A DNA stretch of 64,000 bases from Adineta vaga (taxonomy: Eukaryota > Animalia > Rotifera). Below are positions 1 through 64,000 of this stretch, piece after piece (within the stretch, counting starts at the first letter, position 1; every line of letters starts with the position of its first letter). Location of the stretch: assembly GCA_021613535.1 (NCBI GenBank), contig CP075493.1, forward strand, positions 9,362,001 to 9,426,000. The letters run 5' to 3'. Under the pieces are notes generated by a model. That model did not search any database and was not told the DNA's origin. It saw only the letters and a program-made list of their open reading frames with translations. Position numbers and translations under genes: made by a program.

Positions 1-2139
1 GTTGTACATAACATACTATTTGATGACTTAATCATTACATTTGAACAGCTGCCTTTTTTTATTAGTACAAGAGAAAAAGAAACGACTTTTATTCGACCTT
101 GATTCATTGAAATTATCCTTAGATAACAAGATACTCCTGTGTATTCTTATTTAACTTTATTATTGTATGAGAATAGAAACAGAATCATTCAATGTTAGTA
201 GTTGTAATCGTTGATGATAGTCTATATTAATATCTTTATTTACTTCTATTCTGACTTATGTCATGTAGATGAAAAAAACGTTATTTAGAAAGGTAAAAAA
301 GAAAGGACGAAGTAAAATAGAGAAAGAAACAAGAAAAAGAAGAGAAGGGGAAAGAGAGCCAGATAAATACGCATACAGCACAGGGACAGTGTCAATCCCA
401 TTCTATCGTTTACTTGCTTATGCGTCGTTACTATGAGATGTCGTTTCTGTGATTTTAATTGCTTTCATATGTGTTCATGTCTACTTCGAAATATTTCTTA
501 GACAAAAAAACCAGATCATCCGAAATCATTTTTCTTTATGTACCCATCGTAGTCATTGTTGATGAAAGTCATTTGAGCAGAAGAACGCAATTCGAATCAA
601 CGTCGAGATGGTCTATGAAAAGCAGCGGAAATAGAAAAGAAAGAATCATTTCTTTCAAAACTCCATCAGTACACTACAGGGAAACATTAGTTTCTTGTTA
701 AGACATTATATAGAAAAGAGAATGATAGGACTTGTCATGCAACAACGTGAAGGTTAGAAGTTTTCAACAAGCTGTCTATCGATTGATTGTGTTCAATATC
801 AATATAATTACGTTTTCTTTTCTTTTATAGAATATTCTAAATTATTACACTTAATTGAATTCATTGTTTAACTATCGGGGTGGCAAGCTGTTGGTCATTT
901 CTATCTATTGTAAGTAATTTCACATGTACATGTGTGATGATATTCATTTATTTATTCATTTTTGACAAGAGTGTTGATGATGTTCTATTGAAAAGGAGAG
1001 ATAAACATCTCTGTCGCGCCAGTGATACGTTTGTGTATTTAGCCCCCTGCATGACCAGTCAATTGAGTTCTTCACTTGTCGTCGTCTTCTTCTTCTCTTC
1101 TCGTTTTCTTTTTTATTGTCTTATCAAAACGTTGAGTAAATGTCGTGTATATATAGACAATCTTCACATCACAGCATTGTCCTTCAATTTACAGACGAGA
1201 AGAATGATTATTAAGTATGGAAATGTCGACCTTTACGAGAGAGAGAGAGTTTTTCTTTTTAATTGTATAGAAAAATTGACGAAAGTGAACGTTATGCAAG
1301 TTCTTGTTCATCATTATCGGATTAGAGACCGTAAGGGGACACAACAAATATATATATATAATATATTTATAATAATTTTTGCGTGCCTCATACTGTTAAA
1401 CCTACATTTATATTTGTTCGCGATTATATAACAAATACAAATCTCGATGAGGAATGGTGTTTGATAGAAAGACAAATTGGATACGCTCAATCAATTTTCA
1501 TTTCTTGTCATTTGCGTTTATTTATATGAGTGAAAGAATAAGAGAGAGAGTGTGTGTGAGAGTTCAATGATCGATTAGATCGTTGTAGTTGTGACATGTG
1601 TATATGGTCATTAAGTTCGAGTTGTTTTTTATTATTAGGTTGGAGAAAGATGAGAATATGTAGACAAAAAGATAAGCGTTTATGTCTAGTCTTTAACGAT
1701 CAATGATATATTATTCATCAATAAATTCGAATATGTACTTGAAGGAAAAAAGAATACGTTTTTTTATGATATTAGAGACAATTAATAGAGCAGATAAGAT
1801 ATGTCGAATAACCTTGGACGGATGTAATATTTGTTCATGGTTGTCGTTACCGTTAATCAGTCACGAGTAAATGCTTATTCCTATAGAGTTATCTGTTTTC
1901 TTTCTCGATCGAGTTTGTCATTGGTCTGTGAAGGGAAATGAGAAAAAAAAAGAAAGTCAAGAGCAGCATCCAATATAGAGAAAAAGAACTTCATATAGAA
2001 AAATAATACACACGTGGTGTTCGTGTCTTTTTCTTTGGATGATGTTCATAGTCGCGATTTTTTTCTTCTTCTTCTTCTTCTCTTTCTGTTCGTTTGTGAT
2101 TATGTCGTTTATTCTCTTCGTATGTAGGTTCGCCAAAAA

Positions 2140-2736
2140 ATGGTGAAGAACAGTCATCATGGTGGTTCTAAAGCGCTCGGTAAATTATTCCAATTTTACT
2201 TACCAGCTAAAACTCATCGAACATATTCATGTCTACATTGTCGGGCACAATTAGCAAACCATGATGATCTTATTTCGAAAGTATGAAAGGAAAATTCACT
2301 TTCTATCTTCAATAATGAATCTTGATCTTTAGTCATTTCAAGGCAGTCAAGGTCGAGCGTATCTATTCAATTCCGTGTATGTACTCTTTTTCTTTTCAAT
2401 CATTCTTTAAAATTGTATATTTACCTTTGTAGAGTTAATGTAAATACCAGTGCTGCTGAAGAGCGTGTATTACTTACGGGTCTTCATGAAGTTGCTGATG
2501 TTTATTGTGATTGTTGCAAAACATTACTTGGCTGGAAATATGTAAAGAAACTCTTTTTTTTTGTCTATTTAAAAGAAAAACAAAATCTTATTTTCGCTTT
2601 TCTTTTCCAGGAACATGCATTTGAATCAAGCCAGAAATATAAAGAAGGAAAATATATTATTGAACTTGTACATATGATAAAAGATAATGGTTGGGATGAT
2701 GAAAATGTTGATCAATCGAAATATTTAAAGAAATAA
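2140..2736 (+). CDS. YPEL: Yippee-like zinc-binding protein (4 coding exons)
   Basis: Spliced translation MVKNSHH...[38 protein letters not shown]...[46 protein letters not shown] matches the Yippee family, with two CxxC motifs and GT-AG introns. Confidence 0.96.
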
Positions 2737-3697
2737 ATTAGTTCACCCGCGTGCCCACAAACAGTGATGTTACCAGTTTTCAAAAAGAAAGAAACACAAA
2801 TCAATTACATATACCCTCCATTTTTTTTCTTTCTATTTATCTAGTCATCTTTCCATATATTAACCGTCGATTCTTTTTTTTCTTCGTCTTCTTCAAAACT
2901 AGTATTAACATGGGGATAAGTAGAGGAAACAAATGTTTGATTTGTGCCATTTCACTCTTATTTTTATTTTCTTTCGTTATTTGCTTTCGTGTATATACGT
3001 AGCATACCTTTTCTTGTTACTTTCATGTATATAAATTCCGCTTGTATATATCAGATACTGAAATGTCGAAGAAGTAAGTTTTCTTTCTTTTTGTTTTTTT
3101 TTGTTTTCTATTATTGTTTCGATCGGTGTTTGTTTCTCCGGCGTGATTTGTTTCCTTCTTCTACTTCGTTTTTCTTTCGACAATAGAAATACAGAGTGAC
3201 TATGACGACCGTGTGAAAGACAAAAGAAAAATGAATTACGATTGTATCATCAATGATAAGAAGAATTTTATAGGTCACGAATGATCATATGCAAATAGCA
3301 CTTGGGACAAAGATGGTAAATATAAACGGAGGACAATATATTGACTTGTCAAAGATGATAACAGATAGTTCAAGTGATGATCAATGAGAATTTTTCAACT
3401 ATTGAATTGAATAGTATATGACATATGTATATATCAGAACTTTTGATTGTTAAATGAAATCATAGCAGATAGATAACTATCAAATTTATTGTTGAAATCA
3501 GTGGTTGGTAGAAGAAAAAAAAACATTTACTTTTCTATGCGATGATTATTTTGATGATCATAACGAGAAAAAAAAGAAGGTTTTATGTCGTTACGGTTGG
3601 TCAAATAAAATGTGTATGTATAAAAACATTGAAGAAATGTTTTCGCTATTGATAATATAAGAAGGTATTCACGGTTGACTGCAACTATAGGTAGAAA

Positions 3698-4842
3698 ATG
3701 CTCTGGGATCTTGTTTATTATCTATGCGGAATATTTGGCTTTATTCTTTTATACGAATATTTTCAACGAAATATAGCCAAACAAAAAGCACAATTAGATT
3801 TTCTTAAAAGTCTAGACAATTTTACACTTAATTCATTATCAATCTGCAATAAAAAGTAAAAAGTCGTTACAAACGAAGGGAAAAACAATGATGTATGACT
3901 TTTTGCGTTTTTTCTTAGACCATATGAGAAAATTAAACAAGAACTTTCATCGTATTTCTATTTTCAACGTCTTCGAATTATATTTGGTATTGATTTATCG
4001 GCTAGTAATGAATGGCAAGGACAAAAAACATTCAATGGACAATCATTACATAAGATTCAAACAAATAAAATTTTAAATCCATATCAAAAAGTATCAATGA
4101 AATATATTTTCCATTCAAGATGATGATCTACTTCGTTTATTCTAGGCTATTAGTCAATTAGGTCCAATTTTTGAAGAAATTTTTGCATCAAAAATTGAAT
4201 ATTCAAGTTTTGGATTTGGTGATGAAGACACAAAAGATTATTCATTCTTTCCAATTGTTGGTTCGGGCGAAGGATTTAATAATCATCAATTGATTCTTGA
4301 CGCGTAATGTTGAATACCATGCGTCTCTTTCTTTTTAATATTCTTCTTTTTCCAGTTATTTAGAACAAACAAAAACTGTAACTCTCAGTGGTCCAACAGA
4401 ATATACGCCAATAATCAAAAAATTAATATCCTATGGTATTCATTGTCGACAAGATTTTACCATGTTAATTATATTAACGGATGAATTAAAAGTTTCACAT
4501 GAAAATAAAACATTAGTTGAAACAATTCGTTTATTAACAAATCTACCTAATATCTGTTTGCTTGTTATCGGCGTGGGTGATGGACCTTGGGGAAAACTTT
4601 CGTATGAAGAACATCGTCTTCGAGAAGCAGTATTTGAAAAAATTAATCAGAAAAAAGTACCGAAACCATTGGTTGAATCAAAAATAATCTATGATAATTT
4701 TCATTTCGTCAATCACAATAGTTTCGTTGTTAAACCAGACAAAATGGATACGGAAAATTATTTTGCACGAGCTGTCTTGCGAAAATTACCAACACAATTG
4801 AAACAAGCTTATCATCATGATGAACATCGACCACGACCTTAA
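3698..4842 (+). CDS. Membrane-anchored copine-type vWA domain protein (RGLG/CPNA-like; no C2 or RING domain)
   Basis: Exon 1 has a hydrophobic helix (LVYYLCGIFGFILLY). Later exons give IFGIDLSASNEWQGQKTFNGQSLH, NPYQK, FGFGD, LSGPT, IILTD, VIGVGDGPW and DNFHFVN, the motif series of the copine/RGLG vWA domain. Confidence 0.85.
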
Positions 4843-5265
4843 CTATACAAGTCATTTGTTTAAACATTTCATCAATTTTTCCCGTTTTTTTTCTTCATTC
4901 TTATATGAAAAGTAGTGACCTATTTGAATAAATTGAAAGGAAAGAAATCAATCATTATTTGAGTGTATTACTGCCATCTGTCATATAGAGGTCGTGTGAG
5001 ATTGTTCGATAACTATGATTGGTAAATAATTTCCAATTTTTCTATTGGAAGATTTAACATAAAAAACTAATGATAACCAATAAGAAAAATTCGCACATAG
5101 ACATTATCCATTCGACCTGTTGTAATATCGTTCATAATAATATAACGATTTTTTTTCTTTTTCTATATTAATTCTCATTCGCTTATTTCTTTCCTTGCTG
5201 GAAAAGAAAAAAACTAATCGGTTTAAGAATTTTTCTGTTTCTAGGTATTCATTTCATTGAATAGA

Positions 5266-7823
5266 ATGCATCAAATGGAAGAGGCTCCACCGCCTCAACC
5301 AGTAAATCTCAATATTTCACCGTTGAAAACTGAAGTGATTGAACAACCAATACCATCTTTACCTACACCAGTTCCATTAACAGAAATACCATCTGCTACC
5401 GCCACACAAATGATAACTGTACCGATTGCTCCAGCACCACCGTTGTTAACCAGCACACCATCAGCATCAGTAAAAAAACCGAAACGAGTATGTCGAATAC
5501 ATTCATTCATTTTCTAATCATAATAATGTTTATTTAGGGTTTTCGTTCATTACTGAATAGCAGAAAACCATTTCGATCATCAACGAAACCGGCGACATTA
5601 CTTGCGCGACCATCAATCATCAGTACTTCAACAATATTACCACATTCACAACAACCAATTCTACTTAGTAATCAGATAGGTAAAAAAAATGAGATATATT
5701 TCAAAAATACTCTTACTATTTTTGCTGATTTTAGCACCAATTATTCCTAAAGTAGCATCAGCAAGTAAGTCATTGTATTTTACTTCTATCAAAACTTATT
5801 TCAATCTCTTTATAGTTCCAACAAATACACCACAAGGATTTACTACTTATCTAGTGGTCGATGGCAATCAAGGCCAAGTACATAACAATCTTCCTCAGGT
5901 TGTTTTTATATCCTACTTCTTTCTTTAGCTTGTTCAAGTCGCTAATGATGGCCCAAAACCTGTTACATTTCGAAATCAAAATGGTCAAATTCTACAAGCA
6001 ACACCGATCACTGTCTTACCAACAGCTAATCAACCTGTTGTTTCTACCTTTCCAGTCAATGGGGATTGCTCATTATGTAAATAATTTCATATTTCTTACA
6101 TAAGTAAACGAAAATATCTGTTTGTCTTTTAGTATCTAATTCCTCACAAACAATCACAACTGTTCGAACGAGTTCTTCAATCGATATGCAACAACAAAGT
6201 AAATCTTTCTATGAAATAGAACAATTAAGTTAATGTGTTCTACTTTTCTTAGCAACTTTAACGAGCGATACAACTACGATGACCACTCAACAACTAACAG
6301 GTATCATTCACCAACCACCGATTTTACCGACAACTATCATCAATGGAAATAATTTATCAACATATGATAATAATTCGTCATTGGATGAGACAAAAACATC
6401 GGATACGAGTAATTTATCACTTTCATTAGCGCAAATTGCACAAAATGTTAATCATCGTCATCGTCGATCAAGCAGGTAAAACGGATAGAAGTCTTTGTTT
6501 TTTTTAATATCATTTTCATCTATCTTAGTTCGAGTTTATCGAAAAAGAAACGTGGTCGTCCGAGGTTTGTTCCATTAAATAGATTTAGCTGATCGATAAA
6601 TTCAATATTTAGATTATATGAACGAGATCCATTTACTAATAAACCAATAAAAAGTGATTTAACTCCTCCAAATACAGAATTAGCAATTCCAACGATTACA
6701 AATACAACATTATTGATGCCAGGACAATCGACTGCATTTAATTCATTACCAACGCATTCAAATGGTTGTAGTCCTCTTATATTTTCAAACCAACAAGTAA
6801 GTTTCATTTTTACATCCTAGATAAGTTTAGCATAACTCGACATATTTCCATATTAGTCTTCAATTCCTATGGCTGCTCCATCATTATTACAACAACATCA
6901 TTACTCATATCCATCATTATTAAATGGAAATACATCATCAACGACTGTATTAACACCACCGACATATAATACTTATACAAATAATTCGACCACACCATTG
7001 TCATCAACAACATTTCCCTATTCATCTCAACCAATAGCTAAAGAATATCATTCACCAACTGTGCCTTTAGTCATACCTACACATAATTTACAAACAACTT
7101 CCATAAAAAATACTAATGTATCAAATATTGTTCCATTAGAATCTTCACCAAGAAAATCTTCGAATAATGATATTGCTGTTCATTATATTGGTGGTTATGT
7201 TATACGTGAAAGTAGTCAACCATTTTTACCACATGATAATTCAAATCATAAAGAAAATCATGATCAACTTCGGTGTATTACATGTCAAAAATCAGATAAT
7301 TCCCATCGATTCTATGATCAAGAAAAGAAATTTTGCTCAAAACTATGTTCACTAAAATCAAATGAAATTCAAACACCAATTATAACTGAACCAATAAAAG
7401 TGAGATGAGAAGATTAAAGATAACCCTGTTGTATTGAATTATTTGCTTTAGGTTTTGGAAAATGTCATTCCACAACAATCTTATGATTCAAATAATGATG
7501 AACCAATCTCTTTACCACCCGATCATGGTCTTCCATCAGATCCAAGTAAATGGACGGTGAGTTTCGAATGATTTCTTTTACAAAATAAAAAGTAAATATG
7601 AGTCTTCTTTTGATAGGTTTCACAAGTTGGAGAATTTATTGCACGATTAACTAATGACACTATTCGAGAAGCTTTTTATGAAAGTGAAATGGATGGCCAA
7701 GCATTATTATTAATGACTCAAGATCATCTACGTGAAACAATGAAAATTAAATTAGGACCATCATTAGTTATATCCAGTGAAATAAATAAATTACGTGAAC
7801 GTGCCAAGACATATTCATCGTGA
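5266..7823 (+). CDS. Polyhomeotic-like PRC1 subunit (HD1 + FCS zinc finger + SAM), multi-exon
   Basis: HD1-like IAVHYIGGYVIRESSQPF; FCS finger CITC...KKFCSKLC; SAM domain PSDPSKWT/VSQVGEFI...EMDGQALLLMTQDHLRETMKIKLGPSLVI; long P/T/S/Q-rich N-terminus. Start codon approximate. Confidence 0.88.
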
Positions 7824-9095
7824 TTCATTCATTGTTTGTATCTTGCTAATCAATGTTCACACTATTGTATTATTTATTGGGTTAAACTAGTGAAACTTTT
7901 TGGGCATTTTGTGAATTAGATAAATCTTGTATTTGTTTGGTCTCTTTTTTTTGTATGTAGATATTTTCGAGCGAATGGAAAATATATTTGTTTCCTTTTT
8001 GTTGTATTATATTACGAACATATGAAGTCGACATTTTCTGTTCGAACTATGAGCAAGCTTCTTTTAGAAGGTATGGATACCAACTCAAAAATAGTGAAAT
8101 CAACAAAATCAAATGAGAACACATGGATGACGGTGAAGTCCAACATCGAGAAGAATACGTAGGACACTCTGTGCTGTTTGATTTGAATTACAAAGTTCTT
8201 GAATACATTCTATATCAAGTTCTTTGAATTCTCGTTCTTTTCCACTAATATAATAGTAATTACAAAAATATCATGCCGAAGTGATCGTCTCGTTTCACAG
8301 ATAGAATTTAGTTGTATCACACAAGTTTGACATTGATCAAATATTTCTTTTTCTTGATCATCTTTGTAATATTCAATTGGTTTTACACTACTATTGGCAA
8401 TCAGCAATCATTCACGCATTCGAGAGAGCGCAATATTTGTTGATAGACCTACTTGAGTTTGAACTTCAGATGGATGTGATATTTCATAGTAGAAACGCCA
8501 AGTATATTTAGATCACTATGTGCTTGGCAAGTCAGTAGTGGTTGTAAAGTTACATTCAACTTAATCTATTGATTACAATTCGAGTAATACGATCGAATAC
8601 CATAAACAATAAGTATTAAAAAACACTTTAGATACAATAAATGATCTTCTATATTTGACAACTTGTTATCTTATGACATATTTAAAAAAAGTATGAGATT
8701 TTGTTTCGGTGTATTCTATATTAATCAAATATTAAATCAAGGATCGGCAAGTGTATGAATCGATTCATTTTAGTTTCTATTGCTCGAAATTTCATTAAGC
8801 GTTAACAAAATGTTCTCGTAGAACAGAACAGAACAGTCAATCTTTTTCCATAACGATTCCATAGTTACGCCACTTATTGAATTTTCTATGAATAAAAGCA
8901 ACCATTTGTGTACTATCTACTATCGCAACACTCTATAATTGAATTTCCGAAACTATTGCCGTATCTTATACATAGTAGCTAATTAGTAGAAAAGCGACAG
9001 ATATGATCTTTAAAATGCTAGTTTACTATTTTACCTGTCAAAATCAACGCCATCTTTTCTTTTACCTTTCTGAAAATAAAGTAGTAGCAGCAATA

Positions 9096-9114
9096 CACGT
9101 CGAAGGTTCATTGG
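9096..9114 (-). promoter_or_regulatory. Possible ER-stress element (CCAAT-N9-ACGTG) upstream of GRP94
   Basis: The minus strand reads CCAATgaaccttcgACGTG, a CCAAT box 9 nt from an ACGT core, ~170 nt upstream of the GRP94 ATG. It resembles but does not match the ERSE consensus CCAAT-N9-CCACG. Confidence 0.35.
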
Positions 9115-9283
9115 TTATTTAAATTGATCATTCCAATTTGAACAGAACATTAAGTGTTGGTCTTCACCTGTAAAACAATCGTACTTATTGAATGAGACAA
9201 TCATAAGCAGTTTCATTCTTTTTGATAGTCGATTTAAGATTACTTGTTACTCTCACTTTCATAATACAAAGAAACAATTTGCC

Positions 9284-12141
9284 ATGTTTAAGTGGCTTCT
9301 TATCACTGTTCTTCTTGGTGCATTACTTTTTACAAGTAAGACCAATACTGTTCTCATTGTAAGTACCTTGATTTTCTTTTTTTTTGCCATCCAGATTCTT
9401 GTAAAGCTGAAGATGAAACCGAGACATCATCATCATCAATTCCACCAGAAGTTGATGAAGATATCGGAAAACATACTGATGGATCAAAAACTGACGATGA
9501 AGTTGTTCGAAAGTAATAGTTATTAGACTATCTCTTTCATGCAATTCTTTATACTCTTATCTAGGGAAGAAGAAGCAATTAAATTGGACGGTTTGAGCGC
9601 AAAAGAATTTCGAACATTAGTTGATGCATCAGAGAAACATCAATTTCAAACAGAAGTCAATCGTATGATGAAACTAATTATTAATTCATTATATAAAAAT
9701 AAAGAAATCTTTATACGAGAATTGATTTCAAATGCTTCAGATGCGCTCGATAAAATTCGTTTTCTTTCTCTTACTGATAAGAGTGTACTCGGTGATAAAG
9801 AAGAATTAACTATACGAATTAAAGTCGATCGAGAAGATCGTATGATTCATATTACTGATACTGGTATTGGTATGACCAAAGATGAATTGATTAAATTTCT
9901 TGGTACTATTGCGAAATCGGATACATCGGAATTTTTCAATAAAGTACAAGATGCTCAAAGTGAAGGAAAAGATGGAGCATCAATGAGTGATCTTATTGGA
10001 CAATTTGGTGTTGGATTTTATTCAAGTTTTCTCGTTGCTGATAAAGTCATTGTAACATCGAAAAATAATGCCGATGATCAATATATTTGGGAATCGGATT
10101 CGTCATCATTTAAAGTATTTAAAGATCCTCGTGGAAATACTCTTGGCCGTGGAACAACTGTCAGGTAAAAGGAGTGATTTTCATTGTTACTTTTTCAATG
10201 ATTAGTTTTATTTTGTCAGTATTCATTTGAAAGAAGAAGCCGGTGAATATTTAGAACAACCAGCATTTGAAGATATTATTCGTAAATATTCACAATTTAT
10301 TAATTTCAATATTTATCTATGGAAATTTACGACAACAAAAGAACAAGTACCGGAAGAAGAAGAAGAAGAGGGTAAGAAAGATTATTTAGTAGAATGTATA
10401 AATATCCTTATAGTTTTATTTTCTTAGCTCCTACAGAAGAAAAGAAACCTGAAGATACGGAAAAGAAAGGTGATGAAGATGCGGCTGTTGAAGATGTTAA
10501 GGAAGAAGTCAAGAAGCCAAAGAAAATGAAAACTGTTGATAAAACTGTATGGAATTGGGAATTAATGAATGAAAGTAAACCAATCTGGCAACGAAAGTAA
10601 GTCTTTTCTCTATGTATTGAATAGTCTAATAGGGTTCAAGTTTTGAGATCATTTAAAATAAGAATTAGTTTAAAAACTATTAGTATATATTTCAATTCTT
10701 CTTTCTTTTTGTTAGACAATCTGAAATTTCCGATGAAGATTATATTTCTTTCTACAAATCATTTACTAAAGAATCGGATAATCCAATGATCTACAGTCAT
10801 TTTACTGCTGAAGGTGAAGTAACATTTAAATCCATTCTCTATGTTCCCAAAACTGCTGCATTTGATTTATTCTCAAATTATAATCGTGCTACGGATTCTA
10901 TCAAACTTTATGTTCGTCGAGTATTCATTACAGATAATTTTGAAGAAATGATGCCAAGATATCTATCATTTATTCGGGGTGTTGTTGATAGTGACGATCT
11001 ACCATTGAATGTTTCACGTGAAACTTTACAACAATCGAAATTACTCAAAGTTATTAAGAAAAAACTTGTACGTAAAGCTTTAGATATGTTAAAGAAGATT
11101 TCTCCTGAAGATTATGAAATATTTTGGAAAGAATATGGTACGAATATTAAATTAGGTGTTATTGAAGATACAAGTAATCGAACACGTTTAGCTAAATTAC
11201 TTCGTTTTACAACATCATTATCGAAAACAAAACAGTATAGTTTATCAGAATATCTTGAACGTATGAAACCAAAACAAGAACATATTTATTTCATTGCTGC
11301 TATGTCTTATGAAGCTGCAGAAAAATCACCATTTGTTGAACGTATATTAAAGAAAGGTTATGAAATTCTTTATCTAACTGATCCTGTTGATCAATATTGT
11401 ATGCAATCATTACCTGAATATGAAGGTAAAAAATTTCAAAATGTTGCCAAAGAAGGTTTAGAATTAGATAAAACAGACGTGAAATCAGAAGAGGCAAAGA
11501 AACGTTTAGAAAAAATGTATGAACCACTCTTAACATGGTTGAAAGAACAATTACGAGACAAAGTTCTTGATACGAAAGTATCAGATCGTTTGGTGCAAAC
11601 ACCCATGGCACTTGTTGCTTCTCAATATGGTTATGATGGAAATATGGAACGAATTGCTCGTGCACAAGCTTATCAAAAGAGTGGAGGTGATTCTACAATG
11701 AATTATTATTTGAATCAAAAGAAAACTTTAGAAATCAATCCACGTCATCCATTAATTAAAGATTTACTTCGTCGTATCGAAGATTCCAAAGATGATAAAG
11801 TTGCTATTGATCTTGCAAATGTTATGTTCGAAGCAGCAACACTTCGATCTGGTTATGAATTAAAAGATACATCTGGTTTTGCTGATCGAATTGAAACCAT
11901 GTTACGACGAGCAATGGGTGTTTCAAAAGAAGAACAAATTGATGAAGAACCAATGGACGAAGAAGAACAACAACAACAACCAAATGTACCGGAAGATGAA
12001 AATGTTATTGATGAAGATGATGAAGTGCCCATAGAACCAAAAAGATCTGCAAAATCAAAAAAGGTATGATAGAATCAGAAATTTATGTGTTTAATACTAT
12101 AGGTTTTTTAGAATGCCGATAAAACACATGATGATCTATGA
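9284..12141 (+). CDS. HSP90B1: Endoplasmin / GRP94 (ER Hsp90)
   Basis: Signal peptide [17 protein letters not shown]; [42 protein letters not shown] and EINPRHP motifs; last exon 12112-12141 encodes NADKTHDDL*, an ER-retrieval-type terminus. Confidence 0.98.
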
Positions 12142-12896
12142 AAAATATTAATCATGAACAATAATTAAACGAAATAGATAGTTATAATTCCGTCAAATAT
12201 AAATGTCTCGCTTTGTTTTTTCTTTCTTTCTTTCTTAATGAACAGCCCTTCCGAACTTACTCTCCCTCTCTCGTTCTCATTTATTGTATGTGTGATATAG
12301 TCTTTGTGCTTTTAAATTGCATTTTTTTAATCGATTAAAACGAGTCTCATACTGATCTTTCTCTTTTATATCATTTCGCTTGTCTTTAATGACGTTTTGT
12401 TTTTGTGTAGTCAATGTTGTTACTGGTGATACTTTTGTTTCCTTCTGAATTTTGACGAATAAATATATTTCATAGTGATTATTTGAAATGAATCCATTTG
12501 GATATGAGCAGCATCTATTCAAAGTCTTTCACCTTAGTCCGACAGAAATATACAATTTTTAATGGAAACAAACAGCCTCTGTTCCAGTTTGATACGTTTT
12601 ATGTCATATACCAAAAATTTCATTTTAACTTAAATATTCGCAATTGATTCATATAGTCATGTGGCGCTATCTACTTACTGAAGTTACTCTCGAAGAACAA
12701 ACTCTAGTCATGAGGGATAGAGAGATAGCAATGGCGATTTCATTCTATCAACGTCTACGACTTTCACAACGGTTTCTTTTTCCTTTTCATAAAGTTCACT
12801 TTCTCGTTTGTTCGAGATTACCTCTCACTAAAAAACAATCTATATTATTATATTGTTTTTCTTTGAAGTTATTTATTTCTTATTGTCTCATAATCG

Positions 12897-13619
12897 ATGG
12901 CTTCATGCATGGCATTAAAACGCTCATTTGACCATGATCGTGATTCTTCGAATACGAGTCCATTCGAATCTCGAACATCAACACCATCAAATAAACGACA
13001 ACGACGTTTTTTTCCAATGACGATTGTTTCATCACCAACAGCAGCAGCAGCAACAACAACAACGATGACTAATGAAACAATTGAATCCACAGTATTCCCT
13101 GATGTTCAACCAATTTCAACTGCTGGTAAGTGACAAAGAAGAATATTAAAAATTTCATCAATTAGTTTTTCTTCTTGATTTAGATGTTTTATTAACTCGG
13201 ATCAAAGAAGAAGTTCGTCGTCTTCAACGACGCCATCAAATGAAACTTCCAACAACATCTGATCAAAGTGATGATGATACAACTATGGCAAATCAAAATG
13301 AAATTCGTTCGACAACCAATCAACAACATCTATTAACACTTAAACAAGTGAATATGATCTGTGAGCGATTATTAAAAGAACGTGAAGAAAAAATTCGTGA
13401 AGAATATGATACAATTTTAACTAATAAACTTAATGGTTAGTAAAAATTTCCTAAAAGATATTGTATCGATATAAATCTTCTTCTCTTAGAACAATATGAA
13501 GGTTTTGTTCGATTCACTCAAGATCAACTTACACGACGATTTTCTGAATTACAATTTTCTTGTAAGTTTCATTTGTTTACTTTTACGAAATTCATTTCTT
13601 TCATTTAGATGTCTCATGA
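12897..13619 (+). CDS. AKIRIN: Akirin (4 exons)
   Basis: N-terminal [12 protein letters not shown]; C-terminal [48 protein letters not shown]...FSYVS*, ending in the diagnostic SYVS. Confidence 0.96.
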
Positions 13620-14997
13620 TTATTTGTGTGCGTGTGTGTGTGTGTTTGTCGTCTATCTATATATCTTGGTGCTGGTTCATAAACTTCTCGATCCGTTTGT
13701 ATACATTATGATTATCTTTTTTATAAATCAAAACAAAAAAAACGCGTATTTGTTTTCTCTCTTTTGTCTGCTAGTATTTGTGTATTATATTTTCTTCCTC
13801 CTACAAGGTGGTGCGATTTTTAAGCGCAGATAGGAAAAAAAATCGTTAACAATAGTAATACACATGCAGACATAGGTATTCTTTCTCTCTTGTATTTTAT
13901 GTTTATTAGTTTCGAGTTCATTTGTTTTGTTCTGATGTATATATACATATCTATATGAGACAAAACGTTGTTTTTTGTTTTCTTTTGCGATTTAATAAAG
14001 ATATTTCAAAAAAGAAAATCATTTGTTCTCTATAATCTAAATTTTAAGATCACAAATCTCATCGATCATAAAAGAAAAAGGCAAAAAGGTTAGTCGAGTT
14101 TTAAATAATTATAATAATATTTAACTATCCATATGCAACACAAAAAAAAATGTATGATAAGCATGTTTGATTGGTTGATAACGTATATATATATATGTAT
14201 ATGCATGTATGCATGTATAGAAAGAAGAAAAATGCGAAGAAAAATCGAACTGATGCTTTTTTGATAAATGCAAACCGACGTTAAATGGTTGATGAGATGA
14301 CGATGATAGGAAAAAAGAGGACTAGAGAATATACTGAACGTATGACAAGAAGAAAAATTATGATTATGCATTTTCTCTCGTTTCTATCAACTGTTCGATT
14401 GAGTAGCGAAGACCAAGCACCGGTCATGCTATGAATAGAACGATTATTCAGATTTTATACTTATTTTGGTTTTCTAGCAATACTCCCTCGAGAACGAACT
14501 AAGAAGTAAGTTTCATTTTCGGGTACAGAATAAACCTCGATAAAATCAAAAATACATCAATGTATCGAATGTAAAAGGTGGCTAAGTCGAACATAGAAGA
14601 AAAGAAGAACATATGAGAGATATAAAACTGATTACTATTTATACAAAGTAACATATACGATTATTTTATCCATCGAAATGTTATTTAATAAAATTCTTCT
14701 TTTAAACATTGATACAACTAAATATGTAAATTTGAATGATTACTTTTTTGATAAAAGTCATCGATATATTCCTCTTTTTCTAAATCAACAACAAGATAAA
14801 ATCAGTTCAGTTTGTAATATATCGAATTCAAAACAAGACTAAACAAGATCTTTCCCCCTTACACTATTGTCTAAATTTATGCTCTTCTTATTGATGATAT
14901 TTAACAAGATTATCACATTGAAGAAGAAAGAAGAAGAAAAAAAGAACTTGAATAAAATAACAACTAGTCTTTATTGTATCTTGTAAGACGAGAGATC

Positions 14998-17900
14998 ATG
15001 GCAGCTGAAAATCAAGATATTATGAATAACGAACGTAGGTTATCTCTAGCTAATTTTTAACTTGTTTTTTCTTCTGTATTTAAAAATGTATACATTCTTT
15101 CTTACATGTAAGAAATGTTCGTGAGTAATTTACGTTTTTTTGCACTTAGTTATGAGTATCCATGCTCTTCAGCCACCCGTTATTTTTTTTCATAAGCAAA
15201 ATAAATGAGTACGACAAGTTCTTCTCTTTCTCTCTCGCTCTTTCTATTAAGGTAGTATTTATAATCATAACATGTTTACATTTCTTTTTATAATGCATCA
15301 GATAAACGAGTAAATCGGCCAGGCATTGCAGATTCTTCGTTAGTTGAGGGCAAAAACCTATCTGATAAATGCACTACATTAAATATTTACCTGTATATAT
15401 TAATCGTATTAGCAAAAAATAAAAAAATCAATTATGACAAATGAAGCATTTCATCAAAAGAATTTTTCAGTTACATTTTCTATTCCTGATGATCGTCACA
15501 TTCCGCAACGATTATTCAGCTATAATGATTCAGAGTTTGAAGCTGGTTGGTGTATATAAATATTTTTGAGTACATGAAAAAAAAACAAACAGAAAATAGT
15601 ACAAAACTAATCTAAGCAATACTTGACATGTTTCTTGAATTATTTAGAGCCAACTATTGCCAATATTAGCTCAACGGCATTAGCAATGACGAAAACATTA
15701 CGAAATGTAAAAACATCGAAGAAAAGTTGGGATTCAGATAAAGCACTGAAAAGTACATATAAAGGCTTATTTGGTAAATATCAATTACGAGCCTACTTAT
15801 TTGTGGCTTTGGGTTATGGCATCATTGCGGCATGGTTAACAGAAATGCCAACATTTGCTTGTAAGAAATCTTTTTGTAAGATAATTGACTTTTAATCAAA
15901 TATTTAGTACTACCACCAAAAACGTTCGATTGTACACCTTACTATCCGAATAGACCAAATGTAACTGGTACATTGAATAAAACTTTCAGTAAAGAAGACG
16001 TTATAAATGGAAATTATTTACGATTTCGAAAACAAAAGCCTGTTTATAATTATACCAAAGAATATGGGCGAAGTGTGCTTACAGATGTAAGAGAATTTCC
16101 TTTTGTGTTTTTTTTTCTATTATCTTATAATAGGCATATGTCGAAAACATTTCTTAATTCAGTCCTTAGTATTCTAAAAAATAATGAATCATTTTTTTTT
16201 GTATAGTTCAATGAAATGTGTAATAAAACAAATATTAAATTAGCATATATATCTTATATTGTCGGTATGATTCTTGGCGGATTAATATTTGGCTATTTGG
16301 CCGATCATAGTGGAAGAAAAATGATTTTACTTGGTAAAATCGAATTTCCTTTTTTTTTCTCTTCTGAAGATTTTCTCATTCATTTTGAATACTTCAAGGT
16401 TCAATATGGACAACATGTGGACTATCAATATTTCAATCATTGAGCGACGATTTCTTATCTTATGCATTCTTTGCATTCTTTATTGGACTAGCGATTGGTG
16501 CTGTACATGTAATTGCTATTCCATATATTATGGAAATGGTATGACAAAAAAATCATTTCCTTCTTGATAGTGAAAATAAAATAAGATTTATTTAGTTTCC
16601 AATTGAAACGCGAGCTATTTATGGTTTAGCTTTATTGGGTATTGTATTTCTATTAGATCTCGTTATTCCATGGTTAGCATTATTAATTAAAAACTGGAAA
16701 GTTTTACAATTAGTTATTACAATACCGTTGATTATAACGGCTGTTTTATATTGGTATGTAGAACATCTGATAAGCGTTGACATTTACTTTAGTCATAGGA
16801 ATTATTCTCGAAATTTATTGGATATCATACACGAGAAGTGCATTATAGTTTTAAAAAAAAGCAAATATAAATTCTGAATAAATGTTTCGTTTTCATAGGG
16901 ATATGTCGATCGAGAAAAGGGAGGATTGATCGAAATTGAAAGACTGTTCAATTGAGTTGTGTAAATAACTTTGTTAATTTAGGAATACAGAAGAATCAAT
17001 GTTTTGGTATACAACTCAAAAAGATTATATTTCTGCTATATTATCATTGAAACGTATCGCTCAATATAATGGGGTTGTTTTTGAAGAAATCTTTCGTGAA
17101 GCAAATGATTTTCTTCGTGGAAAACATTCCAAAGGAATTCAATGTGATTTTCAACCATTACTTCGACTTGGTTCGTTTGAATTTTTGTTTATGAATTCAA
17201 ATCGAATTAATTTTCGTATTTTTAGAGGATATTGAATGTTTGAGTTCGAAGTATCCAGATTTTGATATGGTTGATTTACAAACAATGACAAATAAAAAGA
17301 ATAGTTTAACACAACGAATCTTAGAGATTATTACTGGTCATCATTATTATCCAACATTATCAACATTTTATCCAACCGATTATCTTCATTCACCAATATT
17401 AACAGTTTATTTGTTTGTTATGTGTGGTCTATGGTTTGTATTCTTGAATAAAACGAACATTGTTCTAATTTTGTTTTCTTTTCTAAAAGGTTGGTTAGTT
17501 CACTGACAGAATATAGTCTTGATATTCCGCATTTAACTCAACATTTAACTGATAATTTCTTCTCGAATTATTTCTATACTCATTTAATTCAAATTATTTC
17601 TTTTTGTACGGCTGTTCCTTTAGTCTATATGTAAAGATATTGATGATTAATCTGTATAAAATAGAATTAATTCTATCGTTTAGATGGGGACGTCGATGGC
17701 CAACATTCTGTTTCTTTCTCATTGCTGAAGTGTGTTTACTTGGCTCGGTTGCTGTGAAATTAGGTAATGATATTCCTACTTTTCTTTTCATCATAATTCA
17801 TAGTCAAATTTAGATGAAGAACAAACACGAACGGCTATGTTAGTTGTTTATTTTACGGGTAAATTTGCAACTCGTGCAGCATTTATTGTTCTGATTATTT

Positions 17901-18914
17901 ATACATGTGAAATCTTTCCAACGGGTTTAAGGTAAAAATAAGAAGAAGAAGAAGAAAAATCATGTGTATCATGATTATATTTATGATTTTAAGATGTACA
18001 ACACTTGGCATTTGTTATACATTTCGGTTAATTGGTGTGGCTCTTGCATCACCCGATATGGTAATAAATTAACGGAAAATTTATTGTTTTTGTTGTATAA
18101 ACGATTGATCTTGTAGGGTGGAATCAATGATTGGATAGCTCGACTTATCTATGGTATTTTAGCATTAATTATTGGTTCTCTAGCACTTTTATTACCTGAA
18201 ACAAAGAAATTTCCATTACCACGAACGATAATACAAGTTGAACACATGCCAACATCAGTTAGTCAAACATTTCGTCGTCGTCGTTCTACACTTGTTAAAC
18301 GATCAATTCGACCAGACGGTACACAAATTGATGCAATGAATGCATTCAGTGATGCTGGTTCAGTTCTATCAGGTGTTCGTTCTTTTCGTCCATATGATAA
18401 TCAATCGACATTACATAGTGTTTATGAATTACAAGAATTCAATCAGGATGATATGGTTCCTTCCAATATGAATCGAAATATGTCTCGTCGAATGGATTCA
18501 CGTAATGCATCATCATATCAACCATATAATACAGTTAATAGTGAGATTTGGCGACAACAACAATCAATTGCTGAGGATGTTGAAGATAGCGACGGTGATG
18601 ATTGTCGATTACGATACGTCATTCAAAAACAACAAAATTTAAATGTACCATCTAAACTTTCAATTCATCCAGATGATGATGTTATCATTTCACCTACAAC
18701 AACACATCGATTATCAACTAATAGACGTTCGGGATCGGATCAACCTACTCAACTTGAAGCGACCGCACATATACAAGCAGGTGATATAACTGAAGATCCA
18801 AAGGGAATGCCCATCGAAGTAGAAACTACCGATCAAGATGATAAACTATCTGAATCACCTCGTTATCAACGAACAATGAGTCAAGATGAAAATTACTTTT
18901 CTGAGCACTGTTGA
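14998..18914 (+). CDS. SLC22-like organic cation/anion transporter (MFS), multi-exon
   Basis: GLFGKYQL; GMILGGLIFGYLADHSGRK (MFS motif A); E(M)FPIETR; NWKVLQL; WGRR; YTCEIFPTGLRCTTLG; LLPETK; long cytosolic C-tail. First exon is ambiguous (14998 or 15434). Confidence 0.88.
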
Positions 18915-18924
18915 AAAACTTGAC

Positions 18925-18928
<4 letters not shown>

Positions 18929-18964
<36 letters not shown>
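18929..18964. repeat. (TC)18 microsatellite in the 3' UTR of the SLC22-like gene
   Basis: Perfect TC dinucleotide run directly after the stop codon. Confidence 0.95.
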
Positions 18965-18968
<4 letters not shown>

Positions 18969-21941
18969 GTCTAACTAAAACAAATAGGTTTACTCTTTTT
19001 TCTTTCTTTCTTCTACAGTGAATAGTGTGATATTGCGATGATTAATGATAGTTTTATTATAGAATAAACAGTAGTATAAAGTAGAAATTTTCCGATGTTT
19101 TCTTTTCTAAATCTATCAATGTCATGCTTACATATTTTTGTTATTCATCATCATTGTTTTATCGAAAATATCTCTCTAATCGTTTATGCATAGTATGGGT
19201 CGCCTTTTCTCTTCTTTCTTGAACAGTGTTTATTTTATATATCTTCCGCTTTTAACATGAATAAAACAGTAAAAATCAATTATAGCGTTTCTCAGTTGTT
19301 CATACGGATTGTAAGTAATATTTCATTTACCTGTTTGTAATGTACAATAGTAGAATATCACGAAGATTCTATTAAACGTGAATCGAACAGGCAACATGTT
19401 AGTAGTGAATCTTTGGTATGTCTGTCAAACATTAGAGAGATATTTAATCGGTATATTTTAGAAAATTTCTAAATCATTTGTGATAAACGATATTTATTCT
19501 AGAGATAAAATCTTCATTACAGTTGACCTTCTCTACATAATGAAAACTAAAAGGTTATTTTCATATTTTGTCTGGATTAGGAAAATAATATGACAATAGA
19601 AAATATGTTGACATTTAAAACAATATGATCGTTAAGAAAATTATCCTGAAGAACTAATCTCGAACGAGCTTTTGTCTTTAATAATTGCGTGTATGTCACA
19701 TTTTATTGCTCGAATGAATTATTTTAGTCTTTATTAATTTCAGATAATCTCAATTATGTGCACGATCGACAATAAAACAAAACAAAACAAAAGAAAGAAA
19801 CTTTATTAATCTTCAATTACAATTTGTTGTCGATGATTGTTCGACATTGTCAAGAACTAATATACAAAATATCATTTATTATATATCTTCGTGTCTCATT
19901 AGATGTAAACTAATTCTTTTGTTTTAATTTGATCGTGTGAAAAATACTTAAAAAGAAAATTACTTTTTGACAATCGTATTTCTATCACACTTGAAATTTG
20001 TCTACAAAACGATTAATTTGTCACATACATATATATATATATGTATATATGATATTCATGGATCAATCGATGGAAATCTAATAGGACGATGTTAATATTG
20101 TTGTATTTCGAAGTAGAAGAAAAAGATTTGAAGAAAATCTTTGTGAACAAAAAAAATAGAGAATAAAATAAAACCTTGAAGAAAGAAAATTAATTTCTGA
20201 GAACAATATATTGTTAAGAGTGCTTTTTTCTTCTTGATTTTTTTTTCTTTTCATGCTTTTTTTTGTTCCAAAGACATTTTCTATTTATTTTACATATTCA
20301 TAATAAATGCTGAACATGGAGAAATAATCGACACCTGAAACCAAGTATTATTTTTCCTTTTCTTTTTCATTGACGACGAATTTCTTTTATCAATCAAATA
20401 TACCTTTTGCTTTTACTCTATTAACTATAGATTCGAGAATTCCTTTAGGTTTTCTTTTTGATCGCGTCTTATAGGTTTGTTTTTTGTCTATGATTGTTGT
20501 TCTGAGATAAATGAAAAAAGAGCACATGCGTTTACTTTTTTGAAGACACGTACAGAGAGATAAATGATAGACATAGAGACATTTTATTGATAATATTCAC
20601 AAAAACTAGACACTCTTGCACGCACAATGACTCCATTTTCAGACAAGATACATAAGTTTTCTTTTTGCGTGATTTTGAATCTGTCTATATATAGACGTAT
20701 ATGCGTATTCATATGTGTTATAAAAAGAAGAAGAAAAACTGAAGAGTAGATTTAAATGACTAAGAATAACCCAATCAATTGTATACAATTCAATTATTTG
20801 TTAAATAAATACTCGGATGGATAAGTCATTTTTATTTCCGAATTCATCAATGACGAGAGAACATGCAGAGATCAGTTTGTTTCTATATGTCAATAGAAGA
20901 AACGACAATGTATGTGTTGGTAGAAAGCATTCAGGATGAATCAACGACATCAAACAGAATGAAAATGATTAGCAATACACGCGTTGATAGTATGGAATCA
21001 ATGATGGTGTTGTTACACCAGACAGAATAGCAACCTGGCTAGTATGGTGATAGTAATCGTGAGAAAAAATTGGCGAGAAGGAAGAGGAAAGAAAACATTC
21101 CAAAATAAAAATATGATATGTTAGACAGTCAAATACTCTAGTTAGCTATAAAAAAAAAACGTTTTCTTTCATCTCGTTAATAATACATATCTTATTGATC
21201 ATAGTGGATGTGAAGAAAAAGGTATTTATAAATCAAACAATGAGCATACTGTTATTAGTTATAGTTAACATGAGGAAATAATCATTCTAGTTAGTCTATA
21301 TTCCTGAAAGGTATAGGAAAAGAAACGGAACAAAGATAAGATTTTTTTGTCTATTTCTTCCTTCGTTCTTTTAATAATTATTTCGAAGAAACTTATATGT
21401 TATCTTTTTTTTCTTCTACTTTACTACTTCATTATAGATGCTTTAATGGTTAGAGATTAAATGTAGAACTAATCTAAAAATAGTTTTTCAAAGTTAATTA
21501 ATAGAAGATTTAGCTTGACTTAATCAGATAAGTTCTGTAATTTGTCGTTTTTTTTGCATTAATGACTTTCGCTCTTTCGAATGAGATGATGTTCTAGTAT
21601 AGAGCTTTCTATTTTTTTATCGTCTGCCAGTCGATATAGATTAATATTTGTGCTCGATGTTTTCCATTCGTCGCTCGATGAAAAAATAAGACGACAGCTG
21701 TAAACAGCACCTGATACCATTGATTCGTTATTATAGATGTAAATGTTATTTCTGATCGTTTTGTAAGTAATAAATATTGCTGCTGAATTCTAGAATGATG
21801 CTATTAATCCTTTTGTCTTCGATCTTTCTGTCTTATCCCAGACTTCCAACTGCGATGATGATTACTTCTTATTATACATAAAGCAAGTGATAACAAGAAG
21901 AGAATAAAAAGAAAAATATTGATAAGATTCTAAACAAGTAG

Positions 21942-23962
21942 ATGATGGCATGGCATCGTTTACGTTGGTGTTTTCGATTGTTACGATCAAAAACTGGTCG
22001 AATGATCATCATGCTTATTCTAACAGTTGGTATAGCCATAGCTGAAATTATTTATGGAATTCGAACGAAATCGCAATTACTCATTGCTGATGGACTTTTT
22101 TCATTTGCAGAAGGTATTGCATTAGTTGGTTCATTGATAGCATTACGTTATGCTAAAGCTCAACGTTTACATGCAAAAAATACCTTTGGGTAAGTTTAGT
22201 TTTTGATGAAAAGAAATCAAATCGTTTTGATTTAGTTGGGCACGATTAGAACTATTGGCTGGTCTTTTACAAGAAGTTCTTCTTTTATCATTGTCACTTT
22301 CGATTATAATTGATGCTATTAATAAATTAATCAATCCAACTCATATTGAAGATCCATCAGCAATGATTTATCTTGGTTTTGCTGGTGCTTGCATTGGTCT
22401 GTTAGGTTTATTTCTCTTTCATGGTTATCATCATGATCATAATATTGGAAATGAAATCGTTGAACAGAAAAAAAATGATTTTGTTCAAAGTGTTTGTCAT
22501 ACATTAAGAAATCTTGATAGTAATCAAGAACAACAAATCAATGAACAAAATAATGTTTTACTTGCACCTGAAATCATCATTAATGAAACATCATTAACTA
22601 TTGATGAAGAAAAACGCCAAAAACATGAATTGGTATTACCATCATTAAATGATACATATACCAATGCATTTATAACAGCTGAAAAAGTTCAATTAGAGGA
22701 TCAAAAACAACAATTACGTTTACCAAATCGAATAACAAGTGGATTAAATCGTGTTCGAACTCGAAGTGGTGAATCCGTTGGTTATTCGACATTGATATTA
22801 AATGAAGATAAAACTGAATTAGATGATGATTTTCAAGAATCAAGAGTTTATGCAACACTTCATGCATTATGTCTACATTCATTGGTAAACATTCTCGATT
22901 TCGACAGATAGGTCAAGAATCTCGTTTTTCTTTCTCATCTATTAAAAACAAGTGCCATTAGTCATGTATCGATATATATATATATATATTATTTTTGACT
23001 CGTTTTCGGATATGATCTGTATTGTTGTTATTATTATGACGAGATCTATTAGATTCTTTGAACTTTCTATTCTACTCATCTGTATGCTGTGTTATTAACA
23101 AAAAAATAGAGGTTTGGTTAGTCGAGATGCACTATAGAAGCAAGTAAACAAACAAGTCATTAAATACTTGAAAAATTACTGCAACATGTTCGGAAATACT
23201 CTTTTAAGTTATTCATCGTCATCATATGAGTTCATTTCTCTTTTGTCTATACTTGAATATCATTAGTTTCTCACCTTGCTTTTCTTAATCTAGGCCGTTC
23301 TTCTTGAATCAGCAATTGTTCTTTGTTCGGGTTTATTAAATAAATTCATCCCCAATGTAGATTCTATTACACATCAACCAGTGAATATCTGGTTGAAATA
23401 TATTGATCCTTCTTTAACATTACTAATGGTAATTATTATAGCAGTTAAAGCTATTCCTGTTGTTTGGTCACTTGGACATATTCTTGTTGAAGCAGTTCCA
23501 TCTGGTATAGATACTCGTCACTTAATTCAAACAATTATGAAAACAATTCCCGAAATACGAGCTGTACATAGTGTACATGTCTGGAGGTAATTGTCTATTA
23601 TTTTGATTTCTCGAGAATGAAAATCAATCAATTCTTTTAGAGCAACAGCTCGAGATGTTTTTGCCACTTTACATGTTGTTTGTAGTGAAGATTTATCATT
23701 AAGTACTTGTACAGAATTATTCGGTCGTCAATTACAAAAAATATTTGAAACACATTGTATTCGTCATTTTACTTTACAATTTGAATATATTCCAGCAGGT
23801 GAAAATATTCATAAATGTGCTTATGGTACACGTCGACGACATCGTGGCCATCAATCTAGTTCAGAAGATAATGATAACATAATTCAATCACAGATTGATA
23901 TTCGCGTTAATTCATTTCAAACTAATCATATAGTTCTTCAAGCTGCTGGAGAATATATTTAA
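21942..23962 (+). CDS. Cation diffusion facilitator, ZnT1/ZnT10-like (SLC30), 4 exons
   Basis: KNTFG/WARLELLAGL; His cluster HGYHHDH after TM4; YIDPSLTLLMV; ILVEAVPSGID; VHSVHVWR; ATLHV; HFTLQFE. These follow the CDF transmembrane and C-terminal domain motifs. Confidence 0.92.
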
Positions 23963-24690
23963 AAGTCATTGACAAAATCTTTCTTTCTTATTTTGCATTT
24001 TCATGTGATAGATGCATGTTTTCTATTTTATTTTTTTGTAAATCATTCCAAAATTTTTACTTTGTTTTTTTTTCTACGTGTTCTTCAAAAATAGATTGTA
24101 TTGTTTTGTTTTCTTTTTTTTCGCTGTTCGAATTTATATAGATAGAAGAAAATATCAATCTTGCCGGTGATTGAATACGAACAAGAGACTAGAAACTAAA
24201 GAATTTTGTGTGCAAATTTTTGTAGAATAAATCTTATTTTTTACATGTGTAAGTTTTTAGGTCAAAGAGATATGATTGAGATAATCGAAAAAACAAGTCC
24301 AGGGAATCGAGAAGAATGTTTTCCAAATAAACGTATTTATTTTCATTGAGAAATGGAACGATGATTGCCTGGAAAATTAAGAACATGATTAGTAATGCTC
24401 TGCATAATGACAAAAGATAATTATAGAAATCAAAGATAGTTCTACAATCGATACCATACAGATTTTTAATCATTCATTTCATTGCTTTATAGACTCTATC
24501 GGATTCTAGAGAGGAACGTCAAGTCTAGTCTTAAATGTTAGTTATTTTACTAGATTTTTTTTGTTTTTAATCGTTTAACTTCTTCTTTCATTTTTCAATA
24601 AACAGATGCAAAACAACAACAACAATAAATAGCAAGAAATCAAGCGAATTTTTCTGAACATATTGTTGTCGTTTATTTTGTTGTTGTCTT

Positions 24691-25416
24691 TTAACGATAA
24701 CGACGAAGACTGAGTTGTTGTCGGCGTTTCCAGCATGTACGACGTGAACCACCTGTGGCAAGTGAATAACGATGACCATGACCAAGTCCACGAGATTTTC
24801 GTCCAGCTGATGTTAAACCACGTAATTCACGATGTTTCTTGTTAGCTCTACATATCCAATTAATACGTGCATCATTACGAATACCTATTCGACAAAAGAG
24901 TTTAAAACATATTAATTTATCAATTTTCATTCTATACCTTTGTGGCATGGATCAATAAGGATAACCTCATAAAATTTAAATGTTGCATCTTGGGCAATCC
25001 AATATGAGTTCAAAACACGTAATGTAGGACAACGACGACCAACACGTTCTTCAGCGACCGATTGTAATGATCGTTGAAATTTCAATTGATTAATACCTTG
25101 ATGTTTGGGTTTACCATAGACTTGACCTTTTGGTACTGGTTTCTTACGTGAACCACGACGAACACGGACACGATAGATAACCTATAGAGAAAATTCATAT
25201 AAGACTTTTTCGGAATAAAATTTTTCTGGATTTATTTACGTAGCCAGCTTTAGCTTTATAACCAACACGGCGAGCTTTTTCAGGTCGAGTCGATTTTGGT
25301 GCACGATGAATAGCAGCTAATTGTCGATAATGCCATGTACGAATACGGAAAACAAAACGCATGACATCACTTTGCTTTTTGCGATAAAGCTCTTGCAAAT
25401 ATTTATAGGCACCCAT
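24691..25416 (-). CDS. RPL15: 60S ribosomal protein L15 (3 coding exons)
   Basis: [21 protein letters not shown]...[15 protein letters not shown]; [24 protein letters not shown]; [19 protein letters not shown]...LSLRRYR*. Confidence 0.99.
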
Positions 25417-25518
25417 GATGTTTTCTGTGTGTTCCTAGAAATAAATCTACAAAAGAACAAATAATTTCTATAAATTAACTGATCCTTCGATTTTTTATTC
25501 GTCATTGATACTCTTGAT

Positions 25519-25535
25519 AAAAACGAAGAAGAATT
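25519..25535 (-). promoter_or_regulatory. Pyrimidine-rich TCT/5'TOP-like start of RPL15
   Basis: Minus-strand TTCTTCTTCGTTTTT lies just before a putative 5'UTR intron (about 25435-25511), as expected for ribosomal protein genes. Confidence 0.4.
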
Positions 25536-26477
25536 TAGTATTAATAAACAACAAAAAACTTCGGTGGATATTTTCCATAATCTACCAGTTTTGGACATTT
25601 AAGATACTTGTAAAATTTAAACGGAATATGAAGATGATTTTTTCAATGTTTTCATTCTATTGAAAATATTTCAATTATTTTTAAATATACAAAGGAACAG
25701 AAGATTGTTCAATTTGAGATAATTATTTCGACAGAGGGCGCTATTGTCTGATTCGGCATATGTTCATAAACATCTATATATACTATATACTATAAGATAC
25801 CAATGAACAAAGAAACAGAGTCAATAACCATAAGCTAGTATTATGATTATATACATCTCTTGTATAGTTCCATACATAGTTCTCGTCTTCCTCCTTTTCT
25901 TTTTGTTTCTGTATCCTTCATGTATCGGAACGTCATTGATTAACCATAAGACGTCATCAGATCATTTTTCTTAACTATCGGTCTATATTGGTTCAAATAT
26001 CTAGAGTTGTTTTTTTCAATAGTTACAAATACGATATCCTTGTTACTTTTTTTTTTCCGTTAATAAATTACTCTTCTTCGTTAGTCAATCAAGAAAACTA
26101 TATCATTTAATATTCTTTCCATATTCTCGGATACCTGTTATAGACATTTCCGATCTCTCGTCTAGTTTGTTCCATATATGTCAATCCTTGTCCCGAATTT
26201 CTTCCTGGCAACGGAAAAAATCTAATGTCAGGGTCGGTAAATATCGTCGAACAAGTTTCTCTTCATGGCTATACCATTGCACAACGAGAGGTAGTGTTAT
26301 ATAAAAGACATTTTTCTTTAAAATGTATAAGATAAACAAGAGAGAGAGAACGTCAATATTCTGTGTCATTGAAGGAAAGAAATATATATGTCATAGAATA
26401 ACTCGTGAGGAAAACTATTCATGATTTTTTTTGTTTCTTAAATATTGTAGAAATGTTTTTATATTGATAACGAACTG

Positions 26478-26783
26478 ATGTTGAGAGAAGTTATTACCAG
26501 TAATAATTCTTCAATCGATTGTATTCGTGAAAATTGTACAAATGAAATATCAACATCACTTGCTACAAATACAATTTCCAATTCTTTTCTTATTATATTA
26601 ATCTTATCAATTTTATGTTTATTTGGTGTTTGTTTTATGCTTTTTGGTCCATTACAACGATCCGAAGCTCATAAACGTGTGGAAAATTTTACCTTTGGTC
26701 GTCATCCAATTTTTAATGTTGATCATCGAGAACAATCAACAGCGACACGTTATGAAGAATCCATGGAATTTTCTAATATTTGA
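26478..26783 (+). CDS. Small single-pass membrane protein of unknown function (101 aa)
   Basis: ORF preceded by an AG acceptor; N/T/S-rich N-terminus with NxS/T sites, one TM helix FLIILILSILCLFGVCFMLF and a polar C-tail. Confidence 0.6.
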   Translation: MLREVITSNNSSIDCIRENCTNEISTSLATNTISNSFLIILILSILCLFGVCFMLFGPLQRSEAHKRVENFTFGRHPIFNVDHREQSTATRYEESMEFSNI

Positions 26784-26908
26784 ACAAGTGATTTGTTTTT
26801 GTCCTATTTTTTGTTTTATTATTTGTTATAAAAATAACAAAACATGTCGATTGAAATGAAGAGATAACAAACAAAAACTGGCATATGATGTTTTCCATTG
26901 ATAAATCG

Positions 26909-27830
26909 TTATTGAAAAAATGAATCATTTTGATACTGACGACATTCAACAGAATCAAGTTTTGTATTAGCCGTTGAAATATCATTTTGAATAGCAGCAA
27001 CTAATTCATCTAAATCAAAGATTTCAAGTCAGAAAAATATCTTATTATAGCTCCTTAATTAAAGAGAAGAAAATATGACGTCATTGTCAGCTTCTAAATT
27101 AGAGTACTTAATAATAGAGTAAGAAATACTTTTCTAATCGTTTGTCAAATCCTACGATACTCCCATCGCCAATGTTTTGCGATATATTCTTCTGGGTACA
27201 ATTTTCTTTCCAAATAATCTATTAAATAACTATATTTAGTTTGTATACTATCCAGTTACAAAATATCAGCGTTCTAAATTTGCTCATCTCTTTTAAAGTC
27301 AAGTGATGGATTCTTTGAATTAAATGATTTCATATTCGATGACATACTTGCATTATTAAATGTTGTCATCTTTCGTATTTCTCCAAGAAGAACTATTTTT
27401 AATGTTTCACCATAGAAATCTTCTAGAAATTCATGTAATATATGTGTTTCCTAAATAGATTTATAAGTTTATCAAACTTTAATATGATAAAGTTTTGTCT
27501 TACCATCGTCTTCTTTTCACCATTATAAAACGGATTGGTTCCAACACTAGTCACCATTTTATAGATTTCATTGTTACTCTTCGTTAATAATTTAGCCCAA
27601 CCATAATATACACCTTGATAGATAGATGATGGCAATTTTTCTACTGTTTCTTCATCGAAATTTGCTAAAATTTAACGAAGAAATGTGTATAAGCTTTTTT
27701 TTGTTTTTTCAAACAAGAAAACTTGCCTAAAGCTATCAATACCTGTTGGACAACCAAGTTCTTTACTACCACGACCGAAACCATGAACAATCGTACCAGA
27801 TGTAAAGTATGGAAATGGTGAATTTGTCAT
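26909..27830 (-). CDS. RFK: Riboflavin kinase (4 exons)
   Basis: MTNSPFPYFTSGTIVHGFGRGSKELGCPT/ANF...GVYYGWA...MVTSVGTNPFY...ETHILHEFLEDFYGETL...NELVAAIQNDISTA...FFQ*; PTAN motif split by an intron. Confidence 0.96.
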
Positions 27831-29173
27831 GATCTAAAACTAAAATTCCATGGATAAGATATCGTTTAAATGAATAACCGATGTAGAATATCATTCATTT
27901 GTCAAGTGACCTTAAATCTCAATACTGACTTTAACAGATGTGATTTATTTCCATAAATGGTTATTGATATAACAAGCATGATTTCATATAACGGATCAGA
28001 TTTATTCTTATCCAAAAGAATTATGTTTCTCCTTGTTGATGTAATGAATAACGAAAGAACGAAATCAGTAGTTTGTTAAGGTGATCGTGATCGATCGATT
28101 GTTTAATCATTTAAGGTGATTTCACTGATGATTTGGTTGGTTCGTACATTTTCATAGATGACTGATTGTACAAAAGAGGTCATTATACGTCAAGTTCACG
28201 TTTGATTTTTTTATGTTCTTAGTTGGTTTTTTTCTAATATCTATCGTCAATGTATTTTGCAAAGTATTTCACCACATAATGATAACTATAACTAACGTGA
28301 TTCTTTTTTTGTAAATTCAAAACTACTCATTTATTAAATCTAATCTGGAGAAACAGAACATCTGTTATGCTATCAAATTTGTTAAATATGCCCGATGCTA
28401 TATATAGTTATGACAAATTGTAAAGCGTATTTCAATTAACTATATGATAATAGTTTTGCAGGAGATGACAACTTATTTTGTAATCATCAAAAAAAGACAT
28501 GAAACGAGTAAAGTTTATTACGCATACTTTTCGTTTATATTCATTGGTGTTACGTAATATGGCGTCGAAAAAAACATGTAACAAGGTCTTTTTCAATCGT
28601 CTATGATTAATCTTTATTTGTGCTACGATTGAATGCCTTATATTTGCGATTACCTTGTTTGATAGCTAGAAAAACAAACTTTCAATTAAAATGATTTATA
28701 TAAAATAGATAAAAATGTTACATCAATATGAATTTAGTAACATAACGTTTATTATGTTCATTAATCACAAGTTTCTGTTCTTTTTCATGATAATTATTAC
28801 ATTAAAAATACATATTTTCTATGTTGATTACCTGTCAATATGATGATCTAAAAAAATCAGTCGATATGAACGATTTTTACCCGTAGACATTCATTATATT
28901 GATGTTTGACAATGACAACTATATGTTAACAGAAGAAAAAATAGAATAAATCAAGGTGAATATATAGCTCGCAGCTCTTTTTCTTCAGAGTGCCAGCGTA
29001 GACTTCGAACTAGAAATGACTGACTGACTAATTTGACTAGAAACACATATATTATGAAATTCTGAAGTCAATAGAAAGAACGCGTTATTTCATATATAAT
29101 TTATTAAAACTGTATAATGAAAACTTAAGAAAAAAAATTCAAAATATTCTATAAATTAGTTAATGTAGGAGTT

Positions 29174-29786
29174 TTATCGCATGAAAACTCGAGGTATTCG
29201 ACGAAGGTGACGACGAGCTGATACATGCACTATAATATACACGATAATAAAAGCTAAACAGAGAACCAATTCGATACAAGCAAATGCCAATTGTGCACTG
29301 AGAATCTTTGGTTTTTCGAATAGACTCGGCAAATATTCTTTTCCATCTTGAACAGCTTTTGCATCTAAACCAATCAAAATAACAGCAAAACAAGCAGCAA
29401 TAATCGTTGTAATCAAAGCAATTTGAGCCCATAGACGAACACTAGGCATATAATCTAAAGAGAATTTTTTTAATTAAACATATAAAAACATTTCATCCTT
29501 TACTTATCAATAGAATGATAACAGCCGCAATAGAAAAGAATACACTACACCAAATACCGGCACCGGTTGCTGATGTATTTCCAAAAATATCTTTATTTGT
29601 ACTTTGTGCTAATGATGCGACTTCTAAAGCGCCAATAACTAAAATACATATGATCATGCCAACTGCCAGAATAGTTGAAATAAGATACGGCCATCTTAAT
29701 CTCCATGCAATGTCAACTGGTGATCTAGATTGATATGGACCTATCGGACGACTTCTTCGAACATAATAAGGAGCACTGCCAAGCAT
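29174..29786 (-). CDS. Four-TM MS4A/CD20-like membrane protein (copy 1)
   Basis: Two exons (intron 29455-29503); four hydrophobic helices, with GAGIWCSVFF at TM2. Confidence 0.7.
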
Positions 29787-30346
29787 ATTCTTAATAGTAT
29801 TTGTACGTTAAATGATGATGATGATGTGAAAAAAGTGAGTGAAAGTACTACTATATATTACTCCAGGTCTTTGACGATGATCAACAATCAATGACGCATA
29901 TCCTTTTTCTCTGCTTTACCTTACGTTCTGATAAATGTTATTGATATTTTTAGCGAAGAATTGGTACGTGTGTAGGTATTTATATTTCATTAATTGAAGC
30001 CTATTAGTAGGAAAATATTGATGTACACACTACTAAAGAAAGAGAAATTTTTTTTTAACGAAACAAGGTTATCCTTCACACAAACTGTATAATTTGATGT
30101 CTATCTCAATAGTAAACACTCCTGTATCATTTATACGAGAATTAAAATACTATTGGTATGCGTTTGCATATCAAAATGAAAATAAAAAGAAAACTATATA
30201 ATTAATTGTATGATTTGTTCTAGTAAAAATGCAACAGAACATTTATGAGCAGAAAAAAAAACTATATTAAGCTATTAATTATGTTTTGATAAAATCGGTG
30301 GAAAACAAGCGAATGAAAGAGATAGTTATTAATACTTCATATGCTT

Positions 30347-30985
30347 TTAGTAATAGTCTGATGATATACGAGTTTCGGATGAAAAAAAGACGCTGATATA
30401 GATCATAAAAAATATGATACATTGTGTGAGAATGAATAGAGCGATTGAAAGAATAGCAATGATCAATTTATATTGAATAGGATATAAATCTTGATTGCGT
30501 TGAACTGAATTGGCTGAAAGACCAATGAGAACAATGGTGAAGAAGAAAGCTAATGTAACAGCAATTAAAGCAAATGTTGCTGCAATACGTTTGTTTCGTG
30601 TGAAAACTAAATATTAGAAAACAAAATCAAACAGATTCAAATCAATATAAAGAGAATGTTACATACTGATTATAAGTATACAAATAGAAGCCAAAAATGA
30701 TATAGATCCACACCAAATTCCAACACCAACTTTTGAAGGATCCATTCCTAACTTTTCGACATTGTCATCTTTATTACTTTCAATAGATACATTGGCGATT
30801 TCAAGGGCGATAACAGCTGCACTAGAGAACATCATTAAACTACCAAGAAGTACTGATCTGATAGTTGGCCATGTATCCAACCAATTTGAATCTAATACTA
30901 TTGGTTGGACTATTCTTGTTTTATGACCGGGATAACTATAAGAAAGTCCAGAATATGTCGGAAATAATACTTGTTGTGTCAACAT
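30347..30985 (-). CDS. Four-TM MS4A/CD20-like membrane protein (copy 2)
   Basis: Two exons (intron 30607-30666); WP...LE.A motif and GVGIWCGSISF; exon 2 IFTRNKRIAATFALIAVTLAFFFTIVLIGLSA...FFSSETRISSDYY*. Paralogous to 29174-29786. Confidence 0.7.
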
Positions 30986-31515
30986 GTTTTCAATGAATAG
31001 AATTTCTTTTGCGAATGAGTTCTAGTCAAACCTAATATTTGTGTATTTAAATATGTATGAACATAATATTTACTGATAATATCTGTATTGATAAATTTAT
31101 GATACTTTTTATAGTCAGAATTTTTGCGATAATAGACAATATCACACCTTTCTTTCTTTTTGTTTTTCTCCTTGGTTAGCGTTTTGTCTACACAGAAATT
31201 CGATCACATCGATAAATATTTCAATACTCATTTGTAAAAAATTATACAATTCCATTTTTTTTCTAATGATTCGCTCAAAAAATTTGACGATTAGAAAGGA
31301 AAGTTTACATAAATGTCTTTACGTTGCTAATTAGCATACAGAAAGTTTGATGGTATTCATGAAAGAATGAAAATAGTTACATTATTTACCATCCTTTTCA
31401 GAGACTTTTTTTGACGTAAAAAGAAAATAGTCATCAAGTGTTTCTTGTCGAAATACATTCTACTTTTAACCGTCGTCATGATCAACATTTAAATTCGTAC
31501 AGAACTAACAACAAT

Positions 31516-31701
31516 ATGGTTGATGCATCAAGCTGCTGTCGAACAACTCTTCTGATTATATTAATTATATTTATTCCACCATTGGCTGTATTTTTCGTTC
31601 AAAAAGAATGTACTTCAGTTGTGGTACTCAACCTTATACTTTATCTACTTTTTTGGATACCCGGTGTTATTCATGCACTTTATGTAATCTATTTTAGTTG
31701 A
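31516..31701 (+). CDS. Pmp3/UPF0057 (RCI2/YqaE-like) proteolipid, 61 aa
   Basis: LLIILIIFIPPLAVFF...NLILYLLFWIPGVIHALYVI is the Pmp3 signature; intronless. Confidence 0.93.
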   Translation: MVDASSCCRTTLLIILIIFIPPLAVFFVQKECTSVVVLNLILYLLFWIPGVIHALYVIYFS

Positions 31702-31795
31702 ATTTATTTCTTTGTTACTGAATAATAATTACATTCATAAGAAACATATATATATATACATACATAAACAAAACTAATACTTTCATTTATTACGA

Positions 31796-34700
31796 TTATA
31801 AAGGACGTATACCACCGGATGGTTGACGAGCAAAATAAGGTCGTGATGTTATTGTAGGTGTTTGTTGTTGCTGTTGTTGTTGTGTTTGAGTAGGAGTCAT
31901 TGTTAAAAGTTCCTGTTGTCTCATTACACACCGACATGTACAATCTTTTTCTGGGCAAAATCGATGTTTTAATTCATCCGATGAAAACCATCCATGCATG
32001 TGTGTTAAATGACCACCATGACCACAAACAGCACAGAGAAAATGTTGACCTAAAACAGGTTGTAAACAAATTGAACAAATTATATTCGGTTTTGTTGCTA
32101 GTGCTGGTGCTGTTGTTGGTGGTAGTGTTGCTGCTACTGCTGCTGTTTGATTGAAGGGTGCTGGTGATTGACAATTATGATCAATTTGAGACAAGATTTG
32201 TGTGCGTCTGTAAAAATGTTTCCATCGATGTAATAAACATGCATAAGCATATAGAATAGGATCGTGATTATGTTCATTAACTAATTTGGATTGAATTTTA
32301 GTTTTTAAATACGGTGTTTGAGACATTGTTAAAAGAAACATACTAGCAGATTGAATATCACCATTAACAACATAACTCGAAACAAGATGTTTAATTAAAC
32401 CTAGAAGAAAGAAAGAAAACGGATTTATTTTATTTCTGAAATTTATTTACCTTGTGCAATTGGTGTTTGAAACCAAGAATCATTTGGATCTAAATTGGTT
32501 TGTATAGATAATAAACCACCAAGTAAACGCCAACAATGTGCTAAATCATCTTTACCCATTTCTTGTGTTATATGTTCATTGTTTTCACACATATCAATTG
32601 CATTTGTAAAATCAATTTTATAATCATCAGCTAATTTTCTACTCACAGGTAATAGAATGGAAACATCATAGATTGAAACAGTTGAAGGTGGATGAATCAA
32701 ATGACCAATAGAACGACGATATGATGCTAAACGTTGATGATCAGTAAAACTAGTTGCACCCATTGTCGAACGTACCGGTGCTGAAAACATTGGTACGCGT
32801 TGATTATTCGACATTTGTTGAATTTGAATTGTACTTGTTGTCGGAGGTCGATAACTTGATTGATCAATCGAAGTGGAATTTTCTCGACTTTTACCTACAG
32901 TTAAACTTGTTGAACGCATAGGTAAAGATTGCGGTCGATTCATCGTTCCATCATTTAATGTACTTAAAACCGTAGCTGAATTTGTTTGTTGATTATTCGA
33001 TATTCGACCAAAACATATCAGATAGGTTCCACCGGAAAAACGAGCTCCACATGTACGCCAACTACTTGGAGCGATGGATATATTAGACATCTGGCTATCA
33101 CTTGTACGTGTTGAAGATGATGAAACACCAAATACTCGATTCGATGGATGATTATTATTATTATTATTTGTACCGGAATTATTTGTATTTACTTGTGATA
33201 ATCCACTTAATGATTCGATTTCTGAATTTGTTAATGATAGATCACGCTTTTTATTTGCATTATTTATTGTCATAGCTGCAGCAGAAATAAATTTTTCTTC
33301 TTTATAGTAAATATCAAAAAGATTTTGTAATTTTATTAAACATTTATGTAAGCATAATTGACCATGATAGAAGCAATTATACGATGTTGCATCAAACATC
33401 GACTGCATACGATTTTGAAATATTTTAAATTGTTCACTATGATAAATAGTCGATGTTTTGAATCGAACAAATAATTGTGATATAGTTGGATAATGACGCG
33501 AAAAAGTAAGATAGATTCGAAATATAAAATTATTATCCAATGGATATTTACAACGAATTATACAGATACGACGTTGTTCATCTTTTCCTTCAATAGATAT
33601 ATATGGTTCATAGGTATCATGTAAAGAATTGAGTTCATTAGCAACTGATACTACCGTTACGGTATTATCACTTCGATCGGGTCTACAAAGTAGAAGAAAT
33701 TAATTATATCGTAATGAAAATAATTGACTACGAATAATTCAATCAGATTATATTGATATGAAATCTATTTATGTACTACTTACATCATTTGATAGTCACT
33801 ATTGTGACTTGTATCAGACGATTCCATCGTATTCGGTGGTGATACTGACATTCCTTGAAAAGCATTGTCATTATCTTCATCAGAATTTTCATTATCTGTC
33901 GCTTCGTCTTTGATAGCATCCATAGTCATTACTGTCGAACTACTTCGAGTCATTGGTTGTTGTCGAGATAGATTCGATGATGTTCGTGGTAAACTTATTG
34001 AATTTGATGAATCAGATAGACTGGTTTGTTTCTGTCGTGTTTGTTGATTATTCCAGGCTTGTCGAAATGTTGAATCCATATCAACTAAAGATAGATGTCC
34101 ATCACGACACCAAGTTAGTAAAACAAAACGATTCGTTGTGTCATCATTGAAACGTGCCGTTGAAGAATTTGTAAATAAATTCAGAAAACGAGCATTTGTT
34201 ACGAGACAAAAGTCAACAATTGATGTTGGAGTGGTTGTTAATATATGATCAGTCAAGGGTCTTAAATATTGATCTTCATCACAACGCCAACCAACAAAAC
34301 CATATGTGGCGGACATAGTATCACGAGCGGCACAAACAAATAGATTATCATAACCGGTTGTATGAATCTAATTTGAAAGCAGAAGAAGAAGAAAAAAACC
34401 CAATGTATTCATTTTTCTTTTTTTGAATTCACAAAAATAATTCATACTTTACTAAAAGCATACGAAGATTGTTCAGTTGGTAATGATTCAGCAATGTGTT
34501 GACCTTGTGCCGAAAATAATCTAATAGAATGATCTAACGAAAGTGTTGCAACTGAACGATTTTGTTTTGTCCAATCCATACTAATGATACGTTGCGTATG
34601 TTCTAAATCAGTTGAAGACAATAAGCATGAATCGGCTCGTCGTATATCATAGATTCGTATACATCGATCACATTGAACTGCTAATTGATTTGAATTATCA

Positions 34701-35463
34701 GGTTTGTTTGTAGCCCATTGAATACGACGAATACTAAATGGTGTTGAGAGAGTAAATCGAAGACTAGCAGGACTTTTTGATGAATAAAGTCGAGTGTCCC
34801 ATACTTGAACTTGGCCATCAAGTGAACCCGTTAATAACCAAAAAGGATCATGAGGTGAGTACGATATAGTTGAAATAGGACGCTAGAAAAAGATAGAATA
34901 ATAATTTTTTCAATTAACCTAATCAGATTGATTAATCATGGTCATAATGTCAAGGCGTCAGTGGTGTAACGGTTAGCATGGTTGCCTTCCAAGCAGCCGA
35001 CCCGGGTTCGACTCCCGGCTGACGCATTTCCTTTTTTTTTGTTTGGTTTTTCACGTACCTGATGATGAGAATCAATAAAAGTATTATATTCATTTATACG
35101 TGATTGATCAATAGCATAGATACGAACAAGACGATCAATAGCAACAGCATATTGATTTTGTTCCATATGATTCCATTGAACAATAGGTCGGTTAATATTA
35201 CATTCATCAAATAATGGTAGAAATTTAACATCAGATATAGGTGTCATAAATGCATTTCTATCATCTCCAGCAGCATTTTCAAATTGTGAAGAAACTGTTT
35301 CGACATTAATAAATGCTAAACTATGATTGTTGACAAGCAAAAGACGTGATTCTTGATCATTAAGTACAAGTGAATGACAATCAAAATTAAGAAAAGTTTT
35401 GCCTGTATCAAAAGTATGGCAATGGTTCGTTGATGTACTATTATTTCGTTCATATAACATCAT
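31796..35463 (-). CDS. WDR59: GATOR2 subunit WDR59 (Sea3): WD40 + RWD + C-terminal Zn finger
   Basis: WD repeats (LLTGSLDGQVQVWD, IRIYDIRR, VATLSLDHSIRLF); RWD-like FRIYLTFSRHYP; WRTCGARFSGGTYLICFGR; MCENN...LAHCWRL; GDIQSASMF; C-terminal CSIC...CAVCGHGGHLTHMHGWF...CPEKDCTCRC. Confidence 0.9.
34955..35026 (+). tRNA. tRNA-Gly (anticodon TCC), antisense within a WDR59 intron
   Basis: 72 nt with acceptor stem GCGTCAG/CTGACGC, A-box TGGTGTAACGG, anticodon arm GTTGC-CTTCCAA-GCAGC, T-arm CCGGG-TTCGACT-CCCGG and discriminator A. Confidence 0.97.
35032..35040 (+). terminator. RNA polymerase III terminator (T9) of the tRNA-Gly
   Basis: Oligo-T run starting 6 nt after the tRNA 3' end. Confidence 0.8.
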
Positions 35464-36373
35464 CTCTAAAGAAAGAAGAATATTAGTTTTAAATGATATA
35501 CTTTGTCTCATGAATTTTCTTATACGAAAGATTATCGAATGAATTAAATCAAGTCAATTAGAAAAGAACAAACGAACATACCTGTGAATATTTGTGTAGT
35601 GTGTAGAATTCTAGATCATAAAATAGTGTAAGATATTTGACAAAATGTAAGAATAATTGCGTGAACACAATCTAATTAAATCGATGTATTGAAGATTTCA
35701 ATTGATAAAAAATATATATTAGTTGTTTTTGATAGATGTTGGAAAGTATGATAAAAATATTCGAAAATAATAATTTAATAATCGGTTTAAGAACGAAATG
35801 TTTCTTTTTTTATCTGTTATCATTTGCTCATCATCATAGTCTTGATCCTATGATGATATACTGCGATTCTAATCTAATTTGAAAAAATATATACAATGAA
35901 TGGATGCGTCTTATAGCCATAGTATATGACTTTTCTAAAGAGGTCGCACTTCCACACTTACGGATAAGATACAATACTGTTGATACTTGTGTTGGAGTTT
36001 CTGTACGTAAAGTGAAGCTTATAGATCTACAATATTAGTTTAAACTGTGTGACTCAACTGATATGTGTATTTTCAAAATAATAACATTAGATTGTGAGGC
36101 GTATGCATGGTTCAATGCTCTACCTAATGAGCGGTTTTTGATACGACTCAACAAACAATTAAACAGTATAAAAGACAATAAAATTATCTACAATCCTTCT
36201 ATCAGTCAGGTTCTTTCATCCACACTACAATCCTCATCTTCATGTACATATAAGAATCATCATGAAATTTAAAAAAAAAAGTACAGAAATTTATGGAAAT
36301 ATTCAATTTACGGGATATACACATCTAGTTATTGATATCTTTTCGTTCATACAAAGAAAATAGTATTAACTAA

Positions 36374-37225
36374 TTAGACAAGAGTAGTTGAACCATTAGG
36401 TAAAATGGCGCCTTGCAGACTGAGTGCTGCAGCTAATTGTTGAGGTGTAATTTTTGCTCCTAACAAATTTGAATAATTGAACATTGCTTGAGAGACATCG
36501 GTATTTGTCCAATCAGTTCGTTGTAATGATGCATAACTGAAATCAGTCTGTGAACAATTCGATTCAAGAAATGATGATTCATCCAAGATCGAATATGAAA
36601 AATTGCTTTGGTGTAGACTAACACGTTGTAATGTGATATTTCGAGCAACAACATTAACGAATTGCAAGTGATTATAAAATGAGCCAGGTGTAAATACGAG
36701 TGATGACAAATCTGCATGTGATATATTGATACGATTTTGAACACCACTATCAATTAATAATTGTATAAGTAAAATCTTTCGTGCTGGATCAAGTTGTCTT
36801 AAAGCATGTAATGTTTTAGTACGAATAACTAATGATACACGTTCATCATCGTTATCATTATCATCATCATGTATTTTAACAGTGTCTTCATCTTCATCAG
36901 ATGTATCATTGAAATGTTGTATTGTACTATATTTAAATAGTAAGTCAGATAGATCTTTTTCGTAAACATTCAATATCATTTGTTTTTGTTGATCATGTAA
37001 TAATTCCATGTCTTGCAAACGATTATTAATAGCAATTGTTTTTGAATTTTCATTTTGACGTTCACTAAGATTTTGTTGTTGTAATGGAAGAACAATTGTT
37101 AAAATACCAACAACAAGTGGTATAAAAAGTGTTGATATAAGAGTAAGCCATTCATATGCGGAATGATGTAAACATCCTCTACTTAGTATTGTTCTTGTAG
37201 AAGATGCTTCTTCCATAGGAGTCAT
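36374..37225 (-). CDS. Membrane-anchored pentapeptide-repeat protein, bacterial-type, intronless
   Basis: TM helix WLTLISTLFIPLVVGILTIVL; RTKTLHALRQLDPARK; A(D/N)L/F-type pentapeptides (HADLS, SNFSY, TDFSY, ASLQR, SNLLG); C-terminal ITPQQLAAALSLQGAILPNG. Confidence 0.85.
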   Translation of the reverse strand: MTPMEEASSTRTILSRGCLHHSAYEWLTLISTLFIPLVVGILTIVLPLQQQNLSERQNENSKTIAINNRLQDMELLHDQQKQMILNVYEKDLSDLLFKYSTIQHFNDTSDEDEDTVKIHDDDNDNDDERVSLVIRTKTLHALRQLDPARKILLIQLLIDSGVQNRINISHADLSSLVFTPGSFYNHLQFVNVVARNITLQRVSLHQSNFSYSILDESSFLESNCSQTDFSYASLQRTDWTNTDVSQAMFNYSNLLGAKITPQQLAAALSLQGAILPNGSTTLV

Positions 37226-37868
37226 TACTTGAAGTTCTACTATTGTAATAAGAACAAAAAAAGGAAGAATATTGCTATATGAATGATTAAACTATCTTTT
37301 TATATAAGCAAATAACCTTTTTCATTTTGTTCTATTAAGTATTGGGCATTTGAAAAGAGCACATTACTTCATGAAAATAATAGCACAATGTTATAAAAAA
37401 AAAGTAAATAAGAAAGAGCATGTACAAATCTTCTATTCACATGGTATACTTTTATAACGATAGAATGATAGATTGTAAGAGCATCAGATTAATCATCATT
37501 CCATTTTTCTTTGTAATCTTAACAAGATTTCCAATAGGCGATAGATCACTTTTATTGTCAGAACAAGAAAAACGCAAATTACTTATCTATTAGTCATCAG
37601 AAATCAATGATATTATATTCTATCAGATGTTCTTTACACCCACTATATTGCGTTTTACAGTTAACTTTAGTCAAAACATTATATTGATACGTTGTTAACT
37701 GAATGATAGTCAATTAAATTTTCGGTTTTGTTGTATTTTAAAAAGATAACAAAAACTAGGTTTTGTGAAATCCTGCTTGTATATTTGCTTTTCATAAGTC
37801 TATCATGTCGACGTAAAGTTGATGTTATCTCTTACCTACATTCTATTTTATTCTTGTCGACTTCGATA

Positions 37869-40267
37869 ATGCATCTTGTGCTAGTTTTGTTACTAATAGT
37901 GCAATGTTACTGTGATATACAAGTTTCAATAGATCAAATAAAGGGCGAATATAATGTTACTATTGGTAATCAAGTATGGCTTCGTTCTGCTAGTACTTCG
38001 CTGTATGTTAATAATCGATGGTACTCATCGAATAATGGTTCTCTTCCTTTGATTGATTCACGAATGGTTCAAGGGAATGATCCTATTTTAGGTGCATGGA
38101 ATGAAACTCAATTAATCTTTAATTTGACTCTAGATAGTACATCTGTTAATGTTACTGGTCAAATACGTCAATGGGATACTATACCAGCATTAACATTCCA
38201 TTTAAATACCGGTGGACAAGTATTAACGAATGATATTGTTCTCAATATGACGAATGTTCGAACAGTATTTCCATCGTTTAAAATTGAACAAATTGATACG
38301 AATGATCATCGAGGTTATTTTACTTTTGAAGGTATGTATTTGTTTTTCTTAATTTCTAGAAATTTGATTAAAATGTATGTGTAGGTGTAATGATGGGTTA
38401 TGATGAAATACATGCAGGTCTTTGGACTTCATCAAATACAGTTATTAAATCAGGTATGGAAGCAGGTCCTGTCGTACTTTTTAATCTAACTCAACGTGGA
38501 CAAAATGATGCATTAATTTTATCACCATTTTCCCAATTTATGGCTACTTCATTGAGTCAACAGAGTAATATCTTACAATATGGTGTGATGGGTTCTATAT
38601 CAACGATTCCAGCTAATTATAATCACTCAATGATTCTTTTTTATTCATCAAAAGGTATCAATGATGTTGTCCATCAATGGGGTGTTACAATGCAACGAGC
38701 ATATAATCGAAATAATCAATATCGTCTTAATGATATTACCATAAATTATCTTGGTTACTACACCGATGGGGGTGCTTATTATTATTACAATACAGAAGGA
38801 AGTTTGAATTATCAAGAAACAATTTTATCAGTTCATCGAAAATTAACACTTCCATATCATTATATTCAACTTGATTCATGGTTTTATTATAAAGGTTTAA
38901 ACGGAGGTGTTAGTCAATGGCAAGCAAGGCCAGATATTTTTCCTGATGGTCTTCCATTCGTGTATCGTCAAGTGGAAAACACTCCTCTTGCAGCACATAA
39001 TCGTTATTGGGCAATCGATACTGTTTATTCGGAAAAATATGCTTTTCTATTCGATAATATCAGTCAAATGTCTCTTCCAATTGGTAATGATACTTTTTGG
39101 ATTGATTTATTAAGTGAAGCATCAAATACATGGGGTCTTATTATGTATGAACAAGATTGGTTACACAAGCAAACATCAAATTTTAAACCATTACATACTG
39201 ATATTCTTCTTGGCAAACAATGGTTATTATCAATGGGTGAAGGAGCAGAAAAAGCTAATGTTAACATTCAATATTGTTCACCTTATCCTCGTCATGCATT
39301 ACAAGCTCTAGAAATACCACGAGTAACACAAGCAAGAGTTTCATCGGATTATACATCCACATATTGTTCGTCAAGAGAATCAATGGGATATTGGTATGAC
39401 AACGATGTTAGCAGATGCACTTGGTATAGCACCATTCAAAGATGTTTTCTGGTCGACAACGAATGAACCTGGATCTTCGTATCATCCAACTCCAATGGAA
39501 CCACTTCCGGATCGAGAAATTCTGATGGCAACTCTTTCAACAGGTCCTGTCGGATCAGGTGATGCAATTAATTATACTAACGTTGAACGTATCATGCGTT
39601 GTTGTCGAAAAGATGGATTAATCTTAAAACCAGATCGACCAATATCAATGATTGATTCATTCATTGCTGATTGGGCAGAAAACAATGGAAATAGACAAGG
39701 AGAAATTTATTCAACTCAAACAACAATGTAAAGTTATTATAATTTTGTAATATATAATACTTTGATTTTTGTTCTTATAGAAATAATCAAATATTCTACA
39801 TCATATTTGCATCTACAATGCAAAAAGACTATGTAGTTTATCCTTCTACAATTGGACTTCAATCGGGTATTATTTGGTCCTATGATAATGTCAGTCATTT
39901 TTTACCGTTTGATGATAATCATCCTCTTCACATAACAGCCGATAGCTGTGGTAATACTTCGTTTTGTCTATGGTATATTTCACCTCTATGGGAATTTAAT
40001 AATACCATACATACAAAGTATGCTCTCATGGGTGAATCGAATAAATGGACATTTGTTAGTCGACAACGATTTAGTACAATTGAGACTAATTTAGAAAAGA
40101 CTGAGACAACTATTACAATAGATGGTTCACCTTCAGAATTGGTTGCTTTAACAATCTATCAATCAGAAATCGGTATCGAATCTCTGGATTGTATTCTTTC
40201 AGCAACTAGCGGCCAAGCACGTTTGATTATTACAACATCGACTATTACATGTTTTGGAATTCATTAA
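37869..40267 (+). CDS. Secreted glycoside-hydrolase-like protein (putative clan GH-D TIM barrel), interrupted by a +1 frameshift at ~39357 in this sequence
   Basis: Signal peptide MHLVLVLLLIVQCYC; introns 38332-38384 and 39728-39780; motifs GYYTDGGAYYYY, YIQLDSWFY, FPDGL, YEQDWL, QYC, RVSSDY, PFKDVFW, LSTGPVGSGD, CCRKDGLILKPDRP; many N-glycosylation sequons. Enzyme class is inferred. Confidence 0.72.
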
Positions 40268-41108
40268 TTGAAATAGCAAGAGTTTACAATAGTTTTATTG
40301 ATCAACTTGATATTAATTACTGATTCTTTTGATGGTAAAAACGTTTTTTTAAATAAAATCTATCGTGTATTTTGTCATTTTGTATTCCGTAAAGATGAAT
40401 ATTGACTTTTTGATGGTTGGTATAAAAAGTGATCGAATACTGAGAATTTTATTTCATTATATTGAATGTATAATTTCTTTGATTTTTTCCCCCTATTATC
40501 TATTAGTAAGCAAACACTTGCTCTTGTGTGCATAATGTACGAAAAGAAAAATAGAAAGAAACGATAAAAAAAGTCGAAGAGAAAAACGTGCGCTAGAAGT
40601 GGAGTGACATATGGTGAAAAAGAAAAGGTAGAAACGAGGGGTATGTATATGTTTATTTTTATCTATAGAAAACATTGAAATTGTCGCTTACATAAGATTA
40701 GGAAAAAACGAGTAAAATAATCAGCATTCTCAAGATAATTTATCGTCTTTATTAGAAAACAATCATTGTTAAGTGAATGATTTTATTTTCTCGTACATAA
40801 ATAAAAAAGCAGGAATTATATAGGCAAACTTCGTTATTGGAAATTATCAGCGACGTACTTTTATCTTAAAGTATGAACGATAATTTTTAGAGTTACAAAT
40901 TCTATCTAGACTTCTCTAAAAGCATTGTTTCATGATAGATAAATAGTGCGGTAACCATTGCCTGAATTCTTTATCTACTTTAAGGAGCAACCTGTATTCA
41001 TATGTTATCTGAAAAGAACGTCTATTTATCTTCATATAAATAATAGTTCCCAAAATACTTTTCTTTTTGTTTAGTTTCAAATAACAGAAGAAAAAAAACG
41101 TCGTCGAT

Positions 41109-43514
41109 ATGATGAATATACGTTGGTTCTTATTTTGTAACTTTGTCATTTTTATTCATGCACAAACCGGATCGTTTCCTGATTGTAAATCAGGTCCACT
41201 TTCCACATTCCCTATATGTGATCAAAATCTTCCGTCTCGTCAACGAGCTTCTGACCTTATTAAACGTATGACGACAGCTGAAAAAATTACACAATTGGTC
41301 ACAACGGCTGCTGCTATACCTCGATTAGGTTTACCGAAATTTGAATGGTGGTCCGAAGCATTACATGGTGTTGCTTATTCACCTGGTGTTTCATTCGGTG
41401 GTGATCTACCAGCAGCAAGTAGTTTTCCAATGCCAATCAATCTTGGTGCAACATTTAATATGAGTCTTGTTCACCATATTGCCGGCATTATTTCAACAGA
41501 AGCACGAGCATTCAATAATGAAGGTCGTGCAGGATTAGTTTTCTTTACACCGAATATAAATATTTTTCGTGATCCACGTTGGGGTCGTGGACAAGAAACA
41601 CCCGGTGAAGATCCTTTTCTAACATCACAATATGTTTATGCATTAATCAATGGTTTACAACGTGGTGAAGATGAACGATATTTGAAAATAGCTGCTGATT
41701 GTAAACATTATGCAGCTTATGATTTAGAAAATTGGAATGGAACTGATCGTTTTCATTTCGATGCGCGTGTTAGTGATCTTGATCTTATTGAAACTTATAT
41801 GCCACCATTTGAAACTTGCATACGTGATGCAAAAGTTGCAAGTATTATGTGTAGTTACAATGCAGTCAATGGTGTTCCATCATGTGGTAATCAATTTATA
41901 CTTGAAACTATCGCACGGTATGGAAAAAGAATGCAAATAGTTACTTTTGTTTTTCACTAAAACAATGTTTGTATTTGTTTATTATCTAGTGAATCATATC
42001 ATCTCGATGGTTTCGTTGTTAGTGATTGTGGTGCTGTTGCAACAATTATGGATGGACATCATTATACATCAACGGTAGAAGATACGGTCGCTGTTGCTTT
42101 ACATGCTGGTACAGATCTTAATTGTGGCGATTTCTATTTAAAACATACACAAGAAGCATTAGATAAGAAAACAATTGTTGAAGCAGATATTGATCAAGCT
42201 TTAGAACGAACATTCAATGTTCTCGTTCGTCTTGGTTATTTTGATCCACCAGAACAACAACCATATCGAAAATTATCCCATGATGATGTTGATACAATTG
42301 AATCAAGACAATTATCATTACAAGCTGCTCAAGAGAGTATCGTTTTATTAAAGAATACAAATAAAGCATTACCATTGGATATGAATCAATTAAAGAATAA
42401 GAAAATTGCTTTAATTGGACCAACAGCCAATGCTACTGAATTAATGCAAGGAAATTATTATGGTAAAGCACCATTTTTAACTGGTCCAGTCACTGCATTT
42501 CAAGGAATAACTTTTGGTAAATCATGTTTGAATAAATAATTCTTCACCTAGTTTTATGTTTTGCTTTTCATTTAAGGTCATTCAATCAATGTTAGTTATG
42601 CTTATGGATGTAAAATTGCTGATGGTGATCAAAGTGGTTTTAGTGCAGCTATTGAATTAGCTAAATCATCTGATATCGTTATTTTCTTTGGTGGAATTGA
42701 TCAATCAATTGAGTCAGAAGGACACGATCGTACATCCATCGCTTTACCTGATGTTCAATTACTTTTGATTCAAGAGTTGGAAAAAGTCGTTCGTTCACCT
42801 CTTCATGTTGTCATCATGTCTGGTAGTGGTCTTGATCTTTCCTATGTACGTGATTCTAGTCAATGCGGAAGTCTTATTTGGATGGGCTATGCCGGACAAT
42901 CTGGTGGTCTTGCTTTAGCAAATGTTATGTTTGGTGATTATAATCCTGGTGGACGCTTACCAATTACAATCTATCCTGCATCTTATGTTGATGCTGTTAG
43001 TATGTTTGATATGCAAATGCGACCATCACCAACAAATCCTGGTCGAACATATAAATTTTATACTGGACAAGCTGTATATGAATTTGGTCATGGTCTTTCA
43101 TATACAACATTTCAATATACATGGTATAATGACACAACAGAATCTAGAATGTCAATAAAATCCTTGATGACAAATAATTATAATGAAAATAAAGTACAAA
43201 TTCATCTTTATCGTGTTAATGTAACCAATACAGGTTCGGTGGCAGGTGATGATGCTGTCCTTGGATTCGTCGTACCACCACAACGATCATTAAACGGTCA
43301 AACACCACCTTTGAAGAAATTATTCGGTTTTGAACGTGTTCATCTGAATGTTGGTGAAACAAAACAAATCTTCTTTCCATTTAATGCCCAATCATTATTA
43401 ACAATAGCACATGATGGATCGAAATGGTTAGAGCCAGGTGCATATCAAATTGTCATTGGAAAACAATCTATGCATACAATTCATTTGTATGGCAAACCAG
43501 CTCGATGGTCGTAA
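41109..43514 (+). CDS. Secreted GH3 beta-D-xylosidase / alpha-L-arabinofuranosidase (plant BXL / fungal XlnD type)
   Basis: Signal peptide; WWSEALHG, PNINIFRDPRWGRGQETPGEDP, KHYAAY, MCSYN, VVSDCGAV (nucleophile Asp), ESEGHDR (acid/base Glu region), PGRTYKFY, FGHGLSYT and a Fn3-like C-terminus; introns 41918-41989 and 42517-42576. Confidence 0.96.
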
Positions 43515-43835
43515 ATATATATTTGATCGAGAGACACGGTGCCTTTTTTTGCTTCTATAATTATGAGATTGCAGAATAAATAATGAATTCACAAAGAAAA
43601 CTGATTGATTATACTCATCTGTCATATTCGGTATATGTAGTAACTCTAACATCAGCACATATAATTTTGTGAGTCAATATTAAAATTACATCACATTTAT
43701 TTGATATACTATTCACTAGGTATATATAACAAAGGAAAAAAACATCATGAAAAGTACAACTGTAGAGATAAAAAGCATATCTATTAAATGATTATATAGA
43801 TATTACAATTTTCATTGACATACATGAAAACATCG

Positions 43836-44105
43836 TTAACAACAGCAATCATCATTGTCACAGAACGGAGATTCGCTGCAAAATGAACTACAACATGCAC
43901 CAATACATAAACAGCAACAGATTTGAGTTAAACAATCGGTAAGATTAGCCATGTTACAAATTGATGATGAATCGCTCTGACGAGTTGAATTCGATGTCGA
44001 ATTCATTGCAGGTGAAATTGGTTGAGATTGAGATTCACCACTGTTTGATAATTGTGATTGTTGAGTTATTCGATATTGTTTAGCTCGTGATATGTCATTC
44101 GACAT
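43836..44105 (-). CDS. Small protein with Cys-rich C-terminus (CYSTM-like)
   Basis: 89 aa; Q/S-rich N-half, then CLTQICCCLCIGACCSSFC...DCCC*. Confidence 0.6.
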   Translation of the reverse strand: MSNDISRAKQYRITQQSQLSNSGESQSQPISPAMNSTSNSTRQSDSSSICNMANLTDCLTQICCCLCIGACCSSFCSESPFCDNDDCCC

Positions 44106-44494
44106 TACGTACGTATTTTATCTATTGAATCAAAGTTTATGTTTGAGACGATAAATGAAAGCAGAATATGAAGAACATTATCGACCTCCCGCATACTCAC
44201 AAACGGCACGCAAAAACTTATCGAGGTAAAATGACATAAAAGAAGAAAGGACTGATTTACTTTTTTAACCAATCAATGTTGCGAAGTATTAAAAAAGTCA
44301 ACACATTCTATTATACTACATCCAGTATAGTAATATAAGAATGTTTAATAAATATTACATGTCTTCCATATGATGAAAAAAAAACGCTGTTGATTCATTT
44401 CTTTATGTCAGTATTTTATTTTTAATTGAAGGAATTCGTATAAAACAATAACTACACGAAAACAAAACAGTCAAATGTTATCGACAATATGCAT

Positions 44495-46669
44495 TTATAT
44501 TGGTGTAAATTCAATTTGAAATCGAAATTTTGCATCTTGTTCATAATAGATAGGAAATGCTGTATTCCAAAGATTATTATGAAGATTAATAAATAATCCA
44601 TTTTTTCCTATACCTTGACAATCAGGTAGAGAATTATCAAAATTTAACAAATAATCTGTTGAACCAATCGAAAGTAACGGAGCATCAAATGAATGAAGTG
44701 TAAAAACGACTCGTTCACTTTTATTATCATAAAAACGGACACCTTTATGCCCAATAGCATGTAATCGTCTTGATCCATAATCAACGATATTCGATGGATC
44801 AACATCATATCCAAGTACATCGATTTTCCATTGATTACATGTTTTTGAAATAAGAGGTAGGATTGGATTAAATTCTAACCAAATTGATTCCGGAAGACGC
44901 GTAGCCGTCTTATTAAACCACTGTAATTCAATGGATATAGTTCTTGGAGATCGTGCTGGAAATGTATAACTAATCCAGATCGTTCGACTTCCACCGTAGG
45001 TTTCAATAATTTTCTTTGGAAATGTCAGTTGAATAAGGAATGTTTGATTCGTATGATCTTTCCACATTGATACAAGTTTGGGAACAATTGTTTGACTGGA
45101 AGAATTTGTTAAACCTGGTTTAGCAAAATCACCACATGGTGGACCACAATCAGGATTAAATTGTAAATTAAAACGATCAAAATCATCATTTGAATAGGTT
45201 TTATATTGAATACTACCTATTGTATTATTAATATTTGAGAAATTGTTTCCTTGATTATCTTGAAGATAAACGATGGCACCTGTCGTATAATTAAAACCGA
45301 TAGAAAAAGATTTTGTTTGAAATAAATAATAATCTTTTGTTCGATTGATTGGTAGAATAATATGAGTAAATTGACTTAGATTTGGAAGTGATGGTTCAAG
45401 TTTTTTTAGAGTATTTCGAATAAGTTTAATTAACGAAGGATCAGAAGTATTTACTGGATATAAATACGAACGAGCTTCTTTCCAACCTTGTTCTAACAAT
45501 TGAAAATCACTACCATTTCGAACATGTGTAAATTCGTTATTGTGATAATTAAATGCGTAGTTTTCCGGTTTCAAATAACACCCTGTACATAAACCCCAGT
45601 TATGTTCAGGATTTTTCAATAAACGAAATGAATAATTATATAATGTGGATGATGATTGTTGATCAAGTAATAATCTTGATATTTGTCGATAAGCAGATTG
45701 TTTATAAGGATCAGCAGCTACACCATATAACCATGTTGATCCCCATTCATCTGTTATGACAGGTAATTGATCTTTGCATGAATTCAAGAGAGATTGACTG
45801 AATTTTTCAAGAGTACTTGCTGTAATTTCTGCATTAGGATAAGAAATTTTAATTTCTGACCAGACGCGAATAACCTCAGCTATATCATGCGGTGGTCCAG
45901 AATTATCTAATGTAAAATGATAAATCATTGCTTGATCAAAACCTGACAAAACAACATCTCCACCATAAATACATGATTCAGCGGAACAGGGTGTCGTTGC
46001 TGTTGGTTTATTATACATCATAACTAATAATTCTGTATTTGTTTGTTCGTGTTTCCACATAAATGCAGGTGGTAAATCAGCACCGCGACAATTGAGATTA
46101 ACACCGATATGAACGGATTTGATTCCATTTTCAGCAAATATTGGTATCGTACTTATCGGATGACCCATATCATCTTTATGTGATGCACTCGTTTTTCTCG
46201 TTTGATGAAAGCGATCATCTAATATCGCCGATATGCTTAATGACATATTAAATAAATTTTTATCCATCATCGGAATAAACATGGAAAATGCATGTGCATG
46301 CCAAGTAATATCACCTTGTTTAATTGCTTTTTCAACTAATTCAATTGTTGTACTATTGGGTCGTTCAGTGGTACATTGTGCAATATTATCGAAAAATTCC
46401 AGAAGTATCCATGGATGTGTGGTGAAAATGAAACGTTCTTCACCACCACGATCACGAAGTTGTTGTGCAAGATGTGCCGCATTTGGTAAATGTTCATTAA
46501 AATAGAGTGAACAAACATTCGCTGCAAAATTTGTAAAACCAACATCTAAATGTGTCATAGATACGACATGAACTTTTTTGATCCATGGATATGTAACACT
46601 TGATGAATTCGATTTTGATAATTGATAATAAATTAAGAAGAATAATAAGCAAAAAAGTAAACGAAACAT
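44495..46669 (-). CDS. Secreted DUF5054 / GH38-like glycoside hydrolase, intronless
   Basis: Signal peptide MFRLLFCLLFFLIYYQLSKS (ORF Met39); KKVHVVSMTHLDVGFT (HxD metal motif), GDITWHA, HKDDMGHP, DNSGPP, EWGSTWLYGVAADPYK, PEHNWGL, KTATRLPESIW, NLHNNLWNTAFP, the motif set of bacterial DUF5054 proteins. Confidence 0.85.
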   Translation of the reverse strand: MFRLLFCLLFFLIYYQLSKSNSSSVTYPWIKKVHVVSMTHLDVGFTNFAANVCSLYFNEHLPNAAHLAQQLRDRGGEERFIFTTHPWILLEFFDNIAQCTTERPNSTTIELVEKAIKQGDITWHAHAFSMFIPMMDKNLFNMSLSISAILDDRFHQTRKTSASHKDDMGHPISTIPIFAENGIKSVHIGVNLNCRGADLPPAFMWKHEQTNTELLVMMYNKPTATTPCSAESCIYGGDVVLSGFDQAMIYHFTLDNSGPPHDIAEVIRVWSEIKISYPNAEITASTLEKFSQSLLNSCKDQLPVITDEWGSTWLYGVAADPYKQSAYRQISRLLLDQQSSSTLYNYSFRLLKNPEHNWGLCTGCYLKPENYAFNYHNNEFTHVRNGSDFQLLEQGWKEARSYLYPVNTSDPSLIKLIRNTLKKLEPSLPNLSQFTHIILPINRTKDYYLFQTKSFSIGFNYTTGAIVYLQDNQGNNFSNINNTIGSIQYKTYSNDDFDRFNLQFNPDCGPPCGDFAKPGLTNSSSQTIVPKLVSMWKDHTNQTFLIQLTFPKKIIETYGGSRTIWISYTFPARSPRTISIELQWFNKTATRLPESIWLEFNPILPLISKTCNQWKIDVLGYDVDPSNIVDYGSRRLHAIGHKGVRFYDNKSERVVFTLHSFDAPLLSIGSTDYLLNFDNSLPDCQGIGKNGLFINLHNNLWNTAFPIYYEQDAKFRFQIEFTPI

Positions 46670-47056
46670 AATCCTTGAATTGGTGATAATGTCGCTGGTA
46701 TAGTTAACAACTCGCGAAGAGAGATAAGAACGAGAAGAGATAATTGTTTTTTCATGCATTGTATCAGATAAGATTGGTTTCATTGAATGATAAGTAAGTT
46801 ATGTTGATCTAATTCAAAATATGAAGAACAATTATCGATCGATTCATTTGTGAATTAACAATGTACAATAAAAACAAAGTGCATCATGTACGAGATGTAA
46901 TTAATATCGAAATAATTTGATCTGATCTTTCTATTACTCACTACAGCGTGTAGAGACTAACTTTTGTTTCATTGCCTATTAGAATTTAGATGCACTCAAC
47001 GTATGCTTTGATCGAAAAAGAAAACTAGAGGGTACTCGAGCTTCACTCTAGTACAG

Positions 47057-47472
47057 AATGCGATGCGATTAGCATTCGTTAAGATGATTTTAATCATCAT
47101 TTGTTCTATCTTTTTTCATGTATGCTGCTATCAGCTGTAAAACATCTGTGGAACGAACTTCGCGCCTAGCTTTTCTTCTTAACAACTTGATTTTAATTAT
47201 CTCACAAAATTTAACAGTCAAAATCGTCTTTTTCTGAGCTTCCTGCATACGTATAGAACGTCACAAATAAATTATGTTTACAGAGTTTTCAAGTAGAGTT
47301 TCGATATTTTTATTTTGTTTTTGAATGAAATTTTTCTGATGTCCAGTTCTCGAGATCATCGCGTAACTAAATGAGGACTTGAGATGCGTACGTCGAGAAA
47401 GGAGTCAGGAAATAAAAAAAGAAAAATCAAGAAGCACTGCAGTAATGCTCAGCTCATTCTTCGCATCGCATT
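47057..47472. mobile_element. Candidate MITE / non-autonomous TIR element remnant
   Basis: Perfect 12-bp inverted repeat AATGCGATGCGA (47057-47068) / TCGCATCGCATT (47461-47472), each end also with an inner AGCATT; 416-bp non-coding span; no clear target-site duplication. Confidence 0.45.
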
Positions 47473-47647
47473 AAATACAAAGAAACATTAAGTAGAATTT
47501 ATAAGTCTTCATAGATGTCTATATATTTTATTAATTTTCAACAAAAAATTTCTTTTTGATCAGGAAACCCAATCTTGTTTTTTTTTCTATACATTATATA
47601 AAACATAAACATGACAAATAACTGTGAAATTTTAAGTTTTGCTTTTT

Positions 47648-50600
47648 CTATGATGAATGTAATGTATGTCTGTAGGATTGAATTGTTCGAAAGATATTCC
47701 AAAGAAAAATAATCATTGTTAATAACAAAAGATTCCATGGGAAATTATTTCCACCAATAGTAAAACGTAAAAGAATATAGATGACAAAAAGGAGTACTAA
47801 TGTACGTATATCAGCAAAATGTCGAAAATTAATTTGTGCTGTTCGGATAGAATGAAATCGTTGATCATTTGGACCATAGAATAATTGACGAAAGAATGCA
47901 CCAAGAAAATCTGAACGATTATATAAGGAATTGATTCGATCAGCGTACTAAGAACAGAGAAAAGATGAAGAATTCAATGATGAAAGAAAATATAGATATA
48001 CTCGAAGATTGATGTTTTCGGACAATTGACGATTGAACCAAAGCAATGGACGAATTTCAAAAAGATTTGGTGGAGATAAAATTGGATTTTCTAATTCATA
48101 TGGTGAATAGGAAGTATTTAAAGATGTTTCAGTCATTGATGTTGATAAAGACTGAAAGAATAAAATAAATTCAATGAAAGAAAATGTTCGTTAACAAAAT
48201 CATACTTTATTTCCTTGAAATGATATATCTAATGGATGAGTTAAAGATGGTTCATCTTCATGAATTGTTGTATCGAATATATTTGGATCAACCTTGTAAG
48301 TGAAGTTTGTTGTTTTTTTTCTCTAACAATCTTATTTGTTTAACTTACGCGAAAAAGTTCCATAAATTTATTCTTTGTATTGGTTAATTGTTCGACAGTA
48401 TCTGAAGGTAGAAGTGGTTTAATTTGAACAGTTTTTGTTGTCGTTTGTGAAGGTTTTAAAAAAGGAATTTTCAGTAGAGCTCGTTGGAATAATTCACGAG
48501 CATTTGTTGAAACAATTTGTGCTGCTTGAGAAGTTCGATGCTTTTCCTCATCAGCTATTCGTTGATTTTCTTCTATTCGACGTTCATTTTTTTGAATAAC
48601 ACATGCAATTTTTCGTAAACAACCTAACATAATCGTTTGAGTTTCATCACACAAGATCGAATATGTTGGTCGAGGACCATCTGGTGATGATGGGGGAGAT
48701 ATACGTTGTTTATTCGATGAATATGGATTTGTATGAGAATACATTGCTATTTGTTCAGCTAGTGAGAAAAAAACGATTTCAAAAGAGCAAGAATCTCAGA
48801 TTAAATATTACCTTTTAAAACTAATGTAGAGAAATTCTTTGCAGAAAAAACCTAAGAATAAAGGAAACATCGTATTGAAATGAATGATGATCAAAATGTT
48901 AACTATACATTGGCTAATTTGTTGATCAATTGTGAAATGAGTGCATTTGTTAGATCTGTTTTTTGTAAACGATCAACAGCAAGTTGAAAGAGTCGACCGT
49001 AAAAAGGTAGATTATGTTCGACAAAATTGATATTTTCTGTAGTCATAATAGATTGATCTTGTGGTGTAGTATCTTGATCAGTTGTTGTTGTATCAAGTAG
49101 ATTGGTGGCTTTGTGATCATTCGAAAGTGTTTGTGGACCGAATCGCCATGGACGGATATAGGTATACCAAATAAAGAGAAGAGTATTGTAACGTTGATCG
49201 AGTGCACATCGAACAATACCAATTTGAAGAAGAGTATAAAGAGGTTGACGAACATAAGTATCGATGCATGTTCTACAAAGAAGAAAACAGATACAATACA
49301 TTAAAGAATTTATTATTCTTTTTCCACAAACCTTTTTAATGATTGTAATGGTACAAGAAGATTACGTTGTTCGAGTAAAGTCATGCCTGTATTTGCAAGC
49401 GAAGCATTATTTCCGCCAATACCAATTTGATATGAACAAAATAGATGAAGACGTTTAATAAACATTCGAATACAAAGCAAGTGAATATCGGATAAAGTAA
49501 ATTCCTAAAGAAACATAGATCATGACGGGTATCACATGCCTGGCATATTTTATTTACCTGAACAAGAATTGAACCACTATTCGTACCAAAGACCGATTTT
49601 GTTGGTTGAAATACATCAATTAGAAAAGCAACATAGGACTAAATGAAATTAAAAAGAAAACATTGAAATAATGAATCGTTCTATATTTTACTTTAATAAA
49701 ATAATCAATTTTCTTCATCAGTTCATTTGTATCTGCCGTTGTTGTTGATAGAACTGCAGGTTGTGATGATGGAAGTAGTGATGATGTTGGTGATGTATTC
49801 ATATTCATATTCATAGGTGTTCCTTCTCCATCATTACGTTGTTTGACATTCCCTCCAAATAGGTACGATTGTCGAATTGGACTCTTTCTGAAAAACAAAG
49901 CGATAGAAAATTGATAAAAGAAACATTCAGAAAATGATTTTTCTACTTTGGTGTTGTTTCGACAGGTATTGGTGATAGAAGACGTGAATCACCTACATGT
50001 GATGTTGCTAGAGAATTTGAAGTAGTTGTATTATTTGTCGGCATAAGAAGCAAACGAAATTCTTCGGCATCGACTAAATCAAGAAGTAGAAACATCCTAT
50101 TTGATTTTAGATATTTTTACAAACGTACTTGGTAGAAAAAGACATAAATACATTTCTAATATATTCAAATAAACAGAATCACTTCGCATTGGTCGTTCCT
50201 GTGTGAAAAAGAAAATAATAAATAGTTTCTTCGATTTTCTTTGTCTAAGGATTTTACTGTTGATTGTTGATCAGAAATCACATAAGAAAGTAAATGAAAA
50301 AGAAAATATTCAATAGGATCAAGTGCTAAAGATGTTAAATGTTGACCAGTTGTTGTCGTTCGTCCACGAACAATATCTGGTAAACATAAGGATGCTAATT
50401 TTGCACGTAAATGTAATGGTAAATCACTGATATTAAATTGAAATGTAAATTGTGGTGTATGATCCTGTAAACGAAGTAAAACTTTCCATAGTTCACCGTG
50501 CCAAGGTGACAAAAATTCTTGAATAATTGAAAATAGATTTGGACGATCGTTTCCAATATCACGTAATGACCAATCGAAGCGACCAAAACCGAATATTCGT

Positions 50601-50728
50601 CGAATTACATAAGGCAATTCAACATGAAGCTCTTGAACAGTCATTCGAGGAAGTTGATTAGTTAATTGAATACAGGCATCAATAGGACCTAGATCCAATA
50701 TGGAAACAAGAGAATGTCGAGTAAACAT
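47648..50728 (-). CDS. SMPD4: Sphingomyelin phosphodiesterase 4 (nSMase3)-like, multi-exon
   Basis: RRIFG...WSL; LDPIEYFLFHL; IWYTYIRPWRF; FVEHNLPFY; FEIRPLLWFNRQLSENIN; last exon INFRHFADIRTLVLLFVIYILL followed by the C-terminal hydrophobic anchor. Confidence 0.82.
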
Positions 50729-51098
50729 TTTCGATCTAAAATTTTGATGATAAAATAAAAATCTTGTTGTTGAACCAAAATTGAAACCACAAGCTACCAC
50801 AACTGAATGAAATTTTTGTATTCATATAGAATAATATATAAGAATCAAATCGATATATCCAATTCGAAGAATACAACAAAGATGGCAGTAACTTGCAATC
50901 AATTCTAACAGTCGTTCTAAGCTGATATATATATATATAACAAAATATCTGATTACTATTATCAAACGAAGACAATGTTACAAATTTTATTCTGAAAAAG
51001 AAAAGAAAACTATTTGGAGATATTGTTGATTTTCTCCATAGATGATTATCAAAATATAAACAAGATCGATGAAATTTTATTTTATTCCGATTTTGCCA

Positions 51099-52567
51099 TT
51101 AATCATACACTTTTCGTTTGTCTTCATTTAAAAATTTTTCACGTATATCATTATCTGTATCAACCGAGTCTCTTCCCATCGTTGAAAGAAACCATTCATC
51201 TAATGGTAACAATTCTAATTGTTTCAATGTTTTATATTGTGCGAGAAACCATAGACAGCCGAGCACGCAACAAACACTAACAAGAAGAGGATATGCGATT
51301 TCATTTGGTTTAATCCAACCAGCTAGATACAGAACAGTGGAGGCCATTAGACTTGCACCAAAATTTCCTATTGTATTTAATAATGTGATATATGTTCCAC
51401 CAATACATGGATCAGTAATACGAGCAAAAAAGCCTCCACGTGTAACAATCATCAAATAAACTAAAGATTCATTAACTAGAAAAATACCAATCAATATCGG
51501 ATAAAAATACCATTGAGATAAGATGTGAGGTGTAAAACAAACGTAGATTGCAATAATAATACTCATTAGAAGGCGAGGAAGATATGATCGATAATACCAA
51601 GTTAATGGTCGATTGGTTCGTGTCATACACAATGGAATTATAATTTTCACAACAATTAATGGAACACCAAGTAAACCAAGAGTTTCTTGAGGAACACCAT
51701 ATCTAGTATTTGAAATAGAAGAAATTATGTTTGAACGTATGTGGTTTTTGTTTACCTTTTTAAAACGAGATTTGTCATTGTATATGTTGCAGCATAACCA
51801 ATTGGACTGGTGAGAAAAATAAATGCTAATTGTCTTACACAGTTCTTCTTTAATAATTTGAATATTGATAAATAAGTTTGACTTACATCCATACAATTAT
51901 TCTCGTTTTTTCCTTTATTCATTGACGCGATACAGGTCGCAAGGACTAGAAAGGCAATTCCACAATATCGTACAAATTGTTCTAATGTAAATAATCCATA
52001 CGGTTGTTCTGACAATGATAATGGTTGACGAATATGTTGATTCACAAAACTAGCTGATTCAAATATCATTAAGATTGTAAAACCAATAAAACGACCTGTT
52101 GTTTGTCCAACTGTTTGACATGTTGATGCCCATTGAAGATTATATTTAGCTAAAAGTGTCAATGCCCATCCATCGACACATGTATCTTGACTAGCCAAAA
52201 GAAAATAAAGAAAGAAAAATATACATGTTAATAAATTAATTCTTAATTGTTCAATAAGAGTCATTAATGAAAACGAAAGAATAATAAGTGTTATTCCAAT
52301 TGAGAGTTGAATTGGAACAAGCCAAGTTTTTCTTCGACCAAAACGTGATATGTAGATTGCATCCAATATTGGTGCCCAACATAGTTTAAGGCTAAATGGA
52401 TAGAAAGCGAAATTGAATGTACCTTGTTCTTGCCATTTTGCACCACGTGAATCCAAATAGAGAGGAATTGCTGTTGTAAAACCAATGATAATACCTTGAA
52501 GAAGGTAAATTATCAAAAGAAATAAAACTCTAAACAATGGTACTGTTCTTGTGTTCATTTCGATCAT
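51099..52567 (-). CDS. SLC33A1: Acetyl-CoA transporter 1 (AT-1)-like, 2 exons
   Basis: YLLQGI, YPFSLKLCWAPILD, FGRRKTWLVPIQ, LASQDTCVDGWALTLL, STCQTVGQTTG, GVPQETL, DPCIGGTYITLLNTIGNFG. Confidence 0.93.
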
Positions 52568-54020
52568 AATTAATTCGAATAGTTAAATATGTATATTTCA
52601 ATTTTATTAAAATATCTTTCGATGCATTGTATAATCTAAATACGGGGATGTACGGATATAAAGTTGTATAGTTGTGTAATAAAACTAGTACATTGATATA
52701 TTTCCTTACTGAATCAAAATCAATATTATATTCATTGAATTTGAATATTTTTCATAACGACCTTGTCTATGATATTTTGTCGACCTGTAGCATTCAATTT
52801 TCTCGTATCAAACCAAACCGATCGCTCGATAGATATCGTAGTTGTCGCTAAAGTATGGAGTTCATATAAAAACTTTTTCAATGTTAAAAACGACTATGGG
52901 CTTATTGATCATTGGAATCAGATTATCTAAATATGTATATTCAAACGAAATTATACGCGTCTATAATTAAGTGTTTTCTTACTCGTTGCTATGCTTTACC
53001 GAAACACTGATTTTTGGAAGCGTACATCGTAGATCGTACGTCTTCGTACGAAACTATATGTTGACATATTTTTTTTTGAAGTAAGTACTTTTTCTTTGGT
53101 TTTTATAACTTTTTTTGATATTTCTATTAAGATATATCAAAATAGTTTTAAATACTTCAGAATAAATAGTAAGAACGCGAAGATATGTGTATCAATGACA
53201 TATATAGATAATGAAATACCTCCTTTCTGTACTAACGAGGAAACATATTCAGGTGTATAAGCCATCTAAATCTCATATTTTGGCGACAGATAGATGCAAA
53301 TGAAGTATGAGAAACTGCAAGAGGATTTGTGCGCTCACGCCTTTACTCCCGAGCTATCAAATTTACAAGATGTATACGGAGTCGTTATACACCAAAAAAA
53401 ATCATCACAAAAGAAAATCGATGAAAATGCTAGTGTACAAAAAAAGGAATTAAAACACAGTGAGAGACAATAAGTTCGATGCTCGATCAACGAAAATCTT
53501 CAGGGCATTTGCTGAATTGATCATTTCGAAATAGACGGGAGAAAAATGGATATAACTCGTTTGTTTGTAGGTTATTTGTACATCTTATGCCTTCAAATGA
53601 AGAGAAAAACGACTTCGCAGAACAAATTAAATGTAAACGACAGAACAGGAGGAGAAAGCAACTAGAGAAATGTGAAATAAAGAATACAAGCATGCATTAT
53701 TTATTGGCAAGATATGACGGTAAGCTAGCGAAGAAAATGAAAAAAAAAATCGATAGTGTATCATCATTCCTTTTCATATATTCTTTTTTCTGATGTATAA
53801 CGATATCACAGATGAGATGAAAATTCCTGAGCGTCCTGGAGGCTGATAGACAATGAGCAAGGAATGATATTGATAAGATATGATCTGCGTGCCAACCCAA
53901 AACAGGTCACACGAGCAGTACATAAATATTTGAAGAATTCTCACCTAAATACGTTCTCTTGTAAGTGATTGTCGAAGCGAAATTGATTACGGATTAATAT
54001 ACAAATACAAAATATTTCAG

Positions 54021-57000
54021 ATGTTTTTAAGACCTGGTTTAAAATCAAATGCTCTCATACGATTTACATCGTTACGTTCAAAACATATACTTGGCATTCG
54101 TCGTGAAGACCAATCACCATGGGAACGTCGTGCACCTCTAGCACCTGAACATGTTCGAATACTTGTTAAAAAACATAATATTAAAGTTCTTATTCAAGCA
54201 TCAAATCGTCGTGCTTTTCCAATGCTATCATATATTCAAGCAGGTGCTACAGTTCAAGAAGATTTAAGTGAAGCATCAGTTATTATTGGTGTTAAACAAG
54301 TACCCGCAGATTTATTAATACCAAATAAAGTTTACGTCATGTTTTCTCATACACATAAAGCTCAAACAGATAATATGCCATTATTAGATGCTTGTTTAGA
54401 GAAAAATATTACTTTAATTGATTATGAACGTATGGTGGATGATCAAGGTGTACGATTAGTTGCATTTGGCAAATATGCTGGAGTTGTTGGAATGATTAAT
54501 ATTTTACATGGACTTGGTTTAAGACTTTTAGCGTTAGGACATCATACACCATTTATGGTAGATAACTATTGAAATGTAATTTTCTTTTTTTTATAATGAC
54601 AAAAATCTTGTATGTTTAGCATATTGGTCCTGCACATAATTATCGAAATAATGAACAAGCCCGAATGGCTATTCGAGATGCTGGATATGAAATTGCACTT
54701 GGTTTAATGCCAAAATCGATTGGACCTCTGACAATTGTCTTTACTGGATCAGGAAATGTTTCTCAGGTATATAGTCATGTTGAAATTTGATGAATTATAA
54801 CGCATATTTCATTTCAGGGTGCTCAAGAAGTTTTTCGTGAATTACCATTTGAATATATCGATCCAAAAGCTCTTTCACAAGTAGCTCAACATGGCGGTTT
54901 GCATACTTTGTACATTACATTATCGAATATCAATTGCATTTTGTTTGATTTGATTTTTTTAGCTATGAATAAAATTTATGGATGTGTCATTCAACGAAAA
55001 GATCATTTAATCTATAAAGGAACTGAAAAATACGATGAAGCAGAATATACAAAACATCCTGATAAATATACATCAACATTTAGATCAAAAGTATGTTATG
55101 ATGAGAAATATTCATATGGAACAAATTTTCAGATTCCCTACAAATGAATTTCATTTTAGTATATAATATCTAAGGGTAAAAAACGATCTTTATACAATTA
55201 AAAATACACAGATAAATCTTGCTGCTTATTGCTGATATTTTGATTTTGATTTCATTTTGTTATTCATTTTTAAGAGTAATATTTGATTTATTTAGATTGC
55301 TCCGTTTGCTTCATGTATAATTAATGGAATTTATTGGGAAGCTTCTTCACCAAAATTACTTCGTATTGCAGATGCTAAACAACTATTAACTCCACCAGTA
55401 GAATGGGAACAAAATGATCCCAAATCTGGTTGTCCATCCTTACCACATCGACTGCTAGCCATTTGTGACATAACAGCAGATAAAGGTGGTAGTATTGAAA
55501 TCGTTCAAAACACGACAAGTATTGATCATCCATTTTTATTATACAATCCAGCAACAAATACATCAATGGAAAGGTAAATATGTAATCATATAAATCGAGT
55601 CTACAAAAATAAATTGTTCATCTAGCTTTGATGGACCAGGTGTGTTGGTTTGTTCAATTGATAATATGCCAACACAATTGCCATTAGAAGCAACAGTTTA
55701 TTTTGGATCAAGATTGCTACCATTGATACCACAAATACTTTCTGTGGATGCGAAAAAAGATTTTCAAACACAAACGAACGTACCTCGTGCTGTTCGAGAT
55801 GTAAGCAAATGTGTTGATCATCTCTAAATACTTTTCTCAATTTTTATTTTTTCTATAGGCAACCCTTACAGCAAATGGTCAATTGACACCGAAATATACT
55901 TATATCACACAATTGCGAGAACAACGAAAGTATGTTGAATTACAATTTAAATTTTAATCCCCTCTATAAAGCAATATGTCTCTTCGAAATGCTTCTTTTT
56001 TAGATTAAAAGCATCAATGTCATCCGGTGAAAAACGTGTTCTTGTGTTAGGCGCTGGTTTTGTTAGTGGCCCTGTCGTAGAATATTTAACACGTGATAAA
56101 AACGTTCATATCACAGCAGTTAGTGCCATTCAACAAGAAGCTGATCGACTTGCATCAGTAAATCCTCGTACATCACCAATGTTATTGGATATCACACGTA
56201 GTGAAAGTGAACTTGAAAAATTAATTAAAGGACATGATTGTGTCATATCACTTTTACCATTTACACTTCATCCAAATGTCGCTACATTATGTATTAAGCA
56301 TCATCGACATCTCGTCACAACAAGTTATGTATCACCAAAAATGAAAAGTTTACATGATGAGTACGTGAAAGAAACAAAAACAATCAAATTCGTTCTTCTA
56401 AAATTCAATATTCTTTTTCTTCTAGAGCTTCAGCAGCGAACATAACGTTATTAAATGAAGTTGGATTAGATCCAGGAATTGATCATATGTTAGCAATGGA
56501 ATTATTTGAGTTAATTCGTGATGATGGTGGTCGAATTGATTCATATGTATCGTATTGTGGTGGTTTACCAGCTCCAGAATTTGCTGATAATCCTTTACGA
56601 TACAAATTCAGGTTAGATAATCAAAATATATTTTTATTTCGGAGGAAGAAGACATTTACTTATCTATTTTAGTTGGTCACCTCGTGGTGTTCTCACAGCT
56701 TTATTGAATCCAGCGAAATATTTAAACAAAAGCAAAGTAAATGAGATTGAAAATAGTTTCTCTATTTGTTCGTTTAATTTAGATTGTTCAACTTGCACCT
56801 AATGGCAATGTTATAGAAGATGGATGTACATCAGCAAATTTTCTCCCGGGTTTTAATCTGGAATGTTATCCAAATCGAGATAGTACAACATATATCGAAT
56901 CATTACAACTTGATACCGTACATACTATACTTCGAGGAACTTTAAGATATAAGGTAAATTTCAAATGAAACGAACTATCAGAACAAATATGTTGATTAAC

Positions 57001-58070
57001 TCCCTAGTTTCATACATGTTGGAATAGAACAATGTAAAGCAAAACTAAAAATTGTACATATTTTGTTGATGCAATATGCCATATGAAATTCTTGTCTACG
57101 TAATTCGAAAGTTTCTATAACATTCAACAGTCTTGACTACATACTGAGTATAGACCTAAGTAACCTATCAAAAATTTTTACAGTGTACATTCGATATACA
57201 TATCATCTTCCATTCTATTATCATGCTGTTAACTATCCATCTTCTTTTGCTAGTCTTTCTATAGTCAGTTATCTGTGTACTGTAGAATCATTTTTATTAT
57301 TATTGATTCATATATACATATCTATAGATGAATCTGTTGATTATCTTCAGGGTTTTTGTCGAAATGCACTTGGATTAATTCGTCTTGGTTTACTCAGTGA
57401 TCAACCACATTCAAGTTTGCAATCGAAAGATGACTTGGCATGGAAAGATTTTATGTGTGATTTAATGAATTTAAAACGTGACACACCAATCAATACACTA
57501 CGATCGGCTCTTTTCGAAAAATTACAAGATGAAAATCAAGTACAAACTATTGAACAGTAAGACTATACATCTTTACTTAAATACATTATATTTTTTTCTC
57601 TCGTTTTAGACTTGGTTTACTTTCGGATGATACTGTAGTAGAGAAACGTTCTACTCCTCTTGATACATTAAGTATCTGGTTAGCGAAACGTTTAGCATAT
57701 GGACCAAATGAACGCGATATTGTCATTTTACATCATCAAGTGGGAGTAACATGGCCAACATTATCACGTGAAGAAAGTGAATTAAAAACTATTGATATGG
57801 TTGTCTATGGTGATGCAAAATATTCTGCGATGGCTAAAACGGTTGGTCTACCAGCTGCTATTGCTACACGAATGCTTCTTGATGGTACGTAGAATTTTTT
57901 CAATTTGAAATGAAAACCAATAGAAATGATCGATTTTTTGTTATCTTCGTTTAGGTGAAATTCATGAACGTGGTGTTGTTGTACCTGTAAAACGTACTAT
58001 TTATAAACCCATTTTAAATGAACTTAAACGTGAAGGAATATCGTGGACTGAAAAAACAATAAAAATATAA
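54021..58070 (+). CDS. AASS: Alpha-aminoadipic semialdehyde synthase (bifunctional LKR/SDH), mitochondrial
   Basis: Transit-like N-terminus; [40 protein letters not shown] (LKR domain); [53 protein letters not shown] (SDH domain). Confidence 0.98.
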
Positions 58071-59115
58071 TTGGATTTGTTTTTAACTTTTACAGTTGAC
58101 TTTTTTTTTAGTTTAGTTGACATTTTCTTGTTGCTACTTTTACGTTTTGAATAAAAGAAAACTTTCGTTTTTCTGGGATTATGACTGTATATGATAGACA
58201 GATGGTTTCATCTCATACTTTACAAACAATTATTGTACAAGAGATTCTTTCGTATGCATCTCTGATCTATAATTGTAGCTGTTAGCAGGAATTACCTTGA
58301 AGATTCATTGTATACTAAACAATCCCATTGACATTGAATGGAACATCCGAGAGAGAAGAAGAAGAAGAAGAAAAATATTGAGACGACAGTTACAACGCAA
58401 TTAGATGTGGAGAAAAATGTTATTTGGTTCAATAGAATATAAGTATGCATAACAAAGAAGTAATGATCAATTCTTGTATATTCGGACAGTTTGAGTATGT
58501 GTGTTTCTTCTCATCTCTGTAATCTATACATATCTGTATACATCCGAAGGGAGACAAATGAATTAGTAATGCCACATTTTTCTTTTTCTTCTATTGCCAA
58601 GAAAAAAAACAGAAGTACAGTTCATTACTTGTCGGAAGCTTTTCAGATGTTCAAAGATGAGAAAATGATCATTGATGATGCTCGATCTCGTCATTATCGA
58701 AAGGTTTAGTTGACAGACATGAATGACGATAAGCATCTCTCTATCTCTTTGATTCTCTCACTCTTTGCTTGTGGCGTTTATCGATGTTGTATAGTTGAGT
58801 TCGTGCTTTATAGATTGGAAGAAGAAAAAATACAAGTTATCAACCTTGGAGTATTCCATGAGAAAAAAAGCAAAGCGAGATGACCTTCGTTTCCTCCTTC
58901 GTAGCTTTTTGCAGTAATAATAATAAGAAAATTATGCTAGTTTTTTCTCTCTTCTGACGATATCTGTTTATTACTCTGCTTGTTGTTGTTACTACGCTTT
59001 GCGCAACAAGTATGAATGACTATGTCGAACATAAGTTTTATAGATTTAAATAAATAATTAAATAAATCAATGTGAGTATATACGAAAAATGGAACATATT
59101 TAATTATTTCAGACA

Positions 59116-60312
59116 ATGAATGCTGTCAATCGACTTGATCTGCTTCTCTCGGATGCATTTAAAATACCGTCAATAGATTTTTCTCAGGGAATAAGTTGTC
59201 AGGAAACTTCTGTACAACCATCAACTAAATCGATATATTCTGAACACGAATCTTATCCTTTAACAGTATTACCATCCGTATTAACAAATGCAGTACCTTT
59301 ACCACCTCGTCGTAGCTCCTCATCAATGAAACATCATCGTCGACGTTATCGAATTGATTCAACTGATAAACAAAATGCTGATCAACCACTATTAAATTCT
59401 TCAACATTAGATGATTTATTTCGTGCTTTAACACTTGAATGTGAACAATATATTGCTGCTGCACCATCATATCAAAACAAAACCTATGGTGAAATTATTA
59501 TTCCATCTTCATTTGATAAACAAACGGCAGTAGAATCTAATGATGATGATTATGAAAATTTACATCCACCGCGACCTTCACAACCAATCAAAACGAGTAT
59601 TTCTCCTCTTAAAACAAGTATTGAAGTCATTAGTCCAATAAAAAGACATGTTGTTTCAATAACAGTATCATCAAAAGTAACTTCATCACCGTCAACTATT
59701 GTTCCTGCAAAACCTCCTTCTAATCTGACAACATCAACTATGATACCAAATATTTGTCGATCAAGTGATGAAGAGTCAACAAATATTTCATCGTCAAATA
59801 CTAATCGTAAACGTCGTCGTCGTACTCGTAAACAATTTATCTCTTCGTCAACAACTCGTTCGAGTTCATCGTCGACTGAACGTAAAGAAAAAACGATTGA
59901 AAAGAAATTACCTCCTTCAAAACGTTCAAGTAGTACCGATCCACGTTATCATCATTCAAGAAATTCTTCAGATACTCATTCAACTTCATTTCCATCTTCT
60001 CATAAACAATGTCCAAAACGTCCGCATCGACGTGATGTATCATTACAACATTCAAGACGTTATCATGAAACAAATTCTTCTCCTCTTTCTGTTTTATTAA
60101 CATCAACAAAACCATCAAGTGATTTTCTAACTAATTCTCAACAACGACGTTCACGTCTGGAATCTGTCGATCATAAACCACCAGTATTATTTTATCGACC
60201 ATCATTGACTCGGAATAATAATCATCATCATCATCATCATCAGAATAAAAGCAACAACAGCAACACCAATAACATTCCGACGCATCGAATACCATCCTAT
60301 CCAGTTTATTGA
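59116..60312 (+). CDS. Ser/Thr/Arg-rich, largely disordered protein of unknown function (398 aa)
   Basis: Long uninterrupted ORF in AT-rich DNA, preceded by a TTTCAG acceptor; basic NLS-like RKRRRRTRK; no recognisable domain. Confidence 0.75.
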   Translation: MNAVNRLDLLLSDAFKIPSIDFSQGISCQETSVQPSTKSIYSEHESYPLTVLPSVLTNAVPLPPRRSSSSMKHHRRRYRIDSTDKQNADQPLLNSSTLDDLFRALTLECEQYIAAAPSYQNKTYGEIIIPSSFDKQTAVESNDDDYENLHPPRPSQPIKTSISPLKTSIEVISPIKRHVVSITVSSKVTSSPSTIVPAKPPSNLTTSTMIPNICRSSDEESTNISSSNTNRKRRRRTRKQFISSSTTRSSSSSTERKEKTIEKKLPPSKRSSSTDPRYHHSRNSSDTHSTSFPSSHKQCPKRPHRRDVSLQHSRRYHETNSSPLSVLLTSTKPSSDFLTNSQQRRSRLESVDHKPPVLFYRPSLTRNNNHHHHHHQNKSNNSNTNNIPTHRIPSYPVY

Positions 60313-61551
60313 CATGAAGAATACTTAGAACGAAAGAAATTAGTTTGTTTTTACAACTGTAAATTAATGTCTTAATACACTTGTTCTTTCATCATTCCAT
60401 TTTGGCATTCCAGAATTTGAATGCAATCGTTATTATCATCATATTAATCTCATCAACAACTGCTAATCTTCTTCGACATAATAAAAAAAAAGCACGTACT
60501 ATATCGCTGCAACTATCATCTCATTTATTTACATTGCCGAAGATAGACAGATTAAATATCTTTCAACAGATTTGTCATTGATTAGATGTCTGAACTCTTT
60601 TCATTGATCAAAAATTATTTCTTGTGTTTATCATGTTTTGAAGTGTAATATTATGAAAACAATTTCAAATAAATATATATTGAAAGATATTAGTGTTTCC
60701 TGACGGATGGCAAGAGGCAAATAGTGGCTAGTTCGTAACTTTTGTTTTTCTCTTCGGAACATGGTCCATAGAAACTACGATTTGTGCTTAAGTCTGCAAA
60801 CAGTGGACCTTACAGACATGTTAATAATTGTAAGATATTGTTTCTTTTGTTAACAGATGAAATCAATCGTTGAGATGCAGTTATGTGTGTCAACAAACAA
60901 TTAGTATTTTATACGAGATAACTATCGAGGTATGAGTCGAGATAAATCCAGATCATTGCGTATGAATTTCAAATCTTTTGTTAAAATTCAATGTCTTAAA
61001 CAAAATTTTCTTTCAACCTGATTATGTGATGAATCTCATATTGTACGAACTCGTTTCTTTTGGAAATGCCACATCAAATCATTGATACAATATGTTTTAC
61101 TTTCTCATTTATCACCCATCGATAGAAATTTCCTTGATTAAATACCATATCACATTCTTACGTTATATCATCATGTATAGAATCGTACGCGAAGAACATA
61201 TGTAAGTTCACTCGGAGCAAAACCAAAAAGAAATAATCTATCCAATCAAGATGTTTGAATAAAAATAACAGCTGTTCTTTCTGTAGCATAATCGTATGCC
61301 CTTTTGACTTTATCCAGGATGCAAAGATAAAAAAAGACGACTTATCAGAGAGTTGGAAGCATCTAGTTATTTCGAGCATATAGGAGAAGGTTCTATGATC
61401 GATGATATTTCTCTGTACCCTTTCTTCCTATCTCTCTCTCCCTGGAGTCTATGGATATATATATATATATATAAGTACAAATGTGCACTAGTATATATCA
61501 GTATTCTCTCTCATCTTACATTTGTACACTGTTATTAATCTAACTACTAAT

Positions 61552-62321
61552 ATGCATTTGGTTTTATTCTCAATCGTTGCTGTTTGTATTGCAGGTTAGT
61601 TGAAAACTAAATTTTTCTTAAACAAACTTTATACTCCGAGAATCTAAACAGGAAGCAGAACTCAAGAAATTGCCATTTCTACTGAATATTTACGGGCGCA
61701 TGCCAATGATTCTCTTTCATCTGATTCAGGTCGGTCAATGAGTACAAATAAATAGATTGAAACTAATATGTAAACTACTGCTAAAGTCCAATGAACATCA
61801 TATATTAATTCATGAATTTACCAATCTAATCTTCTTATTTTAGCAATTAATGCACAAGCACCAATTGTTGCTGTTGCCGTCAGTGCAGCACCATCAACAA
61901 AAGTTACTACTAGTACTACTACTACTACCGCTACTGTAACAAGTAAGTGTTTCAGAGAATTTGTCATCAAATAACAATATAAATTGATTTCTAGCATCAA
62001 CTGCTGCTCAAGACAACAGTTCAGGTAAATGAAATATTTATAGAAAATATTCGTTTATAATCTGATATCTTTACAATAGAGAATAATGATGATGATAAGA
62101 AACAAAAACCATACGATCATGAACATGATTCTCATCATGATCATGACGCGACAATTTCTGTTGATGTTCATAATGTTCTCGATTTATTCAAACAAGAATT
62201 ACAAGAAGTTGAAGAACGTATTATTCATGCAATTCATCATGGACATGATGATCATGATCATGCTCATCATAATTCAACTGCTGCTCCAGTTCTCAAATCA
62301 TATCGCACAGCTTCACGTTAA
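61552..62321 (+). CDS. Secreted Thr-rich / His-Asp-rich protein with a short coiled coil (5 exons, not in the ORF track)
   Basis: Exons 61552-61594, 61652-61729, 61844-61942, 61995-62024 and 62080-62321, all joined by phase-1 GT-AG introns: MHLVLFSIVAVCIA-...-AINAQAPIVAVAVSAAPSTKVTTSTTTTTATVT-TSTAAQDNSS-ENNDDDKKQKPYDHEHDSHHDHDATISVDVHNVLDLFKQELQEVEERIIHAIHHGHDDHDHAHHNSTAAPVLKSYRTASR*. Confidence 0.8.
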
Positions 62322-62396
62322 AAACAAATCTCTTCAAAATATGTATATTGCAATAAGAAAAAGACAAAACAAAAGAACTTCAAGACATTTTTTTAG

Positions 62397-64000
62397 TCAA
62401 TTCTCTATTTGATATTTAATATGATTTAAATTCATTTTAGCTTGATTTAGTTCTTGTTTTAGTAGTTGACATTCTTTTTCAGCTTGATTTCGTAACTAGA
62501 ATAAAGACAAGTTTTAAAATAGAATTATTTTATCTTTTCTCCAACTTTTACTTTGATATCAGTTGATAATCGTAATTTAGCTTGATCAAGTTGAGAATGA
62601 ATATTTTGCATCTCATGCTCCATGCGTGTCAATTGTAATAAAGATTTCTACAAGAAGAAAAATGAAAATGAAATTTTCAAAAAAGAAACTTATTTCCTAC
62701 ACCAAGTTCTGCTTCTTTAGTATAACCCATTTCAATTGCATGTTTATATTCAGTCTCAATAGTTTGTTCAGTTTTCTTATGTAATCTCTCAAGTTCAGCA
62801 GTGGATTGTGTGGATTGTAGTTCAATAGGGCCAGTTCGTTTCTTTTCTTGATAGTATTTTTTCTTCCATAAATCACGAGCTACGAACAACAATCAATAGA
62901 ATCTTGAGAACAACAAACACAAAAAGAAACCTTCTTGTCGTCGTGACGTTAATCGATGATGAAGAGATTTTAATTGATGCACTGAGTCATCACGAGCTTT
63001 TTCAAGATCAATACGTCTTGTACGTGCATCATGAAGACGGATACGAAGACTTTTCGCTAAAGAAAAAATACATTAGTAAAGTACTTTTAACAACTAAAAT
63101 GTTTTCGTTGAAGAACTTTGAAAAAGAATTTCGATGGATGCAAAAAATGTTTACTATGTTAGAAAAATAAAGAATGTATGTAAATAGAATTTCAAGAATA
63201 AATGGTGCTTAATATACTTGTCGATGAAAAGATTTTATGAACAACTCCTCTCGATATGTCGATCAACATATGTAGAACAGATGTTTAATGGAAAATATCA
63301 AAGGTCATCGAGAAAGATTATGACTACAAGTACTCATTTATCCTTCAGAATCATAGTTAAACATCGAGAATGAAGAAAAGAAGCAGATCAGTTGAGTCAA
63401 AAGAAATACATACGATCATCACGGGATAATTCTAATTCTCGTCGTTGTCGTTCTTTTATTTCTTTTAAGTTTTGTTTCTCTTCTCGAGCTTGTTGACGTC
63501 GTTGTACTTCACCGGCTCGTCGTTCCAATTCATACCTTATTTTTTGAAATTAAAAAAAGTAGAAATTCATTCCAGAATAAGAAATGATCAATTTTGCACT
63601 TACACAACATACAAACATCAATACAACTATACATTTATATTACTCACGTCTTCTCGTTATCATTTATATCCGGTGTTGAAATCTGTACTAACTCGTCTTC
63701 AGGAGGACGAATTTTAGTTACGGTTGCAGTTCGATTATTCTCAATATCAGATTTTCTTGATGAACAAATCTTTTCATCTATTTTTTGAGATTTTGATGAA
63801 AGTTTTCCTTCTGATTTCATTGATGATAATAATGATGATGAATTAGACTGTATACTATGTCGATGTTCTTTGATTAAAATTCTTGTTTCAGCTCGAGATA
63901 TATGAACCTCATCTTCTGATGTCGATCCAATTGATGATGATCGCGATAAAATTTCACTATTGAAAGATATTCGGAAGATAAGAAAAGGCAAACAAGAATG
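62397..64000 (-). CDS. SPATA1-like coiled-coil protein, 3' part (5' end beyond the window)
   Basis: Spliced C-terminus ARDLWKKKYYQEKKRT...LLQLTRMEHEMQNIHSQLDQAKLRLSTDIK/LRNQAEKECQLLKQELNQAKMNL resembles the SPATA1 C-terminal domain; upstream exons at 63648-63956 and about 63420-63535. Confidence 0.72.

Follow-up and report, generated by a model that had tools for sequence, protein, structure and literature searches.

Among animals, bdelloid rotifers are the textbook example of a genome laden with foreign genes, and a foreign source is usually taken for granted for their glycosidases. They possess a very large repertoire of glycoside hydrolases (GHs), some of them expressed and derived from bacteria and fungi (PMC4498783, PMC11258130); 623 GH genes have been reported for Adineta vaga (PMC4498783), and the foreign genes of bdelloids concentrate in subtelomeric zones (PMC11258130). 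In the window, the whole stretch of 64,000 nucleotides of A. vaga chromosome 1 that was analysed, three predicted glycosidase genes and a pentapeptide-repeat gene are located side by side between WDR59 and SMPD4 (Table 1). The locus differs from the acquired carbohydrate-active enzyme genes of bdelloids in that it lies mid-chromosome (at 9.4 Mb of at least 17.3 Mb), outside those subtelomeric zones, and that it includes one enzyme gene, out of three, without a foreign origin. It resembles a bacterial polysaccharide utilisation locus (PUL) in the adjacency of glycosidases from different families but has no SusC/D-like pair, no regulator, and no single direction of transcription.

The rotifer GH3 enzyme shares the three-domain order of the fungal GH3 enzymes (PcBxl3 of Phanerochaete chrysosporium, 7VC6/7VC7; Aspergillus nidulans XlnD, 6Q7I; TrXyl3A, 5AE6), together with whole-chain collinearity, the N-terminal FPDC, the nucleophile Asp, and the acid/base Glu; it differs from them in residing in an animal genome, in having two short bdelloid-type introns, and in that its activity is predicted. 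The DUF5054 protein is similar to GH38 enzymes (Bifidobacterium Man38A, 7UFR; Streptococcus, 2WYH; yeast Ams1; Golgi mannosidase II) in its whole-chain fold (E 4e-22, TM ~0.6), and its N-terminal H-x-D motif and a D-x-x-G-H motif look like the GH38 metal site and nucleophile, whereas its identity to them is ~10% and it is ~300 residues shorter. The family of the third enzyme, gene A, shares the β-sandwich/TIM barrel/β-sandwich arrangement of the GH36 enzyme RS6/AkaGal3 (7EXF; TM 0.63) from the raffinose-synthase/alkaline α-galactosidase group, which aligns with the family profile at E 1.6e-4, including the putative RASxD[YF] acid/base motif; however, it is ~10% identical and forms a separate family with no Pfam match at E 10. 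Other clan GH-D families (GH27 and GH97) are alike by fold.

Gene content of the locus

Four genes were found between WDR59 and SMPD4, encoding a pentapeptide-repeat membrane protein, the GH36-like gene A product, a GH3 β-xylosidase, and a DUF5054 enzyme. The initial annotation had counted five, whereas the annotation of A. ricciae likewise gives four; the initial annotation had named both flanks correctly, as the zf-RING_16 and PF14724 domains were located there. None of the remaining ORFs in the intergenic gaps exceeded 89 aa. The 89-aa ORF is situated in the gap of GH3 and DUF5054, a gap that showed no conservation in A. ricciae, and the other gaps contained short conserved DNA blocks only. 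The G+C content is uniform (30-33%) across the window.

Pfam, structural models, and Foldseek revealed three folds within 9 kb, in agreement with the claim of three adjacent glycosidases from unrelated families, and tandem duplication is therefore excluded. All three enzymes begin with a short hydrophobic signal-like segment, as read from the sequence and as previously noted, and retain their predicted catalytic residues. The earlier observation of adjacent secreted glycosidases mostly holds, and its interpretation as an animal PUL is only partly supported. Purifying selection is strong on all four genes (dN/dS 0.05-0.25) and comparable to that on SMPD4 (0.06).

Table 1. Features of the WDR59-SMPD4 interval and its flanks (window positions).
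Feature	Position	Strand	Description
WDR59 flank	up to ~36.0 kb	-	RING zf-RING_16 at 31796-32341
Pentapeptide-repeat gene	36374-37225	-	single intronless ORF, 283 aa; PF00805 7e-10 and PF13599
Conserved block	37349-37469		divergent spacer of pentapeptide gene and gene A; 76% identity to A. ricciae (blastn)
Gene A	37869-40267	+	predicted secreted GH36-like (clan GH-D fold) glycosidase; family without Pfam model
Gene A CDS	37869-38331, 38385-39727, 39781-40267	+	tblastn with homologues; splice sites
Gene A introns (two)	38332-38384; 39728-39780	+	splice sites
One-base insertion	39354-39360	+	extra base relative to A. ricciae orthologue (L001 DNA alignment); frame 0 to 1
Conserved non-coding block	40523-40708		0.4-0.6 kb upstream of GH3 start
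GH3 gene	41109-43514	+	predicted XlnD/Bxl-type β-xylosidase, 756 aa; PF00933 1e-22, PF01915, PF14310
GH3 CDS	41109-41917, 41990-42516, 42577-43514	+	
GH3 introns (two)	41918-41989; 42517-42576	+	
DUF5054 gene	44495-46669/46783	-	single intronless ORF; PF16477 4e-30
SMPD4 flank	ORFs 48903-49301 and 50165-50800		PF14724

The three glycosidases and their relatives

Neither the window exon of gene A nor a full-length paralogue matched any Pfam model even at E 10, the Melibiase and Raffinose_syn models included. The AlphaFold model of the A. ricciae paralogue P0186 (pLDDT 93) comprises an N-terminal β-sandwich, a (β/α)8 barrel, and a C-terminal β-sandwich, which is the GH36 or clan GH-D fold. The top Foldseek match was 7exf (E 5e-21, TM 0.63), followed by GH36, GH97, and GH27 structures, and the earlier label of a clan-D-like barrel was thus appropriate. 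The predicted catalytic residues are the Asp in YEQDW and the Asp in RVSSDY, plus the Asp in LDSWF. The YEQDW Asp is invariant and follows model strand 388-393 (predicted strand 4). RASxDY in the family profile was aligned with RASDDF of Arabidopsis RS6 (7exf), the second Asp of which (Asp447) is presumably the acid/base, a match at the level of the profile alignment. Both the YEQDW and the RASxDY-type Asp are present in the window gene, which keeps nine of nine family-invariant residues. Gene A is a candidate GH36-like retaining α-glycosidase; no characterised member of its family was found.

In this assembly, the reading frame of gene A is broken by the one-base insertion. Read literally, the gene would reach a stop at 39464-39466, and the protein would be missing its final barrel strands and its C-terminal domain. 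The part downstream of the break is still conserved (dN/dS 0.09; K490 and G525 kept), the values for the gene being 0.09-0.25. The family comprises at least 2300 clusters from animals and protists (2336 representatives). The closest non-bdelloid kin are from Ptychodera, Biomphalaria, Patella, Haliotis, Littorina, Mytilus, and Owenia, with the Ptychodera homologue being a 10-kb gene with many exons, and the tree placed gene A among mollusc, annelid, and hemichordate genes. It is therefore not foreign, and a foreign origin was ruled out by the animal kin and the tree position together. Independent acquisition, which had been proposed for all three enzymes, fails for this one; the fungal-like GH3 and the protist-like DUF5054 genes appear to be non-animal.

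The GH3 protein consists of a signal peptide, a (β/α)8 domain, an α/β sandwich, and an Fn3-like domain, and its PF00933, PF01915, and PF14310 domains occur in the XlnD/Bxl order, all above the curated cut-offs. SFPDC at its mature end aligned with residue 1 of the crystallised fungal enzyme, and the chain is collinear with residues 1-251, 261-424, and 426-733 of P. chrysosporium PcBxl3 (7vc7). DGFVVSD aligned with Asp267 and IESEGHDR with Glu470, which are the nucleophile and the acid/base of PcBxl3, respectively (PMC8913315). The domain order and the catalytic Asp/Glu match agree with the BXL/XlnD-type xylosidase assignment of the initial annotation. Three copies are present in A. vaga, and dN/dS is 0.05-0.06. 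The identity to a basidiomycete enzyme is ~61% over the first 250 residues versus 50% for the best bacterial match found; these identity values suggest that GH3 was acquired by transfer.

The start of the DUF5054 gene is ambiguous (46669, conserved, 724 aa; or 46783, 762 aa), and the enzyme would therefore be either secreted or a type II membrane-anchored protein. With the modelled window protein (pLDDT 93.7) as query, Foldseek retrieved the GH38 mannosidases 7ufr, 7ufu, and 2wyh (E 1e-20 to 4e-22; TMq 0.56-0.62 over ~790 columns), so the model has the GH38 multi-domain fold implied by the label "GH38-like". The only Pfam match of the window protein was PF16477, the GH38 model PF01074 being absent; a PF01074 co-match was found in some distant family members only, and a search of the family profile against the PDB found no GH38 chain. 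Conserved residues include His40/Asp42 (THLD), Asp166 (KDDMGH), and Glu355/His356 (PEHNWG), with H40, D42, D166, and H356 invariant or nearly so across the family. By motif resemblance, these four may be equivalent to the GH38 metal site and nucleophile. The dN/dS value is 0.077. No mention of DUF5054 was found in the literature.

DUF5054 had been considered mainly bacterial, but the clade found here is eukaryotic and contains Capsaspora, Salpingoeca, nemerteans, algae, and Arcella. The bdelloid sequences form a clade with Arcella and a high-GC (63% GC) microbial eukaryote contig as sister, and the AU test rejected their grouping with the nemertean copies (p 1.3e-38). The nearest kin thus lie outside Metazoa and the tree is in conflict, a combination indicative of horizontal transfer, presumably into the bdelloids for both this gene and GH3. 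A profile search reaching 25-30% identity revealed no monogonont rotifer homologue.

Gene arrangement and its explanation

The full gene order was also found in two independent A. ricciae assemblies, which shows that the region did not arise from chimeric assembly. Rotaria sordida and two environmental bdelloid genomes (L004 and L006) share SMPD4-DUF5054-GH3 but lack gene A at this site; in Rotaria sp. Silwood1, the 9.9 kb upstream of GH3 contain no gene A either. Microsynteny therefore upheld the linkage across bdelloids for the DUF5054-GH3 pair, kept in four of the five independent loci examinable, but not for the three-enzyme arrangement, seen only in Adineta among the bdelloids examined. 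The pair is embedded in a generally conserved Acatn-SMPD4 block, and Acatn-SMPD4-AASS is conserved too. Since the flanking core genes are equally conserved, the DUF5054-GH3 linkage alone proves little. Paralogues of the three enzyme genes elsewhere in the genome are dispersed, not clustered. With 623 GH genes among ~49,000 gene models, random placement would yield ~8 adjacent GH pairs and ~0.1 triples; a triple of unrelated glycosidase genes, as found here, is rare under random placement. On the bdelloid contig L005, a DUF5054 copy with no adjoining GH3 is found less than 9 kb from a gene A paralogue and a GH2 gene, which hints at something beyond chance.

GH3 and DUF5054 are convergent and therefore cannot be covered by a single transcript. 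Gene A ends 0.84 kb from GH3 with no evident shared transcription unit, and the pentapeptide gene and gene A diverge from a 643-bp spacer. Spacer conservation was assessed by blastn of intergenic pieces against L001, L002, and L003. The core (40621-40665) of the block preceding GH3 also occurs upstream of GH3 in Rotaria sordida, and the block may be part of the promoter or 5' UTR of GH3. The neighbours are WDR59, SMPD4, Acatn, AASS, HSP90, a cation-efflux gene, and the pentapeptide membrane protein gene; no PUL-type sensor/regulator, glycan-binding, or transport genes were detected among them, and the pentapeptide protein is the only one without an assignment. The three glycosidase genes are probably not co-regulated.

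The best explanation, with a probability of about 0.6, is that digestive or lysosomal glycosidases acting independently share an ordinary conserved neighbourhood, its order being kept by background microsynteny and not as a regulon. Three separately promoted genes for secretory-pathway exo-glycosidases would stand beside one member of a large bdelloid pentapeptide family. Gene A would be an inherited animal gene of a family common to molluscs, annelids, hemichordates, and protists; GH3, a fungal-type β-xylosidase probably acquired before the bdelloid radiation; and DUF5054, a GH38-fold enzyme for which acquisition is likewise probable, unless it represents an old paralogue. The three enzymes most likely remove different terminal sugars from glycans that are eaten or endocytosed, and would do so in the gut lumen or lysosome. 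DUF5054 and GH3 would have become neighbours beside SMPD4 early in bdelloid evolution, with the copy of gene A at this site being confined to Adineta. Their adjacency would then be historical, and the order maintained by the same microsynteny as that of the flanking core genes.

Among the alternatives, it is unlikely that only the old DUF5054-GH3 pair is functional as a pair, acting sequentially on one substrate. This could be, for example, the β-1,2-xylosylated (pauci)mannosidic N-glycans of algal, plant, and invertebrate glycoproteins, from which the mannosidase-like enzyme would expose xylose for GH3. The two genes are adjacent in A. vaga, A. ricciae, Rotaria sordida, L004, and L006, both have very low dN/dS, and a precedent is known in Bacteroides, where a GH3 β-1,2-xylosidase removes plant N-glycan xylose only after α-mannosidase action (PMC9522356). 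However, PcBxl3, to which GH3 is most closely related among characterised enzymes, acts on xylan or xylo-oligosaccharides (PMC8913315), and the L005 copy of DUF5054 has no GH3 beside it. An extension, in which the pair, joined in Adineta by the GH36-like enzyme, would constitute a selected digestive module, with the GH38-like enzyme and the β-xylosidase acting in obligatory sequence on xylosylated mannose-rich glycans of algal, plant, or invertebrate glycoproteins, is quite doubtful. If true, it would be the animal counterpart of the Bacteroides α-mannosidase-then-GH3 step on plant N-glycans, and the linkage would provide an initial hint at the substrates of two enzyme families that are as yet uncharacterised.

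It is similarly doubtful that no transfer occurred and that, as with gene A, bdelloids kept GH3 and DUF5054 from an ancient eukaryotic or animal stock while most animals lost them. The presence of DUF5054 in Capsaspora, Salpingoeca, and nemerteans is consistent with this, and gene A demonstrates that a glycosidase that looks foreign at this locus may be an old gene of animals. The ~61% identity of GH3 to a basidiomycete enzyme argues against it, as do the AU rejection of a grouping of bdelloid DUF5054 with nemerteans or holozoans, its position with Arcella and the 63% GC microbial eukaryote, and the lack of a monogonont homologue in the profile search.

A selected, co-regulated polysaccharide-degradation island that includes the pentapeptide gene, an animal PUL analogue of independently acquired foreign genes, is very unlikely. 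Three unrelated secreted glycosidase folds in 9 kb, the identical order in A. ricciae, the conserved non-coding blocks in the spacers, and the low chance expectation of such triples speak for it. Against it are the animal descent of gene A, its absence from the locus in Rotaria, L004, and L006 and its broken frame in this assembly, the convergence of GH3 and DUF5054 with a separate spacer for each gene, the dispersed paralogues, and the lack of a PUL-kind regulator, transporter, or binding-protein gene. An assembly chimera or contaminant DNA has a negligible probability: both are refuted by synteny (the order recurs in both A. ricciae assemblies, and four further bdelloid contigs share part of it), no support for either was found, and the G+C content is uniform and the genes have spliceosomal introns.

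The locus demonstrates that glycosidase genes which look foreign and lie next to each other can differ in history (one animal, one fungal-like, and one protist-like) and that their conserved adjacency is no stronger than background synteny. The most useful by-product of the analysis is two uncharacterised enzyme families with clear catalytic candidates: the large GH36-like family, which no Pfam model covers and which occurs in molluscs, annelids, hemichordates, rotifers, and protists, and DUF5054, a compact GH38-fold family widespread in eukaryotes.

The pentapeptide-repeat protein has its N-end in the cytosol and a single membrane helix (~27-49), which an acidic linker connects to the pentapeptide repeats at the C-terminus. 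Its gene belongs to a large bdelloid family, with at least 38 related places in the A. vaga genome, and evolves at a dN/dS of 0.13; the orthologues in A. ricciae and the environmental bdelloid L004 are 76% and 69% identical, respectively. The atlas look-alikes of the protein, which provide a lead only, fall into Chloroflexota and Rotifera clusters.

Gene content and layout of the locus

The window, which has a G+C content of 29-34% over its whole length, was placed at chromosome 1 (9.362-9.426 Mb) of an assembly of six pieces (100.8 Mb). Because further matches on chromosome 1 extend to 17.27 Mb, the locus is mid-chromosomal and lies outside the subtelomeric regions, in which foreign genes concentrate (PMC11258130). 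It is flanked by core genes: HSP90, a cation-efflux gene, and WDR59 on one side, and SMPD4, an acetyl-CoA transporter gene (Acatn), and AASS on the other. The WDR59-SMPD4 interval, for which the initial annotation had claimed five genes, contains four and no further conserved ORF; the A. ricciae annotation likewise gives four. The pentapeptide gene and the GH36-like gene (gene A) are divergent (643 bp between them), gene A and the GH3 β-xylosidase gene are in tandem (841 bp), and the GH3 and DUF5054 genes are convergent (980 bp); with these orientations, no single transcript can cover the enzymes. All three enzymes have a short hydrophobic segment at the N-terminus.

Coordinates of the features discussed (window positions unless a locus is named)
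Feature	Locus	Position	Strand	Characteristics
Pentapeptide gene	window	36374-37225	-	intronless, 283 aa, one membrane helix, C-terminal pentapeptide repeats
Gene A (GH36-like)	window	CDS 37869-38331, 38385-39727, 39781-40267	+	without a Pfam match up to E 10
Extra base in gene A	window	near 39354-39360		reading frame 0 to 1
Literal end of gene A protein	window	39464-39466
Non-coding element	window	40621-40665 (within 40523-40708)		45 nt, ~450 nt upstream of GH3 start
Its counterpart	Rotaria sordida L003	19709-19751		87% conserved, same relative place
GH3 gene	window	CDS 41109-41917, 41990-42516, 42577-43514	+	756 aa
DUF5054 gene	window	44495-46669/46783	-	intronless
WDR59, diverged second copy	A. 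vaga chromosome 4 (G000:C4)	2999155-3000343		at 3.0 Mb, 52-58% identity
GH76-type gene	environmental contig L004	16672-18131		between pentapeptide gene and WDR59
DUF5054 second copy and gene A paralogue	environmental contig L005	278-1571 and 10001-12169		8.5 kb apart, GH2 gene adjoining
Tandem GH36-like copies	Ptychodera flava L008	10001-20442 and 25795-30442		many-exon

The spacers hold short conserved non-coding blocks, and no Rfam family was matched in 35.5-48.5 kb. The 45-nt element upstream of the GH3 gene may be part of the promoter or of the 5' UTR. The pentapeptide gene is one of at least 38 related places in the A. vaga genome; the family is large in bdelloids, and its members are membrane proteins encoded by a single exon, with the pentapeptide repeats at the C-terminus. 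Atlas look-alikes of this family are mostly from Chloroflexota.

Fold and ancestry of the three enzymes

The three GH3 exons are collinear with residues 1-251, 261-424, and 426-733 of Phanerochaete chrysosporium PcBxl3 (7VC6/7VC7; E 4e-94, 3.5e-43, and 1.5e-62, respectively), with ~61% identity for exon 1 as counted on the printed alignment. SFPDC, where the mature protein is predicted to start, falls on residue 1 of the fungal enzyme as crystallised, and the motifs DGFVVSD and IESEGHDR align with that enzyme's nucleophile Asp267 and acid/base Glu470 (PMC8913315). The best bacterial relative showed 50% identity and most showed 39-48% in a scan of 185,579 species genomes, which requires shared peptide patterns and is therefore non-exhaustive. 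The exon-1 identity of ~61% to the fungal enzyme versus at most 50% to the bacterial relatives found points to a eukaryotic, fungal-like GH3, and transfer from a fungus would be the simplest reading. An exon-1 search (283 aa) yielded, among the matches listed, only bdelloid first-exon ORFs from metagenomes, and the Atlas look-up returned only generic GH3 clusters. Two close paralogues (74-76% identity) are located on chromosomes 1 and 3 of A. vaga, which also has many distant single-exon GH3 genes.

The model of the window DUF5054 protein (pLDDT 93.7, pTM 0.92) matched GH38 α-mannosidases over ~790 columns (E 4e-22 to 1e-15, TMq 0.5-0.62), among them those of Bifidobacterium (Man38A-C), Streptococcus, and Enterococcus, along with yeast Ams1, jack bean mannosidase, and Golgi mannosidase II; GH57 enzymes ranked lower. 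Residues H40, D42 (THLD), D166 (D-x-x-G-H), D255/N256, and E355/H356 are invariant or nearly so in the family and resemble the metal site and nucleophile of GH38, an equivalence that we infer, because the family profile found no match by sequence among solved structures, GH38 chains included. No mention of DUF5054 was found in the literature searched. The start MFRLLF at 46669 is conserved among bdelloids. Positions 46670-46783 are open up to an ATG at 46783, and the peptide SYLSS-VVN is shared with the A. ricciae model; with a start at this ATG, the hydrophobic segment would instead serve as a type II membrane anchor, as in Golgi mannosidase II. With either start, the predicted enzyme would face the lumen or the outside. 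In a public gene model of Rotaria sp. Silwood1 (P0033, 895 aa), SMPD4 is joined to the first ~80 residues of DUF5054; the close spacing of the two genes probably misled the annotation here.

Bdelloid DUF5054 orthologues (65-84% identity) were found in Adineta ricciae, A. steineri, four Rotaria species, and Didymodactylos. The profile search added Arcella, Reticulomyxa, Capsaspora, Salpingoeca, two nemerteans, green algae, Diplonema, and a probable bacterial group co-matching PF01074, and yielded no monogonont rotifer homologue. In the tree (76 rows), bdelloids were sister to the protein P0029, followed by Arcella and a EukProt sequence, in a starred 16-row clade, with nemerteans, Capsaspora, and Salpingoeca outside. 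Since its contig has 63% G+C and a neighbour gene with a mannose-6-phosphate-receptor repeat, P0029 comes from a microbial eukaryote, not a rotifer. A bdelloid-plus-nemertean clade, a group named after the first tree had been seen, was rejected by the AU test (delta lnL 242, p 1.3e-38). The description of DUF5054 as mainly bacterial does not fit the bdelloid clade. The tree and the AU test suggest one of two histories for the gene: acquisition from a microbial eukaryote that preceded the bdelloid radiation, or descent as an old paralogue.

For gene A, an AlphaFold model (pLDDT 93, pTM 0.94) of the A. ricciae paralogue P0186, which is 49-63% identical to the window exons, was compared with solved structures. 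The top match was Arabidopsis RS6/alkaline α-galactosidase 7EXF (E 5e-21, TM 0.63), followed by a Flavonifractor GH36 galactosaminidase and other GH36 enzymes, GH97 enzymes, and a GH27 arabinopyranosidase; PDB titles among these matches name a D383A nucleophile mutant. By sequence, the family profile matched 7EXF at E 1.6e-4, with RASxDY aligned to RASDDF, the second Asp of which (447) is the acid/base. The Asp residues of LDSWW, YEQDW, and RASxDY are invariant in the family, that of YEQDW sitting immediately after a barrel strand, and the window gene carries the consensus at 9/9 invariant and 53/54 near-invariant columns. The label "clan-D-like barrel" is apt.

The central exon (358 aa) matched 2336 cluster representatives in an exhaustive search (E 0.001 or better), mostly 700-830 aa long. 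The best non-bdelloid relatives (43-47% identity) were from Ptychodera, Biomphalaria, Patella, Haliotis, Littorina, and Mytilus; the family is also present in Owenia and in protists, including Entosiphon, Sulcionema, and Vitrella. In the tree (43 rows), bdelloids fell, separately from the protist group, into a 14-row group that included all of the named animals; support was modest (SH-aLRT 82 and 91). Gene A is an old gene of animals rather than a foreign one. The evolutionary account in the initial annotation, that of foreign genes gathered together, was half right: it suits the fungal-like GH3 gene and, if acquired, the DUF5054 gene, and fails for gene A. The Ptychodera homologue extends over 10 kb, contains at least a dozen exons, and is accompanied by a paralogue in tandem; exon boundaries in it and in bdelloid gene A were at least ~12 residues apart, so that shared intron positions were uninformative. 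Pfam annotation is absent from all animal members of the family, some of which carry the wrong label "non-lysosomal glucosylceramidase". A. vaga has five gene A paralogues that are 59-65% identical and a sixth that is 36% identical, with no GH3 or DUF5054 gene near them.

In comparison with the A. ricciae orthologue, gene A contains one extra base (ACATCCACAT vs ACATCT-CAT). Because the downstream part is conserved in the shifted frame (dN/dS 0.09; K490 and G525 retained), the frame break is either an error of the assembly, a feature of one allele, or a lesion of very recent date.

Gene order, selection, and functional reading

The order SMPD4-DUF5054-GH3-gene A-pentapeptide-WDR59 in two A. 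ricciae assemblies was identical to that of the window. Rotaria sordida has SMPD4-DUF5054-GH3, where the examined locus stops, and the 9.9 kb upstream of GH3 in Rotaria sp. Silwood1 contained neither gene A nor the pentapeptide gene. Among environmental bdelloid contigs, L004 has SMPD4-DUF5054-GH3-pentapeptide-GH76-WDR59 without gene A, and L006 has AASS-Acatn-SMPD4-DUF5054-GH3 followed by a polycystin-type channel gene. What is old in this arrangement is thus the pair of DUF5054 and GH3 next to SMPD4; gene A occurs at the locus only in Adineta among the bdelloid genomes and contigs compared. Since the flanking core genes are equally conserved, the linkage does not exceed background microsynteny. 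The GH36-like gene of Adineta lies on the opposite side of the pentapeptide gene from the GH76-type gene of L004, and the slot around the pentapeptide gene seems to accept glycosidase genes. SMPD4 is single-copy in A. vaga, a distance of 1.5 Mb separates the sole other copy of DUF5054 (41% identity) from the second WDR59 copy, and no second glycosidase cluster was found near that copy when a homeologous locus was sought.

Between A. vaga and A. ricciae, the GH3 gene showed a dN/dS of 0.05-0.06, DUF5054 one of 0.077, gene A one of 0.09-0.25, and the pentapeptide gene one of 0.13, compared with 0.064 in SMPD4. Each of the four genes in the interval is functional, or has been until very recently. 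Random placement of 623 GH genes among roughly 49,000 A. vaga gene models would give ~8 adjacent GH pairs and ~0.1 triples; therefore, an adjacent pair is unremarkable, and the glycosidase triple, chosen after the fact and present in one lineage only, is mildly unusual. The GH gene number is that reported for A. vaga (PMC4498783).

The sequence-level observation of the initial annotation was largely right, and its functional proposal, a co-regulated animal analogue of a bacterial polysaccharide utilisation locus, has found no support so far. The locus is best read as a conserved neighbourhood in which exo-glycosidases of mixed ancestry, secreted or lysosomal, act independently of one another. 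That the old pair of DUF5054 and GH3 is functionally coupled, with β-1,2-xylosylated N-glycans as one candidate substrate, seems rather improbable; in Bacteroides, a GH3 xylosidase cleaves such glycans only after α-mannosidase action (PMC9522356).

On contig L005, DUF5054 is in another place without GH3 and has a GH2 gene next to it; with the gene A paralogue 8.5 kb away, the two uncharacterised families occur together there for a second time. A cathepsin-like gene and a retroelement of the Ty3 type are close by.
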